Assembly (NCBI GenBank): GCA_037142435.1
Contig: JBAXAO010000002.1
Coordinates: 730-64,729, forward strand
Source of the DNA: Actinomycetes bacterium
GTDB lineage: Bacteria; Actinomycetota; Actinomycetes; Nanopelagicales; Nanopelagicaceae
Reading direction: 5' to 3'
DNA length: 64,000 nt
Below the pieces are notes generated by a model. The model ran no database searches. It saw only the letters and a list, made by a program, of their open reading frames with translations, and had not been told where the DNA came from. Shown here one piece after another: positions 1-64,000 of the stretch; positions within the stretch are counted from its first letter, which is position 1, and the number at the start of each line of letters is the position of its first letter. A program made the position numbers and the translations under genes.

Positions 1-513
1 GCAGTATGTGGTTTTATTAAATTTATTGTTCAACTGGCGCAGGCTAAATCTGTTGTAGAGATTGGCACAGGTTCTGGTGTGAGCGGGTTGTGGATTTTTC
101 AAGGTCTTGCCAAAGATGGATTGCTCACCTCTATTGATACTGAGCGTGAAAATAGTGCAAGTGCCCGAAAAGTTTTTGAAGAGTCGGGTCTTTCGGCCCA
201 GCGGTATCGACTAATTACAGGAAACATTATTGATGTTGTAGGAAAGCTGGCAGATCAAAATTACGACGTCATGATTGTTAGACCCGCTCAGGATCTCTTC
301 GACGTCATTCAAGAGGGATACCGCCTTCTCAATTCTCACGGAGTCCTCGTTATTGACTATGCCTTAGGTGGCGGCAAAGTCGCAGACCCAACGCAGCGCG
401 ACTTCGACACCATTTCCAGGAGAGATGCGATTCGAGCAATAAAGGAGGATTCCCGGTGGAATTCGACCTTGCTCCCGCTTGGCGCCGGCGTATTGCTCGC
501 CACCAAGAACTAA
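1..513 (+). CDS. class I SAM-dependent O-methyltransferase, 5' end outside window
   Basis: The frame of tracked ORF 79..513 stays open back to nt 1. Nt 1-78 translate to ...KSVVEIGTGSGVSGLW, the SAM-binding motif I. Its position beside htrA-tatB-mrp resembles Rv1220c (recalled synteny). Confidence 0.75.
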   Translation, partial: AVCGFIKFIVQLAQAKSVVEIGTGSGVSGLWIFQGLAKDGLLTSIDTERENSASARKVFEESGLSAQRYRLITGNIIDVVGKLADQNYDVMIVRPAQDLFDVIQEGYRLLNSHGVLVIDYALGGGKVADPTQRDFDTISRRDAIRAIKEDSRWNSTLLPLGAGVLLATKN

Positions 514-579
514 CCTCCGCCTGGCACTAAGTTTTATTTTGGCTAGTTCTCAACTTTTATTAGGCTTTACTCAGTAAGA

Positions 580-1842
580 ATGGTCTTGGTCAGGGATGTA
601 TGTTTCAAGCTTAATTATTGGGGGACTGAATTGAGCACAGATGAATCAATGGCACCTATAGAGAATTCGGCTTTGCCACCGTCAGATACGCCGTGGTGGA
701 CAACTCCAACTTCTCGCGAAAGTGCGCCGTTTAACTCCTACGAGCCAGCGCACGTTTCAGTGCCCTACGTGGCGCAGCCACCGCGGCGATCAATTGGTCT
801 AGGTCTCGTGGTTCTTATTGCGATTCTTGCCGGAGCGGTTGGTTCAGTTGCTGGACGAGCATTTAATTTTGCAACTGGGTCTACTCACCTCGTTAGCACA
901 CATTCCAATATCGAACGCGCAGCAAATTCCATCGCCGGAATTGCCGCTCGAGTTTCTCCCTCAGTGGTTTCAGTTTCAGTCGAATCTGGTGCGGGTGGTG
1001 ATACCGGATCGGGATTCTTCATCGACTCTAATGGATATATCGTGACCAACAATCACGTGGTCGAAGCGGCTGCCGCGGGGGGCGGAACCATCACTGTTAA
1101 TTTACAGAGTGGCAAAAGTTTTCCCGCAAAAATTGTGGGACGAGATGCTGCATACGATTTAGCTGTGCTTAAAATTGAAGTCGCCGATGCACCGGCACTT
1201 ACTTTAGGAAATAGTGATGATGTAAAGGTCGGAGACGCCGTTATTGCGATTGGATCTCCGCTTGGCCTGGCTGGAACTGTTACCTCTGGCATCATCAGCG
1301 CGAAAGATCGTGCAGTAACTGCTGGCAGCGGTACTGGCGAAAGTTCCTTCATTAATGCTTTGCAAACAGATGCTGCTATTAACCCAGGAAATTCTGGTGG
1401 ACCGTTGGTGGACTCCGCCGGTGCTGTGATTGGCGTTAACTCTGCTATCGCATCGTTAGGTTCAAGTTTTAGCGGTCAATCTGGGTCTATCGGCCTGGGG
1501 TTTGCTATACCTATTAATCAAGCTAAGAAAACCGCCGAACAGTTGATTAAGACTGGCTCCTCAACTCATCCCATCATTGGACTATCGCTCGATAACAGTT
1601 TCACTGGAATCGGAGCAAAGATCGCCACAACTGCCGATGCCATCCTTCCGGGCGGGCCGGCTGACAAGGCGGGCTTGCGTGCTGGCGATGTCATTACTGC
1701 TATCGACGGTCGATCCGTGGCTAGCGCTGACGAGCTTATTGTGGCCGTCCGAACCCACAATGTTGGAGACGGCGTGACGCTGACATACAAACGAGCGGGT
1801 ATTACCAAAGAAGTAACCCTTAAATTGATTGCGAAGAAGTAG
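580..1842 (+). CDS. htrA: HtrA/DegP-family serine protease with PDZ domain, N-terminal membrane anchor
   Basis: Catalytic contexts TNNHVV, DLAVLK and GNSGGPL are present. There is a hydrophobic anchor (IGLGLVVLIAILAGAV) and a C-terminal PDZ (GLRAGDVITAIDG). The true start is probably TTG 631 or ATG 649. Confidence 0.9.
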   Translation: MVLVRDVCFKLNYWGTELSTDESMAPIENSALPPSDTPWWTTPTSRESAPFNSYEPAHVSVPYVAQPPRRSIGLGLVVLIAILAGAVGSVAGRAFNFATGSTHLVSTHSNIERAANSIAGIAARVSPSVVSVSVESGAGGDTGSGFFIDSNGYIVTNNHVVEAAAAGGGTITVNLQSGKSFPAKIVGRDAAYDLAVLKIEVADAPALTLGNSDDVKVGDAVIAIGSPLGLAGTVTSGIISAKDRAVTAGSGTGESSFINALQTDAAINPGNSGGPLVDSAGAVIGVNSAIASLGSSFSGQSGSIGLGFAIPINQAKKTAEQLIKTGSSTHPIIGLSLDNSFTGIGAKIATTADAILPGGPADKAGLRAGDVITAIDGRSVASADELIVAVRTHNVGDGVTLTYKRAGITKEVTLKLIAKK

Positions 1843-1868
1843 TTTTTACTTCCGACTACTCTTAGCCC

Positions 1869-2180
1869 ATGTTCAATATCGGAGCCGGTGAGTTCATCAT
1901 GCTGGCAGTGCTGGCCATGATCTTGGTGGGTCCGGATCGCTTGCCTCAGGTCGCTTCAGAAGCCGCCAAGATGGTGCGCAAGTTACGTTCCATGTCTCAA
2001 GCGGCTACCGCCGAACTTCGTGAGAATCTTGGACCTGGTTATGAGGATCTCCAAGTCACGGACTTGCATCCGAAGAAATTCATCAAGAAGCACATCGGTG
2101 ATGTTCTCGATGGCGCTAATCCCATGGCTGAAATCGAAGAGATTAAAAAGTCAGCAAAAATTGATCCTGACCTCTTATGA
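1869..2180 (+). CDS. tatB: twin-arginine translocase subunit TatB/TatA family
   Basis: The N-terminus MFNIGAGEFIMLAVLAMILVGPDRLP is a Tat TM helix plus hinge, followed by an amphipathic helix. It is 103 aa and follows htrA as in Rv1223-Rv1224. Confidence 0.85.
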   Translation: MFNIGAGEFIMLAVLAMILVGPDRLPQVASEAAKMVRKLRSMSQAATAELRENLGPGYEDLQVTDLHPKKFIKKHIGDVLDGANPMAEIEEIKKSAKIDPDLL

Positions 2181-3307
2181 GCAATGAATCGATCATCGCC
2201 GCGGCGCACGCTGCGTTAGCCACGGTTTCAGATCCCGAACTACATCGACCTTTGCCTGACTTGGGCATGGTTGAATCGGTGGGATTTTCAGCTGGTGTAA
2301 TTTCAGTCAAAATTCTTCTCACCATTTCCGGCTGTCCTATGCGCGAGCGCTTGCAGAGTGATGTGGTTACAGCGCTTTCCAGCGTTGATGGTGTCACTTC
2401 CATCGAGCTCGAATTTGGCACAATGAATGAAGAGCAGAGAAATAACGTCAAGAAATTATTGCGCGGCGGGCGCGAAAAATTTATTCCTTTTGCTCAGCCA
2501 GATTCGCTGACTCGAGTTTTAGGAATTGCATCTGGAAAAGGTGGCGTAGGTAAGTCTTCAGTTACCGTCAATCTCGCTGTGACTGCTGCTGCAAAAGGAT
2601 TGAAAGTCGGCATCTTGGATGCCGATGTCTACGGTCACTCGATTCCACGGTTGATGGGTATTCTCGACCGCAGGCCAACTGCCATCGATCAAACGTTTAT
2701 TCCCGTTGAAAATTTTGGCGTCAAAGTTGTCTCCATGGAAATGTTCAAACCCGAACGCGCAGATCCCATTGTTTATCGTGGTCCATTGCTCCATCGAGTG
2801 CTAGAACAGCTACTCAGTGATGCCTACTGGGGAGATCTGGATTTATTGCTCCTTGATTTGCCGCCAGGGACCGGCGATATCGCCATCTCATTAGGGCAAC
2901 TTATTCCGGGCTCTGAAATCCTGGTCGTCACCACCCCCCAAGTTGCAGCCGCTGAAGTAGCTGAACGAGCTGGACGAGTGGCGCATCAGTTAAAGCAACA
3001 TATTCTCGGAGTAGTCGAAAATATGTCGGATTCTGCCTGTCCCTCTTGCGGCGAGCCGATCTCGATTTTTGGAAGTGGCGGCGGCGAAGCAACTTCCGAG
3101 CGACTTTCAGCACTTGTAGGCGCAGATGTACCGCTCCTAGCCAAGATCCCTTTTGATGTGGCTTTGCGCGAAGGTGGCGATCAAGGGTTGCCTATATCTT
3201 TGGCCGCCCCAGATTCACTAGCGGCGCTGGGCTTTGCACAGCTATTGGAAAAATTGATGATCCGACCAAAATCAATTGTTGGCATTCCGTTAACCCTGCA
3301 CACCTAG
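2177..3307 (+). CDS. mrp: Mrp/ApbC Fe-S cluster carrier ATPase (DUF59 + ParA-like P-loop)
   Basis: It has an N-terminal MIP18/DUF59-like segment, Walker A GKGGVGKSS and a CPSCGEP cysteine motif. Its start overlaps the tatB stop. Confidence 0.9.
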   Translation: MSNESIIAAAHAALATVSDPELHRPLPDLGMVESVGFSAGVISVKILLTISGCPMRERLQSDVVTALSSVDGVTSIELEFGTMNEEQRNNVKKLLRGGREKFIPFAQPDSLTRVLGIASGKGGVGKSSVTVNLAVTAAAKGLKVGILDADVYGHSIPRLMGILDRRPTAIDQTFIPVENFGVKVVSMEMFKPERADPIVYRGPLLHRVLEQLLSDAYWGDLDLLLLDLPPGTGDIAISLGQLIPGSEILVVTTPQVAAAEVAERAGRVAHQLKQHILGVVENMSDSACPSCGEPISIFGSGGGEATSERLSALVGADVPLLAKIPFDVALREGGDQGLPISLAAPDSLAALGFAQLLEKLMIRPKSIVGIPLTLHT

Positions 3308-3316
3308 ACTTAGCGC

Positions 3317-4663
3317 ATGACACGCGCCCAGATCCCAGCAAGCGGGATCAACACGGTTGCGCGCAAGATAGTTGGGCGTCGAGATTCGGTTCTCGCGAGA
3401 AAAAATATTCGAGAATCTTTGGTCTCTGTTGCCGGGCTCATCGGACGTCCAGTCAAGGACCTCGATGGCCGAGATATCGGCAAGTTAGTAGATGTTGTAG
3501 TGCGACATGGCGAAGAAACGTATCCACCCGTCTCCGGGCTCATCGTCAAAGTTGGAAATAGGAAATCTTTTATCAATGGGGCCCGTATTTCCTCATTGAA
3601 TAAGGATGAGATTCGTCTTTCGAGCACCAAAATAAACCTAGAAGACTTCAAACGCCGCGAAGGTGAGTCACTTCTCGATGCCGACGTAATCGATCACCAA
3701 ATCGTTGATGTCGATGGCTTGCGCGTGGTGCGTTCCTCGGATCTCTATTTAGCTCCATTTGATCGCGAGATTCGAGTTGTGGGAGTGGATATCTCCTTCG
3801 TTTCTTTTCTACGTCGCATTTTTCCCGGATCCATCCGCCGCACGCCAACTCCGGAACATGTCGTTGACTGGGCCACTGTTGCATCACTTGCTGACGGATC
3901 TGGCGTTGTTCGCACCTCCGGTTCGCGCGCGGTCCTCAGTCAGTTGCGCCCAGCAGACCTTGCTGACCTCATTGAAGATTTGGCTGGCCGAGAGCAAGGT
4001 GCTCTGATCGAACTTCTTGATCCAGAACTTGCCGCCGATGCCCTGGAGGAAATGGAAGAAGAAGAGCTTCAAGGTTTAATTCGCGGATTAACCTCCGAAC
4101 GTTCGGCAGACTTATTGGCGCGCATGGAACCGGATGAGAGCGCTGAAGTACTTCGCGATCTCGATGAAGAACACCGAGAGAGCATTCTGGGAGTCATGGA
4201 TTCGGCACTCGCTGGCCAACTTCGAAAGTTAGTCTCTTTTGACGAAACCTTAGCTGGTGGAATCATGACGACTCATATTCTCATCGTGCGCGAAAATGAC
4301 ACAGTTGCCTCTGCCCTTAAACTTTTGGTTAGCAATCGCGAGCGCGATATTTCCGATGGCGTCGTCGTCGTTGATTCTCGCGGCAAATTAGTTGACCATA
4401 TTCAAGTCATCGAACTCGTAGCCGCTAAAAGCACCGCGCTGCTATCGACTCTGATCGGTCCGCCATACCCAACTGCGATTCAACTGGATACACCTTTGGA
4501 TGAAGTAGTCGAAGAATTTTCCAATAACCGTGGCTCATCTGTCATTGTGGTCGATGATAAGAACAAACCGGTCGGGCGAATTCTTGCCGATGACCTGGTA
4601 GATGCGCTTGCTTCACTCTCCGAACGTCGAGGTTTCTCCCCAGGTAGCGGTTCGCTCTCATGA
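3317..4663 (+). CDS. soluble PRC-barrel / MgtE N-domain / CBS-pair protein (no membrane domain)
   Basis: It carries acidic helical MgtE_N-type repeats (DLADLIEDLAGRE...LEEMEEEELQGL...MEPDESAEVLRDLDEEHRE) followed by a CBS pair. No hydrophobic segment is present. It resembles Rv1232c downstream of mrp. Confidence 0.8.
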   Translation: MTRAQIPASGINTVARKIVGRRDSVLARKNIRESLVSVAGLIGRPVKDLDGRDIGKLVDVVVRHGEETYPPVSGLIVKVGNRKSFINGARISSLNKDEIRLSSTKINLEDFKRREGESLLDADVIDHQIVDVDGLRVVRSSDLYLAPFDREIRVVGVDISFVSFLRRIFPGSIRRTPTPEHVVDWATVASLADGSGVVRTSGSRAVLSQLRPADLADLIEDLAGREQGALIELLDPELAADALEEMEEEELQGLIRGLTSERSADLLARMEPDESAEVLRDLDEEHRESILGVMDSALAGQLRKLVSFDETLAGGIMTTHILIVRENDTVASALKLLVSNRERDISDGVVVVDSRGKLVDHIQVIELVAAKSTALLSTLIGPPYPTAIQLDTPLDEVVEEFSNNRGSSVIVVDDKNKPVGRILADDLVDALASLSERRGFSPGSGSLS

Positions 4664-5934
4664 GTGATGTAAAGAAGACCGCTACAAAGCGGCCAGGTTC
4701 GCCTGCCATTTCGCCACGAAAGATTCGCATCGCCGCGCTTTTGTCAGTTATGGGACCTGGCGTGATCGCTGGACTATCTGATGATGATCCTGCTGGCATC
4801 ACGACCTATTCGATTCTCGGTGCCAAATATGGCTATCAGATGCTCTGGGTACTTGTGGTGTCGACCATCGCATTGATTCTTTTTCAAGATTTAGGAGCTC
4901 GAATTGGCGTTGTTACTCGCCAAGGTTTGATTGGTTTGGTCCGCCAAAAATATGGCGCTAGATCGGGCGTCCTCAGCGCAGTGGCATTGATTTTGGCCAA
5001 CATCGGCACGATGACTGCCGAATTTGCCGGTATCGCCGCGGCTGGTCAACTCTTTGGGTATTCCCGCTACGTCACAGTTCCTGTGGCCGCACTCCTCGTG
5101 TCCTTCTTGGTACTGCGCGGATCCTTCTCTCGCGTAGAAAAAGTTTTCTTCTTACTTTCAGCAGTATTTCTCTCCTATGTGATCGCTGGATTCCTATCTC
5201 ATCCAGACTGGGGAAAGGCGTTTCACGGCATGGTAGTGCCGTCGATGCCCTTCACTCATGATGCTGTATTTATCGCGACCGCAACGTTAGGTACGACGCT
5301 GGCGCCTTGGGGATTGGCATTTATTCAGTCTTACGCAGTGGATAAGCGCTTGACTCGCGATGATCTGAAGTTGCTTCGGGTAGATGTTTGGACCGGTTCA
5401 ATGCTCACCGGAGTCATCGGATTTTTCGTGATCATCACCTGCGCAGCTACTCTCAACAAACAACACATTTCTATCCAAGATGCATCTGATGCCGCCGCCG
5501 CTCTCAAGCCGCTTGCCGGAACTTTAGCGAAGGATCTTTTTGCGATTGGTTTAATTGGAGCCGCACTTCTGGCTGCATCTATTCTTCCACTGTCCACGGC
5601 TTACTCTGTATCTGACCTCACGGGACGTCCGGCAGCATTAGACGATGGTCCGCGCGAAGCCCCACTTTTCTATGGAACTTTTGCCGCCATCACAGTTTTA
5701 TCTGCGGTCTTAATTCTTATTCCAGGCGCTCCACTCATTACGATCTTAGTTCTTACTCAAATTCTTAATGCCGTACTGCTATTGCCGTTACTGCTTTATA
5801 TGTTTGGCATATCCAGAGATAAGCGCCTCATGGGCGAATATGCATCAACAAAAACGATGCGAGCAATTTATGGCGTGATTATTGCCATCGTCTTTGTCTG
5901 CGTTGCTTGCATGCTTTGGTTCACCGTTCACTAA
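4660..5934 (+). CDS. NRAMP/SLC11-family divalent cation transporter with atypical metal site
   Basis: About 11 TM segments. TM1 reads MGPGVIAGLSDDDPAG and TM6 reads LGTTLAPWGLAF, aligning to the NRAMP DPGN and MPH motifs but with substitutions. ATGA overlap with the upstream gene. Confidence 0.8.
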   Translation: MSDVKKTATKRPGSPAISPRKIRIAALLSVMGPGVIAGLSDDDPAGITTYSILGAKYGYQMLWVLVVSTIALILFQDLGARIGVVTRQGLIGLVRQKYGARSGVLSAVALILANIGTMTAEFAGIAAAGQLFGYSRYVTVPVAALLVSFLVLRGSFSRVEKVFFLLSAVFLSYVIAGFLSHPDWGKAFHGMVVPSMPFTHDAVFIATATLGTTLAPWGLAFIQSYAVDKRLTRDDLKLLRVDVWTGSMLTGVIGFFVIITCAATLNKQHISIQDASDAAAALKPLAGTLAKDLFAIGLIGAALLAASILPLSTAYSVSDLTGRPAALDDGPREAPLFYGTFAAITVLSAVLILIPGAPLITILVLTQILNAVLLLPLLLYMFGISRDKRLMGEYASTKTMRAIYGVIIAIVFVCVACMLWFTVH

Positions 5935-6825
5935 ATGAGTATCGATAACCACAATGCCCTTCCCGAGGGTCGGGATATTGCTTTTCTAGCTCTCGGGGTG
6001 GTCGGAATCGGTACCTCCGGCCCAGTCATTGCCCTCAGCACTATGCCGATTCCAACGCTTATTTTTTGGCGAAATCTTGGTGGTGCGTTAACGATGCTGC
6101 CATTTGCCATGGTTAAGAAGGAATGGAAGAGCGTTGAACAACGCACCGCTATCAGATGGTCGCTCTTGTCCGGATTCTTGCTCGCGTTGCACTTCCTAGG
6201 ATTTTTTGTTGCCATGCGAATGAGTTCGGTTGCTGCCGGAACGGCTTTAACCGCAATGCAACCTATCTTTGCCGCTATCTTTCTGAAAATTCGTGGGCAC
6301 AGAATTCCTCGCCAAGCATGGCTGGGAATGTTGATTGCTTTTCTCTCCGTTCTTTTAATCACCGGTGTTGATCTACATCTATCGGTCCGTGCTTTTGTCG
6401 GAGATCTGGCTGCGCTGGGATGTGCCGCCCTTGCTGCTGGCTATGTCCTGATTGGGTCCAAAGCCCAAAGAACTTTATCGACCAGCACTTACACTGTTTT
6501 TTGTTACAGCACGTGTGCATTAACGGTCTTGCCGGTCTCGCTATTGGTCGGCTATCCGCTCTTTCACTTCACTGCAAAGCAGTGGTGGTTGGTCTTAGCC
6601 CTTATCGCTGGGGCACAATTGTTAGGTCACACGATGTTCAACCTTTCGCTCAAGCGAGTTTCACCTGCCGTTGTCTCGTTGATTACTTTTTTCGAAGTGC
6701 CAGTGAGCGCCATCTTGGCTGCATGGTGGTTGGGGCAACATCCAGCAGCGGGAATCATTCCCGGGATCGTGGGGCTGCTCGTTGGTTGTGCGATTTTTGT
6801 TCTACGCACAAAAGTAGCCGAATAA
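5935..6825 (+). CDS. EamA/DMT-family transporter
   Basis: About 10 TM helices in two repeats typical of EamA. The ATG lies directly after the upstream TAA. Confidence 0.7.
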   Translation: MSIDNHNALPEGRDIAFLALGVVGIGTSGPVIALSTMPIPTLIFWRNLGGALTMLPFAMVKKEWKSVEQRTAIRWSLLSGFLLALHFLGFFVAMRMSSVAAGTALTAMQPIFAAIFLKIRGHRIPRQAWLGMLIAFLSVLLITGVDLHLSVRAFVGDLAALGCAALAAGYVLIGSKAQRTLSTSTYTVFCYSTCALTVLPVSLLVGYPLFHFTAKQWWLVLALIAGAQLLGHTMFNLSLKRVSPAVVSLITFFEVPVSAILAAWWLGQHPAAGIIPGIVGLLVGCAIFVLRTKVAE

Positions 6826-6848
6826 TTGCTTCACGGTAGATTTACACC

Positions 6849-7694
6849 GTGATTGACCTCCATACCCATTCCGCCACTAGCGATGGCACGGATACCCCGG
6901 GCGAACTCATTAATAAGGCTCTAGCTCGTGGCCTTGATGTTGTTGCGCTGACGGACCATGACACGATTGCCGGTTGGGATGAAGCGCTTCGCTATCTGCG
7001 ACCTAACTTAGATTTGGTACTTGGCTCCGAAATTTCATGTCAGACCGAGGATGGCATAAGCGTTCATATGTTGGGGTTACTTTTCGATCCTGATTATTTG
7101 CCGCTTCAGGAAGTTATGGCTCAAACTCGTGATAATCGTCATGGCCGAATGGAGAAAATCATTCGCAGACTTAATGACAATGGCTATCAGATAGAAATGT
7201 CCGATGTTTTAGCGCAATTGTCGGAAGGCGCAACCCTGGGTCGTCCGCATCTTGCTGATGCATTAATTGCCAAAGGGTTGGTAAAGAATCGTGAAGAAGC
7301 ATTCGCTGAACTTCTCCACAACAATTCGCGTTTTTATGTTTCCCACTACTCGCCGACGCCAGAAGAGGTTATCCGGCTGATTAAAAGTGCTGGGGGAGTC
7401 GCCGTAATTGCTCATCCGTTGGCCTCGCTACGTGGCCGGACTATTGAGCCAGCGGTAATCCAATCCCTCGTTGGGGCAGGTTTAGATGGCATCGAAGTGC
7501 ATCACCGCGATCAGAACCTAGAAGAGCGTGAGCTTCTTTCGCACATTGCGCGTGACTTCGACTTGGTGGTCACTGGCTCCAGCGATTACCACGGGACGGG
7601 TAAACTCAATGTTCTAGCCGAGTCCACAACCGACCCACAGCAGTGGGAAGCGCTGGAATCGCGAGCCCGAGAGCGAAGGGTAATTTCCCTATGA
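6849..7694 (+). CDS. PHP-domain metal-dependent phosphoesterase (TrpH/YciV-like)
   Basis: The N-terminus (M)IDLHTHSATSDGT plus ALTDHDT and AHP motifs match the PHP family. GTG start. Confidence 0.85.
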   Translation: MIDLHTHSATSDGTDTPGELINKALARGLDVVALTDHDTIAGWDEALRYLRPNLDLVLGSEISCQTEDGISVHMLGLLFDPDYLPLQEVMAQTRDNRHGRMEKIIRRLNDNGYQIEMSDVLAQLSEGATLGRPHLADALIAKGLVKNREEAFAELLHNNSRFYVSHYSPTPEEVIRLIKSAGGVAVIAHPLASLRGRTIEPAVIQSLVGAGLDGIEVHHRDQNLEERELLSHIARDFDLVVTGSSDYHGTGKLNVLAESTTDPQQWEALESRARERRVISL

Positions 7695-8311
7695 GAAACA
7701 TGGCCGCACTATCTGCCGTAACTTTTGGCATACAAGCATTCGTCACGCTTCTCGTGATTATGGATCCGCCTGGTGCGACTCCAATTTTTCTCTCGTTGGT
7801 ATCCGGTCGCAATCAGCGTCAGCGAGTACGCATGGCATGGCAAGGGGCGGCTGTCTCTCTCTTTGTGATTGTCGTTTTCGCCCTCTTCGGGAAGTTCATC
7901 CTGAGTTATCTTCATATATCGATAAACGCGTTGCAGGGTGCTGGTGGACTCTTGCTCCTTTTGATTTCTCTTGAGCTCTTGACCGGAAAAGACACATCCG
8001 ATGTTGCACACGAGAATGTCAATGTTGCCCTAGTCCCTCTAGGCACACCTCTTCTTGCTGGACCAGGTGCGATCGTTACAACTATTTTGTATGTTCAATA
8101 TGCCCACACCGGAACGCAGAAATTTTCTTTAGCTCTGGCCATCATTGGGGTTCATATAGTTATAGGTCTCACTTTGATGTTCTCTACAAAAATCTTGGGT
8201 CTGATACGAGAATCCGGCGTGACACTTGTGGCGCGCATTGCAGGTCTCCTTTTGGCTGCGATTGCAGTAGAGATGGTCGTGCAGTCAATAAAGGGATTCT
8301 TCAATTTATGA
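7691..8311 (+). CDS. MarC-family (UPF0056) integral membrane protein
   Basis: Six hydrophobic segments, with MDPPGATPIFLSL typical of MarC. ATG 7691 overlaps the PHP stop (ATGA), so it is preferred over the tracked start at 7643. Confidence 0.75.
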   Translation: MRNMAALSAVTFGIQAFVTLLVIMDPPGATPIFLSLVSGRNQRQRVRMAWQGAAVSLFVIVVFALFGKFILSYLHISINALQGAGGLLLLLISLELLTGKDTSDVAHENVNVALVPLGTPLLAGPGAIVTTILYVQYAHTGTQKFSLALAIIGVHIVIGLTLMFSTKILGLIRESGVTLVARIAGLLLAAIAVEMVVQSIKGFFNL

Positions 8312-9084
8312 GTGAAGACTCCCTTTTTTCCGTTGACAGCGTGACCAGACGAATTCACTCTGACTCATCGATGTTCGCCGGCGGAATTCGCGCTTTATTA
8401 CAGCAAGCGCTTCATCCTGAAGCAATGGCGGGTGTTGCCCAAAATTCTAACTTTCGTGAAGATGCTTGGGGACGATTGCAACGAACTGGTGATTACGTTG
8501 GACTTCTAACATTTGGTCCCAAAAACCAAGCGGAGGCCTTGGCGGCTCGAGTTCGCGGTATACATTCCAAACTCGGGCTTGATGATCCGCATCTGCTTTT
8601 ATGGGTCCATATGTCGATGGTGGACTCTTTCTTGGACTGCGCCGTGAGGTCGGGTTTGGAATTGAGCCAATCCGAGCAAGATCAATATCTGGCCGAGATG
8701 GTCATCTTTGCCGAACTCGTTGGTATCGATGCAAACGAAGTTCCTGCTTCCGTTCCTCAGATGAAAAACTACTTCCAAGCGATTCAGCCGGAATTAGCCG
8801 CCAGCGAAGATGCCAAACGAGCCGCACTCTTTTTAACCTTTCCGCCCATGCCTACGGCGGTGAGGTTGGGCACACTTGCTGCCCCGGCGTGGGCAGGTGT
8901 GGCTGCGATAGCCACTGCCTCTCTTCCGAATTGGGCTCGAAATTTGTATCACTTGCCATCTTTTCCTGGCCATGTGCGGGCAACAGACCTGGCGCTGCGC
9001 CAACTTCGTAGTTCTATTCGCCTTATTCCCGAATCTTGGCTGGGCAATCCCAGTTCAAAGTTTGCTCAAGGAGTTTCGGTATGA
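8308..9084 (+). CDS. DUF2236 / MpaB-family oxygenase-like protein
   Basis: Family assignment is recalled from segments such as RALLQQALHPEAMAGV and LLLWVHMSMVDSF. ATGA overlap with the marC-like gene. Confidence 0.55.
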   Translation: MSEDSLFSVDSVTRRIHSDSSMFAGGIRALLQQALHPEAMAGVAQNSNFREDAWGRLQRTGDYVGLLTFGPKNQAEALAARVRGIHSKLGLDDPHLLLWVHMSMVDSFLDCAVRSGLELSQSEQDQYLAEMVIFAELVGIDANEVPASVPQMKNYFQAIQPELAASEDAKRAALFLTFPPMPTAVRLGTLAAPAWAGVAAIATASLPNWARNLYHLPSFPGHVRATDLALRQLRSSIRLIPESWLGNPSSKFAQGVSV

Positions 9085-9827
9085 CGCAGTATCTGGCGGT
9101 AGCGAATCCTGCTGGTGGAACTGGAAAAACGACGACCGCTCATGCACTGGCGGTTTCCTTTGCTGAATATGGGAAACGTACGTTGTTAGTTGATTGCACT
9201 TCGACTGCCAACTTAACTTATTTGTTAGGCGTAGAAAATCCGCGAGATACAACCTTCGATCTTTTTAGCAATTCATCTTTTGCCGAATCTGCAATCGTTT
9301 CTACTTCTGAACGATTTTCTTTTCTTCCATCTGATTCGAGACTCTCGTATTTAGACAATCGAGATAAATCTCTGAAAGCAATCACCGAAAATTTTAAAAA
9401 GTCGTTAGATCAGATCGATTCGCCTTTCGATTTTGTAATCTTAGATACGCCTTCAACGTTGTCGCAGGGTTGGATGGCCACGTTATTGCTAGCAGATTTT
9501 CATCTCGGAGTGACGACAGCTGGATTTGGAAGTGTTCGTGGAATTATTCAGACTCAAGAAGTTGTAGAAGTTTTGCGGAAAAGCCATGGTTCTTCTGCCC
9601 ACTGGCTGGGGACGCTGACAACTCAGGGAGCGAACGATTCACCCGCACTTGATCTTCTTGGAAGTGAATCTAGATTGCTGGCGCCATCGATTCCGCGAGC
9701 GTCCAGTGTGCTGGCAGCAGAAACCACGGGCAAGTCAGTATTAAACAATGACAATTCCGGGAAAGTTGCCCTCGCTTATCGAGAATTGGCCTACTTCTTG
9801 TTGGAAGAGATAACTAGCAAGAGCTAG
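9081..9827 (+). CDS. ParA/Soj-like P-loop ATPase with altered deviant Walker A (Rv3213c-like)
   Basis: MTQYLAVANPAGGTGKTTT aligns to the ParA motif xKGGxGKTT, but the signature Lys is Ala. ATG 9081 overlaps the upstream stop (ATGA). Confidence 0.75.
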   Translation: MTQYLAVANPAGGTGKTTTAHALAVSFAEYGKRTLLVDCTSTANLTYLLGVENPRDTTFDLFSNSSFAESAIVSTSERFSFLPSDSRLSYLDNRDKSLKAITENFKKSLDQIDSPFDFVILDTPSTLSQGWMATLLLADFHLGVTTAGFGSVRGIIQTQEVVEVLRKSHGSSAHWLGTLTTQGANDSPALDLLGSESRLLAPSIPRASSVLAAETTGKSVLNNDNSGKVALAYRELAYFLLEEITSKS

Positions 9828-10078
9828 AGATTTGCAAAGCCAACTCGACGTTCGGCAGATTCGCCTACTTCGACGAAGGAAATTTTTGCCGAACTAATAA
9901 TGGTTTTTCTGCCCTTGGTATCTTCCAGAACCAGCGCTTCATTCTTTTCCAGAGCATCTTTAACTGCTTTTAATACAACATCTTGAGACAATTCGCTTTC
10001 GATGTTGAGCTCTTGAGAACTATCGGAGATGCCGATGCGGACATCTGTGTGGTTTCCAGCACTTTTCTTTGTAGTCAT
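9824..10078 (-). CDS. DUF3107-family small protein (TB9.4-like)
   Basis: 84 aa. Its position next to a TetR regulator and moeZ matches Rv3208A (recalled). Its stop overlaps the convergent parA-like stop (CTAG). Confidence 0.6.
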   Translation of the reverse strand: MTTKKSAGNHTDVRIGISDSSQELNIESELSQDVVLKAVKDALEKNEALVLEDTKGRKTIISSAKISFVEVGESAERRVGFANL

Positions 10079-10114
10079 ATCTGAAGTTTAGTCATCGTTT
10101 CGCGCGGGTGCGAG

Positions 10115-10729
10115 TCAGTTTGCGGACTTGGGGAAGCCTGAAATACCGCGCCAGAGAAGGTTAGAAACAAGTTCACCAGCAATTTCGCGATTTATTTTTC
10201 CGTCACGCTCTAACCAATGCCGAGCTGCCGTTTGGGTGGTTCCGATCAAGCCCACGGCAAGCATCATCGAGGCTTCTTTAGCCAAGCCAGTGTCGAGTGA
10301 AATAACAGCGCTAACGGCTGCTGCACAGTCGTAGGTCATTCGATTAAGTCGCTCGCGAACTTGTGGCTCGACAGCCATATCGCTTTCGAAAAGCAAGCGA
10401 AAAGCTTCGCCTTCATCATTGATGAAACTAAAGTACGCATCCACTGTTGCTCGTACTCTGTCAGCGTTAGCGGAGGTTGAGGCGATTGCTTTTTGAATAT
10501 CAAAAACTAAGGAATCAATATGCAAATCTAGGACGGCAAGGTAGAGATCAAGCTTGGACGGAAAATGTTGATAGAGCACGGGCTTGCTCACCTTGGCTCT
10601 ATCGGCAATTTCATCCATCGCTGCTTGGTGGTATCCAGCCGCGGTGAAGACTTCCAGAGCTGCGGTCAGAAGTTGAGCGCGCCGCTCATCCCGGGGGAGT
10701 CGGCCACGGCCTGCGATATCGGTGGTCAT
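10115..10729 (-). CDS. TetR/AcrR-family transcriptional regulator
   Basis: It has an N-terminal HTH (ERRAQLLTAALEVFTAAGYHQAAMDEIADRAKVSKPVLYQHFPSK) and is 204 aa. Confidence 0.9.
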   Translation of the reverse strand: MTTDIAGRGRLPRDERRAQLLTAALEVFTAAGYHQAAMDEIADRAKVSKPVLYQHFPSKLDLYLAVLDLHIDSLVFDIQKAIASTSANADRVRATVDAYFSFINDEGEAFRLLFESDMAVEPQVRERLNRMTYDCAAAVSAVISLDTGLAKEASMMLAVGLIGTTQTAARHWLERDGKINREIAGELVSNLLWRGISGFPKSAN

Positions 10730-10747
10730 ACGTTGAATCGTACGACC
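10724..10747. promoter_or_regulatory. candidate TetR operator, imperfect 9-6-9 inverted repeat
   Basis: GGTCaTACG-ttgaat-CGTACGACC with one mismatch. It overlaps the TetR start codon in the divergent spacer toward moeZ. Confidence 0.35.
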
Positions 10748-10873
10748 TTAGGCAGGGTGAGAAGATAAGTTTTTCGCTATTTCTGGGCTTAACGCCCATT
10801 GTTTTGCGGTGGCAGGGAATATCCACGAAAATGGGAGGGTTACCTTAGGTACTCACTGAAGAAAAGAGAGACC

Positions 10874-12061
10874 GTGCCCTCATCAATCCCCGCTCTAGTT
10901 GAACCTGGTCCTGCCCTGACGGTAGATGAGGTTCGACGATATAGCCGCCATCTGATCATTCCAGACGTCGGAATGGCCGGACAACGTCGGTTGATGAATG
11001 CCAAAGTCCTCTGCGTTGGTGCTGGTGGATTAGGTTCTCCTGCCCTGATGTATCTCGCCGCTGCCGGCGTCGGAACTCTCGGCATCGTTGAATTTGATGT
11101 AGTGGATGAATCAAATTTGCAGCGACAAATAATTCATGGTCAATCTGATATTGGTAAGAGCAAAGCCTTAAGTGCCAAAGAAACCATCGCCGAAATTAAC
11201 CCGTATGTAAATGTTCAGATTCACAATGTACGCCTCGATATCGATAACGTAATGGAAATTTTTTCCCAATATGACCTCATCGTTGATGGAACTGACAACT
11301 TTGCAACTCGCTATCTCGTCAACGATGCTTGTGTACTTTTAAAGAAGCCCTACGTCTGGGGATCCATTTATCGTTTTGATGGCCAAGCCAGTGTTTTTTG
11401 GGCTGAGTATGGTCCTTGCTATCGCTGCTTGTATCCCGAGCCACCACCTCCAGGAATGGTCCCCAGCTGCGCCGAAGGCGGAGTTCTCGGTGTGCTGTGT
11501 GCCTCTATTGGGTCCATTCAGACAACTGAAGCAATCAAATTAATCGCAGGAATCGGTGAACCACTTGTCGGTTCTTTAATGATTTATGACGCTCTGGAAA
11601 TGTCCTACCGAAAAATTAATGTGAGGAAAGATCCCAACTGCCCGATCTGTAGCGATCATCCAACTCAAACTGAATTGCTGCCGGACTACGAAGCTTTCTG
11701 TGGAGTCCTCACTGAAAGTGCGGCAGCTGCCTCAACAGGCTCCACCATCTCCGTAACTGAGCTCAAGGCCAAAATGGATAACCATGAAAAATTCATGTTG
11801 ATCGATGTCCGCGAACCTAGCGAGTGGGACATCGTCAAAATTCCAGGCGCTACATTGATACCCAAGCAAGGGTTTATTGATGGCTCAGCTCTGGAATCTC
11901 TGCCTAACGATGTACCCATTATTTTGCACTGCAAATCTGGGGTTCGCTCGGCTGAGTGTCTAGCTGTCCTGAAGCAAGCCGGATTTGCAGATGCCACACA
12001 CGTCGCCGGCGGCGTCGTTGCATGGGTAAAGCAAATCGACCCTTCACTCCCCATTTACTAG
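10874..12061 (+). CDS. moeZ: adenylyltransferase/sulfurtransferase MoeZ (ThiF/MoeB domain + rhodanese)
   Basis: It matches recalled M. tuberculosis MoeZ closely ([40 protein letters not shown]) and has a C-terminal rhodanese (HCKSGVRS). GTG 10874 with gaaaagagag upstream is preferred to the tracked 10799. Confidence 0.9.
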
Positions 12062-12095
12062 TACCCACAAGTTCCCGCTAAAGAATCGAGCCCAG

Positions 12096-12980
12096 ATGTC
12101 AGATCGTCGCCTCCTCCTCGTTCATGCTCATCCAGACGATGAGACGATCAACAACGGAGCCACTATGGCTAAATATGTTGCTGATGGCGTCAAAGTTACG
12201 CTTGTAACTTGCACACGTGGCGAAGAAGGCGAAGTTTTGGTTGTCGATCTTGCCCATTTGGCGAGTACGCATTCTGATCAACTCGGAACTCACCGCGAGA
12301 CTGAGCTTGCGGCTGCGATGGAGTTATTAGGCGTAAGTGATCATCGCTTCCTCGGAGCACCGGAGCGCAAATGGCGCGACAGCGGAATGATGGGCACCGA
12401 GCCAAACAATCGAACTGATGTTTTTTGGCAAGCCGATCTCGACGATGCGGCTGCTCAACTCGTGAAAGTTATTCGTGAGATCAAACCTCAGGTATTGGTT
12501 ACCTATGATGAATTTGGCGGCTATGGCCATCCCGATCATATTCAGGCGCATCGTGTGGCGATGCGGGCAGCCGAACTCGCTGCCGAAAAGAATCATGGCG
12601 AGGGCCAACCTTGGGAAATTTCCAAAATATATTGGAACACCATGCCCCGTTCTGTGATTCAAGCTGGCATAGATAAAATGAAAGAGATGGGCTCGGATTT
12701 CTTCGGTGCTGAAAGTGCAGATGATCTTCCCTTCGCTAAGCCCGATGAGCTCGTCACAACTTTGATTGACGGCTCGGAGTACGTAGATGCAAAAATGGCA
12801 GCAATGAAAGCTCATGAAACGCAAATTTCCGTCGACGGTCCTTTCTTTGCACTCTCTAACAATGTTGGCCTCAATGTTTGGGGAAATGAGTACTACACCT
12901 TGGTTAAAGGGGAAAAAGCCGGAGCTCTAGATGAGCACGGGAGAGAAACAGATCTCTTCGCTGGCCTAAGCACTATTTGA
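12096..12980 (+). CDS. mshB: GlcNAc-inositol deacetylase MshB (LmbE family)
   Basis: [13 protein letters not shown] zinc motif, HPDHIQAH, 294 aa, in a conserved position relative to fdx/dapC. Confidence 0.85.
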
Positions 12981-12982
12981 TA

Positions 12983-13297
12983 ATGGTTCGCTTCTTACTC
13001 GCCATCGCAGCTGGAGTCGTGCTCGGGTTTTCAACTTTGGTCATTCACAATGCCTGGCCACCGGTCGGACTAATTTTCGCATTGCTGGAAACGGCGGTCG
13101 GGATTTATCTTGTAGGCAGCATCTCTGGGTCGCGATGGTTGAAATTACCGGCGGCCTTGGGTTGGTTGGCTATCGTCTTACGTGCTGGGACGCACGGCGT
13201 CAGTTTTGAAATATTAGTCATGGGTAACACGACAGGTAATATCTTCTTGCTTGCCGGAATTTCGCTCTTGGTAATCGTGGGCTTAAAACGCGTCTAA
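12983..13297 (+). CDS. small 3-4 TM membrane protein (Rv1171/DUF6113-like, recalled)
   Basis: Hydrophobic throughout and immediately downstream of mshB. ATG 12983 or TTG 12977 could be the start. Confidence 0.55.
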   Translation: MVRFLLAIAAGVVLGFSTLVIHNAWPPVGLIFALLETAVGIYLVGSISGSRWLKLPAALGWLAIVLRAGTHGVSFEILVMGNTTGNIFLLAGISLLVIVGLKRV

Positions 13298-14715
13298 TAA
13301 ATTCGTTCCCACTTTTGTCCTTCGGCTGTATCTCTAATTTCAATTTTTAAAAGAAGTAGTTTGTCTCGCAATTGATCGCTGAGGACATAGTCTTTTTGGG
13401 CCCTTGCTCGCTCTCGTAGTGCTAGAAGTTCGGAAACCTCTAGGGTAATTTCCGCCTGAACTTCTTCACGTTCGAGATCGAGCCCCAGGAGGTTATCAAT
13501 TCGGGCAAATATTTCTCGTTTGCAACCGGCAGATAGTTCTGGATCCTTCTCTAGAGAACGCAAGCGTTGAATAACTTTTGGTGTATCCAAATCATTTTCG
13601 AAGTCAGCGACCATACCTTCGACTTCGCGCTCGATGGTCTCACCATCTATAGATTGGCTCTCGCTCCATTCCGACATTTTTGCTCGCCATCTTTGAATCA
13701 CCGAATGAGCGGCATTGATCGCATCCCACGTCAGATCCATCTGACTGCGGTAGCGGTTTTCTAAGAAGCAGAGCCGAAGCGCAAGTGGATCGATTCCGCG
13801 TGTGATGAGATCTCTCACTAAAACAACATTCCCTGAACTCTTGGACATCTTTCGTCCTTCGAAGAGAAGATGTTCACCGTGAACCCAGTGATCAACCGCT
13901 TCAACACCAGCCAGGAGAGAATTCGACTGAGCTCTTTCATTTTCGTGGTGGGGGAATCGCAAATCTATTCCGCCTAAATGAAGGTCAACATGTCCCTCTA
14001 AGTATTCCAAAGACATAGCCGAACATTCGATGTGCCAACCAGGAAAACCATCTCCCCAAGGAGTTGGCCAAACCATTTCGGTACGGTTATGCGCTCGTTT
14101 CCAAAGCGCCCAGTCGGCGTGAAATCTTTTCGCGCCATCATCCACATATTCGTACCGGTGCCCTGGTTTTAGCGCATCTAAGCGATTGCCACTGATTGCG
14201 CCGTAATCTGCAAAAGAGTTAGCTGCGAAGTAGATGCTCTCGTCGCTTCCTTGATAGGCATTCCCACTGGCGATTAATTTTAGTATCGCCGTGACCATCA
14301 AATCTACTGTTTCGCTGGCCCTTGGGTAGAGATTGGCGGGAGTGATATTCAGATGGGCAAGATCTTCATGAAATTTATCTTCGAATTCTCGTGCAATGGC
14401 GAGGGCAGAGACTTGCCTATTACTGGCTTCCGCCAACATTTTATCTTCTGTAGATTCCACCAAGTTGCCGTCAACAAAGTTTTCGTTCATGTGTCCAACG
14501 TCGGTGATGTTCTGCACCAAGTAGACAGGCACTTTCCGAAAACTTAGCGTTCGAACAATCAGATCGCTGAGAAGAAATGTCCTTAAGTTTCCGACGTGAG
14601 CATCGCGGTAAACGGTGGGGCCGCAGCAGTAAATCTTCACAGTCTTCGTATCGGCTGAGGTAACGGTCTGGACTTCTCGAGATTTTGTGTCGTAGAGACG
14701 GAGTAAAGTTTTCAT
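13294..14715 (-). CDS. cysS: cysteine--tRNA ligase
   Basis: CCGPTVYRDAHVGN (HIGH-like), HIECSAM, FPHHENERAQS zinc/active-site motifs and KMSKS are present. The C-terminal helical extension (LLALRERARAQKDYVLSDQLRDKL) is typical of CysS, not MshC. Confidence 0.8.
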   Translation of the reverse strand: MKTLLRLYDTKSREVQTVTSADTKTVKIYCCGPTVYRDAHVGNLRTFLLSDLIVRTLSFRKVPVYLVQNITDVGHMNENFVDGNLVESTEDKMLAEASNRQVSALAIAREFEDKFHEDLAHLNITPANLYPRASETVDLMVTAILKLIASGNAYQGSDESIYFAANSFADYGAISGNRLDALKPGHRYEYVDDGAKRFHADWALWKRAHNRTEMVWPTPWGDGFPGWHIECSAMSLEYLEGHVDLHLGGIDLRFPHHENERAQSNSLLAGVEAVDHWVHGEHLLFEGRKMSKSSGNVVLVRDLITRGIDPLALRLCFLENRYRSQMDLTWDAINAAHSVIQRWRAKMSEWSESQSIDGETIEREVEGMVADFENDLDTPKVIQRLRSLEKDPELSAGCKREIFARIDNLLGLDLEREEVQAEITLEVSELLALRERARAQKDYVLSDQLRDKLLLLKIEIRDTAEGQKWERIY

Positions 14716-15656
14716 AATTGGCGATACCGATAATTATGATGAACGTGAAATTCAAATTTTTCGTACAGCGATATAGCAGATCCATTCTTGACATCTACTT
14801 GCAACATAAATTTATCGGCGTTGCTATGAGCAATGAGTTGGCAGAGAATCTCAACAGCCAATCCGGTACGACGAAATTCAGGTTGAACATAAAGGCGGGA
14901 AATAACACCCCACTGATTAATGTCGGAGATCCGCCCGGCGGCTACCCAAACCCCATCAATTTCAATGGCCACGTATTGCGAAGGGTATGAAGCCATGATG
15001 ACCTTGCCCTGGCGCTCGCCCTGAATATCTAGCCATCGGTCGCTAGGTTGATTGAGCACGTGAATAAAATAGTTCCCGCGGCGGAAATGAAAATTTTCGA
15101 AAGTTTTGCGATCAGCAATCATGACGTGGGCTTCGATCGAAGTCTTCCAGCCATATTCCTCGAGCACATCATCTAGTTCGGCATAGACGGGCAGAGCGAC
15201 ATGGAAAACAGGGGGCAGTCCACGTTCGGCATAAAACTGAACGACGTGATCAAGGCTCTTTCCGAATTCATGCCCAGGCTCTCCGTAAGGAGCTTTTCCT
15301 CGTGGGCGGACTGAATTTGCCCTACGAGTGAAACCTGAACCCGCACGAAATCTCCAGCCGCCGAATTCTTCAACTTCTGGAGCGGGCCAGGTCGCTTCGG
15401 CTAAATCTTCTAATTCCATGATGCGCAGAGAGCGAGGAGAGCCAGTACCGGCTAGGTGAACCTTCTCGGGGATGACTTTCCAAACGAAAATATCTTGCCA
15501 GCGAAAGGAGGCAAGTGATCCATCTCTCTTTCTTACCGTGGATGGGCTTTCCAGGATTCCGAGCAGGTCGCGAAATCCGCCTTCGGGATCGTGTAACCGG
15601 ATCGTGACGCGCGAGCCGACGCTACTGGTCAATGTGTCCAAAATTCGAGCAACCAT
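14712..15656 (-). CDS. GNAT-family N-acetyltransferase with non-GNAT N-terminal domain
   Basis: The C-terminal acetyl-CoA motif region is LYVQPEFRRTGLAVEIL. The N-terminal VGSRVTIRLHDPEGGFRDLLG segment resembles the Rv0428c-type family (recalled, unverified). ATGA coupling to cysS. Confidence 0.65.
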   Translation of the reverse strand: MVARILDTLTSSVGSRVTIRLHDPEGGFRDLLGILESPSTVRKRDGSLASFRWQDIFVWKVIPEKVHLAGTGSPRSLRIMELEDLAEATWPAPEVEEFGGWRFRAGSGFTRRANSVRPRGKAPYGEPGHEFGKSLDHVVQFYAERGLPPVFHVALPVYAELDDVLEEYGWKTSIEAHVMIADRKTFENFHFRRGNYFIHVLNQPSDRWLDIQGERQGKVIMASYPSQYVAIEIDGVWVAAGRISDINQWGVISRLYVQPEFRRTGLAVEILCQLIAHSNADKFMLQVDVKNGSAISLYEKFEFHVHHNYRYRQL

Positions 15657-15748
15657 GTCATCCTCCCCTCGCGTAGCCCTATTCTGTACCCTTAAGTGCA
15701 GTCAGGCAGAGTTTAAAAACCGAAATGTAATTCTTTGGAGGAGCGAAC

Positions 15749-16072
15749 GTGACCTACGTAATTGCCGAACCTTGTGTCGACATCAAAGACAAGTCCTGTA
15801 TCGAGGAGTGTCCAGTTGATTGCATCTACGAGGGCAATCGGATGCTCTATATCCAACCTGACGAGTGTGTTGACTGCGGAGCCTGCGAGCCCGTCTGCCC
15901 AGTAGAAGCCATCTATTACGAAGATGACGTTCCTTCGCAGTGGAAAGAGTATGGCCCGGTTAATAGTGAGTTCTTTGTCGAAATCGGTTCTCCTGGTGGC
16001 GCCAGCAAAGTGGGTCAAACTGGCACAGACCACAACAAAATTGTTTCTTTGCCCATTCAAACCAAAGAGTAA
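15749..16072 (+). CDS. fdxA: 7Fe ferredoxin ([3Fe-4S][4Fe-4S])
   Basis: MTYVIAEPCVDIKDKSCIEECPVDCIYEG...CVDCGACEPVCPVEAI. It is 107 aa and nearly collinear with recalled Rv1177. Confidence 0.95.
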   Translation: MTYVIAEPCVDIKDKSCIEECPVDCIYEGNRMLYIQPDECVDCGACEPVCPVEAIYYEDDVPSQWKEYGPVNSEFFVEIGSPGGASKVGQTGTDHNKIVSLPIQTKE

Positions 16073-16075
16073 GAA

Positions 16076-17137
16076 ATCAAACTCCCTGATTTTCCATGGG
16101 ATCGGCTAGCTCCTTACGGAGCGAAGGCTAGAACGCACCCTGATGGAATTATCGATCTCTCGCAAGGTACGCCAGTCGATGCAACGCCGGCATTTATTCA
16201 ACAAGCGTTAATTGACGCGGCAAATTCGCCGAGTTATCCCGTCACTATCGGCACGCCAGAACTTCGCGCTGCGATGCGACTGTGGGCAGCTGATGTCCTC
16301 GGCGCTCAAGGAGAATTCGACGTTCTGCCAACAATCGGCTCAAAAGAACTTGTTGCTTGGTTGCCATCTCTACTGCAATCTAAGAAAGTCCTCTATCCCG
16401 AGGTTGCTTATCCAACATATTTGGTGGGCGCACTCATTTCGGATTCGCAAGCACTGCCGGTCGGACTTGATCCTTCGATCTGGCCAGATGCAGATTTAGC
16501 TTGGATAAATTCACCATCTAATCCAACCGGACGAGTGCATTCAGATGATGAACTACAAGCCGTTATTAATTATTCGCGCCGAACTGGAACCATTATCGCC
16601 AGCGATGAGTGTTATCTCAGTTTCCCTTCATCAAAACAAGCCAATTCTATTTTGAAAATTGCGGCGGGAAATAATCAGAATCTTTTGGCGGTACATTCAT
16701 TATCCAAGCGCTCTAACCTTGCTGGTTATCGAGCCGGTATTTTGCTGGGCGATCCAGATTTAATTGCTCGGATCAGAGAAGTCCGCAAGCACGCCGGCAT
16801 GATGGTGCCGTTGCCAGTGCAACGCGCAATGACCGTGGCCCTAGCCGACGAAATTCATGTTGCCGAACAATCGACTAGATACCGAGCCCGTCGCGATGCG
16901 CTGCAACCAGCACTGGAAAACGCTGGCTTTCGCGTTCACTTCACCGAATCCGGTCTCTACATTTGGTGCACCAGGGACGAGTCCGATTGGGATTCGGTTT
17001 CATGGTTGGCAGACCTTGGCATCTTGGCGACCCCAGGAAGTTTTTACGGAGAAAATTCTGGAAAATTTATTCGGGTAGCCCTGACTTCAACCGATGCAGC
17101 TATTGCTCAAGCCGTTGCTCGTTTGCAAGGCGCTTAA
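16076..17137 (+). CDS. dapC: succinyldiaminopimelate aminotransferase DapC-like (class I PLP aminotransferase)
   Basis: The conserved N-terminus LPDFPWDRLAPYGAKARTHPDGIIDLSQGTPVD starts 3 codons after the fdx stop, in the same frame. LSKRSNLAGYR is the PLP-Lys context. There is no ATG/GTG/TTG/CTG before 16274, so the start is uncertain (ATC 16076 proposed). Confidence 0.75.
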   Translation: MKLPDFPWDRLAPYGAKARTHPDGIIDLSQGTPVDATPAFIQQALIDAANSPSYPVTIGTPELRAAMRLWAADVLGAQGEFDVLPTIGSKELVAWLPSLLQSKKVLYPEVAYPTYLVGALISDSQALPVGLDPSIWPDADLAWINSPSNPTGRVHSDDELQAVINYSRRTGTIIASDECYLSFPSSKQANSILKIAAGNNQNLLAVHSLSKRSNLAGYRAGILLGDPDLIARIREVRKHAGMMVPLPVQRAMTVALADEIHVAEQSTRYRARRDALQPALENAGFRVHFTESGLYIWCTRDESDWDSVSWLADLGILATPGSFYGENSGKFIRVALTSTDAAIAQAVARLQGA

Positions 17138-17140
17138 GTC

Positions 17141-18109
17141 ATGTCTTACTCGGCCATCCTTTTGGTGGGCGGCATGGGAACGAGGCTTCACCCTCTGACC
17201 AAAGCCACCCCAAAACCCATGTTGAACGTAGCTGGCGTGCCTTTCATTGAGCATCAAATCGTTAGAGCGCGCGAATCAGGAGTTTCAGAAATAATTTTGG
17301 CAACATCTTTCTTGGCCGAACTTTTTCAACCCCACTTTGGCGATGGTTCTGAGTTTGGCATTTCCATTAAATACTCGATTGAAAAAGCGGCGTTAGGGAC
17401 TGGCGGCGCCATTCGCCATGCCAGCAAATTGCTGACCGGTAGTGGTCCAGTCGTGATCTTTAACGGAGACGTTCTCAGCGGTCATAATCTCTCAGGCCAA
17501 ATTGAATTTCATATTAGCCACGAAGCGGAAGTAACTTTGTATTTGACGAGCGTTCCAGATGCCAGGGCCTACGGAGCTGTAGAGCTTTCAGGAGATCGCG
17601 TTATTGCATTCAACGAAAAAATGGCGAATCCGCCCACCAACATCATTAACGCTGGCTGCTACATATTTGAACGAGAAATTATTCTTGGGATTCCAGATGG
17701 AAAAGTAGTGAGCGTCGAACGAGAAACTTTTCCGCAATTGCTTGCTGATTTTCGGCGAGTTTTCGGCTTTGTAGATAGCTCCTATTGGCTAGACATAGGT
17801 ACGCCAGCAGCGCTGGTCAAAGCATCGCAAGACTTAGTTCTGGGCCGAGTGGTGTCGGCGGCTACCCCGGCTCATCAAGGGGATTACCTGCTCGCCTCCG
17901 GAGCCACCATCGGTGAAGGTTCGAAAATCATTGGAGGGTCGGTGATCGGGGCGGGTGCAATTGTTGAATCTGGCTGCACCATCGATGGCAGCAACATTGG
18001 CGCCGGAGCAGTTATTGGATCCGGATCAGTTCTGAGCAATTCTTTTGTTGCTAATGATTGTCAAGTGCCATCTGGAACTTTGGGGAATTCTTGCTTCTTG
18101 GGTTTCTAA
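17141..18109 (+). CDS. sugar-1-phosphate nucleotidyltransferase (mannose-1-phosphate guanylyltransferase-like) with C-terminal LbH
   Basis: LLVGGMGTRLHPLTKATPKPML signature. The C-terminus has hexapeptide repeats (IGGSVIGAGAIVESGCTIDGSNIGAGAVIG). Synteny with Rv3264c next to whiB2. Confidence 0.8.
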   Translation: MSYSAILLVGGMGTRLHPLTKATPKPMLNVAGVPFIEHQIVRARESGVSEIILATSFLAELFQPHFGDGSEFGISIKYSIEKAALGTGGAIRHASKLLTGSGPVVIFNGDVLSGHNLSGQIEFHISHEAEVTLYLTSVPDARAYGAVELSGDRVIAFNEKMANPPTNIINAGCYIFEREIILGIPDGKVVSVERETFPQLLADFRRVFGFVDSSYWLDIGTPAALVKASQDLVLGRVVSAATPAHQGDYLLASGATIGEGSKIIGGSVIGAGAIVESGCTIDGSNIGAGAVIGSGSVLSNSFVANDCQVPSGTLGNSCFLGF

Positions 18110-18248
18110 ACCCCCGCAAATCAACAAATTAACCTGAATTTGACATGTTTTCTCGCAATCGGACTTGACTAAGAGGGATTACAAGCGTGTAATTCGTCTA
18201 GTCCAAGTTACCAGCACGAGGTAGCTCATGCCATTAGGAGAATTCACG

Positions 18249-18524
18249 ATGTCAGAAATTCGCCCCTTGGGAATTGAAATTGGACACCCTGGAAGCGGAA
18301 CTGGAGATCCTTCTTGGCAAGAGCATGCGCTCTGTGCCCAGACTGACCCTGAGGCCTTCTTCCCAGAAAAAGGCGGATCTACGCGTGAGGCTAAGCGCGT
18401 TTGCCTCTCTTGTGATGTTCGCTCCGAGTGCCTGGAATATGCCCTCGCTCATGACGAGCGTTTTGGAATTTGGGGTGGACTTTCCGAGCGCGAACGCCGC
18501 CGCCTGAAGCGTCGTTCTGCCTAA
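18249..18524 (+). CDS. whiB2: WhiB-family Fe-S transcription factor (WhiB2/WhmD-like)
   Basis: Four Cys in CAQTDPEAFFPEKGGS...CLSCDVRSEC, then the GIWGG turn and a basic tail. AGGAG lies 8 nt before ATG 18249. Confidence 0.85.
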   Translation: MSEIRPLGIEIGHPGSGTGDPSWQEHALCAQTDPEAFFPEKGGSTREAKRVCLSCDVRSECLEYALAHDERFGIWGGLSERERRRLKRRSA

Positions 18525-18613
18525 TCTTCTCTATGTAGTCTTATCCGCGAAGAAGAGCTAAATCCAAGACGCCCGCGATTCGGCGCGAGAGTTGAAGTGG
18601 GTGAACCATCGCG

Positions 18614-21600
18614 ATGACTGACAAATTTTTTGTAACGGCCATCGTCGTCTCTCATGATGGAGCCACTTGGATTCCTGAAGTTATCGCAGCTTTAACAAAT
18701 CAAAGCCGATCAGTTGATCGCATTCTTGCCGTAGATACCGGCTCAACCGATTCCTCAGTCACCTTTCTCTCCAAAGCCGGAATCTCCGTTCTTCCGGTGG
18801 CGCGTGATATCGGTTTCGGCGGCGCGATCGATCGCGCTTTAGCCGAGCACCCTCCCATTTCCCTAGATCCAGCATTTGCTAAAGGCAACCTTGGAGTCGA
18901 AAAGGAAGAGTGGCTCTGGTTCATTCACGATGATTGTGCGCCTAGTTTGGATGCGTTGGAAAAGTTATTGGAAGCTGTAGAAGAGCGTCCTAACGTCGCC
19001 CTCGCTGGGCCGAAATTGCGTGGCTGGTATGACCGAAACCATCTTCTTGAAATTGGCATAAGCATTGCTGGCAATGGTTCAAGGTGGACGGGACTAGAGC
19101 GCCGTGAACAAGATCAAGGTCAGCACGATGGCCTCAACAACGAGGTGCTCTCAGTTAGTACCGCCGCCATGTTGGCCAAGAGATCTGTCTTTGAAGATAT
19201 CGGTGGCTTTGATCCTAATTTGGCTCTCTTTCGTGATGATGTCGATTTGGGTTGGCGAACTCACGTGGCCGGGTTCTCTGCCATATGTGTAAGTGAAGCT
19301 ATCTGCTTCCATGCCGAAGCTTCTGCTTCGGAACGGAGGGCCGTAGATGTATCTGAAGCTTTTCTGCATCGGCCACTACTTCTCGATCGTAGAAATGCTG
19401 CGTACGTATTGCTCGCTAATTCATCGTGGTGGACCCTGCCTTGGATCTCCGTTCAACTAGTGATCTCCGCTGGCATACGTGCCTTGTACAACTTACTGGC
19501 AAAACTTCCGGGCTATGCAGCCGATGAACTAGCCGCAGTTGTCTTGCTCTTAATTAAGCCGGCCGATCTCATTCAAGCTCGTAAAGAACGCAAGAGTCAC
19601 CGAATGCTTTCCCCTCGGGTCGTAACTCGTTTTATTCCGCCGCGCAGTAGTCAATTTCGTTCCACACGCGAACGAATCGCCGCTCGATTCCTACGCGGTT
19701 TGGGGCGTGAATCCTTTGCTCAAGAAGGTGCGATAACGCAAAGTTATTCAGATTTGGATCTCGTCGACGAGAGCCTTGAGGACCTTGAATCGTTACCGTT
19801 TATTCGGCCATCGATATGGAAGAGCATTGGGTCGCATCCACTTTTTCTTTCGCTATTTTTCATCACTCTCATTTCCACAATCGCATCTCGGGGTCGGTTC
19901 GGACCGTTGTCTGGAGGTTCGCTTCCGGCCTCGCCTACGGGCGCTATGGATTTGATTCGCAACTACTTAGAATCTTGGCATCAGGTTGGTTTGGGTTCAG
20001 CTGTCGCTTCTCCGCCGTGGCTGCTCGTCATCGGTTTGGGTTCGCTTCTTACTTTTGGAAGTGCGACTGCATTTATTACAACTCTTTTTTGGTTAACGCC
20101 GCCGCTCGCCATGTTTATCGCGTATCGAGCATTTAAGCGTTTGCGCGTTCAGACGCGCACCGCTCTCGTGGGCGGCGTTTTATACGCCCTTTCCCCAGTC
20201 GTTTGGGCTGCTATTAATCAGGGTCGGCTAGGCACGATCGTGATTGTGCTTCTTGCCCCCATTCTCATCTCCGTTGTTCCTAGGTCGGTCGAACTAGACG
20301 GCGTCTCTTGGCGAAAGATTTATGCCGTGGCGCTTTTGGCGGGCGCAATATCTGCGGCCTCAGCGCTCTTCTTGGTGTTATGGACCTTAGGTTGCGGTCT
20401 ATTTCTCTCTACCTCGTTATGGAATCTCAAGGCCCGATCTCATGAAGGAACTTTTCTAGCCAAAATTGCTTCTTGGCTGACTACTTCAGTGAAACGCCGG
20501 ATCGCCCTGATGGTGATACCTAGTTTTCTCACCTTTCCGTGGTCTGCATCTTTGCTGTTGCACCCCACCCAATTCCTTATGGAGCCTGGCATCCCCATGG
20601 ATTCGGCAATGAGGTGGTCGCTTCTTCTCATGAATCCTGGTGGCAAAAGTGGTATGCCTATCTGGTTGATTGCTCCCGGGATAGTCTTTTTATTGGTCTC
20701 GTTACTGAGTGAGTCCAATCGCAATTGGGCGATTGCTAGCTCCATTTTCTTAGCACTTTCGTTGGTATTCGGCTCACTGGTAATTCAGGCGCACGGCTCG
20801 GTTTCAAATGTTTGGACGGGGTCACTTCTTCTTTTTGCACAATTCTGCGCATTTATTCCTGTGCTTCGCTCGGCCGATAAATTATTGCCCAATTTGCGAT
20901 CATCGCAATTTGGACTAGGACACATCACCGTTGCCATAGTTACTGCTTTTTGTGTTCTCTCCTCAGCAGCCAGTGTTGTTTGGATCGTTTCTCTTGGTGC
21001 GAATTCGAATGTTCGAGCTAACCGCACTTCTGTAATTCCGGCATTCGTGGAATCTCTGGCACAGACAGATGCCAAGCCGAAAACATTAGTTGTCCGCAAA
21101 AACGGTAATCAGATTCAATACTTTATCTCCCGCGGCACTGACTTAATCTTGGGGGAGCCCGACGTATCTGTTCCACCATCGCTTGAAGTTCAAGCAGCCA
21201 TTCGCGATCTGTTAGGTGGCACTGGGCTGACATCAAGCAAGCAAATCGGCGAAAACGGTATTCAGTACTTGTATATGCAAATTCCACTCGATGAAGTTCT
21301 CGTCAGAGCTATCGATGGTCAAGGTGGATTCACACGTACTTCATCAACCAAAGAAGGAATTGTGTGGAAAGTTGTTGGCAGTTCTCCTCGAGTTCTCTTC
21401 ACTGATTCACATGGAGTGAAGAAAATGCTGGTGTCCGGTGACATTGGTGCTGTAGATAAGGTGCCTGCCGCAGGCACCGTTACGTTGGCCGAAAAATATG
21501 ATTCTCGTTGGCGCCTGATCCATAATGGAATTTCGATTCCACTCTTGAGATCCACATCGGGCTTGCCGCTATTTTCGGTGCCTGGACCAGGTGACATAAC

Positions 21601-21730
21601 CATTTTGCACGACGGAACTTCACGCCGAGCTCTTCTATCGGTGCAGTTACTAGTGCTTTTAACAGTCGTGGTTCTAGCTCTTCCTGCCGGCCGGAGACGG
21701 CGTGAAGTTCCGATCGAGGAAATCGCATGA
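18614..21730 (+). CDS. family 2 glycosyltransferase fused to a large polytopic membrane domain
   Basis: N-terminal GT2 fold (VTAIVVSHDGATW...AVDTGSTDSS, FIHDDC as the DxD motif), followed by about 15 or more hydrophobic helices over roughly 700 aa. Confidence 0.8.
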   Translation: MTDKFFVTAIVVSHDGATWIPEVIAALTNQSRSVDRILAVDTGSTDSSVTFLSKAGISVLPVARDIGFGGAIDRALAEHPPISLDPAFAKGNLGVEKEEWLWFIHDDCAPSLDALEKLLEAVEERPNVALAGPKLRGWYDRNHLLEIGISIAGNGSRWTGLERREQDQGQHDGLNNEVLSVSTAAMLAKRSVFEDIGGFDPNLALFRDDVDLGWRTHVAGFSAICVSEAICFHAEASASERRAVDVSEAFLHRPLLLDRRNAAYVLLANSSWWTLPWISVQLVISAGIRALYNLLAKLPGYAADELAAVVLLLIKPADLIQARKERKSHRMLSPRVVTRFIPPRSSQFRSTRERIAARFLRGLGRESFAQEGAITQSYSDLDLVDESLEDLESLPFIRPSIWKSIGSHPLFLSLFFITLISTIASRGRFGPLSGGSLPASPTGAMDLIRNYLESWHQVGLGSAVASPPWLLVIGLGSLLTFGSATAFITTLFWLTPPLAMFIAYRAFKRLRVQTRTALVGGVLYALSPVVWAAINQGRLGTIVIVLLAPILISVVPRSVELDGVSWRKIYAVALLAGAISAASALFLVLWTLGCGLFLSTSLWNLKARSHEGTFLAKIASWLTTSVKRRIALMVIPSFLTFPWSASLLLHPTQFLMEPGIPMDSAMRWSLLLMNPGGKSGMPIWLIAPGIVFLLVSLLSESNRNWAIASSIFLALSLVFGSLVIQAHGSVSNVWTGSLLLFAQFCAFIPVLRSADKLLPNLRSSQFGLGHITVAIVTAFCVLSSAASVVWIVSLGANSNVRANRTSVIPAFVESLAQTDAKPKTLVVRKNGNQIQYFISRGTDLILGEPDVSVPPSLEVQAAIRDLLGGTGLTSSKQIGENGIQYLYMQIPLDEVLVRAIDGQGGFTRTSSTKEGIVWKVVGSSPRVLFTDSHGVKKMLVSGDIGAVDKVPAAGTVTLAEKYDSRWRLIHNGISIPLLRSTSGLPLFSVPGPGDITILHDGTSRRALLSVQLLVLLTVVVLALPAGRRRREVPIEEIA

Positions 21731-23043
21731 GAAATTCCAAGGTTTTCTTTGTCCTAGTTCTCCTGGCCTCTGCTCTCGGAATGACTTTCATTGCGCCGCA
21801 TGTTGAGAAGCGAATTGCCACTACTCAAGCTTTTCCAGCCACTGTTTGCCCAGGTTTTTCATCCGATGGCAACACCAAGGCACTTCTTTCTGGTTCGGGG
21901 GCTCGAATACATTTGATTTCTCCTAAATCTCTTACTTTTAAGAATTCGGGAGTTCGTAATTATTCATTGACTCAAGATGCATTACTCGTTGACGGTAATC
22001 CAACAACCTCCGTTGGTATTACTTATTCAAGTGGTAAATGGTTGGGCAGCACTCTATGCAACGTGGGAACAGGTAACCAATGGTTTCTTGGTGGATCTGG
22101 CTCGGTTGCCAGCAAAGGCAAACTGGATTTGGTTAATAGCGGCTTGAGTGATGCTTCGGTGGAACTCACTGTTTTTTCAGCTCACCTCGCCCCGATAACC
22201 TCCACGGTTATTGTGAAAGCAAATTCGGATCGCATCCTTCTGTTGGATGCGCTGGCACCAGGTGAAGGTTCAATCGCCGTTCATGTCTTGACTCGATCAG
22301 GTCGCGTAACTTCTTTTATGCTGGATCAGCAACAGAAAGGTCTTTCCTCGTTGGGTTTGGATTACGTTAACTCTTATCCAGAACCAAGCACGTCAGTTGT
22401 GATTCCGGGTTTGGCATACACGGCAGGTAAGGGTAATTCACTCAGCCACTTTCTCCGCCTTTTGGCTCCTGGTGACCTTGACGCAACCATTAAAGTGACG
22501 ATTCATTCAACAGAGGGCGATTTCACACCCGTTGGGTTTGACGGTAGAACTTTGGCACACGGCAAGGTTTATGACCTGCCGCTAACAAATATTTCTGAGG
22601 CACATCCCTTCTCAGTTGAAGTTTCCTCCGACCAACCCGTCTTGGCATCAGCCCAAAGTTCGATTTTGGTCACAGGAAAACATGAATTCGCTTGGGCGAC
22701 AGCTGCTACCAAATTGCGCCACGTCACCTTAAACCTCGGAGGACTTTCACCTGCTTTTGTTTTTTCCGGGGATCAAATAAAAGTAAATATTCAATGGATA
22801 AGCGATACCGGAAAGCGGGGAAGCGTTAACGTCACCGGTGACCAAATCACCTATTGGAGACCCACCCAAAACTTAATCCGAGCAACGCTGACTACTTCAG
22901 ATGCCGCCACTTATGCCAATCTGATTTTCCTGACGGCTAATTCTTCACAATTGGGTTTTAGTTACTTGCCCATCATGCCCGGCGCCAGCCTTGAAACATC
23001 GACTCTTCCCATTATGGATGCCCGCGTAATCTCTCGTGAGTAA
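21727..23043 (+). CDS. conserved hypothetical secreted/anchored protein (DUF5719-like, recalled)
   Basis: N-terminal signal anchor (KVFFVLVLLASALGMTFIA), beta-rich and Ser/Thr/Gly-rich body. ATGA overlap with the GT2 gene. Confidence 0.5.
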   Translation: MRNSKVFFVLVLLASALGMTFIAPHVEKRIATTQAFPATVCPGFSSDGNTKALLSGSGARIHLISPKSLTFKNSGVRNYSLTQDALLVDGNPTTSVGITYSSGKWLGSTLCNVGTGNQWFLGGSGSVASKGKLDLVNSGLSDASVELTVFSAHLAPITSTVIVKANSDRILLLDALAPGEGSIAVHVLTRSGRVTSFMLDQQQKGLSSLGLDYVNSYPEPSTSVVIPGLAYTAGKGNSLSHFLRLLAPGDLDATIKVTIHSTEGDFTPVGFDGRTLAHGKVYDLPLTNISEAHPFSVEVSSDQPVLASAQSSILVTGKHEFAWATAATKLRHVTLNLGGLSPAFVFSGDQIKVNIQWISDTGKRGSVNVTGDQITYWRPTQNLIRATLTTSDAATYANLIFLTANSSQLGFSYLPIMPGASLETSTLPIMDARVISRE

Positions 23044-23082
23044 ATCCCTCGTTTTTCACCTCATAGCCACTAATCTGCCAAT

Positions 23083-23451
23083 ATGAGGAATAGCCATCCA
23101 CGCACCGGGAGAGCCTGCTCTCGATCGGGCTGCCGGAATCTGGCTAGCAAGACCCTCACCTACATTTATTCAGATTCCACCGCTGTTTTGGGCCCGTTGG
23201 CAACGTTTGCTGAACCACATGCCTACGATCTTTGTGAAGACCACGCGGTTCGGATGACCGCTCCGCAAGGCTGGACCGTCATTCGCCAAGAAGCAAGTGA
23301 AGACCTCGTTGGCCCGAGTGATGACGATTTGATGGCTATTGCTGATGCCGTTCGCGAGGCTGGCGTGCAAATCTCACCTACACCCAGCAACGCCGTTACT
23401 GGGCATGAGATCGGTCGTCGTGGCCATTTAAGGGCTATTCCCTCAAATTAA
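23083..23451 (+). CDS. DUF3499-family protein (Rv3258c-like)
   Basis: CSRSGCRN...AVLGPLATFAEPHAYDLCEDHA pattern, located between the whiB2 region and phosphomannomutase. Confidence 0.65.
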   Translation: MRNSHPRTGRACSRSGCRNLASKTLTYIYSDSTAVLGPLATFAEPHAYDLCEDHAVRMTAPQGWTVIRQEASEDLVGPSDDDLMAIADAVREAGVQISPTPSNAVTGHEIGRRGHLRAIPSN

Positions 23452-23473
23452 TAAATCGCGATAGATTGCTGAA

Positions 23474-24853
23474 ATGTTTACAGACGTAGCGCTCGACAAG
23501 ATTATTAAGGCCTATGACATACGGGGCTTAGTCGATTCTCAACTCACCCCTGATTTTGCCTTCGCTCTTGGCTCGGCCTTTGCCCGCTTCCTCGAAGAGG
23601 AGCGTGAACCTTCAACTATTGTTATTGGTGAAGATATGCGCCCGTCTTCCCCTCTCCTAGCCACCGCTTTTGCAGATGGCGCGACTACTCAAGGTATGGA
23701 TGTAATCCGGATCGGGTTGGCCTCCACTGACATGCTCTATTTTGCCGCTGGACAACTCAATCTTCCCGGTGCCATGTTCACTGCCAGCCACAACCCTGCC
23801 GAATACAACGGCATGAAACTTTGCAAGAGTGGAGCCCGACCAATTGGTCTGGAATCCGGGTTAGCTCGGATCAAGAGCCTGTTGGTAGCTGGCGTCCCCA
23901 TCTCCAACCGTCCCATTGGTCAAATAACCGAACGCGATATGTTGGATGATTACGTCACTTTCCTTTTAGGAATGTTTCCAGAAATCAAGGATCAACCGCT
24001 TCGGAAGTTGAAAGTGGTTATTGATGCTGGAAATGGCATGGCAGGCCATACCGCTTCTGCCGTCATGGCCCGGCTCAATGTTGACGTTGTTCCCATGTAT
24101 TTCGAACTTGATGGCACTTTTCCCAATCATGAAGCGAATCCTCTCGATCCCAAGAACATGGTCGATCTACAGGACCGAGTGCTCAAAGAAAAAGCTGATA
24201 TTGGATTAGCTTTTGATGGCGATGCCGATCGCTGTTTTCTGGTCGATGAGAAAGGGCACCTAGTAAATCCTTCTGCGTTGACTTGCCTCATCGCCACACG
24301 TGAACTGAAAAGAAAACCTGGCTCAGCGATTATCTATAACTTGATCTCTTCTAAATCAGTACGTGAAGTTGTCACTGAAAATGGTGGCACTGCCATTCGA
24401 TCCAGAGTGGGTCATTCGTATATTAAGAAAATGATGGCTGAATCTGGTGCGGTATTTGGCGGCGAACATTCTGGGCACTTTTATTTTTCTGACTTTTGGC
24501 GCGCAGATTCTGGGATGCTGGCAGCTCTCTTTGCATTGACTGAACTGGCCGCACATAAACAACCTCTCTCAAAGTTGTTTGCACCTTTCAATCGCTATAT
24601 TTCCAGCGGCGAAATCAATACTGAAGTAGCCGATATCCCTTCAGCCCTGGCTCGGATTACCGCCGCCTACGGTAAGAAGTACCCCATTGACGATCTCGAT
24701 GGGCTGACGGTCGAATCCGATACCTGGTGGTTCAACGTAAGAGCCTCCAATACTGAGCCATTGCTGCGGTTAAACGTGGAGGCAAAGACGCCTAAAAAGA
24801 TGTCGGAAGTCCAAGCAGCCGCAATTGCGGTAATCTCTGACGTCTCTCAATAA
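23474..24853 (+). CDS. phosphomannomutase/phosphoglucomutase
   Basis: TASHNPAEYNG active-site Ser loop, FDGDADR metal loop, GEHSGH sugar-binding loop. Confidence 0.9.
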   Translation: MFTDVALDKIIKAYDIRGLVDSQLTPDFAFALGSAFARFLEEEREPSTIVIGEDMRPSSPLLATAFADGATTQGMDVIRIGLASTDMLYFAAGQLNLPGAMFTASHNPAEYNGMKLCKSGARPIGLESGLARIKSLLVAGVPISNRPIGQITERDMLDDYVTFLLGMFPEIKDQPLRKLKVVIDAGNGMAGHTASAVMARLNVDVVPMYFELDGTFPNHEANPLDPKNMVDLQDRVLKEKADIGLAFDGDADRCFLVDEKGHLVNPSALTCLIATRELKRKPGSAIIYNLISSKSVREVVTENGGTAIRSRVGHSYIKKMMAESGAVFGGEHSGHFYFSDFWRADSGMLAALFALTELAAHKQPLSKLFAPFNRYISSGEINTEVADIPSALARITAAYGKKYPIDDLDGLTVESDTWWFNVRASNTEPLLRLNVEAKTPKKMSEVQAAAIAVISDVSQ

Positions 24854-24877
24854 ACTCGAATGTAATAGGAGTCTTAC

Positions 24878-26155
24878 GTGACTGTTCAAACCGCCACGAA
24901 TTTCGATGTAGCAAACCCCAGCTTGGCCGCCGAAGGAAAAAAGCGGATTGAATGGGCTGAGCGCAATATGCCGGTCTTGGCACAGATTCGTGCTCGATTT
25001 GAAAAGGAACAACCTTTTGTTGGTATTCGTATTGCAGCCTGCATGCATGTCACTACCGAGACGGCCAACCTCATGCGCGCATTAAAAGCCGGTGGAGCCG
25101 AGCTTGCGCTCTGCGCATCAAATCCGTTATCGACTCAAGATGACACTGCCGCTGCTCTTGTCTCCGAATTTGGAATCAGCGTTTTCGCTCGCAACGCAGT
25201 TGACCGCGATGGCTATTACCGCCACATCAATGCTGCACTCGATATTAAGCCTCACTTGGTTTTCGACGATGGCTGCGACTTGGTAAATACCTTGCATACC
25301 ACTCGTACTGAATTAATCGATGGCATCATCGGCGGCTGCGAAGAAACCACCACCGGAGTCATTCGATTGAGCCAGATGACCAAAGATGGCGCTCTTAAGT
25401 TTCCTATGATCGCGGTTAACGACACCGATACAAAGCATATGTTCGATAATCGCTTCGGTACCGGACAGTCAACACTTGATGCAATTTTCCGCTCTACCAA
25501 CTCGCTCATCGCCGGCAAGATATTTGTCGTAGCCGGTTTTGGATATTGCGGCAAAGGTGTGGCCGAACGTGCCAAGGGACTTGGCGCAGATGTCATCGTT
25601 ACTGAAATCGATCCCACTAAGGCGCTCGATGCCATGATGCAGGGATATCGCGTCATGCCTATGACAGAAGCTGCCGCGCTTGGCGACTTCTTTGTAACTG
25701 TCACCGGCAATCGCGATGTACTTCGCGAAGAACATTTTGCGGTCATGAAGGATGGCGCCATCTTGGCTAACGCTGGTCACTTCGATATTGAGATCGATGT
25801 TGCTTGGCTAGAGCAAAATGCCGCTGAAAAGCACAACAAGATTCGCCACCAAACCGATGAATATCAACTAGCCGATGGCCGCCGCATTTTGCTTTTGGCC
25901 GAAGGTCGTTTAGTAAACCTAGGCGCCGCTGAAGGACACCCGGCCTCTGTTATGGATATGTCTTTCTCGGATCAAGCGCTGACCGCAGAATGGCTGCTCA
26001 AGATGGCCAGTCAGCTTTCGGCCGGCCTGCACAACGTTCCTACTGAAATCGATAAGGAAGTTGCCAGGCTTAAGCTGGAAAGCATGGGCGGAAAGATCGA
26101 CAAGCTCACTGCCGCTCAGGACTTGTATTTGAACTCTTGGGAGCACGGTAGCTAA
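24878..26155 (+). CDS. ahcY: adenosylhomocysteinase (short form, no insertion segment)
   Basis: Reads through canonical AhcY segments (SNPLSTQDD, CEETTTGV, GFGYCGKGVA NAD loop, GHFDIEID). GTG start with AGGAG upstream. Confidence 0.95.
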   Translation: MTVQTATNFDVANPSLAAEGKKRIEWAERNMPVLAQIRARFEKEQPFVGIRIAACMHVTTETANLMRALKAGGAELALCASNPLSTQDDTAAALVSEFGISVFARNAVDRDGYYRHINAALDIKPHLVFDDGCDLVNTLHTTRTELIDGIIGGCEETTTGVIRLSQMTKDGALKFPMIAVNDTDTKHMFDNRFGTGQSTLDAIFRSTNSLIAGKIFVVAGFGYCGKGVAERAKGLGADVIVTEIDPTKALDAMMQGYRVMPMTEAAALGDFFVTVTGNRDVLREEHFAVMKDGAILANAGHFDIEIDVAWLEQNAAEKHNKIRHQTDEYQLADGRRILLLAEGRLVNLGAAEGHPASVMDMSFSDQALTAEWLLKMASQLSAGLHNVPTEIDKEVARLKLESMGGKIDKLTAAQDLYLNSWEHGS

Positions 26156-26844
26156 TGACCCTGATCATGGTCGTTGATGACGACCAAGATTTGGCAGAAA
26201 TGTTAGGCATCGTTCTTAACGGTGCCGGGTTTGAAGTGGATTTGGTAAGTCGCGGTGATGAGGTCATGGATCTCTTTCGCGCTCAAACTCCAGATTTAGT
26301 TCTTTTAGATGTGATGCTGCCCGGAATGACTGGCATTGAAGTCTGTCGTGAGATTCGGGCCGAATCCATGGTGCCCATCGTGATGTTGACCGCCAAAGGT
26401 GATACTCACGATGTTGTTCTTGGTTTGGAAGCTGGCGCCGATGATTACATGGTTAAACCTTTCAACCCGTCAGAACTCGTGGCACGAATCAAAACCCGAT
26501 TGCGGCGTCAGATCTCCGAGAGTGCCGGCGGGCTAAAGATCGGCGACATCGCGATCGATCAATTGGCGCATTCCATCATGCGCGAAGGAAAGGTCATCCC
26601 ACTCACTCGTCTGGAATTCGATTTACTCGTAGCTCTTGCAAAAGAACCAGGTCGAGTATTTACGCGCGAAGCTCTCCTCAACGAAGTTTGGGGTTATCGA
26701 CATGCAACGGACACTCGTCTTGTTAACGTTCACGTGCAGCGCTTGCGTTCGAAAGTCGAACAAGATCCAGAAAATCCCGAACTCATTGTCACCGTTCGTG
26801 GCGTTGGTTATAAGGCAGGAGTTCCTGGAACGAAAGAACAATGA
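26155..26844 (+). CDS. mtrA: OmpR-family response regulator MtrA
   Basis: Close to recalled MtrA (DDDQDLAEML, LLDVMLPGMTGIEVCR, VPIVMLTAKGDTHDVVLGLEAGADDYMVKPF) with a winged-helix C-terminus. TAATG overlap with ahcY. Confidence 0.9.
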   Translation: MTLIMVVDDDQDLAEMLGIVLNGAGFEVDLVSRGDEVMDLFRAQTPDLVLLDVMLPGMTGIEVCREIRAESMVPIVMLTAKGDTHDVVLGLEAGADDYMVKPFNPSELVARIKTRLRRQISESAGGLKIGDIAIDQLAHSIMREGKVIPLTRLEFDLLVALAKEPGRVFTREALLNEVWGYRHATDTRLVNVHVQRLRSKVEQDPENPELIVTVRGVGYKAGVPGTKEQ

Positions 26845-28415
26845 GTTCACAGAAACGACCGTGGCGAAACTCGCTGGTATGGCGCGTTACAGGAAACAGC
26901 GTTCTTTTATCTTTGGGCATTATTTGGCTGGTCGGTTCGGCCCTCTTTAGTCAGATCTCAACCGGAATTTTCGAAGAAAAATTATCTAACTCGATTTCCG
27001 ATAGCCAGTCCTCGTTGAGATCTATTCAAGTTCAATTGGCTGTTGCACAATTTCAAAATGATGCCGGTATCAGGAAGATCGTCGACCAAATGATTTCAGT
27101 GGCTTCGATCAGCGGAAATACCGCTGGACGAGAAGTTGCGCTCTTGCATTTCCCAGTCGTTCGTCCAGTGAAAAACAATTATGAAAGAACTTCAAATCTC
27201 CTCTCCACGAAATCAATACCAGAAGCATTTCGCACCAAAGTGAGAACTGCATCTGGATTGCAATGGTCTCGGACAAAGATTGTTTTCTTAGGCGGGGAAA
27301 AGGTAAATGGCATTGCCGTAGGCGGCACGGTCGAGATTCCTAATTCGGGTACTTACGAACTTTATTTCCTCTATGGGCTTACTAGCCAAGAGAACACTTT
27401 AACCCTCATTCGAAACGCCCTGTGGTTCACTGGCTTGGCGCTTATTTTTCTCATCGGACTTGTCACTTGGCTGGTTATTAGGCAGGTCGTCATACCGGTA
27501 CGTGAAGCTGCCGAGATCGCCGAGCAGTTATCAGCAGGTGATCTGGGTCGACGTATGGAAGTTCATGGCGAGAACGAAATTGCTCGCCTGGGAATCTCTT
27601 TCAACGAGATGGCTCTGTCTATGCAACAACAAATCTCACGCCTGGAAAATCTCTCGCGGCTTCAGCAACGTTTCGTTTCGGATGTCTCTCACGAATTGCG
27701 GACTCCGCTCACAACCATCCGGATGGCCTCTGAAGTTATCTACGCTTCTCGGAGCACCTTCAGCACCAAAGTGGCTCGTAGCGCTGAACTATTGATCGCT
27801 CAGATCGATCGCTTTGAACGCCTGCTTGCCGATCTTCTTGAAGTTAGTCGCTTTGACGCCGAAGCAGCCGTAATGGTGATCGAACCCGTGGACATTGTGC
27901 AGTTGCTACGAAGAACTGTGGATTACCTTCACCCCAGCCGCGAGCGCATCATCAACATTATTTCGGATGAAGATTCAATTCTGGTTGATGCGGATACTCG
28001 AAGAATCGAGCGAATCTTTCGCAACCTCATTACAAATGCGATCGATCATTGCGAAGAGAGGCCAGTCGATATCACCATTGTCGAAAGCGATGATGCTGTT
28101 GCCGTTGGAGTTCGCGACTATGGAGTGGGATTCCAAGAAAAGGATTCGCATAGACTTTTCGATCGATTCTGGCGAGCCGATCCCGCCCGCGCACGTGTAC
28201 GAGGTGGAACCGGACTCGGACTTTCGATTGCGTTGGAGGATGCAAAATTGCACCACGGAACACTGGAGGCTTGGGGCCGGCTCCGGCGAGGTGCACATTT
28301 TGTTCTGACCATTCCCAAAGTCGCTGGTATTGAAATGGCTACGCATCCCATCTCGGTTGTTCCCGAGTCCGAGCTCTCCACAATTGTTAACCCTGAGGAT
28401 TCTGAAGAATTGTAA
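26841..28415 (+). CDS. mtrB: sensor histidine kinase MtrB
   Basis: Two TMs flank an extracytoplasmic loop, then a HAMP domain, H-box SHELRTPLTTI and an HATPase (GGTGLGLSI). ATGA overlap with mtrA. Confidence 0.9.
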   Translation: MSSQKRPWRNSLVWRVTGNSVLLSLGIIWLVGSALFSQISTGIFEEKLSNSISDSQSSLRSIQVQLAVAQFQNDAGIRKIVDQMISVASISGNTAGREVALLHFPVVRPVKNNYERTSNLLSTKSIPEAFRTKVRTASGLQWSRTKIVFLGGEKVNGIAVGGTVEIPNSGTYELYFLYGLTSQENTLTLIRNALWFTGLALIFLIGLVTWLVIRQVVIPVREAAEIAEQLSAGDLGRRMEVHGENEIARLGISFNEMALSMQQQISRLENLSRLQQRFVSDVSHELRTPLTTIRMASEVIYASRSTFSTKVARSAELLIAQIDRFERLLADLLEVSRFDAEAAVMVIEPVDIVQLLRRTVDYLHPSRERIINIISDEDSILVDADTRRIERIFRNLITNAIDHCEERPVDITIVESDDAVAVGVRDYGVGFQEKDSHRLFDRFWRADPARARVRGGTGLGLSIALEDAKLHHGTLEAWGRLRRGAHFVLTIPKVAGIEMATHPISVVPESELSTIVNPEDSEEL

Positions 28416-28433
28416 ATTCGCCAGACTGCGCTC

Positions 28434-29108
28434 GTGCTTTCAGATCTTCGCGCATTGTCGAGTCTTATATTTCCGATCTCATGCATTGGATGCGGTCAAC
28501 CTCAAAGTGACATCTGCCCACGGTGCGCGGTGCTCTGGAAAGTGCAACCAATAGTTTCGACTCTAGATTCGATCCCTATTTCTTTCACCGCTCGATATCA
28601 ACCTATAGTCCAGCGCTTTATATTGGCTGCCAAAGAACAAGGCTCCACGGTGGCGCGAGATGCGTTGGCGCAATCCATGGCACGTTCCCTTCGGGTGCTT
28701 ATGGCCAAGGTTCAGGTTGAAAAGGTGTTACTCGTCCCCATCCCTTCCCATCGTGCGGCTATTCGCTCTCGCGGCCGGGACCATGCCCGACTTCTCTCCC
28801 AGGCGGTCTCCGAGCGATTCGGCTCGGAGGTCGGTCTGGCTCCGGCCCTTCGTGTTAATCGCCGCGTCGTCGACCAAACCGGTTTGAGCCACGAGCAACG
28901 CGCAGCCAACCTAGCTGGGGCATTTACAGCCGATTCACAGTTGATCAGAGGGAAAGTCGAGGTGGCACTGGTTATGGTGGATGATGTGATTACCAGCGGC
29001 TCCAGCCTTCGAGAAGGGGCGAGAGCCCTTACCAGCGCCGGTTGCCCGCCTATCGCCGCCATCGCCGCATGTGCGAGTGCTCGTTTTTTGCCAATACGAT
29101 TGCCCTAG
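28434..29108 (+). CDS. ComF-family phosphoribosyltransferase-like protein
   Basis: N-terminal Cys-rich CIGCG...CPRC and C-terminal PRPP loop [12 protein letters not shown]. Position corresponds to Rv3242c. Confidence 0.8.
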
Positions 29109-29172
29109 AGAATTACCCCTATTGACGACTAGCCCCATCCCGGGCTGGTTCGAAGCTTACGAAAGAGGATTT

Positions 29173-31854
29173 GTGGTCGCGTTACTAGACAAGGTGTTAC
29201 GTGCTGGCGAAGGCCGGGCAATTCGCAATCTCGAGAAGATTGCCGTCGCAGTCAACGCTCAGGAAGCCAAGATTTCTGCCCTCTCCGATGAGGATCTGCG
29301 GGGTATGACCGAAACTTTCCGCGCTCGCCTTGACGCTGGCGAAACCCTCGACGATCTGCTTCCCGAAGCTTTTGCCTGCGTTCGCGAGGCTGCCAAGCGC
29401 ACCTTGGGCCAACGCCACTATGACGTGCAGATTATGGGGGGAGCCGCTCTCCATCAGGGAAATATCGCAGAAATGCGAACTGGTGAAGGAAAGACTTTGG
29501 TCGCTACTTTGCCTTCATATCTCAATGCCCTTAGCGGTAAAGGTGTGCACGTTGTCACCGTTAACGATTATCTAGCCGAGCGCGATAGCGAATGGATGGG
29601 TCGTATCCATCGATTCTTGGGTCTCAAAGTCGGTGTCATTCTCTCCAACATGTCGCCGATCGAACGACGCGAGGCGTATGCCGCAGATATCACTTACGGC
29701 ACCAACAATGAATTTGGTTTTGATTACCTGCGCGACAACATGGCGTGGACTCTCGAGGATTGCGTGCAGCGCGTTCACAACTTTGCTGTTGTTGATGAAG
29801 TTGACTCCATCTTGATTGACGAAGCACGTACGCCATTGATCATCAGCGGTCCGGCCGATAAGGCCACCAAGTGGTACCTTGAATTTGCCAACATTGCTGG
29901 CAAACTCGATCGCGATGTTCATTATGAAGTCGATGAGAAGAAGCGCACCGTAGGCATTTTGGAAGATGGTGTCACCAAGGTCGAAGAATTACTTGGCATT
30001 GAAAACTTGTACGAATCTGTCAATACTCCAATGATCGGCTATCTCAACAATGCCGTACGTGCCAAGGAACTTTTCAAGCGCGATAAAGATTATGTAGTCA
30101 TGAGCGGGGAACTCTTGATCGTCGACGAGCACACTGGTCGTATCTTGGCCGGGCGTCGATACAACGAAGGTCTTCACCAAGCGTTAGAAGCCAAAGAGCG
30201 CGTCGAGATTAAAGATGAAAACCAAACCTTGGCCACCATTACGCTGCAGAACTACTTCCGTCTCTACAAGCGGCTTTCAGGCATGACCGGTACTGCCATG
30301 ACCGAGGCCGCCGAATTAATGCAGATTTACAAACTAGGCGTTATTCCAATCCCCACCAACAAGCCCATGCAACGTGAAGATAAATCCGACTTAATTTACA
30401 AATCCGAAGCCGGAAAGTTCATCGCAGTAGCCGATGACATTGCCGAACGCCATCGCAAAGGACAACCTGTTCTCGTTGGTACTGTCAGCGTCGAAAAATC
30501 TGAAGAATTGGCGCACTTGCTTACCAAGCGCGGTATTCCGCATGAAGTCCTTAATGCAAAGCAACACGAGCGCGAAGCTGCGATTATCGCGCGCGCCGGT
30601 TCTATCGGAGCTGTAACCGTTGCAACAAATATGGCCGGTCGTGGTACCGACATCATGCTGGGCGGCAACCCCGAATTTATGACTGACTTCGAACTCCAAC
30701 GTCGTGGGCTTAATCCTGTAGATACTCCCGAGGACTACGAAGCAGCCTGGGCTCCCGAACTTGCCAAGCAAAAAGCGGCCGTTGCGCGCGAGCATGAAGA
30801 AGTTGTTGCGCTTGGTGGTCTCTATGTTCTAGGAACCGAGCGCCACGAATCTCGACGTATCGATAACCAGTTGCGTGGACGATCTGGTCGCCAAGGCGAT
30901 CCCGGTGAATCCCGTTTCTATCTTTCGCTACAAGACGATCTCATGCGTCGATTCAATTCGGGCATGGTCGAACGCTTCCTCGGTGCTGCCGGAATTCCAG
31001 AGGAAGTACCTCTCGAATCCAAGATCGTTTCCAATGCAATTCGCTCCGCGCAAACCCAAGTTGAATCCCTCAACTTTGAAATGCGTAAGAATGTTTTGAA
31101 GTACGACGACGTCATGAACCGTCAGCGCGAAGTTGTCTATCGTGAGCGCCGCGAAGTACTTGAAGGCGCAGATATCAAAGATCAGGTTCAGATCTTCATG
31201 ACCGACACTCTGACCGCGTACGTTCAGGCCGCTACTGCTGAAGGTTATGCCGAAGATTGGGACCTAGAGACTCTCTGGACGGCTCTGCGCGCTCTTTATC
31301 CCATTAGTTTGAGCATCGAAAGCGTCCTGCAAGAAGTTGGTGGCGCTGAAGGTCTTGATCAAGATTTCCTTCTGCATAAGGTCTTGGAAGATGCCCAGAA
31401 CGCCTATAACTCTCGGGAAGATGGACTTACCCCAGATGTTATGCGTGAACTCGAGCGCAAAGTATTGCTCTCTGTTCTCGACCGTAAATGGCGCGAGCAC
31501 CTTTACGAGATGGATTATTTACAAGAGGGAATCGGCTTGCGGGCTATGGCTCAGCGCGATCCACTCGTCGAATACCAGCGCGAAGGTTATGACCTCTTCT
31601 CGGCCATGATGGATTCCATCAAGGAGGAGCTCGTTGGTTTTGTTTTCAATGTCGAGGTTCAAGTTGAAGCAGATTCTCACGAAGTTGCCGCGAAGGGCAT
31701 TGAAATTCCCAAGGCCGAAGTTAATCAGCTCCGCTATTCAGCAGCAGATGTTGACGGTGAAGTAAAACAAACCGGCGGCACTAGCCGAAATGCACCATGT
31801 CCATGTGGCTCTGGCCGCAAGTACAAGCGTTGCCACGGAGCAGCTAACTCCTAA
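29173..31854 (+). CDS. secA: preprotein translocase ATPase SecA
   Basis: [13 protein letters not shown]-terminus, [11 protein letters not shown] Walker A, C-terminal zinc finger [17 protein letters not shown] 29173 preceded by GAAAGAGGA is preferred to the tracked 29071. Confidence 0.95.
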
Positions 31855-32429
31855 AGCAGGATCATCTCGGTACACAGCCACCGCTTGTCGACGCCTTCAA
31901 ATCGTAGGGCAAGTGAACGCACTCGCTCATTGATGCGCAAGGTGACCGTTGATTCGCAGACGCCATCGATGGGCTCGGAGAGGTAGATCTTGCGCACTCG
32001 CGGGATCTCTTTCATGCTTCCAGATTTACGCACTAGCTGGGCGTGCACGCTGCGATGGCACCACCGCGCTAACTGCATGGGATGTCTACGTCCGCCCCAG
32101 ATTTCAACTATAGAAATAACAAAGCGCTCGACCCATTCTTCAAGTTGAGGTAATTCCGAGGCAGAGCTGGGCTGCGGTGCAAAGTCTCGATCATCGCTCT
32201 CTCCTGCATATGTGTTTGGAGTAGGAACTAAGTAAAGTTTTTTAGGGATCGTTTGTGGTGCGCGTTCGATCTCTTCGGAGAGGTAAAGAGCTAAAGCTGG
32301 ATGGCTCCACAGCCCAGGGTCAAAAGGACGATCGGAACCGGCTTGTGGCCAAGTAACCGTTGTGGCCCGTACTTCGGAATCGCTATTCATGCTCTTACTC
32401 AACCGAAGGCGCTGGGCTAGCACCTCCAC
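31851..32429 (-). CDS. Rv3235-like conserved actinobacterial protein
   Basis: The segment [26 protein letters not shown] resembles the family recalled next to secA. Function unknown. Confidence 0.5.
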
Positions 32430-32506
32430 CGAACGGATGAATTATTTCGATGGCCCGATTACCGTAAGTAACCCATGTGGAAAGCGGTCGAACTCATTAG
32501 CCGCTC

Positions 32507-33127
32507 TTGACCTATGAATGGCACATGGTTGATATCAAGAACGTCATTCTCGGCTCTCCACGGACTCGCTTAGCTGCAGTGCTCATCGCCCTCTCACTTC
32601 TCGCCGCGATTGCTATAAGCAGCGCCGCAAATCGGGCAACGTGGGTCTGGTCGGCTGCTCGTGACTTATCGGCAGGTCACACCATCGCTGCCACGGATCT
32701 CAAAGCAGTGAAGGTAAATCTCTATGATTCGGGCGGAAAATACTTATCCTCTGGTTCACCGGTGCTGGGCTGGCACCTCACCCGCTCGATTCAGATGGGC
32801 GAACTCATCCCCGGCGTCGCACTCTCCCGCCAAGGAGCCACTGTGACAACGCAGAGCCTTCCGCTACGAGTCAGTCGCCCAGATATGCCGATTGATCTGG
32901 CACCTGGGCAGCGAGTAGATCTTTATGCACTTTCTCCCACCACAGCACAGGCCACCTTTGACCCACTACTAGCTTTTGCTAATGCAACCATTGAATCAGT
33001 AGATCAGAAATCAAAGGATCTGGGCGGCGATATTGGAATCGTCGTTGCAATACCTAAAAGTGCGATGTTACAAGTTGTAGGTGCCATAGCTAGCGCCAGA
33101 GTATTGGTGGTTCGCAATGCCTTCTGA
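32507..33127 (+). CDS. SAF-domain protein (CpaB/RcpC-like)
   Basis: N-terminal TM (LAAVLIALSLLAAIAISS), then SAF-like ARDLSAGHTIAATDL and a beta-rich C-terminus. The start may be ATG 32525. Confidence 0.65.
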   Translation: MTYEWHMVDIKNVILGSPRTRLAAVLIALSLLAAIAISSAANRATWVWSAARDLSAGHTIAATDLKAVKVNLYDSGGKYLSSGSPVLGWHLTRSIQMGELIPGVALSRQGATVTTQSLPLRVSRPDMPIDLAPGQRVDLYALSPTTAQATFDPLLAFANATIESVDQKSKDLGGDIGIVVAIPKSAMLQVVGAIASARVLVVRNAF

Positions 33128-34154
33128 AATTCCTCAACTCGAAGTGATTACGGCAATAGCTGAAGTTGAAACTGAAGACTTCATCGCACAACTGCTCTTC
33201 TCGCAAGGCTGGAACATCATTCATAGGGCGATCGACTTTTCTGGTCTGCTCGTTGCATTAGAAAATCGGCATAGCCTCTTGCGCACCGTGGTTATCTATA
33301 GTTCTGATCTGCCGAATTTAGATTCAGTACAACTTGCCGAAATCGAAAGTCGATCCTCAGCTTTTTCCATTATTTGTATCGATGGAGTGAATATCAACTC
33401 TCACGCCGTGATGACGCATATTCGGGGCAAGTTGCGGTTGCCCTTAATCTATCAAAACCAAGCTCCTACGAAATCAGATAATTTGCCAGTCGCGGCGCCT
33501 AAAAAACAAAAGCTCATCACCGTAACCGGAACCGCTGGCTCGCCCGGTCGCAGCCACCTGACTCTTTTATTGGCCGGATATTTCTCTTGGCGAACACATG
33601 TACATGTCATTGATGCCGACCTCAGATCTCCTTCGCTGGCATACATGGCAGGTACCCGTCCAAAGTCGAATGAAAGATTTACGTTATCGACGTTGCAGAT
33701 AGAAAATAAACCTTCGGAATTACCAACGAGCGAAATGAAAGATTTAACTTTTATTGATATCGGAGCCTTACCTTCTCTTCGAGAAGTGGTAACTGACCGC
33801 AGATGGCATGCTGCGTTCATCAACACCGTTTTGGAACAGACTTCTTCACTTATTTACATTACAAAGAGTTCAGGTTTAGGTTTACTCCGGCTAGAAAATT
33901 TCATCGCCGAATTTCCAATTTTGTTACGAAAGATTCCCATACTTTATGTTCTTAATCAGAGAACCAGTTCTCGTGAGGATCGGGCTATCGAGGCACGTTT
34001 CAACAGTCTCACATCGGGGGAGGCCGCCTTTGTCCTACCTCAGGATCCCAGACCCATTCAGCCCTCCGCCCCCCGTACCAAGGGCCTGGATCTATTTTCC
34101 GGAAGTTCCAAGCTCGCTAAGGAGATTGATAAGATCGCACAATCGATCGCCTAA
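33117..34154 (+). CDS. CpaE-like protein: receiver-like N-domain plus ParA-fold domain with degenerate P-loop
   Basis: ITVTGTAGSPGRSHLTL occupies the place of the xKGGxGKT P-loop. VIDADLRSPS and TFIDIG correspond to ParA-fold switch/Walker B positions. It overlaps the SAF gene by 11 nt. Confidence 0.6.
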   Translation: MPSEIPQLEVITAIAEVETEDFIAQLLFSQGWNIIHRAIDFSGLLVALENRHSLLRTVVIYSSDLPNLDSVQLAEIESRSSAFSIICIDGVNINSHAVMTHIRGKLRLPLIYQNQAPTKSDNLPVAAPKKQKLITVTGTAGSPGRSHLTLLLAGYFSWRTHVHVIDADLRSPSLAYMAGTRPKSNERFTLSTLQIENKPSELPTSEMKDLTFIDIGALPSLREVVTDRRWHAAFINTVLEQTSSLIYITKSSGLGLLRLENFIAEFPILLRKIPILYVLNQRTSSREDRAIEARFNSLTSGEAAFVLPQDPRPIQPSAPRTKGLDLFSGSSKLAKEIDKIAQSIA

Positions 34155-34187
34155 GCAATGGCTTTGATGCGGCAGGAGAGGGATGCA

Positions 34188-35654
34188 ATGACATCGCGTG
34201 AAGACCTGCTGGCCGCGCAGACCGCCCTGTCTCCTGCAGATCGTGAACGACTTTCTGAACTTATTGCCGAATGGCAGATGCTGGCCGACCTTTCCTTTGC
34301 CGACCTGATCCTTTGGGTACCTAAACGGCGCGATTACCAAACCTGGCCCGAAGGCCACGTGGCGTTGGCACATATCAGACCTACGACCGCAGCCACTGTT
34401 TTTACCCACGATGTAATTGGTTCCGAGCTCATGTGGGGCCGCAATCCACGTATCGATCAAGCGCTATCACAAGGGGAAATCGTCCGCGATACCCAACCCG
34501 AAGTCATAGGCGATCTCTTGATCAAGGAAGAGACCATTCCGGTGCTATTTGATGGTCGAATCATTGCTGTGATATCGCGCCATCGCGACGCCGTACAGAT
34601 GAGATCGGCTTCCAGGCTTGAAATCAACTATCGCGAGATCGCTCACAATATTTATCGCATGGTTGCCGAAGGAAACTTTCCGGTTCATAACGGTATTTAT
34701 CGTGCCGAATCCGCCCCTCGAGTTGGCGATGGCTTGATCCGCCTCGATGGGGGCGGAAATATCACATACGCCAGCCCCAACGCTCGATCGGCATTCAGTC
34801 AGGTGGGTTGGGAATCCGAACTCGAGAATCACATCTTGGGCGATGTCATCGAATCTCTTTCGCAGAGCTCGCATCAACCTACAGATGAGCCATGGCGCAT
34901 CATTGTCAGCGGCGAACAATTACGTCGTGCTGATTTTGAAAACACCCGGGGAATTATGGATTTGTTGGTGATTCCGCTGACGCAAGGCCCTGATCGAATT
35001 GGCGCCATAGTGCTCCTGCACAATGTGACCGAACTTCGCAGGCGCGACCAAGCCTTGGTGACAAAAGATGCCACCATTCGCGAAATTCACCACCGAGTTA
35101 AAAATAATTTGCAGACTGTTTCTGCCTTGTTGCGATTGCAGTCACGGCGTGTAGAAGATCCCATTGCCAGCGCTGCCTTAGCCGAAGCAATCAGACGAGT
35201 CGCATCTATCGCGATCGTTCATGAAACTCTCTCCACCAGTTCCACCGAGACGGTGCAATTCGATGAAGTTTATGATCGTATTGTTCATAATGCGATTGAA
35301 CTTAGTTCTCGCCCCATCACCTTGGCCAAGAATGGATCCTTCGGAATCTTTCCTGCCCAAATTGCAACGCCGCTTGCATTGGTGATCACCGAATTAATTC
35401 ATAACTCACTCGAACATGGATTGGCCGAAACCGGAGATGCGCTTCGCGCCGAAATTGTGCGCACCGGGGAGTCGTGTTCGATATCCATCATTGATGATGG
35501 CGAAGGCTTGCCCGAGGATTTCGAATGGGAGCAATCTTCGAATTTAGGTTTGCGAATTGTTCGGACTCTTACCGAGAACGAACTAAAGGGCACTATTGCT
35601 TTGAAGCGAGAATCCGGCCAAACCTGGGCGATATTAAATTTCCCAGTGAAGTAG
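34188..35654 (+). CDS. pdtaS: sensor histidine kinase PdtaS (GAF/PAS + HisKA_2 + HATPase)
   Basis: Collinear with recalled Rv3220c (AEWQMLADLSFADLILWVP, SKDATIREIHHRVKNNLQTVSALLRLQ). ATG 34188 with GGAGAGGGA upstream matches the M. tuberculosis N-terminus. Confidence 0.9.
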   Translation: MTSREDLLAAQTALSPADRERLSELIAEWQMLADLSFADLILWVPKRRDYQTWPEGHVALAHIRPTTAATVFTHDVIGSELMWGRNPRIDQALSQGEIVRDTQPEVIGDLLIKEETIPVLFDGRIIAVISRHRDAVQMRSASRLEINYREIAHNIYRMVAEGNFPVHNGIYRAESAPRVGDGLIRLDGGGNITYASPNARSAFSQVGWESELENHILGDVIESLSQSSHQPTDEPWRIIVSGEQLRRADFENTRGIMDLLVIPLTQGPDRIGAIVLLHNVTELRRRDQALVTKDATIREIHHRVKNNLQTVSALLRLQSRRVEDPIASAALAEAIRRVASIAIVHETLSTSSTETVQFDEVYDRIVHNAIELSSRPITLAKNGSFGIFPAQIATPLALVITELIHNSLEHGLAETGDALRAEIVRTGESCSISIIDDGEGLPEDFEWEQSSNLGLRIVRTLTENELKGTIALKRESGQTWAILNFPVK

Positions 35655-35656
35655 AG

Positions 35657-35926
35657 CTAGAAGCTGTTCTGGCTCTCCATCATGCGAGCGCGGTTACGAG
35701 CAGCGCGGCGCTTGAGAGCACGGCGTTCATCTTCAGAGAGACCGCCCCAGACGCCAGCATCTTGACCGCTCTCTAGAGCCCAGGCGAGGCAGGCCTCTTT
35801 TACCGAACAGCGTTGGCAAACTTTCTTTGCCTCTTCGATTTGGGCCAGGGCAGGACCGGTATTTCCGATCGGAAAGAAGAGCTCGGGATCTTCATCCCGG
35901 CAGGCCGCGTCGTGTCGCCAGTCCAT
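35657..35926 (-). CDS. whiB1: WhiB-family Fe-S transcription factor WhiB1
   Basis: MDWRHDAACRDEDPELFFPIGNTGPALAQIEEAKKVCQRCSVKEACLAWAL...GVWGG is almost identical in pattern to recalled Rv3219. The start is set at MDWRH. Confidence 0.9.
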   Translation of the reverse strand: MDWRHDAACRDEDPELFFPIGNTGPALAQIEEAKKVCQRCSVKEACLAWALESGQDAGVWGGLSEDERRALKRRAARNRARMMESQNSF

Positions 35927-36113
35927 AGTGCGCGCTTCTCCTCGATTAATCTTCAGTGGGTAACTAGATGAGACAATAGGTGATAAATAGGACATAAGCC
36001 TCGAAAGATCGAGCGCTTAAGCGCTTATTCTCTCGCGTATCTCTCACGTTAACAAGGACATAGGCTGAGAGATTCCCGCATATTTGGCTTTATCAGTGGG
36101 GTATCCGTCACAG

Positions 36114-36185
36114 TGCCCCCGGCAGGAATCGAACCTGCGCCCCCGCCTCCGGAGGGCGGTGCTCTATCCCCTGAGCTACGGGGGC
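36114..36185 (-). tRNA. tRNA-Arg (anticodon CCG), CCA not encoded
   Basis: The reverse complement folds as GCCCCCG-TA-GCTC-AGGGGATA-GAGC-A-CCGCC-CTCCGGA-GGCGG-GGGC-GCAGG-TTCGATT-CCTGC-CGGGGGC-A. The anticodon loop CU-CCG-GA gives CCG. Confidence 0.9.
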
Positions 36186-36270
36186 CCAAGAAGTTATGGC
36201 GGTAAGGCTATCAGCGTCGCCAGACCTGCTCGCTGAGCCGATTCTGCGGTGAACTGTCACAATACCGACC

Positions 36271-36807
36271 ATGAGTGAGCGGGCATATTTTGCAACGGGT
36301 TGTTTCTGGGGTGCCGAACGTCGTTTTTGGCAGATGGCAGGAGTTGAATCCACTTCGGTTGGCTACATGGGCGGAGCCCGTCCCAACCCTAGTTACGAGC
36401 AGGTCTGCACTGGTGTCACCGGTCATGCCGAGGCGGTTGAAGTTGTATTCGATCCAGCGCTCGTGAGCTATCAGCGGTTGCTGGAAGAGTTCTGGACCAT
36501 GCACGATCCGACCTCGCTCAATAAGCAAGGTGGCGATATTGGGACTCAATACCGAAGCGCAATCTTCGCAACGACTTCCGAGCAGTTGTTAACAGCAATT
36601 AACTCCAAGGATATTTACGAAGATGTACTGCTGCAGAATGGTCTCGATCCAATTTGCACCGAAATTCAAGAGGCCGAAGGTCATACCTATTGGCCAGCCG
36701 AGGAGTACCACCAGAAATACTTGGCCAAGAACCCAAATGGCTACGACTGTCATTCCTCTACCGGAATTGCATTTCCCATTATCGAATCTTCGGCAGGAGC
36801 AAACTGA
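36271..36807 (+). CDS. msrA: peptide-methionine (S)-S-oxide reductase MsrA
   Basis: FATGCFWGAE active-site motif, 178 aa. Confidence 0.95.
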   Translation: MSERAYFATGCFWGAERRFWQMAGVESTSVGYMGGARPNPSYEQVCTGVTGHAEAVEVVFDPALVSYQRLLEEFWTMHDPTSLNKQGGDIGTQYRSAIFATTSEQLLTAINSKDIYEDVLLQNGLDPICTEIQEAEGHTYWPAEEYHQKYLAKNPNGYDCHSSTGIAFPIIESSAGAN

Positions 36808-37250
36808 TGAGCGCTGAAGAAATATCACCGCTGCGACCAGATGGTTCGGCATATCCAGTTCAATTAGATGACGCCGCCTTGAAAGAAACTTTAGATCCAC
36901 TTTCATTTGAAGTTTTGCGCAAAGCAGCGACCGAACGCCCTTTCACCGGTGAATATACCGATACCGAGACTGTCGGAATTTATAAATGCAAAGCCTGCGC
37001 CGCCGAACTCTTCAGAAGTGAAACCAAGTTTCATTCGGGTTGTGGTTGGCCATCTTTTTATGCGCCTAAGGCTGACGATGCAGTTGTCCTCATTGAAGAC
37101 AGATCACTTTTCCCACGTGTTCGGACCGAGGTGCGCTGCGCTTCGTGCGGATCGCATCTGGGGCATGTTTTCGAGGGTGAAGGCTACGACGTACCAACCG
37201 ATCAACGTTGGTGCATTAATTCAGTATCGATGTTTTTGGAAGCCAAGTAA
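36807..37250 (+). CDS. msrB: peptide-methionine (R)-S-oxide reductase MsrB
   Basis: Zn CxxC pairs (CKACAAEL, CASCGSHLGHVF), GCGWPSF, and RWCINS as the catalytic Cys context. The ATG overlaps the msrA TGA by 1 nt, and the tracked N-terminal extension is rejected. Confidence 0.9.
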   Translation: MSAEEISPLRPDGSAYPVQLDDAALKETLDPLSFEVLRKAATERPFTGEYTDTETVGIYKCKACAAELFRSETKFHSGCGWPSFYAPKADDAVVLIEDRSLFPRVRTEVRCASCGSHLGHVFEGEGYDVPTDQRWCINSVSMFLEAK

Positions 37251-37255
37251 TTCTC

Positions 37256-37894
37256 CTACCAAGTCGAACTATCGCCCTCCAGCGCTCGCCAGCAGTACCA
37301 AGCCACAATACTTTGATACCCGTTGAACTGATCACCCAGTAAATCAAGCTCTTCCGGCGTAATTTGTTCAGGTAGCTTGTGCAGTTTTTCCCAACCGCGA
37401 CGCACCCCTAAGTCACCTACGGGCCAGAGATCCAAGCGTCCCAAGTGGAACATCAGAAACATTTCAACAGTCCATCTTCCGACGCCCCACAAAGCCGTTA
37501 GCTCTTCAGCGATTTCAGTGTTGCTCATTTTGGGATATTTAGAAAAGTGCAGATCCTTATTGATCGTGGCATCGGTGAGTTCAAGGATGGCGCGGGTTTT
37601 AGCGCCGGATACTCCGGCAGCTCGCAGCTGATCGATCTCCAAAGCCGAAATCGTCTCAGGCGAAATCTTGCCGCCACAGAGAATGCGCACTCGTTCTGAA
37701 ATTGTGGCAGCAGCTTTTGTCGCTAGCTGTTGGGAAAGAATGGATTGCACCAGAGTTTGATAGTGCCCTCGGCCACTTCGCTTTACACCGATATCGCATA
37801 ATGGTGATGTTTTGATAATGCCGGCAAATGCCGGATCAGTTCGCGCAATCCGTTTGACGATCTTGCGCATCTCATCCGTGGAGAGCGCTGGCAT
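37256..37894 (-). CDS. HhH-GPD DNA glycosylase (3-methyladenine glycosylase II/AlkA-like)
   Basis: Helix-hairpin-helix LWGVGRWTVEMFLMF followed by the WPVGDLGVRRG catalytic Asp region. Confidence 0.8.
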   Translation of the reverse strand: MPALSTDEMRKIVKRIARTDPAFAGIIKTSPLCDIGVKRSGRGHYQTLVQSILSQQLATKAAATISERVRILCGGKISPETISALEIDQLRAAGVSGAKTRAILELTDATINKDLHFSKYPKMSNTEIAEELTALWGVGRWTVEMFLMFHLGRLDLWPVGDLGVRRGWEKLHKLPEQITPEELDLLGDQFNGYQSIVAWYCWRALEGDSSTW

Positions 37895-37895
37895 G

Positions 37896-38495
37896 CTATG
37901 CGTTTAATGCAAAGCTGGGATATTCATCGGTTACAAGTAAGAACGCATATCCGATAACGCGATTCCAATATTGCATGATTCCAAGTACCGGACCTGCTGC
38001 CCATTCTGGATATTTATCGGTGGCGACTGTAACGATCCAAGCAAAAACAGTGACCACGAGGGCATAGATCGAATAAACGAAACCGACAATGTATAGGGGA
38101 ATGGCAATGAACCATTTATAGAGAGGCGCAAACTGATTGAGGTTTTTGCCGCCTTCGATATCGGGCAAAATTACGGCGACATTGGGATTGGCCTCGATAG
38201 AGGGATATTCGTCGGTTAAAAGAAAGAGGTAAGCAAAGACACGAGCCGAAAGTTCCATTAGTGCGTGGTTGAAAGTCAGCAAGTAGCTGGGGTAATGGCG
38301 ACGAACCAAAATACCTAAAAAGGCAGGAGCCACGATCAAAGAGCTGGCTAGGAAAGTGCTGCGGTTATTTCCCCATCCGTTGGTAAATGCCGATAGAAAG
38401 ACCAAGGCTGGGAAAACCAATATTCCCCGGAATAAGACCGTCACGCGGTCGCGAGGACCTCTATTTACGTCAATCAGGGTCTGTACTTGTGCCAT
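37896..38495 (-). CDS. DUF4389-like membrane protein (two internal repeats)
   Basis: The repeated segment ...FAYLFLLTDEYPSI / ...YAFLLVTDEYPSF occurs twice, with 4 or more TM helices. Confidence 0.6.
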   Translation of the reverse strand: MAQVQTLIDVNRGPRDRVTVLFRGILVFPALVFLSAFTNGWGNNRSTFLASSLIVAPAFLGILVRRHYPSYLLTFNHALMELSARVFAYLFLLTDEYPSIEANPNVAVILPDIEGGKNLNQFAPLYKWFIAIPLYIVGFVYSIYALVVTVFAWIVTVATDKYPEWAAGPVLGIMQYWNRVIGYAFLLVTDEYPSFALNA

Positions 38496-38599
38496 TTGAG
38501 TGCTCCTTTAGGGGGACTTGAGTCTGGGCTGAGCAATAGGTCTGGGTAAGGTATTTTTGCCAATGATATTGGTGAAAGGCGTTCTAGAGGAGTGAATTC

Positions 38600-39487
38600 T
38601 TGAGTAGTTCGACGTGGTTTATCACGCTGGGAGCCACTGGATTTGTGCTCTCACTTGATCTGATTTTTGCTTTCTACAATCGCAATAAGCAAACCACGCT
38701 TAAAGCAGCAGCGCTGTGGACTGCTTTCTACCTATCTCTTGCCATCAGTTTCGGTTATTCCCTGGGAATCTGGGCCACGCATCAAGCTCGCAGCGAATTT
38801 TTCGCAGGCTGGATTACCGAGTATTCACTTTCTTTTGACAATCTATTCGTCTTTATATTGATTCTTGCCAGATTGAAAGTTGCCAAAGAGAAAGAAGAGT
38901 TAGTTCTACTTATTGGCATCGCATTTTCATTGGTTCTCCGTGGTGTATTTATTGCGGGTGGAGCTGCCATCATCGATCGTTGGTCTGCCGTTTTCTTTCT
39001 CTTTGGCGGCTTCCTCATTTACACAGCTTTTCAACTTATTCGCGAGAGCGAACATGAAGAATGGAAAGAAGGCAAAATTCTCACCATGTTCCGCAAGCGC
39101 GGGGCATCCACTTTCATGCTGGCTCTTATCGCTATTTCTACAACAGATGTGCTCTTCGCCTTTGATTCAATTCCGGCCATCTTTGGCCTGACCAAGGATC
39201 CGTACATCGTTGTGACAGCAAATATTTTTGCCCTTATGGGGTTGCGTCAGCTGTACTTCCTCATCGGGGGATTAATGACAAAACTCATTTATCTCACCGA
39301 AGGCTTAGCAACCATTCTCGGTTTCATTGGTATCAAACTTATCTTTGAAGCAGCGGAACATCAGGGTTGGCACAAGATCGCTGGAATTGCGATTCCACAC
39401 GTTTCATTGCAGGTCAGCCTCGTTTTCATCATTAGCGTCTTGACGATCACTACCCTTTTAAGCCTTTATAAGAGTCGCAACGACTGA
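38600..39487 (+). CDS. TerC-family integral membrane protein
   Basis: EYSLSFDNLFVF and FAFDSIPAIFG motifs typical of TerC/Alx. TTG start with AGAGGAG upstream. Confidence 0.85.
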   Translation: MSSSTWFITLGATGFVLSLDLIFAFYNRNKQTTLKAAALWTAFYLSLAISFGYSLGIWATHQARSEFFAGWITEYSLSFDNLFVFILILARLKVAKEKEELVLLIGIAFSLVLRGVFIAGGAAIIDRWSAVFFLFGGFLIYTAFQLIRESEHEEWKEGKILTMFRKRGASTFMLALIAISTTDVLFAFDSIPAIFGLTKDPYIVVTANIFALMGLRQLYFLIGGLMTKLIYLTEGLATILGFIGIKLIFEAAEHQGWHKIAGIAIPHVSLQVSLVFIISVLTITTLLSLYKSRND

Positions 39488-39503
39488 TAGATATACTCGC
39501 CAC

Positions 39504-40655
39504 ATGCTGCATATCGATGGACTCCCGCTCTCCGAACTTCGCACCCACAAGAGTGAGAAATGGCGGATGGTCCCGGCTGATGTTCTACCGCTACCTGTTG
39601 CCGAAATGGATTTCGAAATCGCAGAGCCCATCAGAGATTTGCTTATCGATCGGTTGCAACATTCTGATGTCGGCTACTTAGGTGCCGTTCCAGAACTGGC
39701 CGCGAATTTAACGGTTTTTGCACAGGATCGCTGGGGTTGGGCGGTCGACCCAGAGCAAGTATTTATTGCTACTGATGTTGGCGTAGCAATGGTCGAAATG
39801 GCACGCACCGTTCTCCAACCGGGCGACAAGATCGTTGTTAATTCACCGGTGTATCACAATTTCTATAACTGGGGCAAAGAACTCAAGTGCGAAATATTAG
39901 ATGCTCCGCTTCAAGGAGCTGACCTGCATTTTAGGCTCGACTTTGAAGCCATTGAAAAGTTATATCAGCAGGGGGCGAAGATCCATTTCTTGTGCAACCC
40001 CCATAACCCCGTCGGCACGGTATTTACGCGCGAAGAACTCTCCACTTTGGCCGAACTCGCCAACATGTACGGAGTAGCAATCTTTAGCGATGAAGTTCAT
40101 GCACCGTTGGTGTATTCAGATTCCGAATTCATCCCATTCCTTTCCGTAAGTGAGACCGCTCGAAAAGTTGGAATTTGTGTGACTGCTGCCAGCAAGAGTT
40201 GGAATTTAGCCGGTCTCAAATGCGCCACCATAATTACCGCTCACGAGTTCTGGAAGGAGAAAGCGCTCTCTATGCCACCAGCAGTGCACTATCGAGCCTC
40301 GCTCTTCGGTGCTCTCGCCGCAGCCAAGGCATATGAATGTGTAGATTGGCTAGATGCCGTAATGCGCACATTGGAGCGAAATCGCCAATTTCTGAAGAAC
40401 GAACTCGCCACCAAATTGCCGCAGGTTGGCTATCGAATTCCTGATTTTGGATATTTGGCTTGGTTAGATTTCACCGAACTAGAACTCGGCCCTGATCCAA
40501 CGGCGGTTATTCTCGAACGTGGAAAAGTTTCGTTAAACCCGGGTCATTCTTTTAGCCCGCATTCCCACCAATTTTCGCGTCTTAATTTTGCAACTAGCTT
40601 GGAGATTCTCGGAGAAGCGATCGATCGAATCGTAGAAGTGGTTAAGACCAAGTGA
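39504..40655 (+). CDS. class I/II PLP aminotransferase-fold C-S lyase (MalY/PatB-like)
   Basis: KSEKWR, LPLPVAEMDF, NPHNPVG and SASKSWNLAGLK (PLP-Lys) are typical of PatB/MalY cystathionine beta-lyases. Confidence 0.75.
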   Translation: MLHIDGLPLSELRTHKSEKWRMVPADVLPLPVAEMDFEIAEPIRDLLIDRLQHSDVGYLGAVPELAANLTVFAQDRWGWAVDPEQVFIATDVGVAMVEMARTVLQPGDKIVVNSPVYHNFYNWGKELKCEILDAPLQGADLHFRLDFEAIEKLYQQGAKIHFLCNPHNPVGTVFTREELSTLAELANMYGVAIFSDEVHAPLVYSDSEFIPFLSVSETARKVGICVTAASKSWNLAGLKCATIITAHEFWKEKALSMPPAVHYRASLFGALAAAKAYECVDWLDAVMRTLERNRQFLKNELATKLPQVGYRIPDFGYLAWLDFTELELGPDPTAVILERGKVSLNPGHSFSPHSHQFSRLNFATSLEILGEAIDRIVEVVKTK

Positions 40656-42205
40656 GCACAGCCGAAAAGTTTGATGTCGTCATTGTTGGAGCCGGGCACA
40701 ATGGATTGGTTGCGGCTACATATCTGGCCAAGGCCGGTCTCTCAGTCGCTGTACTAGAAGCAACGGCTTCCGTCGGCGGTGCGACCGTTAGTCAACAAGT
40801 CTTTCCAGATTTTGATGCACGGCTATCGCGTTATTCATATTTGATCTCACTTCTACCCGACAAGATCATCACCGACTTAGATCTGGATTTTGCCGTTAAG
40901 TCCCGGTCGGTTGCCTCCTTTACCCCAATCTTCGAAAATCAGCGTCATTCGTCGCTTTTGATCACTACCGAGGCCTCTGAAAAGACCGAGTCAGACTTTG
41001 CAGATGTGACCGGCGGAGCGGATGAATTTAAGGCCTGGAATACTTTTTATGACGAGGTCAAACACTTCGCGGAAGTTGTTTCTTCTACTTTGCTCTCACC
41101 ACTTCCGACTCGAACCGAATTACGCAACCGAGTAAATCGTCCCATTTGGAATTCACTGGTCGAGGAACCTCTCGGACGGGTGATCGAGGAGCGCTTCCAA
41201 TCAGATCTCGTTCGAGGAATTGTTTTTACTGATGGATTAATTGGAACTTTTGCGGATTCCACTTCCTTCGCTGCCAATCGTTGCTTTATCTATCACCTCA
41301 TTGGTAACGGCGACGGCCAATGGCGAGTACCGGTTGGGGGCATGGGTAAACTCGTAAAGGAATTAGTTCGAGTTGCCATCGATAGCGGTGTTCGGATTAT
41401 TACTTCTCTTCCAGTAACCGATGTATCTCTCGCTGATGGCCTCTTCACGGTCACTACATCTACGGACCGATCCTTTGCCGCAAAATACGTACTATCAAAT
41501 TGCGCACCTCAGACTCTGGCCAAGATAGCTGGTACACCTGCACCTGAAAGTTTGGATGGTGCACAAGTGAAGGTCAACATGCTGCTGCATAAACTGCCAA
41601 GACTGAAGAGTGGCGCAGATCCCAAATTAGCGTTTGCAGGAACTTTTCATTTTGACGAGAAATATTCCCAATGTGAATTAGCGTATCGGCAGGCAGCGGC
41701 AGGTCAGATCCCAGATCGCATCCCGGCAGAGATGTACTGCCACACCCTGTCGGACAAGAGCATTCTTTCGCCCGAACTCAATGAAGCTGGCTACCAAACT
41801 TTGACGCTCTTTGCCCTGCATACTCCAGCCTCTCTCTTTGATTCCAATCATGATGAGGTAAAGCGCGCCATCGGCGAGAAGTTGCTGGCGCAACTAAACG
41901 AATATTTAGAAGATCCCATCGAAGAGTGTTTGGCAGTGGCCAAGGATGGCTCACTCTGCATTGAGATCAAGAGCCCGCTCGAGATTGAGAAAGAAATTGG
42001 CCTGCCTCGAGGGAATATCTTCCACAAAGACCTCTCCTTTCCTTTCCGCGAAGATGATCAGCCACTCTCGTGGGGCGTTGAAACCACTATCCCAAACCTC
42101 TTTTTATGTGGTGCTGGTGCCATTCGCGGTGGGGGAGTCAGCGGAATTCCAGGCCACAATGCCGCGGCCGCGGTCCTAGAAGCCGAAGGCATCTCCAGAG
42201 GTTAG
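40652..42205 (+). CDS. FAD-dependent oxidoreductase, phytoene-desaturase/amine-oxidase superfamily
   Basis: N-terminal dinucleotide fold FDVVIVGAGHNGLVAATYLAKAGLSVAVLE, 517 aa. GTGA overlap with the upstream gene. Confidence 0.75.
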   Translation: MSTAEKFDVVIVGAGHNGLVAATYLAKAGLSVAVLEATASVGGATVSQQVFPDFDARLSRYSYLISLLPDKIITDLDLDFAVKSRSVASFTPIFENQRHSSLLITTEASEKTESDFADVTGGADEFKAWNTFYDEVKHFAEVVSSTLLSPLPTRTELRNRVNRPIWNSLVEEPLGRVIEERFQSDLVRGIVFTDGLIGTFADSTSFAANRCFIYHLIGNGDGQWRVPVGGMGKLVKELVRVAIDSGVRIITSLPVTDVSLADGLFTVTTSTDRSFAAKYVLSNCAPQTLAKIAGTPAPESLDGAQVKVNMLLHKLPRLKSGADPKLAFAGTFHFDEKYSQCELAYRQAAAGQIPDRIPAEMYCHTLSDKSILSPELNEAGYQTLTLFALHTPASLFDSNHDEVKRAIGEKLLAQLNEYLEDPIEECLAVAKDGSLCIEIKSPLEIEKEIGLPRGNIFHKDLSFPFREDDQPLSWGVETTIPNLFLCGAGAIRGGGVSGIPGHNAAAAVLEAEGISRG

Positions 42206-42215
42206 GCTTGCCGTT

Positions 42216-43340
42216 ATGTCTGATTACCTTGATGGCCTAGCTCCCGATTCCAAAGTGGTCGCCGCTGGCAGACCTGCGTTAACCCCCGACGGAACTCTCA
42301 ATCCAGAGATCTATCTCAGCGCCACTCGCCATGCCGGCGGTGCGATTGGCTACGGTCGTTTTGGCAACGAAACCTGGAGCGCTCTTGAAAGCGCCATCGA
42401 ATCCCTCGAACATGGTCGAACTCTGTTATTTCCATCTGGCCAAGCAGCCATCGGCGCGATCTTTTCTATTTTGCCGATCGGTTCAGTTATCACTGCATCG
42501 CGCAACGGCTATACCGGCGTCATGAATGTTTTAGCAGGGCTGGAACGTAAAGGTGCCATCGAAGTTCGTTACGTCGATGTCTCTGACACCGAAGAAGTTT
42601 TGGCAGCGCTACCCGGGACCTCGTTTCTTTGGATCGAATCTCCCACTAACCCCGCACTTGAAGTTGCTGATCTCCCAACCTTGATTGCGGCAGCCAAGAA
42701 ACTAAATATTGGTGTCGGAATCGACAATACTTTTGCAACTCCGCTATTGCAGCAACCGCTTGATATGGGCGCAGATTTCGTCATGCATTCGGTCACCAAA
42801 TACATTGCAGGTCACTCCGATGTTCTCATGGGCAGCGTTTCGACCAAAGATGAAGAACTTTTTAATCGCATCTCCGATGTCCGCAAATTTGGTGGATCCA
42901 TTCCAGGTCCCTTTGAAGCATGGCTCGCCCTTCGTGGAATTCGTACCTTGTCGTTGCGCTTTGAGCGTTCCCAACAAAACGCCATGGAACTTGCACGGCG
43001 CCTGCAGAACCATCCTGCCGTCGATCGAGTTCGCTACCCCGGCCTTCCGACCGATCCGCACCATGCCCGTGCTGCCAGTTTCATGTCGGGATTTGGTGCC
43101 ATCATTTCCATCGAAGTTAAAGGTGGACCAGATGCCGCAGATAAAGCATGTGAATCTTCGCAGCTAGTCACATATGCCACCTCTCTTGGCGGAGTCGAAT
43201 CCCTGTGGGAGCGTCGCCATCGCTGGGGTTCTGAGAGCCCGACTATTCCCGTTAACTTAGTAAGAATTTCGGTTGGAATCGAGAACATTGAAGACCTGTG
43301 GAGCGATATCAACCAGGCGTTAAACGCCTCACAGGAGTAG
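42216..43340 (+). CDS. Cys/Met-metabolism PLP enzyme (cystathionine gamma-synthase/lyase family)
   Basis: [15 protein letters not shown]-Lys motif and ESPTNP segment. Confidence 0.85.
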
Positions 43341-43349
43341 ATTTATCTC

Positions 43350-43502
43350 ATGATAAAAGCGATCCGCAGATTATTCGGCCTCTTCGCCTTTTTCGCGCTA
43401 ATTTTCGGAGCCATAAAGTCGGTTTTCGATTGGATCGCGCGTAGCGAAGATGACAACCATGAAATCTTTACTGATGAGGAAGAACGCGAAGACGCCTTGT
43501 GA
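43350..43502 (+). CDS. unlisted 50-aa small membrane protein with acidic tail
   Basis: Hand translation gives MIKAIRRLFGLFAFFALIFGAIKSVFDWIARSEDDNHEIFTDEEEREDAL. It starts 10 nt after the upstream stop, and its TGA overlaps the next gene's GTG (GTGA). It falls below the ORF-track length cutoff. Confidence 0.5.
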   Translation: MIKAIRRLFGLFAFFALIFGAIKSVFDWIARSEDDNHEIFTDEEEREDAL

Positions 43503-43879
43503 AAGGCGACTATCAAGCTGGCGTCTGCAACATAGGTCCTAACGAGATCCTGCGCCGCAAGCGTGTGGGATACATGGGCTTGGCGCTTTCTATCTCCACC
43601 GTTTTAATGATGACCTTGGGCACTGTTTCTAGGCCTACGCGCTTTCTTGTTGTTGTTCCCGCCATGATCGCCGCCACCGGTTTTATCCAGGCTCGAAAGA
43701 AGTTCTGCCTAGGGTTTGGGCTAGCCGGCACATTCAATTTCGGAAAACTCGGCGAATTCTCCAAAGTTGAAACTGCTGAATTCCGCGCCGCTGATCGCGC
43801 GATGGTAATTCGGATTTTTCTTCAAGCAGCCGCGATCGCTCTTGCTGTCGGCGTTATTTTCGTTGCCTTACCTCTTTAA
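43499..43879 (+). CDS. hypothetical 3-TM membrane protein
   Basis: N-terminal CNIGPNEILRRKR followed by three hydrophobic helices. I do not recognise a family. Confidence 0.5.
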   Translation: MKGDYQAGVCNIGPNEILRRKRVGYMGLALSISTVLMMTLGTVSRPTRFLVVVPAMIAATGFIQARKKFCLGFGLAGTFNFGKLGEFSKVETAEFRAADRAMVIRIFLQAAAIALAVGVIFVALPL

Positions 43880-45142
43880 CCCCTTAAAAGTTTGAGAGAG
43901 AGCAAAGTAAAAAATCGTTCCAATCGCAATTCCCCAGATCAAGTCAATAAATAGAACGGCCAGTGAAGTTACGGCAATCGTGGCGATATTGAGTGGCGTA
44001 GTCTTGAGCAATTCTTTGAGGTTAGCGGGACTAGCGATTCGATAAGACGTTCCGATAAGAACCCCAGCAAGAGCCGCGGTTGGCACATGTGAAATAACAG
44101 GGTTGAGAATCAAAACCACCAAAATCAGGAAGAACGCATGAAATACCGCAGCCATGCGGGATTTGGCCCCTGATCGAACGTTGACGCTGGTACGAGCAAT
44201 GGCGCCTGTGGCTGGCATTCCTCCAAAAAGTGAAGCGACCATTGTGGCAAGACCTTGGCCGAAGAGTTCACGATTTGGTTGGTACTTCTCGCTAGCTTCA
44301 TGAATGTGTGCCATCTGATCGGCAACGCGCGCCGATAGCAAAGATTCGATAGCACCCAAGAGTGCAATTTCAATGCCCGCTATAAGCAAAACCGAAAAAG
44401 AGAGGTCGCGAAAATGCGGCGTTGCATAAGCAAATATTTTCGAAGGCAAATTCCCAACGCGGGAGACTTTCATCGAAAAGATTTGGCTCACGATCGTGGC
44501 GAAAACAATGGCAATGAAACTGGCGGGGATATGCACCTTGATGTGAAGTCGATGGGCAAGATGTGGGTAGGAGAATTTCACAACCAGCGTAAAGATGACG
44601 AGGGAGATTGCGCCCCAATGTAGACCTGCCGAAAGTGCATGACGTGCAGTATCCATAGCCACCAACAAAGTGTGTGAGCCTTTGGCTTTTTGAAAATCTA
44701 ATGCAATGGGTACTTGTTGCAAACCAATCACCATTGCAATACCTAAAGTAAAACCTTCCATGACTGGCCATGGAGTTTTATTGATGAGATTGCCGGCACG
44801 CAATAAACCTGCGGCAATAATGATGGCACCTGCCACAATTCCTAATGGAGCGAGTGCAGTGATTCCGTACTTGGCGACGATGGGAACAAGAACCACGGTC
44901 ATGGCACCAGTTGGGCCACTGACCTGAAAACGAGAGCCCCCGAATACGGCGGCAACTAACCCCGCGAGTATGGCCGTAATGAGACCGGCTTGAGCGCCGG
45001 CGCCTGTGGTGATGCCGAAGGCAAGAGCTAAAGGCAGGGCAACAATTCCAACAGTTATCCCGGAGATGAGATCACGGCGCCAGTTCTGCTTAAATCCTGA
45101 GTAATCCTGGGAAGAGGGAAGTAATCGCAAAAGGGCCGACAT
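43868..45142 (-). CDS. SulP-family anion transporter, no STAS domain
   Basis: N-terminus RRDLISGITVGIVALPLALAFG and many TM helices. The protein ends right after the last helix. ATG at 45142 (MSALLRLL) is preferred over the tracked 45352. Confidence 0.8.
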   Translation of the reverse strand: MSALLRLLPSSQDYSGFKQNWRRDLISGITVGIVALPLALAFGITTGAGAQAGLITAILAGLVAAVFGGSRFQVSGPTGAMTVVLVPIVAKYGITALAPLGIVAGAIIIAAGLLRAGNLINKTPWPVMEGFTLGIAMVIGLQQVPIALDFQKAKGSHTLLVAMDTARHALSAGLHWGAISLVIFTLVVKFSYPHLAHRLHIKVHIPASFIAIVFATIVSQIFSMKVSRVGNLPSKIFAYATPHFRDLSFSVLLIAGIEIALLGAIESLLSARVADQMAHIHEASEKYQPNRELFGQGLATMVASLFGGMPATGAIARTSVNVRSGAKSRMAAVFHAFFLILVVLILNPVISHVPTAALAGVLIGTSYRIASPANLKELLKTTPLNIATIAVTSLAVLFIDLIWGIAIGTIFYFALSQTFKGLKR

Positions 45143-45203
45143 GATGTTCGCACGGTACTCCTTGAACCTCACAACCCTCACTTCATTTATGTAGATTGAC
45201 CCT

Positions 45204-46487
45204 GTGAATCCAACACCGAAAACTTTGCACATCGTCTTGAACGGAGTCGTTGAGGATTCTCGAGTTCTCAAATGCGCTTGGTCGCTGGGAAATGCCGGTT
45301 GGGAAGTTCTGGTCTGTGGCTCTACCCCCCATACGTATGCCGATAGCCTCATGATCGGTTACGCCACAATTACCAGGTCGCCTATCAAGATTGTTGTGAA
45401 GCAACAGACCGCACTCCGTGTGGCCCGCAAACTTCGCTATTACAAGCGCCGTTTTGAAGAAGAATTCTTGCCCGAGAAAAAGCCCATGATTCCAAACCTC
45501 CGAAAAGGTGTTTCAGAAATCCTGCCTCAAGCCCTCGCTTTTAAGCCCGACATAATTCATGCGCACGATTACACCGCTCTTCCCATTGCTGGGGCCATCG
45601 TTGCCAAATTACGGGAGAAAGGGTTGAGAGTCGCCTTGGTCTATGACGCCCACGAATATGTTCCTGGCGTTTCTCATCTACGCAAACCACTAATGAATCT
45701 TTACTCCGATTCCGAACGAAGCTATGCCAAGGCTGCTGATGCAATTCTCTCGGTCAGTGAAGGAATGTCAGACTTATTAATGCCACATCTGCAAATTTCC
45801 CAACGCCCCGAGATTGTTGCTAACGACCCACTTGTTGAAGGCCAGCAGGAGTCGAAGCGAAATCTTCGTCAGGATTGCAAGATTGATCAAGATGTACCGC
45901 TGTTGGTGTACTCGGGTGCGGTGGCCCCGCAGCGCGGCATTGCCACTGCTCTAGAAGGTTTACGCAAACTTCCCGGAGTTCATCTGGCATTGATCGCAAA
46001 CCCCACCAATCAAACGGTTGTGAATTTGCAGAGTGAATACAGCGACCTTAGGGACCGCTTTCACGTACAGCCCTATGTGCCTAATTCCGAACTTGTCTCC
46101 TACCTCAGCACCGCTGATATTGGATTGATTCCTATCCACCATCGCCTTAACCACGAAATTTCGTTGATCACTAAATTCGGTGAATATATGCAGGCGATGC
46201 TCCCCATCATCGTCAGCGACGTCAAGACCATGGCAGCTGAAGTTCGCCGGTTAGGCAATGGCGAAGTTTTCGTGGCCGAGGATGTCGATGATTTTGTCCG
46301 CGCAACTGAGAACGTTCTCAATAATCCCAAGAAGTATCGATCGGTCTACACGCCAGAAATCTTGGCTGAGCGCAGCTGGGAACGCCAAGCCGAACACTTG
46401 TTAGCGGTCTACAACCGCATTGCAGATGCCGCACCAGTTGCACGCGAACATCGCCCCTTTAGCTTGAGCGAGCCAGCCCGAATTTAA
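45204..46487 (+). CDS. GT-B fold glycosyltransferase (GT4-like)
   Basis: C-terminal nucleotide-sugar region ...SLITKFGEYMQAMLPIIVSD (EX7E-like). GTG start. Confidence 0.7.
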   Translation: MNPTPKTLHIVLNGVVEDSRVLKCAWSLGNAGWEVLVCGSTPHTYADSLMIGYATITRSPIKIVVKQQTALRVARKLRYYKRRFEEEFLPEKKPMIPNLRKGVSEILPQALAFKPDIIHAHDYTALPIAGAIVAKLREKGLRVALVYDAHEYVPGVSHLRKPLMNLYSDSERSYAKAADAILSVSEGMSDLLMPHLQISQRPEIVANDPLVEGQQESKRNLRQDCKIDQDVPLLVYSGAVAPQRGIATALEGLRKLPGVHLALIANPTNQTVVNLQSEYSDLRDRFHVQPYVPNSELVSYLSTADIGLIPIHHRLNHEISLITKFGEYMQAMLPIIVSDVKTMAAEVRRLGNGEVFVAEDVDDFVRATENVLNNPKKYRSVYTPEILAERSWERQAEHLLAVYNRIADAAPVAREHRPFSLSEPARI

Positions 46488-46488
46488 T

Positions 46489-47781
46489 TTAGGCAGGTGC
46501 GCCGATGACGCGGAAGGCAACGCCTGCGAAGTTGGCTCTGTTTAATGACCGACGGCCATCAACAACTGCTGACACCCCTGGGAAATCTTTCTCGGTTAAA
46601 ACCTTGTACTCAGCATGATCGGCTTGCAGGATCATGCCATCGACTGCTGTTCCCAGTGCATACGGAATGAACCCCAATCGAGTGATTTCAGCATCTGAAT
46701 ACATGGGATCGTGAACCAAGACAGTGGCCCCTTGGGCTTTAAGTGCTTCAACTGTTGGGAAGACACCAGAAAACGCTGATTCTTTGACCCCGCCTCGATA
46801 AGAAATTCCAAGAACGGCAACGACCTTTCCGCTCACCGAACCCAAGAGTGAAGCCAAGATGGAAACTGCGTGTGCCGGCATTCCAGCATTTGCCTCACGT
46901 GCCGAGCGAACAACAGTGGCCGCAGGATCGTTCCACAAATAAAAGCGAGGATAAATGGGAATGCAATGTCCGCCAACGGCAATGCCGGGCTGGTGAATAT
47001 GGCTGTAGGGCTGGGAGTTAGATGCCGCGATTACTTTGGCGATATCAATATTTGCAGTCTCGGCGAAAATAGCGAATTGGTTAGCTAGGGCGATATTGAC
47101 GTCGCGATAAGTGGTCTCGGCTAGCTTTGCCATTTCGCTGGCTTCGCAGGTCAACAAGTCCCACACGCCATTTGCTTGCGCTAGATCTGGTCGGTCATCG
47201 AAATCCAAAACTGCTTTGTAGAAATCGAGGCCAGCAGCCGTGCTGGATTCATTGATGCCACCGACAAGCTTTGGATACTTACGCAGATCGGCAAAGACTC
47301 GACCAGTAAGAACGCGCTCGGGGGAGAAGACGAGATGAAAGTCCACACCCGCTTTAAGCCCAGAGCCTGCTTCAAGTGCAGGAGCAAAACGATTTCGGGT
47401 AGTGCCGACGGGAAGGGTGGTTTCGTAAGAAACTAGAGTGCCGGGCTTGAGTCCTGCCGCGATCTTTGCGGTGGCATCGTCCATCCAGCCAAAATCTGGT
47501 ACGCCATCGTTATCTACGAATAGCGGAACGACAACAACTACTGCGTCGGCTTCGGCTACAGCGGCGGTGGTGTCAGTAGTTGCGCGCAAATGTCCGCTAG
47601 GGACTACTTCGCGCAGGTAATCTGCAAGATGGGCCTCACCTGGAAATGGCTCGGTCGCGGCATTTACTAAATCAACAGTCTGTTGATTAACATCGCAACC
47701 AATGACGTGATGGCCCTTCTTGGCAAATTGAACTGCAAGGGGCAAGCCTATTTTTCCTAATGCGACGACGGCAATCTTCAT
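46489..47781 (-). CDS. UDP-N-acetyl-hexosamine 6-dehydrogenase (WbpA/WecC-like nucleotide-sugar dehydrogenase)
   Basis: MKIAVVALGKIGLPLAVQFA Rossmann N-terminus, with the catalytic Cys context GGHCIP. Confidence 0.8.
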   Translation of the reverse strand: MKIAVVALGKIGLPLAVQFAKKGHHVIGCDVNQQTVDLVNAATEPFPGEAHLADYLREVVPSGHLRATTDTTAAVAEADAVVVVVPLFVDNDGVPDFGWMDDATAKIAAGLKPGTLVSYETTLPVGTTRNRFAPALEAGSGLKAGVDFHLVFSPERVLTGRVFADLRKYPKLVGGINESSTAAGLDFYKAVLDFDDRPDLAQANGVWDLLTCEASEMAKLAETTYRDVNIALANQFAIFAETANIDIAKVIAASNSQPYSHIHQPGIAVGGHCIPIYPRFYLWNDPAATVVRSAREANAGMPAHAVSILASLLGSVSGKVVAVLGISYRGGVKESAFSGVFPTVEALKAQGATVLVHDPMYSDAEITRLGFIPYALGTAVDGMILQADHAEYKVLTEKDFPGVSAVVDGRRSLNRANFAGVAFRVIGAPA

Positions 47782-48779
47782 AGCGAAATAACTTCCTTAC
47801 GTTTAGCGCTTTCCAACATTGCCTCGGCAACGGCAACGGTGGCTAATCCTTGTTCCATGGTGACAATCTTTTCAGTGGCGCCAGGAAGACCTAAGACGGC
47901 ATCCCGGAAGGCTTCGTGTTCGGTACGAAGTGGCTCCGGTTTGGAAATCGCATAGCGAACAACATCGCCCTCGCTGACGCCACGGAATGCCGCAACCGAA
48001 TCCCATTCGGTCTCAACGGATGCGTTGGCATAAAAGGTGAGGTCGGCAGTCAAAGTATCGGCGACCAATGTGCCGCGCTCGCCGGTGACCATCGTGAGCC
48101 GCTCTTTAAATGGAGTCAGCCAGTTCACGAGGTGGTTAGTGATAATTCCGTTGCTGAGTTGTCCGACAGCGGCGACCATATCTTCATGAGCGCGACCAGA
48201 TTTATGTGCCGTTTGGGCTGACACAGAGATGAAGGAAGCTCGCGAAACCCAAGCGGTGAGATCGATATCGTGCGTTGCCAGATCTTTGACGACACCAACA
48301 TCGGCGATACGTGCAGGAAATGGACCTTGGCGGCGCGTGATGATCTGATAGACCTCGCCCAAATCTCCAGCATCTAACTTCTTGCGCAGAGTCTGCAATG
48401 CGGGGTTGTAGCGCTCGATGTGTCCAACAGCGCCGACGAGACCACGCGATGCAAAAGCCTCGGTGATGCGTTGAGCAGCCGGAGTATCAACAGCCAGCGG
48501 CTTCTCGATTAACGCGTGAATGCCTGCTTCGGCAAGTGCTAACGCAAGTTCTTCGTGGAAAGCGGTAGGAGCTGCAACCATCGCATAATCGACACCAACT
48601 TTAATAAGCTCTTGAACGCTGGCCAGAACTGGCCGGCCACCAGCAACACCGTGCGGATCTCCCATGGGATCTGAGACGGCTACGAGTTCGACACCATCAA
48701 GAGAGCCAAGAACACGAGCATGATGACGACCCATCATGCCCAGGCCAACGAGGCCGGCGCGAAGTTTTTTCTCAGCCAT
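47778..48779 (-). CDS. Gfo/Idh/MocA oxidoreductase (WbpB-like 3-dehydrogenase)
   Basis: MAEKKLRAGLVGLGMMGRHH Rossmann start and EKPLA motif. ATG 48779 lies 1 nt after the upstream stop and is preferred to the tracked 48803. Confidence 0.75.
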   Translation of the reverse strand: MAEKKLRAGLVGLGMMGRHHARVLGSLDGVELVAVSDPMGDPHGVAGGRPVLASVQELIKVGVDYAMVAAPTAFHEELALALAEAGIHALIEKPLAVDTPAAQRITEAFASRGLVGAVGHIERYNPALQTLRKKLDAGDLGEVYQIITRRQGPFPARIADVGVVKDLATHDIDLTAWVSRASFISVSAQTAHKSGRAHEDMVAAVGQLSNGIITNHLVNWLTPFKERLTMVTGERGTLVADTLTADLTFYANASVETEWDSVAAFRGVSEGDVVRYAISKPEPLRTEHEAFRDAVLGLPGATEKIVTMEQGLATVAVAEAMLESAKRKEVISL

Positions 48780-48780
48780 G

Positions 48781-49863
48781 TTAGAGAGTTGCCGCAACGT
48801 CATTGACGGCAGCGACGATCGTTTCTAGATCAGCTTGTGAGAGCGATGGGTGAACAGGTAAGGAGACGCACTCTTTGGCCAAGAGTTCGGTCTCTGGAAG
48901 ATCCAAGGTGAGATTAAAGGAAGGCAAGCGATGAATAGGTGTTGGGTAATAAACGCCTGAGCCGACGCCCTTAGCCGTGAGTCCAGCCATAAACGCATCG
49001 CGCTTTTCGGAAGATCCACCAGGAATTCGGATGGTGTATTGGTGATAGGAATGTGTCGAACCTGGTGCCAGGTAAGGAGTAACAACTCCTTGCAAATTCT
49101 TATTCAAGAATTCGGCATTTGCCTGACGGGTTGAGGTCCAACCCGGAAGTTTGCGCAATTGCACGCGACCGATGGCGGCGTGAATATCGGTCATACGAGT
49201 GTTAAATCCAATGATCTCGTTCTTGTAGCGAATCTCTTGACCTTGGTTGCGCAGCAATCGAAGCGTGCGTGCGACCTCGGCATCATCAGTAACAACCATG
49301 CCACCCTCACCAGCAGTCATATTCTTGGTGGGGTAGAAGGAGAAGGAAGCGACAACTCCAAATTCGCCAGCGTTGCGTCCGTTGAGGGAAGCCAAGTGAC
49401 CTTGAGCGGCATCTTCAATAATCTTGACGCCATATTTGGAGGAGATCTCATCAAAGCGATCCATGGCGGCAATGTGTCCATACAAGTGGACAGGCATAAT
49501 GGCAGTGGTCTTTTTGGTGATCAGGGTTTCAACATGATCTGGATCCAAGTTAAAAGTTCGTGGATCGATATCGGCGAAAATTGGGATGGCGCCGGCAAGT
49601 GCAACCGAGTTAGCAGTCGCTGCAAAAGAGAAAGAAGGAACAATCACTTCATCGCCTGGTTTGATGCCGGCGGCAATAAAGCCAAGGTGCAAAGCGGAGG
49701 TTCCAGAGTTCATAGCAACACAGTGACGTCCACCAACGTGAGCTGAGAATTCTTCTTCAAATGCTGCAACCTCTGGGCCCTGGGCCAACATTCCCGATCG
49801 GAGAACTCGATCTACTGCTTCGCGCTCTTCATCGCCAATAATCGGTTTAGCGGCTGGAATCAT
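48781..49863 (-). CDS. DegT/DnrJ/EryC1-family sugar aminotransferase (WbpE-like)
   Basis: Family-typical N-terminus (IPAAKPIIGDEE...) and SFYPTKNMTAGEGG PLP-Lys motif. Confidence 0.85.
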   Translation of the reverse strand: MIPAAKPIIGDEEREAVDRVLRSGMLAQGPEVAAFEEEFSAHVGGRHCVAMNSGTSALHLGFIAAGIKPGDEVIVPSFSFAATANSVALAGAIPIFADIDPRTFNLDPDHVETLITKKTTAIMPVHLYGHIAAMDRFDEISSKYGVKIIEDAAQGHLASLNGRNAGEFGVVASFSFYPTKNMTAGEGGMVVTDDAEVARTLRLLRNQGQEIRYKNEIIGFNTRMTDIHAAIGRVQLRKLPGWTSTRQANAEFLNKNLQGVVTPYLAPGSTHSYHQYTIRIPGGSSEKRDAFMAGLTAKGVGSGVYYPTPIHRLPSFNLTLDLPETELLAKECVSLPVHPSLSQADLETIVAAVNDVAATL

Positions 49864-50474
49864 TATTGATCACTCTCTTCGACTAGGTGGTCTGGTGAAA
49901 TTTCGATATAAATGGAATGCGTGATGGGGCATTCAAATTTTGAATTACCGATGTCGGTTAATGGGACTCCGGATTTTCCTACCCAACGAATGCGCTTCGC
50001 CGGTACGCCAGCGACCAGAGCGAATTCAGGGACATCTTTAGTAACAACGGCACCTGCGGCGACCAACGCCCAAGCTCCGACCTTGACCGGAGCAATGCAG
50101 ACAGCGCGGGCGCCAATGCTGGCACCGTCGCCAATCTGCACGCCAACGGCATGCCAATCGCTGGCGGATTTCAAGGTGCCATCGGGATTAACCGATCGGG
50201 GATATTCGTCATTGGTAAGCACAGCAGCGGGGCCGATAAAGACACCGTTACCCAAAATGGCCGGCTCGTACACAAGTGCGTAATTTTGAACTTTGCAGTT
50301 GTCGCCTAATTTGGCACCGGAGCCAATGTAGGCACCGCGGCCAATGATGCAGTTCTTGCCTAGGACGGCCTGATCGCGAACCTGCGAGAGATGCCAGATC
50401 GATGAACCTTCGCCGATGACGGCGGTGGGGTCAACATCTGCTGTTGGGGCGATGCGCACGGGACCTGAGGACAC
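49863..50474 (-). CDS. left-handed beta-helix N-acetyltransferase (WbpD-like)
   Basis: Hexapeptide repeats throughout (IGEGSSIWH..., IGRGAYIGSGAKLGDNCKVQN...). It lies directly upstream of the aminotransferase. Confidence 0.75.
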   Translation of the reverse strand: MSSGPVRIAPTADVDPTAVIGEGSSIWHLSQVRDQAVLGKNCIIGRGAYIGSGAKLGDNCKVQNYALVYEPAILGNGVFIGPAAVLTNDEYPRSVNPDGTLKSASDWHAVGVQIGDGASIGARAVCIAPVKVGAWALVAAGAVVTKDVPEFALVAGVPAKRIRWVGKSGVPLTDIGNSKFECPITHSIYIEISPDHLVEESDQ

Positions 50475-50512
50475 CGCGCAAGCCTACCTTGAGGCGAGTA
50501 AGGCCTCTTTAT

Positions 50513-51589
50513 TCAGGCGCGTAATAGGCGTGTGACGGCGCTCGCGAAGGCTTGATATTCACCGGCTCCGTCGAAGTTCTTCTCGGCCCAGCCTGAAGCA
50601 TTTTCGCGCATCTGATCTAATTCCGATGGGTTATGTAGCCAGTGCTGAAGCAACTGCGCCGCAGACGCTGCTGTATCAGCACAAGCCCCTGCCTGGCTTT
50701 CTGCCAATAACGCTTGACTGCGCGGCAAGGGCGTCGAGAGAGTGGCTAGCCCCACGGCCATGTATTCATACAACTTGCTGGGGATAGCGGCCTGGAAAGC
50801 AGGTGTGGCTTCCAGCAGTGAAAGACCAACCCATGCCCCCTCGGCAAAGGCCCAAGAAGCAGATGGCGCCAATTTTCCGTGGAAGTTCACGCGGTTGGCG
50901 GCCGGGCTGGTTGCCTGCCATTGTTCAACAAAATCAGCATCGAGTGGGGCTACCTGACCCACGATGTCGAAGATCCATTCCGGGCTGATGTCGGCGATCG
51001 CCAAGATCATGCGCAATCCGCGGGATGTGCGGACATCACCAATATAGATAGCGCGCGGTTGGGTATCGCGTGAACCGCTGGGGGTCAAAAGCGAGAGGTC
51101 GGGCAAGTTGCGAATGACCAGGCGCTGGCGCGCATCGAAAGGTGGCACCTGAGTATCTGCAACCGTGGTGAGATCACTTTTTGCAGCAACTGATGTCGCC
51201 ATTTTGGCCACAACTTTCGCTGCTTTTCCAATGAGACCTTTTGCCCAAGCGCGATCGCGCAAGAGTTCAACATAATCTTCGTGAACATCGGCGACAATCT
51301 TTTTTCGCCGTAGCGCCGCAATTATTTTGGTAGTGACCAACAGATCTGGCGCCACCACAATGATTACTTTTCCCTTGGCAACAAAGGGTAAGTACAGATC
51401 TCTAATGATGCGATCGGCAAATCCCAGGCCACCTGGTGCCTTGTGAAAGATTGCGCCGGCAGGTGCGTCAGCAGAATTTCCTAAAGCACGAATTTCTAGA
51501 GAGAGTCCATTGCGAAGCAGAGCACCAGAGAGACGATGCAAACGCGCATCAGTGACGTTATCAGCCGATGAGATCAGCGAAACATCCAT
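50513..51589 (-). CDS. GT-B fold glycosyltransferase (GT4-like)
   Basis: C-terminal PSKLYEYMAVGLATLST motif. N-terminal Rossmann-like domain. Confidence 0.6.
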   Translation of the reverse strand: MDVSLISSADNVTDARLHRLSGALLRNGLSLEIRALGNSADAPAGAIFHKAPGGLGFADRIIRDLYLPFVAKGKVIIVVAPDLLVTTKIIAALRRKKIVADVHEDYVELLRDRAWAKGLIGKAAKVVAKMATSVAAKSDLTTVADTQVPPFDARQRLVIRNLPDLSLLTPSGSRDTQPRAIYIGDVRTSRGLRMILAIADISPEWIFDIVGQVAPLDADFVEQWQATSPAANRVNFHGKLAPSASWAFAEGAWVGLSLLEATPAFQAAIPSKLYEYMAVGLATLSTPLPRSQALLAESQAGACADTAASAAQLLQHWLHNPSELDQMRENASGWAEKNFDGAGEYQAFASAVTRLLRA

Positions 51590-51591
51590 GG

Positions 51592-52371
51592 TTACATATC
51601 CTCAAGGTTAGAAGGCAACGTGCCAACATCCAAAAACTTTAGATATTGATCAACGATGGCTTCTGGCTTTCCTTTCGCCAACATATTTCCTTTGTGCATC
51701 CAGATAGCCGAATCACATAAGTCATTAACAGTTTGCAGAGCGTGCGAGACAATAACAATCGTGCGAGCCTCGGCGCAGAGTTCGCGCATTCGATTGAAAG
51801 ATTTCTCTTTAAAAGATGCATCGCCGGCAGATAAGGCCTCATCCAATAACAAAATGTCGGGAGTCATATTTACGGCAACAGAGAAAGCTACGCGGCCATA
51901 CATACCAGAGGAATATGTCCGCACTGGCATATCGATAAAACCATCGGGAAGTGCTGCAAAATCAGCGATTTCTTCGGTCTTCTCTTCAATCTCGGCCCGG
52001 GTCATACCCGAAGCCAAACCGCCCAAAATAATGTTGTCGCGACCAGATAGCGCGGGGTTAAAGCCAACTCCGAGAGCAAGCAACGTCGAGATCTTTCCAT
52101 TGACGGTGATCTGACCTTCGGTAGGCGGCAAGATTCCGGCGATGGCGCGCATCAGTGTTGATTTACCCGCACCATTAGCGCCAACAATTCCCAAGACAGA
52201 TCCGTGTGGAACATCAAGGGTCAGGTGCTTAACCGCTTCGACAATTCGAGTACGAACCTTTTCACCTTTGCTGGCGCGCATGACCGCGTTCTTCAAGGTC
52301 TTCTTTGTATCGATGTTGATTTTGTATTTAATGGAAAGATCTTCGATGCGGATTGCGAGTTCTTCCGGCAT
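51592..52371 (-). CDS. polysaccharide/teichoic-acid-type ABC exporter ATP-binding protein (Wzt/TagH-like, no C-terminal carbohydrate-binding domain)
   Basis: Walker A GANGAGKST, signature YSSGM, Walker B LLLDEAL. The start is set at MPEELAI (52371) to avoid an 80-nt overlap with the permease gene. Confidence 0.85.
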   Translation of the reverse strand: MPEELAIRIEDLSIKYKINIDTKKTLKNAVMRASKGEKVRTRIVEAVKHLTLDVPHGSVLGIVGANGAGKSTLMRAIAGILPPTEGQITVNGKISTLLALGVGFNPALSGRDNIILGGLASGMTRAEIEEKTEEIADFAALPDGFIDMPVRTYSSGMYGRVAFSVAVNMTPDILLLDEALSAGDASFKEKSFNRMRELCAEARTIVIVSHALQTVNDLCDSAIWMHKGNMLAKGKPEAIVDQYLKFLDVGTLPSNLEDM

Positions 52372-52384
52372 CGGACTTTCGATA

Positions 52385-53269
52385 TTAGATGCGGACCGCA
52401 AAATCGCGCTCCCTTGATATGAAGAAATATCCACCGATGAGTACGGCAAGAAGTGCCCAGACAACCGAACCGACCAGCATTCCTAAACTTGGAGTTCTGC
52501 CTTCGATCCATACATCAGATGTTGCAGCCAGAGAAGGTCCCAGCGGATTGATATAAAGAAAAATCTTGTGCCAGCCATGAAGAATCTCTGGGCGCCACAA
52601 AACAGGGGATGAGTACAACCAGATGCGCGTGATGTAACTCAGCAATTTGTTGGTATCTCGGAAATAAACGTTCATGGTCGCAAAGAGCAGACCCATTCCG
52701 TAACCGGTGATGCCGACACACAAAAGAATGAAGGGCGCCCACAAATAGCTAAGTCGTAGCCCTGGTATTTGAGTGTGCGGGAAGAAGAGCTTTCCAATCA
52801 GGACAACAAAGATGTAAACCGGCAAGGTTGGCAAGAACTGCCAGAAAGCGCTGATCGAACTGGAGAGCGGCAGGAGCGCGCGGGGGAAGGCTTGATTGAG
52901 AATCAAGCGACCACCGGCTGTAATCGAGAGCGCGCCACCATTGATCGAGTTAGAGGCGAAGTAAAAGGTGAAAAGTCCGATCAAGATGTGGGCCAAGGTA
53001 CTGAGGCCAGTTTTCTCGGTGCTGCCACCTCGGATGACGGTGACCAAAAGGAAGTAGACAAAGGCCAAGAGCAGCGGGTTCATGACCAGCCAGACCTTGC
53101 CCAGCTTGGAATCTAGGTATTCGGCCTTGTCGGCAAAGCGCGAGAGCTCGATGGCAAAGGCGCGACGACGCCAGAACTCCTTGAGATAGGGAATTAACGG
53201 CGGCAGGGAAGCTCGGTGGGGCTTAAAAACCTGGATTGCCGGCGCAAAGTTTGTCTTGGGATTGGCCAT
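52385..53269 (-). CDS. ABC-2 type exporter permease (Wzm/TagG-like)
   Basis: Six TM helices, a charged N-terminus and family-typical size, immediately upstream of the ATPase. Confidence 0.8.
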   Translation of the reverse strand: MANPKTNFAPAIQVFKPHRASLPPLIPYLKEFWRRRAFAIELSRFADKAEYLDSKLGKVWLVMNPLLLAFVYFLLVTVIRGGSTEKTGLSTLAHILIGLFTFYFASNSINGGALSITAGGRLILNQAFPRALLPLSSSISAFWQFLPTLPVYIFVVLIGKLFFPHTQIPGLRLSYLWAPFILLCVGITGYGMGLLFATMNVYFRDTNKLLSYITRIWLYSSPVLWRPEILHGWHKIFLYINPLGPSLAATSDVWIEGRTPSLGMLVGSVVWALLAVLIGGYFFISRERDFAVRI

Positions 53270-53400
53270 GGTGGCCTAAGTCTGCCACCTACTGGCCTGT
53301 GGATTGCACAGAAGCGGCTCATTCACGCCCGCGCCTGTCAGTGCCGGGGAGAGCATTTGCCCCGCACCTCCCACATCATCAAAGAGAACGGAATATAGAT

Positions 53401-53739
53401 ATGAATAAATCCACCCGAGTACTTGCTATCGCCGCGTTGGTCAGCGGGTTGGCGTTGCCAACAGTGGCAGCCGAGGCATCTGGGATCACCCCTGCTGCCG
53501 CCTCGACCCCTGCCCAGACGGTGCCGGCGACTACGGCAACCGCCCCGACCACAGCCGGCGCACCTCTTTCTTCGGAAGCTGCGCCTGCTCCGGTTAAGAA
53601 AGTTGTCAAGCGGGCAAAGCGCACCACGGCCAAGACTGCCGCAAAGCGCAAGCGTGCATCTTCTGCCACCGCCAAAAAGGCAGCGATGAAGAAAGTTGCC
53701 ACGAAGAAGCGCGTTCGCCGCGTCAAGCCTCGTATTTAA
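53401..53739 (+). CDS. secreted protein: signal peptide, Ala/Pro/Thr linker, polybasic tail
   Basis: MNKSTRVLAIAALVSGLALPTVAAEA signal peptide. 22 of the last 48 residues are K/R and none are D/E (hand count). ATG 53401 is preferred over the tracked 53236. Confidence 0.6.
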   Translation: MNKSTRVLAIAALVSGLALPTVAAEASGITPAAASTPAQTVPATTATAPTTAGAPLSSEAAPAPVKKVVKRAKRTTAKTAAKRKRASSATAKKAAMKKVATKKRVRRVKPRI

Positions 53740-53759
53740 AAAGCGCGAGGGGTGACTCC

Positions 53760-53787
53760 GCAGGGCGCTCGCACGTGGGCGCCCTGC
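53760..53787 (+). terminator. candidate intrinsic terminator hairpin
   Basis: GCAGGGCGC-10 nt loop-GCGCCCTGC starts 21 nt after the stop of 53401..53739. The downstream T-tract is weak. Confidence 0.4.
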
Positions 53788-53940
53788 TCCTCACGGTTCT
53801 AACCCTTTTACACCTATTTCCTCACAACCACCTCAGATACGAGATGTTAAATAAAGCATCGAGACTTTTAAGTATGGGTTACCTTGTAATGAGTATTCTC
53901 AAGGAGTAACTTCCTAATGAAGAGAGAAGAGGACAGTTTC

Positions 53941-54285
53941 ATGGACATTGTTATCCACGCCCGTAACTCCCAACTCGCCGAAGATTTTCGAGATATCGTC
54001 CATGAAAAACTTCGCTCTCTTGATCGGTTCAGTGTTGTAGTTGAAGGAATCAAAGTCGAAGTTATGCACGAACCCAATCCCAGATTCGGAAAGACTGCAC
54101 ATACGGTGACATTAACTACCAATGGCAGTGGTCCATTTCTGCGCGCCGAAGGAAAAGCATTTAATGATCTCGCGGCCTTTGATGAGGCGGTAACGAGCCT
54201 TGAACTCCAATTACGAAAGGCGCACGAGCGCGCTAAAGATTATGGCCACGATTCACTGCGCACCAAGAATGTGGTTGGCGAATAA
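53941..54285 (+). CDS. hpf: ribosome hibernation factor, short HPF/RaiA (S30AE) type
   Basis: The MDIVIHARNSQLAEDFRDIVHEKL... pattern with beta-alpha-beta-beta-beta-alpha layout is like YfiA/HPF. There is no long C-terminal dimerisation domain. Confidence 0.75.
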   Translation: MDIVIHARNSQLAEDFRDIVHEKLRSLDRFSVVVEGIKVEVMHEPNPRFGKTAHTVTLTTNGSGPFLRAEGKAFNDLAAFDEAVTSLELQLRKAHERAKDYGHDSLRTKNVVGE

Positions 54286-54287
54286 CT

Positions 54288-55037
54288 TTAGAGAAATACT
54301 TTAGGTAGAGCCGCAAGTACATCGGTTGCGACTACCGGGAAACTTTTTGTTGCCGCAATTTTTCCTGCCGTACCGTGGGCTTTAACCGCGCGCATCGCAA
54401 CTTTTGCCGCCTCTTCAAAAGTAGTCGGCTTCCAGGCCGCCATCATTGACGCCATAAGTCCGGCCAAAATATCGCCAGTACCAGCAGTGGCTAGTTCCCG
54501 GCCACCAGTTTTCTCGACTTCGACCAAACCGTTTGGTGTGGCAATCACAGTGCCTGGACCCTTTAAAACTACGAGGACATTGAGCTCACTAGCCATCTTT
54601 AGCGCCGTTGCTTTGCGATCGGTTACGGGATAACCGAGTTTGGCGGCTTCGCCTTCATGTGGAGTCACTATGGTGATTCCTTCATGTGCGCTGTTGGCTA
54701 GCGTCATTGCCGAGCCATCGAGCACCAAGATGCCACCGGAGGGAAAGTGGGTGAGGTCTGGAGATCCTGACCCCAACACCCAAGCATCAACTTCGTGACC
54801 CACTAGATCAGTAATGGGTACAACATCGGGATAATTTTGAAGTACTAAATGAGTTGGAAAGTCATGTTGCGCTAAATACTTCACATACCCCGCGCCACCA
54901 CGCCTGGCTCCACCCACACATAAAACGGCAGCTCCCGGAAATTGCACCGAGCCCGCGACAACTCCTACAACGCCTTTCGAATACTTGTAAGCATCGACAG
55001 GGACTTCGGGAAAGTATGGATCTTCGGCCTTGGACAT
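54288..55037 (-). CDS. ADP-dependent NAD(P)H-hydrate dehydratase (YjeF C-terminal/carbohydrate kinase family)
   Basis: KGVVGVVAGS, VLKGPGTVIA and GTGDILAG motifs. Confidence 0.8.
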   Translation of the reverse strand: MSKAEDPYFPEVPVDAYKYSKGVVGVVAGSVQFPGAAVLCVGGARRGGAGYVKYLAQHDFPTHLVLQNYPDVVPITDLVGHEVDAWVLGSGSPDLTHFPSGGILVLDGSAMTLANSAHEGITIVTPHEGEAAKLGYPVTDRKATALKMASELNVLVVLKGPGTVIATPNGLVEVEKTGGRELATAGTGDILAGLMASMMAAWKPTTFEEAAKVAMRAVKAHGTAGKIAATKSFPVVATDVLAALPKVFL

Positions 55038-55070
55038 AGTTCAATCATAGGTAAGTCTTCTTGTGAAATG

Positions 55071-55102
55071 CAGAAGAGCCCGAGGTGAATCGGGCTCTTC
55101 TG
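55071..55102 (-). terminator. candidate intrinsic terminator for the Ala-rich protein gene
   Basis: A perfect 12-bp stem, CAGAAGAGCCCG / CGGGCTCTTCTG, with an 8-nt loop, lies 54 nt downstream of the stop at 55156. On the minus strand it is followed by CAUUUCAC. Confidence 0.5.
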
Positions 55103-55155
55103 ACTGAATGCGATCGTTGTAAGGGCAACTCTCGCAACTCTATGAGTCGGTGGAA

Positions 55156-55737
55156 TTACTTCGTTCCGACAGCAGCCTTAAAGATTGCTTGTGCTGCGGC
55201 AAGTCCTGCTTTGTAAGCATCACGTGCGGCGGTGACGGCAGCTTCGTGAGTAGCTTGTGCAGCATCATTTGCACTCTTGCGTGCGGTAGCTGCAGCAGCA
55301 ATTGCGGCTTTATGAGCATCCATTGCTGAAGTAACGGCAGTTTTCAGTGCGGCATTTGCAGCATCGATTGCAGCTTTTCCGGCTACCTTGTCAGTGTTTG
55401 CTTTAGCGGCGGTAACTGCAGTGGCGTGTGTCGCCTTGGCAGCAGCAACTGCTGCTTCACGAGCGCTCTTTGCAGCAGCGGCAGCGGCTTCAAATTTCAC
55501 TTTATTAGCGTCGGTTGCGGCGATACGTGCAGCCTTGGCATCGGCCACGGCCTTATCCAATGTTGCTTTGAGAGTGACTTTGGTGGCATCAAGAACAGCC
55601 TTGGCGGCAGTGCGGGCTGCGGAGTTTGCACCAGTTGCCTTAGGGGCAGGGGTGGTGTCGGCAGCGAAGACTGGGGTTGCGGTCAAGAGAAGACCGGTGG
55701 CAACTGCACCGATCAGGAGCTTGGCGGAGTTTTTCAT
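55156..55737 (-). CDS. secreted alanine-rich repetitive helical protein
   Basis: Signal peptide MKNSAKLLIGAVATGLLLTATPVFA. The protein has 75/193 Ala (hand count) and degenerate repeats such as KATHATAVTAAKAN / QATHEAAVTAARDA. There is no Cys. Confidence 0.7.
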   Translation of the reverse strand: MKNSAKLLIGAVATGLLLTATPVFAADTTPAPKATGANSAARTAAKAVLDATKVTLKATLDKAVADAKAARIAATDANKVKFEAAAAAAKSAREAAVAAAKATHATAVTAAKANTDKVAGKAAIDAANAALKTAVTSAMDAHKAAIAAAATARKSANDAAQATHEAAVTAARDAYKAGLAAAQAIFKAAVGTK

Positions 55738-56015
55738 TTCTTAATCCTTTGCACTAAGGGTGCCTGCAGGTGGCACCGGATTCCTACAAGAGGAAATGTG
55801 CCCTAGGCCATTGCGAAAGGTCATTGACGATTCTGTGAAAATTCATTGAACTCTCGCCTCAGCCAAACCCCACGATCTGCACAAAATTGACGAACAAATG
55901 GCAAATTTGCAGATTTTGAGCGCGAGCCAGCACTTAAGCCGAAAAATTTGTGAGCATTTTCAGCGTGAATTTTGCAACACAGGTCTATGGTAATCGGAAC
56001 GAGTTAGGGGAGCAC

Positions 56016-56186
56016 ATGCATTTCTTATCAATAGATCTCAACCACCCCGCCCACTACCTGCATTTTGGAGTCGTCTCGATTTCCGTCGGAAATCTGGTCA
56101 TGATCGCCTCGATAGTGGTTCTTTTTGTTCTGGCGCTGGCGCTGCCGTTTCCAAATCATCACGACGATGAGGGGTCTCACAAATGA
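56016..56186 (+). CDS. His-rich single-TM mini-protein (56 aa)
   Basis: MHFLSIDLNHPAHYLHF...TM...FPNHHDDEGSHK. GAGTTAGGGGAG lies upstream of ATG 56016, and there is ATGA overlap with the cytochrome b gene. Confidence 0.5.
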   Translation: MHFLSIDLNHPAHYLHFGVVSISVGNLVMIASIVVLFVLALALPFPNHHDDEGSHK

Positions 56187-56794
56187 GCAAACCAAAGATG
56201 TGGACCACGCGCGTTCGCGAAGCGACGCTTGAGAAATACGAACCAACCGATATTTTGCCCGACACTCAACCGGCATATGTTGCCTCTTGGATTTATGTAT
56301 TCGGCGTAGCAACCATCGCCTGCTTTGTGATGTTGGTAGCGACTGGCCTTTGGCTTTCCTTCGAAGGTCCAGCGTGGTGGCACACCTCCAGTGTTGGCCA
56401 CTACGCCAACTCTCTCCATCTGTGGAGCGTTGAACTCTTCTTCGTCTTCATGGTTGTGCACCTTTGGGGCAAGTTCTGGATGGCTGCATGGCGCGGAAAG
56501 CGCACCTCTACGTGGGTTACGGGTGTCATCGCCTTCATGGCCTCGATCATCACCGGCTTCACCGGTTATTTGATTCAGGGCAACTTCGATTCTCAATGGA
56601 TTGCAACCCAAGCAAAAGATGGCTTTAACGCCATGGGTATCGGTGCTTATTTCAATCCGCTAAATACCGGTCAAGCAATGTTGATTCACGTTGCGTTGAT
56701 GCCACTTGTTCTCGGAGGCATCGTTGTCTGGCATGTCATCTTGGTTCGCAAGCGCGGGGTAGTACCCCCCATCGAGGCAGGAGCAGACGAATGA
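56183..56794 (+). CDS. di-haem cytochrome b6-like protein (cytochrome b N-terminal domain only, 4 TM)
   Basis: The helix B His pair (SLHLW...VVHLW) has 13 intervening residues. The helix D His pair (IHVALMPLVLGGIVVWHV) has 14, which is b6-type spacing. Confidence 0.75.
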   Translation: MSKPKMWTTRVREATLEKYEPTDILPDTQPAYVASWIYVFGVATIACFVMLVATGLWLSFEGPAWWHTSSVGHYANSLHLWSVELFFVFMVVHLWGKFWMAAWRGKRTSTWVTGVIAFMASIITGFTGYLIQGNFDSQWIATQAKDGFNAMGIGAYFNPLNTGQAMLIHVALMPLVLGGIVVWHVILVRKRGVVPPIEAGADE

Positions 56795-57735
56795 CGCGTG
56801 CACTTTCCAAACACGATCCAGCTAAAAAGTGGAGCGGTCCTACTCGTCCTTACGACCTCATTAAAGAATTTGTTATCGCACTTGTTGTGGTGGCAATTCT
56901 TGCTGGTGGTTTAGCTGCGGTCTTTAGTTCCCCTGATGAACCAGCACTGACTTTGAAATCTTGGTCCACGACAGATCCTGCTGACTTTGTTCAGACTTCT
57001 GTCGGCGAACTCGCCGGCACAACTACCAGCGCAGGTTACGGCGCCCCATACAACACCGCCGCAGAGGGACAGGTCCTCGGACCGCTCAAGCTGCAAAAGT
57101 GGGCTGGAGTCCGTATCCCTATTAATCCTGCAAAGGATTTCGTGATTTCACCGCTATTGATCCTGCCCGATGCTGCGGTCAAGCAAGCAGTAAACGAATG
57201 GAACGTGGCCACCTCGGATGCACAAACCAAGTGGGCAACTGCTTATGCAGATGCTTTGGCAAAGTCACCAAAGTCAACATCTCTTGAAGATGCAGCGGGT
57301 AACTATGGACCAGTTCCAACAATCACTACTGCATTGTTGAACATGGCTCAAACTGGGGCGCTAGATGGTGCGTTAACGACAAGTGACACACCACTTCCAA
57401 CCAACTTCACCAAGCCAATGCTCTTTATTGCCGACAGCGGTACTTACTTCCCAGATCTCGCTTCAGCACAGCATCTCAGCGGCGATCAATGGGGCGTTAT
57501 GAATGAGACGGGATCTTGGCCAGGACAATCTTGGCTTTGGCTCTTCTCTTTCTTCTATCAAGTCGAACCATTCAAGTCATCGGAAAATGCGGATACTCAA
57601 GTAATGAGCCTCTTAGGACTTTTGACACTCCTCTTGATGTTCCTTCCTCTGATTCCGTTGCTGCGTCGGATTCCTTACCGAATTCCGATTCATCGTCTGA
57701 TCTGGCGCGATTGGTATCGACGCAAGAAAGCATAA
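56791..57735 (+). CDS. hypothetical membrane protein, possible divergent subunit-IV/cytochrome b C-terminal analogue with large external domain
   Basis: An N-terminal TM, then a hydrophilic domain of about 220 aa, then QSWLWLFSFFYQVEP...LLGLLTLLLMFLPLIPLL resembling PEWYFF...LLGVLLM of subunit IV. The tail is basic. ATGA overlap with cytochrome b. Confidence 0.45.
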   Translation: MTRALSKHDPAKKWSGPTRPYDLIKEFVIALVVVAILAGGLAAVFSSPDEPALTLKSWSTTDPADFVQTSVGELAGTTTSAGYGAPYNTAAEGQVLGPLKLQKWAGVRIPINPAKDFVISPLLILPDAAVKQAVNEWNVATSDAQTKWATAYADALAKSPKSTSLEDAAGNYGPVPTITTALLNMAQTGALDGALTTSDTPLPTNFTKPMLFIADSGTYFPDLASAQHLSGDQWGVMNETGSWPGQSWLWLFSFFYQVEPFKSSENADTQVMSLLGLLTLLLMFLPLIPLLRRIPYRIPIHRLIWRDWYRRKKA

Positions 57736-57757
57736 ATAGACTGCTGCAAGCATTCTC

Positions 57758-57804
57758 AAAGCGACCTTTCCTACCTAGAATTCCTCGGTATGAAAGGTCG
57801 CTTT
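57758..57804 (+). promoter_or_regulatory. strong stem-loop (13 bp + 4 bp) overlapping the next start codon; terminator/attenuator-like
   Basis: AAAGCGACCTTTC (57758-70) pairs perfectly with GAAAGGTCGCTTT (57792-804). Inner TACC/GGTA extends the stem. It is followed by CTTAATT. ATG 57790-92 lies inside the structure. Confidence 0.55.
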
Positions 57805-58686
57805 CTTAATTCAGTCATCGGCTCACTTCTCTATATATCCCTGCTGATTGCCTCGGTGGCAACCGGTGCTCACTTTGTCCTCGGCCACGTCACGGATTTG
57901 GGAGCCTCATCTTCGGCATTAGTAAAAGATTTCGGTGCCAAGAAGAGCACCATCGTTCCGATGTTGATCGATCAAGTTGTAAAGAACGCCGATGCCAAAG
58001 AGGCGAAGACGATCAATCAAAATCGCGCACAGATCACCAAGGCGCTTAATGATTTGCTCGACAATCCCAAGTTTTCCGATGCACTCTCAAAGACATTAGA
58101 GCCAGTCGGGGCAGCCCTGGCCGCCGGCCAGGAATCAGTTCAATTAGATACCACCGTATTGGTGAAAACAATCTCTGATGAAGTAAACAAAGTCGCCGGA
58201 AAGACCGTCATCTCGCCAAAGGATTTAAAGAGTATTTCTAAACCGCAACCGCTTGATCTCAAGCAACCTGCCAAGATATTCAAGACCGTGAAAAACATCA
58301 TTGATTTGCTGATGCTCTTTTGGATTTTGGCGTTGTTGCTTTTGATCATTCTCTTCATTCGTAAGCGCGAAGCGGCCTTCAAGCTCCTTGGTAAATTTTT
58401 CTTGGCTCTGGGCGTACCAGTCCTGGTCATTTGGTTTGTTATCCCGACGATTTTGGTTCACTTTGCCAATTCCAACGTTGACTCTAATCTCCCCGGGACG
58501 TTATTGCCCATTGCCTTTAAAGAAGTAACTGGTTTCACAGAGATCATGGGAATTGGTTTTACCGCATTAGGCGTTATATTCCTTGTTGCGGCCAAAATGA
58601 CCGCGAAAAAGAGCCGTGGTTCAAATGTCCATGGTCCACTACTGAAGGCGGAATCAAATGTCGAAGGTGATCTCCGGTCTAGCTGA
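57790..58686 (+). CDS. hypothetical membrane protein (N-terminal TM, Lys-rich external domain, about 4 C-terminal TM)
   Basis: Hydropathy was read from the translation. I do not recognise a family. Confidence 0.5.
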   Translation: MKGRFLNSVIGSLLYISLLIASVATGAHFVLGHVTDLGASSSALVKDFGAKKSTIVPMLIDQVVKNADAKEAKTINQNRAQITKALNDLLDNPKFSDALSKTLEPVGAALAAGQESVQLDTTVLVKTISDEVNKVAGKTVISPKDLKSISKPQPLDLKQPAKIFKTVKNIIDLLMLFWILALLLLIILFIRKREAAFKLLGKFFLALGVPVLVIWFVIPTILVHFANSNVDSNLPGTLLPIAFKEVTGFTEIMGIGFTALGVIFLVAAKMTAKKSRGSNVHGPLLKAESNVEGDLRSS

Positions 58687-59884
58687 AGGCTGGTGGATGT
58701 TCTTTGACACCTTTTGGGCGTTGATTTTCGGCTTTATCTTGTCTGGCGCAGTTCAGGCCTTCGTCTCTAAATCACAGATGCAATCTGCTTTGGGAGATCG
58801 CAAGCCTAAGACCGTCGCTAAGGCTTCATTCTTTGGCGCCGTAAGTTCTTCCTGTTCTTATGCCGCAAGTGCATTGGCCAAGAGCCTCTTTGCCAAGGGC
58901 GCTGATTTCACCGCTTCGATGATCTTCATGTTTGCCAGCACCAACCTTGTGATCGAACTCGGTTTGGTGTTATGGATTCTCATAGGTTGGCAATTTGCAG
59001 CCGCTGAATTTGTTGGTGGCACGGTCATGATTCTTCTGCTCTGGATTTTATTGCCTCGCCTTGTCCCAGAGAAAATGGTTATCGCCGGCAGATCGATGGT
59101 CGAAGTTCCCGATTCCATGGAGATGTCCTCGGGGGAAAGTATCGGCACCAAAATCAAAAGTCGTAAGGCCTGGTCAAATGCCGCGGGTTACACCATTGGC
59201 GATTTCACCATGTTGCGCGTTGAGCTCGTTGTTGGATTCATCGTCGCGGGGCTGGCCTCGACATTGGTATCCGTCTCCGTTTGGCGCAGCCTCTTCATTT
59301 CAGGCCATGGCTTTTTCTCTGAAATTGAAAATGCAATTATCGGGCCATTCTTGGCTTTCATTAGTTTTGTCTGCTCGGTTGGAAACGTTCCGTTGGCAGC
59401 GGCGCTCTGGAAAGGTGGCATCACTTTCGGTGGCGTAATTGCCTTTATCTTTGCCGACTTGATTGCATTTCCCTTAGTGATGATTTACCGAAAATATTAT
59501 GGAACGCGTTTGGCTATTCGTCTGACCCTTGTCTTCTGGTTGGTCATGGCTGTCAGCGGGCTGGTGACCGAAGAAATTTTCAAGGTTTTCTCTTTAATCC
59601 CTCATCGCCATTTGGATCTGATGGCTATGAAACACTTTGGCTGGAACTCCACGACCATTCTCAACTTCGTTGCTCTCTTTGCTGCGGGCATCATTTATTG
59701 GCTCTACAAGACCCAATCTGGCAATAGTGACGACAGCGAATACGCCAAAGATCTAGTTTGCGGAATGCAGGTTCGCAAGTCTGACGCACCTGCTGTGGCC
59801 GAACTCGATGGAGTTACTTATTACTTCTGCATGGTTGGCTGTAAAGAATCGTTATTGGCCACCCCAGAAAAGTACCTTAAATAG
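58658..59884 (+). CDS. predicted permease (DUF318/ArsP-like family) fused to C-terminal YHS/TRASH metal-binding domain
   Basis: Polytopic body with AVSSSCSYAA and FVCSVGNVPLAAALW segments. The C-terminus DLVCGMQVRK...GVTYYFCMVGCKESLLATPEKY matches the YHS pattern. Confidence 0.65.
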   Translation: MSKVISGLAEGWWMFFDTFWALIFGFILSGAVQAFVSKSQMQSALGDRKPKTVAKASFFGAVSSSCSYAASALAKSLFAKGADFTASMIFMFASTNLVIELGLVLWILIGWQFAAAEFVGGTVMILLLWILLPRLVPEKMVIAGRSMVEVPDSMEMSSGESIGTKIKSRKAWSNAAGYTIGDFTMLRVELVVGFIVAGLASTLVSVSVWRSLFISGHGFFSEIENAIIGPFLAFISFVCSVGNVPLAAALWKGGITFGGVIAFIFADLIAFPLVMIYRKYYGTRLAIRLTLVFWLVMAVSGLVTEEIFKVFSLIPHRHLDLMAMKHFGWNSTTILNFVALFAAGIIYWLYKTQSGNSDDSEYAKDLVCGMQVRKSDAPAVAELDGVTYYFCMVGCKESLLATPEKYLK

Positions 59885-59903
59885 CGGGTTTTAGAGCCGT
59901 TTC

Positions 59904-60404
59904 TTAAATCGCCCCAATATATTTCTTGTACCCAGCGATCCAGTTAACTGCGAATGCTTGTTGTGCGATTTTCAAAGTGATCTGGCCGCTGCAGATCAAC
60001 AAGTGCAATTTATTTTCTAGCTTATCCTTCATCGCCGCGCCTTGAGCGATGCGTCTGGGCTCCGGCCACAAATTCGCAACGCTGCGGGCGCTACCGCCGA
60101 TTTCCAGCGGGATTAAGTGATCTTCTTCGTAATTACGCATATCTAAATCGCCTTGGTAGTTATAGCCCGAATCAAGTTGGGTCCGCTTCAATTTATTGGT
60201 GTAACTAGCTGGCGGGCGAATTGTTTTTGTATAACCGACGACACAAATCGTGGAACCGATCGTTGCTTGGGTTACCGCAGGGTTGGTAGCTCCTGGAGTC
60301 AATGAGTGATTCGGAAGTGCTGGATTTTGAGCCGCCTGGCTAGTCGAGGGCAATGAAAAGATCAGCGCAATTGCCAGTGCTACTTCGTATCGGCTCGTTC
60401 GCAT
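59904..60404 (-). CDS. secreted His-Me finger (HNH-like) protein
   Basis: Signal peptide ending STSQA-AQ. Core YEEDHLIPLEIGGSARSVANLWPEP resembles the DHxxP...GG...N HNH motif. Confidence 0.55.
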   Translation of the reverse strand: MRTSRYEVALAIALIFSLPSTSQAAQNPALPNHSLTPGATNPAVTQATIGSTICVVGYTKTIRPPASYTNKLKRTQLDSGYNYQGDLDMRNYEEDHLIPLEIGGSARSVANLWPEPRRIAQGAAMKDKLENKLHLLICSGQITLKIAQQAFAVNWIAGYKKYIGAI

Positions 60405-60430
60405 CTGGAAATTCTCTCAAAACCCTTTGG

Positions 60431-61063
60431 TTAATTGCCAGGAGGACAACTGAATCCAAATTCGCTTTGAATTGCTGGTGGCACTATTCCGCATCCGACT
60501 GTGGCGGTGCCAAAGTCCACGATCTTCCATTTGCCGCTGACCAAATGCGCCCAGCCATATGCATTGTCAGTAACGGGCAAATAAGGGATCGAGGTGAAGA
60601 TCAACCAATGGGAATCGTGCTTGGAAGTTCTTAAGTGAACGACTGCTGCAAAGTAGGGATCATCCTTCTGTTGTGCACTACGAATATCGACAGCGATGGC
60701 GTCGGGGACGGGGTTGCCGCCGGAATAGTTATTGGTATCTAACGAATATTTGTCGGGGTACTGAGCCAAAATCGACCAAGGGATAACCACCCTCGAGAGT
60801 TCGCCGGACTTGGCACTTGGCCAGACCAACGTCCAGCCAGCTTCGGTTGCCAGCCCTTTCGGAAGTTGGATTTTTAGTTGTTGCGCAACCGAGGAGGGAT
60901 CCCAATTAATAAGCCCGGGATGGCGCGCGGTGAAATCGGTGATCAGAAGTTTGACGCCATCCACCAGTTTTGCTTCCTCGGGCCGGGCATTTCCAGCCGT
61001 AACTGAGCATCCGGTGAGAGTGAGCGCCACCAAGAGTGCGACGAGTGGGAAAGGTCGCTTCAT
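60431..61063 (-). CDS. lipoprotein, function unknown
   Basis: Lipobox LTLTGC after a basic/hydrophobic N-terminus (MKRPFPLVALLVALTLTGCS). Confidence 0.65.
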   Translation of the reverse strand: MKRPFPLVALLVALTLTGCSVTAGNARPEEAKLVDGVKLLITDFTARHPGLINWDPSSVAQQLKIQLPKGLATEAGWTLVWPSAKSGELSRVVIPWSILAQYPDKYSLDTNNYSGGNPVPDAIAVDIRSAQQKDDPYFAAVVHLRTSKHDSHWLIFTSIPYLPVTDNAYGWAHLVSGKWKIVDFGTATVGCGIVPPAIQSEFGFSCPPGN

Positions 61064-61157
61064 CTTTGAAGTCTAGTCAGCCTCGACTCTTGAAACCCAC
61101 ACCCTTTAAGAGGATTATCGACATCGATTCACTAGGGCAATGCGGATGGAGGCGGCA

Positions 61158-61583
61158 ATGAAGATAACTTCATTGATTTCTGGAAAGCGGGTTGAAACCA
61201 TTTCACCCAGCGCCAGTGTTCATGATTTGGTAAACGCTTTGAACACCCACCACGTTGGCGCATTAGTTGTTTCGGCCGATGGGAAGCGAATTGATGGCAT
61301 CGTCTCTGAACGCGATGTGGTTCGGGCAATGCCCGGCAAACTTGATCAACTCATCAATATGCATGTTCGAGATTTGATGACGGTCGAAGTCGCTACCTGT
61401 ACTTCTGAAAGTACGGTTGCCGAATTAATGCAGACGATGACCGAGATGCGCATTCGCCACATTCCGGTTGTTAATCAGAACAATCAGCTGATCTCTATCG
61501 TCTCTATCGGCGATGTGGTGAAAGCCCATATTTCAGAGCTGGACAACGAACGCCGAGCCTTACAGGATTACGTGACCAATTAA
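61158..61583 (+). CDS. CBS-pair domain protein
   Basis: Two CBS repeats (HHVGALVVS..., IRHIPVVNQNNQLISIVSIGDV). GGAGG lies 5 nt before ATG 61158. Confidence 0.8.
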   Translation: MKITSLISGKRVETISPSASVHDLVNALNTHHVGALVVSADGKRIDGIVSERDVVRAMPGKLDQLINMHVRDLMTVEVATCTSESTVAELMQTMTEMRIRHIPVVNQNNQLISIVSIGDVVKAHISELDNERRALQDYVTN

Positions 61584-61607
61584 ATTTCGCAGTAGCCTTA
61601 TCTCGAT

Positions 61608-63449
61608 ATGAGACGCGATATTCAGGCACTTCGTGGAATAGCAGTTCTGCTCGTCCTGCTCTATCACTTCAAATTAGGGCCATTTCAAGGTGGTTTTCTC
61701 GGAGTCGATATTTTCTTCGTTATCTCTGGATACGTCATCACCGAAAAGATTTCACAAGGCACCGGTCCCATTGGAGCCCAACTACACACTTTTTATTTGC
61801 GCCGTGCCCGACGCATCTTGCCGATGAGTTTGCTCACCTTAATCGTTACTTCAGTGGCCACTCGACTGTTCTTGCCACCTATTTCATATGGTCGCTTCTT
61901 CAAAGATGCTCTCGCCGGCTTTGGGTTAATCCCCAATATAAATTTTGCGCTACAACAGAACAACTATCTCAACCAAGCGCTAGATCCCTCACCGTTATTG
62001 CACTTTTGGTCCTTGGGCGTTGAAGAGCAGTTCTACTTCTTCTGGCCGTTGCTATTTCTCTTTATCTTCAAAGCTAGACGTCGGTGGATTCCAATCTTGC
62101 TTGGCGTGGCCACGATCTTTTCGATGTTCTACACACTTCACTATCCAATTCAATCTTTTTACCTGCCCACCAGCCGTGCCTGGGAATTCCTCATTGGTGC
62201 CGCCTTGGTGGGGGTCAAGCCAGTTAAAGCCACCATGGCCACACGCTGGCTGGTTGCCATTGCAGGTTGGTCCACCATGTTGGTTTCAGCGATCTTGATA
62301 TCTACAAGTTTCGCTACCCCTGGTTGGTCCACGATTATTCCGACGGTAGCCACCGGCGCAGTGATCTGGGCTGCCACCCCAATGAGTGAAAAATTGCTTC
62401 TGCCCAAGCTGGGCGACTATTCCTATTCGTTGTATCTGGTGCATTGGCCTTTGATCATCATCGTTCTGGCCAAGTATCCGCATGTCAGCGCCGGAGTCCG
62501 AGCCCTTTTGATGTTCGTTGCGATTGGGCTTTCGTTCTTGGTCACCAATTACTTCGAAAAGCCGATCCGTTTCAATCCCAGGTTTAAAGCACCGCTTTGG
62601 CAATGGGGAATAGCGATGTTGGCCGGGGCTGGCATCTCGACGTTAGTTCTGGGTACCGCCGCCAATGCATATTCGCATCAGGTCAAACCCATCACGATTT
62701 CTACGGCTTCACCAGCAATCTATAACGATGGTTGCCATCTACCGTTTTCGGAATCAATGCCCAAGCTGAACTGCATCTTCGGAGACTCAAAAAGTTCGAC
62801 CTCGGTCATTTTGGCCGGAGATTCCCATGCGGCGCAATGGTTCCCGGCCATGGCAAAGATAGCGGCCTCCAATCGTTGGAAGCTTTACTCGTTCACAAAA
62901 TCCAGTTGTCCGGCAACGCTTTTAGACATCAAACGCAATGGCGTGCTTGATAAGAACTGCCGCACGTGGGAATCCAATTTGGTCAGCGCCATCAACGCGA
63001 TCAAGCCCAAGTACTTGTTTGTCTCTAACTTCACCGAGTATCAATACGCCATCTCTGGTGGAACCGGAGATTACTCGCAGAAGTGGGGAGTCGGTTTCAC
63101 TAATTTCATGCAAGCACTTTCTACCTCAGGGACAAAGATCGTTCTCATTGGCGATACTCCAACGCCACCATCGGATTCAGTTGGTTGTTTATCCGGACAC
63201 TTCAAGAATTTGGCCGCTTGCGATTTTCCATTGAAGCACGCACCAGCAACCGGATTCACCAAGTCTTTAGTGAAAGACATTGGGGGAGTCTCTGTTGATC
63301 CCGCACCTTGGCTGTGTACCAAAGGAACGTGTAGCGCGGTCACCAACGGCTTTAATACCTATCGGGATGCAACGCATATTTCGCTAAATACGGCGCTCTT
63401 TGTTATTCCACAATTGCAGAACGCGCTAAAGAATTTGGGAATTAAGTAA
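61608..63449 (+). CDS. acyltransferase-3 family membrane O-acyltransferase with C-terminal SGNH domain (OafA/YrhL-like)
   Basis: N-terminal RRDIQALRGIAVLLVLLYH and about 10 TM helices. The C-terminal periplasmic domain has GDSHA (SGNH block I). Confidence 0.85.
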   Translation: MRRDIQALRGIAVLLVLLYHFKLGPFQGGFLGVDIFFVISGYVITEKISQGTGPIGAQLHTFYLRRARRILPMSLLTLIVTSVATRLFLPPISYGRFFKDALAGFGLIPNINFALQQNNYLNQALDPSPLLHFWSLGVEEQFYFFWPLLFLFIFKARRRWIPILLGVATIFSMFYTLHYPIQSFYLPTSRAWEFLIGAALVGVKPVKATMATRWLVAIAGWSTMLVSAILISTSFATPGWSTIIPTVATGAVIWAATPMSEKLLLPKLGDYSYSLYLVHWPLIIIVLAKYPHVSAGVRALLMFVAIGLSFLVTNYFEKPIRFNPRFKAPLWQWGIAMLAGAGISTLVLGTAANAYSHQVKPITISTASPAIYNDGCHLPFSESMPKLNCIFGDSKSSTSVILAGDSHAAQWFPAMAKIAASNRWKLYSFTKSSCPATLLDIKRNGVLDKNCRTWESNLVSAINAIKPKYLFVSNFTEYQYAISGGTGDYSQKWGVGFTNFMQALSTSGTKIVLIGDTPTPPSDSVGCLSGHFKNLAACDFPLKHAPATGFTKSLVKDIGGVSVDPAPWLCTKGTCSAVTNGFNTYRDATHISLNTALFVIPQLQNALKNLGIK

Positions 63450-63456
63450 GAAAGAA

Positions 63457-63491
63457 GTTCGAGCTGAAATTAATCGTTCGAGCTGAAATTA
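63457..63491. repeat. perfect 16-nt direct repeat with 19-nt period
   Basis: GTTCGAGCTGAAATTA occurs at 63457-72 and again at 63476-91, spanning the stop codon (63470-72) of the minus-strand TPR gene. Confidence 0.9.
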
Positions 63492-64000
63492 TTTGAAGAA
63501 TCTCCGAAAAGGATTTCAGCTTCAGCGCGCTGTGCTTCGGTGAAGGCAATCGGAGAGGCTGGGACCCCTGCATCGTGAAGTGCTTCGCGGTATGCGCTGA
63601 TGGCTTCAGGAAGGTAGTTGAGCAAAGCGTAGATATCGCCAAGTTCGCGCCAGGCCGATGCGTTCATCAATGATGGTTCCATGCCCGACAAGGATGAGCG
63701 AGCGGCTTCCAAATTCATGACAGATTCAGTGGTGCGACCGAGGCTGATCTGTGAACGAGCGACCAGCAAATAGGCATCGGCACGTTGAAGTCTTTCGCCA
63801 TCTTCACCCAAGCGAACCAATGAATTAGTGGCGGTTTCTAAGGCTTCTTCATAGCGACCCTCGAGCCATTCGACGCGTGCCATTTCAGTTTCCCACTTGG
63901 CTTTATCGAGTTCGGTGCCGGATTCGGAAAGCAATTCTTCAGAGCGAACAAGTTGTTCGCGAGCAGCTTCAACATTTGGGGGAGTCTGACGAGTAAAGAG
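63470..64000 (-). CDS. TPR-like helical repeat protein, N-terminus outside window
   Basis: Hand translation shows the frame stays open from 63934 to nt 64000 (...LFTRQTPPNVEAAREQLVRSEELL...). TPR-like A/Y/L periodicity is visible (AISAYREAL, ALETATNSL). Confidence 0.6.
   Translation of the reverse strand, partial: LFTRQTPPNVEAAREQLVRSEELLSESGTELDKAKWETEMARVEWLEGRYEEALETATNSLVRLGEDGERLQRADAYLLVARSQISLGRTTESVMNLEAARSSLSGMEPSLMNASAWRELGDIYALLNYLPEAISAYREALHDAGVPASPIAFTEAQRAEAEILFGDSSNNFSSND

Follow-up and report, generated by a model that had tools for sequence, protein, structure and literature searches.

An MgtE-domain protein gene coupled to an NRMT-clade permease gene in a freshwater actinobacterium: a probable regulated Mg2+ uptake module

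In the 64-kb stretch of DNA analysed here (the window), we observed a soluble MgtE-like partner gene (3317..4663, + strand; 448 aa, with the open reading frame at exactly these coordinates) followed by an NRMT-clade, NRAMP-fold permease gene (4660..5934, + strand; 424 aa). We lean, somewhat beyond even chances, towards reading the two as a two-gene NRMT uptake module as in Shin et al. (2014), in which the soluble protein, hereafter the sensor, would inhibit the permease in trans at high Mg2+. The NRMT/MgtE-like pairing was reported, and feedback regulation by the MgtE-like protein proposed, in that study (PLoS Genet 10:e1004429; PMC4072509). Neither the pairing nor the regulatory idea is therefore new, and the locus in the window is an ordinary example in a freshwater actinobacterium.

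The sensor is composed of a basic N-terminal helix (residues ~9-34), tandem PRC barrels (~45-110 and ~117-190), an MgtE_N domain (~200-310) and a CBS pair (~315-437). Pfam detected two CBS domains and, with E 1.7e-21, an MgtE_N domain spanning residues 210-310. No Pfam match to a PRC barrel was obtained with the 448-aa sensor itself; full-length sensor relatives matched PF05239 (PRC), up to E 3e-11, and residues 1-200, which were confidently modelled by AF2 (pLDDT 87 for the sensor model), resembled tandem-PRC proteins (CdpB1/B2) as well as single PRC barrels. The C-terminal half of the model could be superimposed on the cytosolic domains of MgtE, among them that of the Mg2+-bound form 2yvy, with TM scores of 0.84-0.91. 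The protein is acidic (pI 4.9, and 4.2 for the MgtE_N part alone) and has no hydrophobic or transmembrane segment (maximum Kyte-Doolittle 19-residue mean 1.51). Thus, Pfam, the AF2 fold and hydropathy bore out the preliminary description of this DNA, which had noted a PRC-barrel-like N-terminus, acidic MgtE_N helices and a CBS pair without a transmembrane segment. Because the MgtE pore domain (PF01769) was not matched, the TIGR00400 score lay below its cut-off (77 versus 233 bits, over profile positions 23-253 only) and a hydrophobic segment is lacking, the sensor is classified from its sequence as an MgtE-domain protein and not an MgtE channel.

Five of the six alignable Mg2+ ligands in the cytosolic domain of Thermus thermophilus MgtE were kept acidic in the sensor: E59, D91, D95, D247 and D250 correspond to D241, D273, E277, D426 and D429. 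Of these, D273 and D426 answer to site Mg4 and E277 to site Mg6. All five positions are acidic and near-invariant across the sensor family, which supports the retention of the clamp ligands of MgtE. The sixth, D226, is replaced by Arg405, and nothing in the sensor corresponds to the plug-helix ligands E258 and D259, through which MgtE relays the signal to its pore; both the missing plug-helix ligands and the D226-to-Arg405 change count against MgtE-like gating.

The sensor stop and the permease start overlap as ATGA (4660..4663, + strand), which indicates that translation of the two genes is probably coupled. This overlap had been noted previously, and it can be read directly in the sequence; a -4 or -1 start/stop overlap was also found in ~70 of 79 related loci. 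The related loci were collected by a genome scan with a 10-sequence alignment as the query. In species-representative genomes, an NRMT gene directly followed the sensor gene in 79/79 informative loci, with sensor identities as low as 45%, and the same pair with the same motifs recurred in every one of them; because of this recurrence, the association lies far beyond chance. The preliminary description had named a lack of conserved pairing in related genomes as an observation that would speak against its reading, and the pairing proved to be conserved throughout the informative loci. We conclude from these comparisons that sensor-permease pairing and its predicted translational coupling are strongly conserved. 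The EleNRMT lineage fits the same pattern, with a 450-aa PRC+MgtE_N+CBS gene located 4 nt upstream of the NRMT gene in Paraeggerthella, which carries a 91% relative. Beyond these loci, some distant sensor-family members (31-37% identity) were missing an adjacent Nramp gene, and two orphan sensors (L090 and L091) had no recognisable partner at their locus. The distance matrices of sensors and permeases were correlated (Mantel r 0.92; 0/999 permutations reached that value), as those of any neighbours inherited together would be; the correlation is no proof of contact.

The permease (Pfam Nramp, E 1e-82) reads DDDPAG in TM1 and GTTLAPWG in TM6. Alignment to DraNramp (DPGN / A-x-x-M-P-H; M230A mutant chain) and to EleNRMT (DAGG / TTIAPW) upheld the Asn->Gly, Met->Ala and His->Trp substitutions noticed earlier, and revealed a further one, Ala->Thr, at the position of EleNRMT Thr224. 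The Slc11/MntH motifs DPGN and A-x-x-M-P-H are absent, and DPAG and T-T-L-A-P-W stand in their place. At EleNRMT positions 55, 58, 224, 227 and 379, the roles of which in the NRMT binding site have been described (PMC8806188), the permease carries D, G, T, A and Q; Trp229 and the Glu133 equivalent are also kept. The match to EleNRMT (7qia) reached 312 bits (E 4e-92), compared with 95 and 76 bits (E ~1e-20) for the best MntH-type chains and 49 bits for NRAT; identity was 41% to EleNRMT over 400 residues and 26% to DraNramp. In a neighbour-joining tree the permease grouped with EleNRMT. The MntH NCBIfam model scored 128 bits against a cut-off of 430, and MntH identity was rejected by this score, by the structure-chain matches and by the binding-site motifs. 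Match scores, tree and site residues therefore agree with the earlier suggestion of an NRMT-type permease, and in the placement among MntH, NRMT and NRAT the protein falls with NRMT and does not cluster with MntH; we assign it to the NRMT clade on these comparisons. The alpha-6b histidine positions of the H+ pathway are occupied by Trp and Ile, and this loss is consistent with uncoupled transport, as in EleNRMT (PMC8806188).

Because EleNRMT transports both Mg2+ and Mn2+ (PMC8806188), Mg2+ is a physiological substrate that we infer, and the pair might instead serve primarily for the uptake of Mn2+, or of divalent metals in general, with the MgtE-like protein sensing Mn2+ or the Mg2+/Mn2+ balance. 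The Mn2+ transport of EleNRMT points this way, as does the paired permease of A. capsulatum, which rescued a Mn2+-transport mutant and rescued a Mg2+ mutant only at millimolar Mg2+ (PMC4072509). The regulatory sequences lend this alternative some further weight. An M-box lies upstream of nrmT in a subset of genomes, where it was taken by the authors as a marker of Mg2+ specificity (PMC4072509). No Rfam match to a riboswitch was found within positions 1-7000 of the window at E<=5, no M-box reached the gathering score across the whole 64-kb window (nothing but tRNA), and none was detected in five related loci (nothing but tRNAs). An M-box or other riboswitch upstream of the pair was rejected by these scans, so that this marker of Mg2+ specificity is absent here, which counts against a Mg2+ role. 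At the A. capsulatum NrmT-group locus, too, an MgtE-like gene lies next to the permease gene and a riboswitch is lacking (PMC4072509), and the M-box is not a defining feature of the NrmT/MgtE-like pair. Against a primary Mn2+ role, the equivalent of Thr224, which in EleNRMT is required for Mg2+ transport with only a mild effect on Mn2+ (PMC8806188), is invariant in all 70+ paired permeases. Moreover, the soft-ligand Met is absent from the permease, the sensor keeps the hard-oxygen Mg2+ ligands of MgtE, and, as argued for EleNRMT, an uncoupled carrier of low Mn2+ affinity would be ill suited to scavenging trace Mn2+ (PMC8806188). On this balance, we consider a primarily Mn2+-directed system unlikely.

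The soluble protein could also act without any gating, as a cytosolic metal chaperone or buffer for the incoming ion, or as a factor for permease assembly or stability. Chaperone activity was raised as an alternative role of the MgtE-like protein by Shin et al. (PMC4072509). It would suit the highly acidic character of the protein, above all of its MgtE_N part, and translational coupling suggests stoichiometric co-production. PRC barrels, to which the N-terminal fold matches point, are typically protein-protein adaptor domains. However, EleNRMT in vitro and C. acetobutylicum NrmT in a heterologous host (PMC4072509) function without a partner, and the partner is thus not required for folding or activity. 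In addition, Mg2+ is abundant and weakly bound, which leaves little rationale for a chaperone, and the ligands that are conserved belong to the regulatory clamp of MgtE. We therefore judge a chaperone or assembly role to be distinctly improbable.

The neighbourhood of the pair was also considered. An mrp/apbC-type Fe-S cluster carrier ATPase gene (2177..3307, + strand; Pfam ParA/NUBPL and FeS_assembly_P) lies upstream, with 9 nt between its end and the sensor gene, and a gene for an EamA (DMT-superfamily) membrane protein (5935..6825, + strand) follows, its ATG abutting the permease stop (TAAATG); the EamA gene is probably co-transcribed with the pair. The mrp-type gene was syntenic in only part of the related loci, as was the EamA gene in part of them, and scans for promoters and terminators yielded nothing beyond what shuffled sequence would give. 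The adjacency of sensor and permease might reflect only shared regulation or operon hitch-hiking, with the true target of the sensor elsewhere, for example a separate MgtE-type pore or a DUF1003 protein. The distant relatives without an adjacent Nramp gene would fit, as would the occurrence of the module fused to MgtE pores. For other actinobacteria, the preliminary description had put forward a pairing of an MgtE_N/CBS protein with a DUF1003 membrane protein (Rv1232c/Rv1231c). We give the hitch-hiking explanation very little credence, since the pair occupies at least two different neighbourhoods within Nanopelagicales and remains together even where gene orientation has changed (L082 and L088, with divergent or convergent arrangements), and since in tandem duplications each copy keeps its own partner. 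A tblastn search found no second sensor, NRMT paralogue or MgtE pore domain elsewhere in the 64-kb window, no DUF1003 gene stood beside a sensor-family member in ~90 loci (none of them mycobacterial), and a literature search found no account of the DUF1003/Rv1232c pairing.

MgtE gating is modulated by ATP, and F227 is essential for ATP binding (PMC5529423); in the sensor, F227 is replaced by Gly406, R187 by Ile, Y170 by Gly and N203 by Gly, and these positions are variable across the family. MgtE-like ATP sensing by the sensor was rejected for this reason, and although CBS pairs commonly bind adenosine ligands and nucleotides do act on MgtE, the same losses leave only a very slight chance that the CBS pair senses adenine nucleotides and couples cation uptake to energy state instead of to free Mg2+.

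We return to the reading of the pair as a Mg2+-regulated NRMT module. The permease would be an NRAMP-related divalent-cation uniporter, probably H+-uncoupled, with an enlarged binding site that accepts largely hydrated Mg2+ and also Mn2+, and the co-translated soluble protein would be an MgtE-type cytosolic Mg2+ sensor. At high cytosolic Mg2+, the ion would link the CBS pair to the acidic MgtE_N domain, in the manner of MgtE sites Mg4, Mg6 and Mg7, and the sensor, once closed, would inhibit the permease in trans, possibly docking through its tandem PRC barrels. Such control would make sense for an electrogenic, uncoupled Mg2+ uniporter, which would need some means of being shut off. We infer both the physical interaction between sensor and permease and the direction of regulation, and trans gating by the MgtE-like protein would be a plausible mechanism. 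The preliminary description had likewise proposed a two-polypeptide Mg2+ uptake system with an MgtE-like gate on an NRMT permease; the NRMT type, pairing, coupling and Mg2+ ligands agree with it, but the gating itself has a published result against it, as co-expression of the A. capsulatum MgtE-like partner with its permease left complementation unchanged in the single such test (PMC4072509).

The role of the MgtE-like NRMT partner has been a question since 2014, and the structural and functional work on EleNRMT was all performed without a partner. Three observations bear on this question: the near-universal, translationally coupled pairing; the build of the partner from tandem PRC barrels, MgtE_N and a CBS pair, its Mg2+-clamp ligands intact and its ATP site degenerate; and the presence of a partner gene in EleNRMT's own lineage. 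Both the tandem PRC barrels as a possible docking element and the lost ATP site are, as far as found in the literature, new details. What the analysis adds for the window itself is an annotation, that of a probable Mg2+ uptake system under regulation in acI actinobacteria; no new kind of system emerges. The acI/Nanopelagicales are genome-streamlined and among the most abundant freshwater bacteria. We suggest tentatively, at slightly less than even chances, that the PRC-PRC-MgtE_N-CBS protein is a detachable channel-type Mg2+ gate acting in trans on a LeuT-fold carrier, and that the pair is possibly the main regulated Mg2+ entry in this group. If true, a single sensor module could serve interchangeably, in cis on an MgtE pore and in trans on an NRMT carrier.

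Compared with the operons of Shin et al. (C. acetobutylicum CA_C0685 and A. capsulatum Acp2976/Acp2977), the locus in the window likewise encodes an NRAMP-related permease without the Slc11 Asn, Met and His, immediately downstream of a soluble MgtE N-domain/CBS gene. It differs in having no M-box, which a subset of theirs carries, and in being set in an mrp-...-eamA string of a streamlined freshwater actinobacterium; in addition, their partner is a 'small' protein, encoded by two genes in C. acetobutylicum, whereas that of the window, a protein with tandem PRC barrels, is made as a single polypeptide of 448 aa. EleNRMT from Eggerthella lenta (PDB 7QIA/7QIC/7QJI/7QJJ; Ramanadane et al. 2022, eLife 11:e74589), which was characterised without a partner protein, shares the binding-site signature Asp55, Gly58, Thr224, Ala227, Trp229, Gln379 and Glu133; TM1 reads D-P-A-G in the window and D-A-G-G in EleNRMT, and EleNRMT Asn234 is Ile in the window. 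With the cytosolic domain of T. thermophilus MgtE (PDB 2YVX/2YVY), the sensor shares the N-domain and CBS-pair fold (TM 0.84, rmsd ~2.3 A) and, among the Mg2+ sites, the acidic ligands of Mg4, Mg6 and Mg7 as well as half of those of Mg5. However, it is a separate polypeptide that lacks the plug helix and TM pore, and with them sites Mg1-Mg3; Arg replaces D226, the residues of the ATP site are not kept, and there are, in addition, a basic N-terminal helix and tandem PRC barrels. The same three-part module (residues 38-433, ~31-33% identity) is found in ~600-aa PRC-MgtE_N-CBS-MgtE channels (e.g. P0304 and P0316). Because these relatives fuse PRC-MgtE_N-CBS to an MgtE pore (PF01769), the module has a precedent there as a channel gate in cis, whereas in the window it stands alone beside an unrelated LeuT-fold carrier.

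In the window, the gene for the soluble MgtE-like sensor (3317-4663, + strand; 448 aa) and that for the NRAMP-fold permease (4660-5934, + strand; 424 aa, ~11 hydrophobic segments) were recovered by the ORF listing exactly where the preliminary description had placed them, as was its ATGA at 4660-4663, common to the sensor TGA and the permease ATG. The sensor matched Pfam MgtE_N (residues 210-310; E 1.7e-21) and two CBS domains, and the permease matched the Nramp family PF01566 (E 1e-82). The mrp gene lies upstream of the sensor gene with a gap of only 9 nt, and the ATG of an EamA-family (DMT superfamily) gene (5935-6825) abuts the permease TAA (TAAATG at 5932-5937); this gene is probably cotranscribed with the permease. 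The EamA gene was syntenic in ~40 loci, and a functional tie to metal transport was not evident. The PHP-domain (6849-7694) and MarC-family (7643-8311) genes overlap by ~52 nt as listed (7643-7694), similar overlaps were seen again in related loci (e.g., L001 and L013), and an upstream GTG may have been wrongly taken as the MarC start. A tRNA gene (36114-36185, minus strand) was the sole Rfam match at gathering score in the 64-kb window.

The permease belongs to the NRAMP-related Mg2+ transporters (NRMT), as had been proposed. Among all PDB sequences, its best match by far was EleNRMT, the characterised NRMT of Eggerthella lenta (7qia; E 4e-92, 312 bits), compared with 95 and 76 bits for MntH-type chains, 49 bits for NRAT (plant Al3+ transporter), and ~40 bits for human NRAMPs. 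The curated NCBIfam MntH model reached 128 bits (cut-off 430), identity was 41% to EleNRMT (400 aligned residues) and 26% to DraNramp, and in a neighbour-joining tree rooted on DraNramp and built without NRAT and full MntH groups, the permease grouped with EleNRMT. In EleNRMT, the universally conserved Asp55 is present, Gly58 stands in place of Asn, Thr224, which Mg2+ transport requires, in place of Ala, and Trp and Asn in place of the two alpha-6b histidines; the Met position is Ala, and Gln379 and Glu133 are kept (PMC8806188). The corresponding permease residues are D, G, T, A, W, I, Q, and E. The three substitutions noted earlier (Asn to Gly, Met to Ala, and His to Trp) were all present in this comparison. 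The second alpha-6b position is Asn in EleNRMT and Ile in the window permease. The comparison also brought out an Ala to Thr change, functionally the most telling of these substitutions.

The sensor lacks hydrophobic segments (Kyte-Doolittle mean over 19 residues at most 1.51), its pI is 4.9 (4.2 for the MgtE_N part), and the NCBIfam MgtE equivalog covered only its cytosolic part (77 bits; cut-off 233). An AF2 model from the 36-sequence diverse alignment was confident (pLDDT 87, pTM 0.75), and its C-terminal ~240 residues superimposed on the MgtE cytosolic domains 8gpv, 2yvy, 2oux, and 8gps (TM 0.83-0.91, normalised to target; rmsd ~2.2 A). No Pfam match to a PRC barrel was obtained in the window sensor itself; full-length-aligning relatives matched PF05239 (PRC; E down to 3e-11), and residues 1-200, when modelled on their own (pLDDT 83), matched the tandem-PRC CdpB1/CdpB2 over ~135 columns, as well as single PRC barrels (reaction-centre H subunit, MTH1859, CdvA, and RimM). 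On the basis of these matches, the N-terminus consists of two PRC barrels after a basic helix, so that the soluble architecture of the preliminary description, with a PRC-barrel-like N-terminus, MgtE_N, and a CBS pair, held throughout. The basic helix (residues ~9-34; window 3341-3418) was modelled with only moderate confidence (pLDDT 57-75); residues 1-34 contain 8 K/R and 2 D/E (pI 12). Actinobacterial relatives have this helix, many distant family members begin at the first PRC barrel, and it could serve to bind the membrane or a partner.

Residues of Thermus thermophilus MgtE were mapped to the sensor through a HMMER alignment and a family-wide MAFFT alignment, with the numbering verified at five Ile positions and at the ligands that PMC5882242 names. 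Acidic residues were kept at E59 (site Mg7; sensor D241), D91 (Mg4; D273), D95 (Mg6; E277), D247 (Mg4; D426), and D250 (Mg5; D429), and these five positions were acidic in nearly all relatives (36 diverse and 76 locus-derived); D226 (Mg5) was lost to R405. The sensor lacks counterparts of the plug-helix ligands E258 and D259, as expected without a pore. The sensor thus combines tandem PRC barrels with an MgtE-type fold in which the clamp ligands are intact.

With a threshold of E < 1e-30, an exhaustive representative search yielded 333 cluster representatives, most of them 400-450 aa long and aligning over sensor residues ~38 to 433. In several ~600-aa relatives, this module is joined to an MgtE pore domain, on which it acts in cis. 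Five relatives (P0289, P0304, P0316, P0330, and P0334) are full-length MgtE channels of 585-656 aa with an N-terminal PRC barrel before MgtE_N-CBS-pore; the NRMT partners that stand alone resemble such channels with the pore domain removed, and no discussion of PRC-containing MgtE channels was found in the literature examined.

When one genome per species was scanned, 80 loci were obtained, ~60 from Nanopelagicales (sensor identity 68-88%) and ~20 more distant (~46%), mostly from Acidimicrobiia. Wherever the sequence extended far enough beyond the sensor gene, an Nramp-family gene came directly after it (L070, which stops 142 nt past the sensor gene, was uninformative), with ~54 4-nt and 16 1-nt overlaps under heuristic start assignment. 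All paired permeases had NRMT-type sites, of either the DPAG/TTLAPW subtype found in the window or a DAGG or DSGG/TTITPY subtype. The sensor and permease distance matrices were strongly correlated (Mantel r 0.92; 0/999 permutations as high), which shows co-inheritance and does not necessarily imply physical contact. These results indicated that the pairing is obligatory and translationally coupled, and that it is conserved in related genomes. In Nanopelagicales, the pair was observed either in an HtrA-TatB-Mrp ... EamA-PHP-MarC string, as in the window (580-8311), or in an unrelated neighbourhood, as in L008, L024, L027, and L045, whose full 6-kb flanks held no gene of that string; thus, the genes of the pair relocate together. 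The whole string, of Nanopelagicales type and 59-77% identical to the window, was also seen in L017 (CAMCPZ010000008.1), titled 'MAG: Bifidobacterium breve', a label that is probably wrong.

At L062, L065, and L073, where the best permease match lay 4-5 kb off, two tandem pairs ~4 kb apart were found (5938-8592 and 11229-13264 in L065), one per NRMT subtype; the first sensor has its own permease directly after it, and the protein encoded ahead of the second permease is a 294-aa PRC+MgtE_N protein that lacks CBS domains. These pairs are separated by an MFS transporter, and a heavy-metal P-type ATPase is found upstream. At 31-36% sensor identity, the partner was usually still an Nramp gene, downstream (L081), divergent (L082; 2130-3773, minus strand, with an unusually long permease of 547 aa), or convergent (L088; 4829-6193, minus strand, likewise adjacent in L089). 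No Nramp gene occurred within 3.5 kb of the sensor relative in L090 and L091; in L090, a DUF2254 membrane protein is encoded 1 kb further downstream.

Taken together, we proposed, with somewhat better than even confidence, that Mg2+ would close the N-domain onto the CBS pair and that this signal would pass in trans to the permease, perhaps via the PRC barrels, shutting off an otherwise uncoupled, potential-driven Mg2+ uniporter. The earlier interpretation is therefore partly supported, in its clade placement and conserved pairing, and Mg2+ specificity, trans-gating, and the DUF1003 pairing described for other actinobacteria are putative. A system centred on Mn2+ is an appreciable but clearly lesser possibility: EleNRMT carries Mg2+ and Mn2+, not Ca2+, and without H+ coupling (PMC8806188; Ramanadane et al. 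2022), and the Acidobacterium capsulatum permease, which has no riboswitch, behaved as a Mn2+ transporter (PMC4072509). A chaperone or assembly role of the sensor appears improbable, and action of the sensor on a target elsewhere is quite unlikely. Nucleotide sensing is the least credible, since the MgtE ATP-site residues Y170, R187, N203, and F227 (PMC5529423) correspond to G, I, G, and G in the sensor, at positions variable in the family, which makes MgtE-type ATP modulation unlikely.

The proposed gating of an NRMT-type permease by an MgtE-like protein in trans is itself an independent rediscovery, because the hypothesis was already published by Shin et al. (2014), who named NrmT (PMC4072509), and our literature search found no later paper on the partner. 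In their experiments, co-expression of the A. capsulatum partner left complementation unchanged. Neither an M-box nor another Rfam element precedes the pair in the window or in five related loci. The locus is an ordinary further example of an already known kind of system. In the EleNRMT lineage, the gene for a Paraeggerthella permease (P0396) 91% identical to the crystallised construct lies 4 nt downstream of a 450-aa PRC+MgtE_N+CBS gene homologous to the window sensor (28% identity, E 7e-39). The main value of the analysis is that EleNRMT, together with its own partner, offers a direct test of what the partner does.

Follow-up and report, generated by a model that had tools for sequence, protein, structure and literature searches.

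In the window, by which we mean the whole 64,000-nucleotide stretch of DNA analysed, three chained genes on the forward strand (56016..57735) encode a 56-aa one-helix protein, a 203-aa b6-type cytochrome b and a 314-aa protein, and we lean towards reading this cassette as a Rieske-independent, probably menaquinone-linked transmembrane electron module. The cassette is conserved as a unit, and its products are fused in pairs or all together in some lineages, indicating that the three proteins form one complex. The sequence-only reading that preceded this analysis knew of no equivalent, and no description of the family was found in the literature searched. The stop codon of gene 1 (56184-56186) overlaps the ATG of gene 2 at 56183, and the stop codon of gene 2 (56792-56794) overlaps the ATG of gene 3 at 56791; both overlaps read ATGA, and all three ORFs are present as that reading had described them. 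Gene 3 has more than 4,600 homologues, every one of them named 'hypothetical', and the ORFs are therefore not chance occurrences.

The second gene (56183..56794, + strand) encodes a b6-type N-terminal domain of cytochrome b, with helices A-D and two predicted b haems. The product scored above the cut-off for two Pfam families, Cytochrom_B_N_2 (PF13631; 47.1 bits, cut-off 27; 3.4e-12) and Cytochrome_B (PF00033; 34 bits, cut-off 27.2; 3.3e-08), and among solved structures it comes closest to chains of cytochrome b6 (1q90_B, E 4.6e-11). The haem ligands assigned to helix B (56417..56461, + strand) are His79 (56417-56419) and His93 (56459-56461), which align to His86 and His100 of b6, and those assigned to helix D (56687..56734, + strand) are His169 (56687-56689) and His184 (56732-56734), which align to His187 and His202. 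The intervals of 13 residues in helix B and 14 in helix D are those of b6, as had been noticed from the letters alone, and all four histidines are conserved in 100% of 132 family members. These features identify gene 2 as a cytochrome b that retains two predicted bis-His haem sites. The p-side His67 is conserved in 99% of the same sequences, and the n-side basic residues R104, R107 and R189 are strictly conserved in the family. At the position of the b6 CxGG motif (Cys35-x-Gly-Gly) the alignment places Val39-Phe40-Gly41-Val42; because Val39 stands in place of Cys35, a covalent haem ci is not expected. The NCBIfam model for haem ci-type cytochrome b6 (PRK03735) gave 47.9 bits, with a cut-off of 325.

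Gene 1 (56016..56186, + strand) encodes a mini-subunit of 56 aa with one TM helix, as supported by its translation, its homologues and in-frame fusions. The ORF list gives a 78-aa GTG ORF from 55950, and the 56-aa form begins at ATG 56016, which sits behind a Shine-Dalgarno-like GGGGAG stretch and at the point where the homologues also begin. Homologues lie directly 5' of the cytochrome b gene in 71 of 83 loci and share the consensus LN-HPAHYvHW..S..N..TM..PFP followed by a basic tail. The histidines at both ends of this single-TM peptide, to which attention had been drawn earlier, are present in the window but do not extend to the family: no histidine is invariant across 70 homologues, and the C-terminus is usually basic (GRRRP-like), not His-rich. 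On this alignment, the His clusters are largely lineage-specific. The N-terminus (LNHPAHY..) would face the outside and the C-terminus the cytoplasm.

The third gene (56791..57735, + strand) encodes the partner subunit of 314 aa, which synteny, fusions and hhalign suggest to be a shortened counterpart of subunit IV or the cytochrome b C-domain with an expanded loop. Its layout is as first described, with an N-terminal TM helix, a hydrophilic stretch of ~195-200 aa, then QSWLWLFSFFYQ...LLGLLTLLLMF and a basic tail. On the basis of hhalign, residues 10-45 (56818..56925, + strand) comprise a cytoplasmic lead-in with PYDLIKE and TM helix 1, the likely equivalent of helix E, which ends in FSSPD. 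Residues 46-243 (56926..57519, + strand) form an extracytoplasmic, mostly helical domain of ~195 aa, inserted in the ef loop. Residues 244-290 (57520..57660, + strand) contain PGQSWLWLFSFFYQ, matched by hhalign to the ef helix, and TM helix 2, matched to helix F and ending in FLPLIP. The remaining residues 291-314 (57661..57735, + strand) make up a basic, Trp-rich tail (RRIPYRIPIHRLIWRDWYRRKKA) with conserved P295, H/Y301-R302 pair and W305, which the positive-inside rule and the fusion topology would place in the cytoplasm. Just two hydrophobic helices are present, at residues ~27-45 and 268-290, in agreement with the secondary structure of the fused AF2 model, and helices G and H are absent. 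Conservation in the external domain falls chiefly on Gly, Pro and aromatic residues (YGPPYN, W148, YGPVP, QWG and N238-E239), and the family alignment showed no conserved Cys, His or Met there. The domain has a pLDDT of 82-97 in the AF2 model of a fused homologue (P0403).

The resemblance of the 314-aa protein to subunit IV was examined at the level of profiles. HMMER searches of PDB and Pfam with the protein and with family profiles, including a loop-deleted construct, found nothing, and neither the window protein nor 28 diverse family members matched PF00032, even at E values up to 10. The sole recurrent weak NCBIfam match was the SoxC cytochrome b, seen for 4 of the 28 members and, for the window protein, covering residues 250-305 (E 0.011). 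Bona fide actinobacterial QcrB C-domains likewise escape HMM detection (PMC4122944). We also used hhalign to compare the family profile with a 21-sequence profile of canonical C-domains and subunit IV, with 100 local column shuffles and reversed controls. Two weak colinear matches with probabilities of 5-14% were obtained, helix E and then the ef helix with helix F. Residues 10-38 aligned to bovine cytochrome b 212-240 (..PFHPYYTIKDILG..) with a score of 27.0 (P 0.004), which sets K25-E26 against the Qi-site residues K227-D228, and residues 250-290 aligned to bovine 272-309 (WYFLFAYAILRSIPNKLGG..IPLL) with a score of 25.6 (P 0.007). The best scores of the 100 shuffles had a mean of 14.3 and a maximum of 22.5, and the reversed controls scored ~17. 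Thus, the proposed relationship to the cytochrome b C-terminal and PetD families found no echo in PF00032 or the PDB but did yield weak hhalign matches at the expected helices, and the protein is probably homologous to helices E and F of subunit IV or the cytochrome b C-domain, although the sequence support is weak.

The likeness reaches helices E and F and the ef helix weakly, and it does not reach the PEWY motif or the number of TM helices, which is two instead of three. The Qo motif P-[EDAPV]-W-[YF] is absent; PEWY aligns to W248-L249-W250-L251, with Pro, Glu and Tyr missing. The term 'Qo site' is therefore positional and not functional here, and it is doubtful that quinol binds on the p-side. 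The 314-aa family keeps W248 and Y256 without exception and L249 nearly so. The earlier suggestion that a Qo loop had been expanded into an external domain fits the ~195 aa found between the equivalents of helix E and the ef helix. AF2 models of two natural fusions, with mean pLDDT of 57.5 and 61.1, reached low to moderate confidence where the chains span the membrane. A Foldseek search with the triple-fusion model returned long cytochromes b (bc1, QcrB) first, with E of ~5e-5 and 420-560 aligned columns, and cytochrome b6 alone behind them at ~1e-3; the superpositions are poor (rmsd ~20 A), so that, given the pLDDT values, the models carry no weight on helix packing.

Conservation of gene order supports the partnership. 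Of 83 fetched loci, 82 have the cytochrome b gene directly 5' of the 314-aa gene, and the two are fused in two clades, the 314-aa part being C-terminal, which bears out the pairing of the b6-like gene with its neighbor. More than 120 protein clusters from Ktedonobacteraceae carry a dual fusion of cytochrome b and the 314-aa protein (~550 aa) with a separate, overlapping mini gene, and more than 120 others, from Streptosporangiaceae-type MAGs, carry the mini-protein, cytochrome b and 314-aa protein in frame as a triple fusion of ~620-640 aa, giving more than 240 clusters together. The order of the fused parts also fixes the topology, with the mini-protein N-out/C-in and the 314-aa protein N-in, loop out and C-in. 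The reality of the genes, their strict co-occurrence and the fusions are thereby established. The 314-aa family occurs in at least 589 species, spread broadly over Actinomycetota and Chloroflexota, and its loci come from Nanopelagicales-type MAGs, Streptomyces, Kitasatospora, Microbacteriaceae, Acidimicrobiia, Solirubrobacterales and a Chloroflexia MAG. Clustering of the flanking ORFs gave no neighbor conserved across all clades.

Neither a Rieske nor a cytochrome c gene is linked to the cassette. The Rieske motif (CxHxGC...CxCH) was absent from the 64-kb window in any frame, no translated ORF of the window contained a CxxCH motif, and no second cytochrome b was present in it. A CLACH motif at 56725 in the frame of gene 3 was rejected since it lies inside gene 2, ahead of the first possible start codon of gene 3, and is not translated in that frame. 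Across 81 related loci (1.33 Mb), CxxCH motifs were sporadic and a single ORF had a Rieske motif; this lone DoxD/DoxX-Rieske fusion (locus L079) is unrelated and not conserved and was discarded as a partner. The absence of adjacent Rieske and cytochrome c genes noted at the outset thus extends to the window as a whole, and none is conserved across the 81 related loci. The neighborhoods of the related loci revealed no identifiable partner enzyme for the cassette.

Stress-type neighbors were found in 26 of 84 contexts. USP genes occur near the cassette in 14 loci, GAF-GAF-HisKA_3 kinases in 12 and LuxR-type regulators in 22, and HSP20 and nitroreductase genes are also among the neighbors. Genes for DosS/DosR-like regulators adjoin the cassette in lineages other than that of the window. 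DosR-box-like GGGACnnnnGTCCC sites lie 50-230 bp 5' of the mini gene in 11 loci; 14 matches were counted where 2.6 would be expected (P 6e-7), which places the motif second among 1024 palindromes. In many Actinomycetota, the cassette may be part of a DosR-like hypoxia/stress regulon, an association that concerns about a third of the loci and is not seen in the lineage of the window.

On this basis, we propose a complex of seven TM helices, made as one or two polypeptides in some lineages. It would consist of the one-TM subunit, a four-helix b6-type cytochrome b with haems bL and bH, and a C-domain pared down to helices E and F with the ef helix between them. The ~195-residue ef-loop domain would lie over the p-side face, where the canonical Qo pocket and the Rieske docking crater sit, and the whole would act as a two-haem transmembrane electron wire without Rieske or cytochrome c subunits. 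At the n-side end, a b6-like Qi-type site for menaquinone or menaquinol may be marked by R189 and K25-E26; the b6-like character of this face and the alignment of K25-E26 to K227-D228 are what suggest a quinol linkage. At the p-side end, the AB and cd loops, which are conserved (His67, K145-D146), could form a remodelled site together with the inserted domain, to which N/H238-E/D239, W248 and Y256 would contribute. Such a complex would not be a Q-cycle bifurcating enzyme. Quinone binding, the direction of electron flow and the p-side substrate are elements that we infer. A broader and more tentative proposal is that the cassette is an unrecognised respiratory module of Actinomycetota and Chloroflexota, in which a new ef-loop site is haem-wired to the menaquinone pool and which, with DosR-type deployment in many lineages, might, under oxygen shortage, either provide an emergency sink for electrons or conserve pmf as one arm of a redox loop.

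Rieske genes do not always adjoin their cytochrome b gene (PMC5600118), and a Rieske protein encoded elsewhere could be recruited by the cassette complex. The cassette might then be an alternative bcc (complex III) cytochrome b core that recruits QcrA and QcrC from elsewhere and runs a Q cycle as a stress/hypoxia isoform, which would account for the genuine cytochrome b core, the equivalents of helix E, the ef helix and helix F, and a stress-regulon context that suits an isoenzyme. However, W, L and L replace the Pro, Glu and Tyr of PEWY, the ~195-aa insertion falls exactly in the ef loop, on which the Rieske protein docks, the partner lacks helices G and H, 81 of the 82 contexts examined have no linked gene for a Rieske protein or cytochrome c, and the family has its own dedicated one-TM subunit; we consider this explanation unlikely. 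The strict conservation of the bis-His sites and of R104, R107 and R189, typical of electron-transferring cytochromes b, argues likewise against a non-catalytic role, in which the haem-loaded protein would sense redox state or gases, store or deliver haem, or act as a chaperone, the external domain serving for protein contacts. Such a role is compatible with the failure to identify a partner enzyme and with the sensor kinases, regulators and stress proteins near the cassette in some lineages, but no signalling domain is fused to it and the cassette is retained in very small freshwater actinobacterial genomes with no adjacent regulator at the loci, which makes this role quite improbable.

Least probable, and very much so, is transmembrane reduction of a metal (Cu or Fe) or metal handling, in which the His-rich mini-protein would bind metal and work with an ArsP_1/YHS permease. 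The window mini-protein does have histidines at both ends, and a permease with a copper-type YHS domain is encoded 0.9 kb downstream in an arrangement that recurs in the nearest relatives. The permease is a neighbor in only 6 of 83 loci, however, the mini-protein has no invariant His and in most lineages carries Arg/Lys in place of the His-rich C-terminus, and the external domain lacks conserved Cys, His or Met. As neither the His-rich mini-protein nor the YHS permease is conserved, metal handling as a property of the family was ruled out.

The nearest architectural parallels are PetB/PetD of b6f and the split Bacillus-type QcrB/QcrC. Like the cassette, these are split after helix D and have a four-helix cytochrome b with His spacings of 13 and 14. 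Their next gene opens with helix E and goes on to the ef helix and helix F, of which the 314-aa protein has probable equivalents. The cassette cytochrome b also carries the b6-like C-terminal motif R-K-x-G-V-x-P-P. In contrast to both, the cassette has Val39 and no haem ci Cys, a partner with two TM helices and not three, a ~195-residue ef insertion and WLWL for PEWY, lacks genes for Rieske protein and cytochrome f/c, and encodes an additional one-TM subunit upstream. Actinobacterial QcrB comes from the same phylum and shares the cytochrome b N-domain (matches to QcrB in the PDB at 1e-6 to 3e-5), and Foldseek ranked QcrB chains near the top for the fused homologue, with ~500 columns aligned, the fused forms being 'long' cytochromes b as well. 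Against the NCBIfam model bc1_QcrB_actin, however, the score was 22.7 bits with a cut-off of 500. The Qo motif of QcrB is PDWY (PMC4122944); compared with QcrCAB, the cassette lacks PDWY, adjacent qcrA and qcrC, helices G and H and the QcrB extension.

Outside these complexes, the best NCBIfam match of the 203-aa protein was ExtP of a selenite/tellurite reduction operon (NF040969, 3.3e-14), which is, like gene 2, a short b6-like cytochrome b outside the classical bc complexes. Gene 2 scores 53 bits, with an equivalog cut-off of 290, and the operon partners differ. Two surveyed subfamilies of cytochrome b, H and K, compared here by description only, are like the cassette not obviously tied to a Rieske protein. 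Subfamily H was reportedly defined in a 2013 paper by Dibrova, and the fused 550-640-aa forms could correspond to it; subfamily K has altered haem ligands, whereas the cassette keeps all four His. The descriptions of both subfamilies make no mention of a loop-expanded partner or a mini-subunit. As a working analogy, the membrane anchors FdnI, NarI, HyaC and CybB/cytochrome b561, which have a single quinone site, pass electrons across the membrane through two stacked b haems; in the cassette, such haems would lie between a quinone site and a redox site on the opposite face. Their fold and haem-ligand pattern are different (Pfam Ni_hydr_CYTB, 0.0033, below threshold), and unlike the cassette they have identified catalytic partner subunits.

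Cytochrome b is usually regarded as inseparable from the Rieske protein, the pair being the evolutionary core of complex III. The present family keeps the cytochrome b core and a probable remnant of the C-domain, appears to have dropped the Rieske protein and cytochrome c, lacks PEWY, and has gained an external domain and a private small subunit. It also offers a natural experiment in putting the Qo face of cytochrome b to other uses. Its distribution includes Streptomyces and the freshwater acI-type actinobacteria, which are very abundant. If the complex is an electron-transfer enzyme, it would add a previously unknown branch to actinobacterial respiration, possibly tied to survival of hypoxia, which is of medical and ecological interest. 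Thousands of 'hypothetical proteins' would also gain an annotation, and the three fusion states ease expression as a single chain.

The region 5' of the cassette (55738..56015, + strand) is intergenic and common to the cassette and a divergent Ala-rich gene. A consensus scan of this region gave no sigma-70-like site, and no DosR-box-like site was present in it. The promoter/terminator scan was uninformative, the plasmid search found nothing and the Rfam search returned one distant tRNA only. At 55922, 5' of the cassette, there is a palindrome of the Nanopelagicales type in degenerate form.

The three-gene cassette was confirmed in the window; within the cytochrome b family it represents a variant that is both new and widespread. 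The ORF list places all three genes on the forward strand. The first appears there as a 78-aa GTG ORF from 55950; its conserved start is ATG 56016, with GGGGAG just 5', giving a mini-protein of 56 aa (MHFLSIDLNHPAHYLHFGVVSISVGNLVMIASIVVLFVLALALPFPNHHDDEGSHK). The cytochrome b gene (56183..56794, 203 aa) and the partner gene (56791..57735, 314 aa) follow, and the ATGA chaining claimed from sequence inspection was borne out, both junctions being 4-bp ATGA overlaps. The G+C content is ~0.51 throughout, and no compositional break was observed. A CxxCH-like CLACH motif lies at 56725-56739 (forward strand) in the frame of the third gene but inside the second; it lies 5' of the first possible start of the third gene, so its translation in that frame is not expected.

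The second gene truly encodes a cytochrome b of the b6 type, with scores over the Pfam thresholds for both Cytochrom_B_N_2 and Cytochrome_B. Among solved structures it matches cytochrome b6 chains best (1q90_B, 4.6e-11), and the cytochromes b of bc1 and QcrB come next. The b6-type bis-His pattern proposed earlier holds, with His79, His93, His169 and His184 falling on the four b6 haem ligands in the alignment, at spacings of 13 and 14. Across 132 family sequences all four histidines are invariant, as are R104, R107 and R189 on the cytoplasmic n-side, and the family-specific His67 on the outer p-side is 99% conserved. Together with this histidine, the p-side loops show very strong conservation of K145, D146, N149, G152, G154, N158, G163 and Q164. 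Val39 stands at the position of the haem-ci cysteine, so the protein should lack a third, covalently bound haem. The NCBIfam scores all fell far under the cut-offs for b6, QcrB, ExtP and SoxC, indicating that the protein is not an equivalog of any of them.

For the 314-aa protein, neither a Pfam family nor a solved relative was found, NCBIfam gave no meaningful match, and every one of its >4,600 homologues is named "hypothetical protein". Freshwater Actinomycetes and "Candidatus Nanopelagicaceae" MAGs supply the nearest, and a profile search against a library clustered at 50% identity matched 1,082 representatives. Relatives turned up in at least 589 species in a genome scan, with carriers including Streptomyces, Kitasatospora, Pedococcus, Lacisediminihabitans, Frankiales, Kineosporiaceae, Acidimicrobiia, Solirubrobacterales and one Chloroflexia MAG. 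The proposed co-occurrence survey found a cytochrome b orthologue immediately upstream of the 314-aa gene in 82 of 83 loci, the lone exception being a sequence that ends at the contig end, and a mini-protein homologue upstream of the cytochrome b gene in 71 of the 83. The cassette is also present in a MAG labelled "uncultured Bifidobacterium sp." (L022, CAYXIS010000120.1), with a partner protein 63% identical to that of the window, which points to mislabelling or contamination of the bin and not to a gene of Bifidobacterium.

In Ktedonobacteraceae the cytochrome b and the 314-aa protein are fused into one ~550-aa chain (>120 clusters at 90% identity), and the mini gene stays separate with a 4-bp overlap with the fused gene. 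All three proteins form a single chain of ~620-640 aa in Streptosporangiaceae-type MAGs (>120 clusters). Since the three fusion states share one gene order, there is strong evidence that the products form a single complex. The fusions also fix the membrane topology: the mini-subunit crosses from an outside N-terminus to an inside C-terminus, in agreement with the usually basic character of the latter; the cytochrome b supplies helices A-D; and the partner runs from an inside N-terminus through a TM helix, ~195 residues outside and a second TM helix to a basic tail inside.

The 314-aa protein is certainly the positional equivalent of the cytochrome b C-domain/subunit IV, and it is probably homologous to it. 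HMMER-level searches of Pfam and PDB gave no C-domain/subunit IV match, which is not decisive because authentic actinobacterial QcrB C-domains are also missed by the HMM of Kao and Hunte (PMC4122944). The family profile was compared by hhalign with a canonical profile of 21 sequences, comprising bovine cytochrome b residues 206-379 and four b6f subunit IV sequences (these five checked against PDB), with the remainder being diverse bacterial, plastid and mitochondrial sequences from metagenomes. Two colinear matches were found, both in the anticipated positions. Helix E (bovine 212-240, ..IPFHPYYTIKDILGALL..) was matched by residues 10-38 (..GPTRPYDLIKEFVIALV..; score 27.0, P 0.004), and the ef helix with helix F (bovine 272-309, WYFLFAYAILRSIPNKLGG...IPLL) by residues 250-290 (WLFSFFYQ...helix...FLPLIP; score 25.6, P 0.007). 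When the canonical columns were permuted 100 times within 20-column blocks, the best score averaged 14.3 +/- 2.3 and reached 22.5 at most, and a second match almost never appeared. Reversing one profile gave scores of ~17, and reversing both restored the matches. SoxC cytochrome b was the only NCBIfam model matched repeatedly, in the same region. In the proposed Foldseek comparison, an AF2 model of the triple fusion ranked long cytochromes b (bc1, QcrB) above b6 alone, over alignments of 420-560 columns, but the superpositions were poor; two AF2 models (mean pLDDT 57.5 and 61.1) were weak for the membrane region. The earlier claim of a subunit IV-like partner thus stands for position, and homology is probable but unproven.

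The protein keeps the PY..IK[DE] motif ahead of helix E, in which K25 and E26 align to the Qi-site residues K227 and D228 (E26 at least 90% conserved), the F..PD terminus of helix E, the aromatic ef helix, where W248 and Y256 are invariant (the latter aligning to bovine Y278), and helix F with its Pro-rich exit PFIP. Helices G and H are lost, as are the Pro, Glu and Tyr of PEWY, whose aligned positions read W-L-W-L. Between FSSPD and PGQxW the protein has gained ~195 residues, largely helical (AF2 pLDDT 82-97), in which the family alignment showed no conserved Cys or His. The "expanded Qo loop" of the sequence-only reading was therefore anatomically right, the insertion lying inside the ef loop, but the catalytic Qo motif is gone.

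The reported absence of a Rieske or cytochrome c partner was upheld: neither a Rieske motif nor a translated CxxCH nor a second cytochrome b occurs in the 64-kb window. Among 81 related loci (1.33 Mb), the lone Rieske motif belongs to a fusion of a DoxD/DoxX membrane domain with a C-terminal Rieske 2Fe-2S domain in a single Chloroflexia MAG (L079:12181-13545, forward strand), 2.2-3.5 kb downstream of the cassette. Overall, the first interpretation is partly supported, in its expanded ef loop and lack of a linked Rieske gene, but not in a retained Qo motif. Streptomyces possesses qcrCAB. A separate canonical split Rieske/cytochrome b complex has been reported for Ktedonobacter racemifer (PMC3509893). 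Because these are already present, the cassette is an extra cytochrome b in both lineages. Several cytochrome b subfamilies of "obscure" function have been described (PMC5600118), and actinobacterial cytochromes b were counted as 613 long and 5 split (PMC4122944); the published cytochrome b surveys consulted describe no b6-like gene accompanied by a mini-subunit and a two-helix partner with an expanded loop.

The conserved parts are those of an electron-transferring cytochrome b, with two haems across the membrane, a b6-like n-side and a K-E pair at the Qi position, and the conserved p-side loops face the inserted domain. Bifurcated quinol oxidation is implausible because both the Rieske cluster and the PEWY motif are absent. 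The most economical model is a transmembrane wire with a single quinone site, for which FdnI, NarI and CybB offer a working analogy although they are not homologous to the cassette complex. Menaquinone or menaquinol may bind on the cytoplasmic side, and a new p-side site may lie beneath the external domain.

Clustering of flanking ORFs identified no neighbour conserved in all clades. Upstream in the window are a short S30AE/HPF-type ribosome hibernation factor ~2 kb from the cassette (122 aa, 53917-54285, forward; syntenic in L004 and L005), a NAD(P)HX dehydratase gene convergent with it (54288-55037, reverse), and an Ala-rich secreted protein encoded divergently from the cassette (193 aa, 55156-55737, reverse). 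The latter and a 167-aa protein (53236-53739, forward) are Ala/Lys/Thr-rich and low-complexity, with N-terminal signal-like segments and no Pfam family. Downstream, a 298-aa membrane protein of unknown family (57790-58686, forward) overlaps by 29 bp an ArsP_1-family permease with a C-terminal copper-type YHS domain (58658-59884, forward; weak Cu/Zn efflux family matches), a pair that recurs only in the nearest relatives. Cell-envelope genes are also present, and a tRNA gene (36114-36185, reverse) was the sole Rfam match in the window.

Genes of stress and dormancy accompany the cassette in several orders. Tandem-USP proteins occur in 14 loci, often as the next downstream gene. GAF-GAF-HisKA_3 kinases of DosS/DosT-like architecture were found nearby in 12 loci, whereas 22 loci have LuxR-type response regulators and 13 a Pyr_redox_2 flavoprotein; HSP20, nitroreductases and a cNMP-binding protein each occur in isolated loci. 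Universal stress protein genes adjoining the cassette, with others of these genes nearby, were noted in L164 (8001-11364) and L165 (4903-10112), and also in L037, L043, L050, L055, L057, L058, L066, L068, L070, L072, L077 and L083. These neighbours have a dormancy-regulon flavour, and the DosR-like context suggests that the complex is used when the quinone pool is over-reduced.

The specific prediction of DosR-box-like palindromes was tested in the 650 bp upstream of the cassette, allowing at most 1 mismatch. The sequence GGGACnnnnGTCCC occurred 14 times in 11 loci (L025, L027, L028, L030, L032, L048, L052, L054, L059, L063 and L164) versus 2.6 expected from the remainder of the same loci (Poisson 6e-7), ranking second among 1,024 palindromic half-sites. 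Their distance upstream of the mini gene is 50-230 bp, and they are sometimes paired; the window itself has none. The top-ranked palindrome was a different, 14-bp GAGTGCTAGCACTC-like sequence, found in 18 loci versus 1.3 expected (P 7e-15). Eleven of these are freshwater Nanopelagicales-type loci (L001, L005, L006, L008-L013, L018 and L026), with the palindrome 59-134 bp upstream of the mini gene; the other seven matches are looser, single-mismatch copies in other clades, 41-567 bp upstream, a range that leaves out L077. The window keeps only a degenerate copy at 55922-55935. The GAGTGCTAGCACTC-like palindrome consists of both CIRCE arms, abutting and in swapped order.
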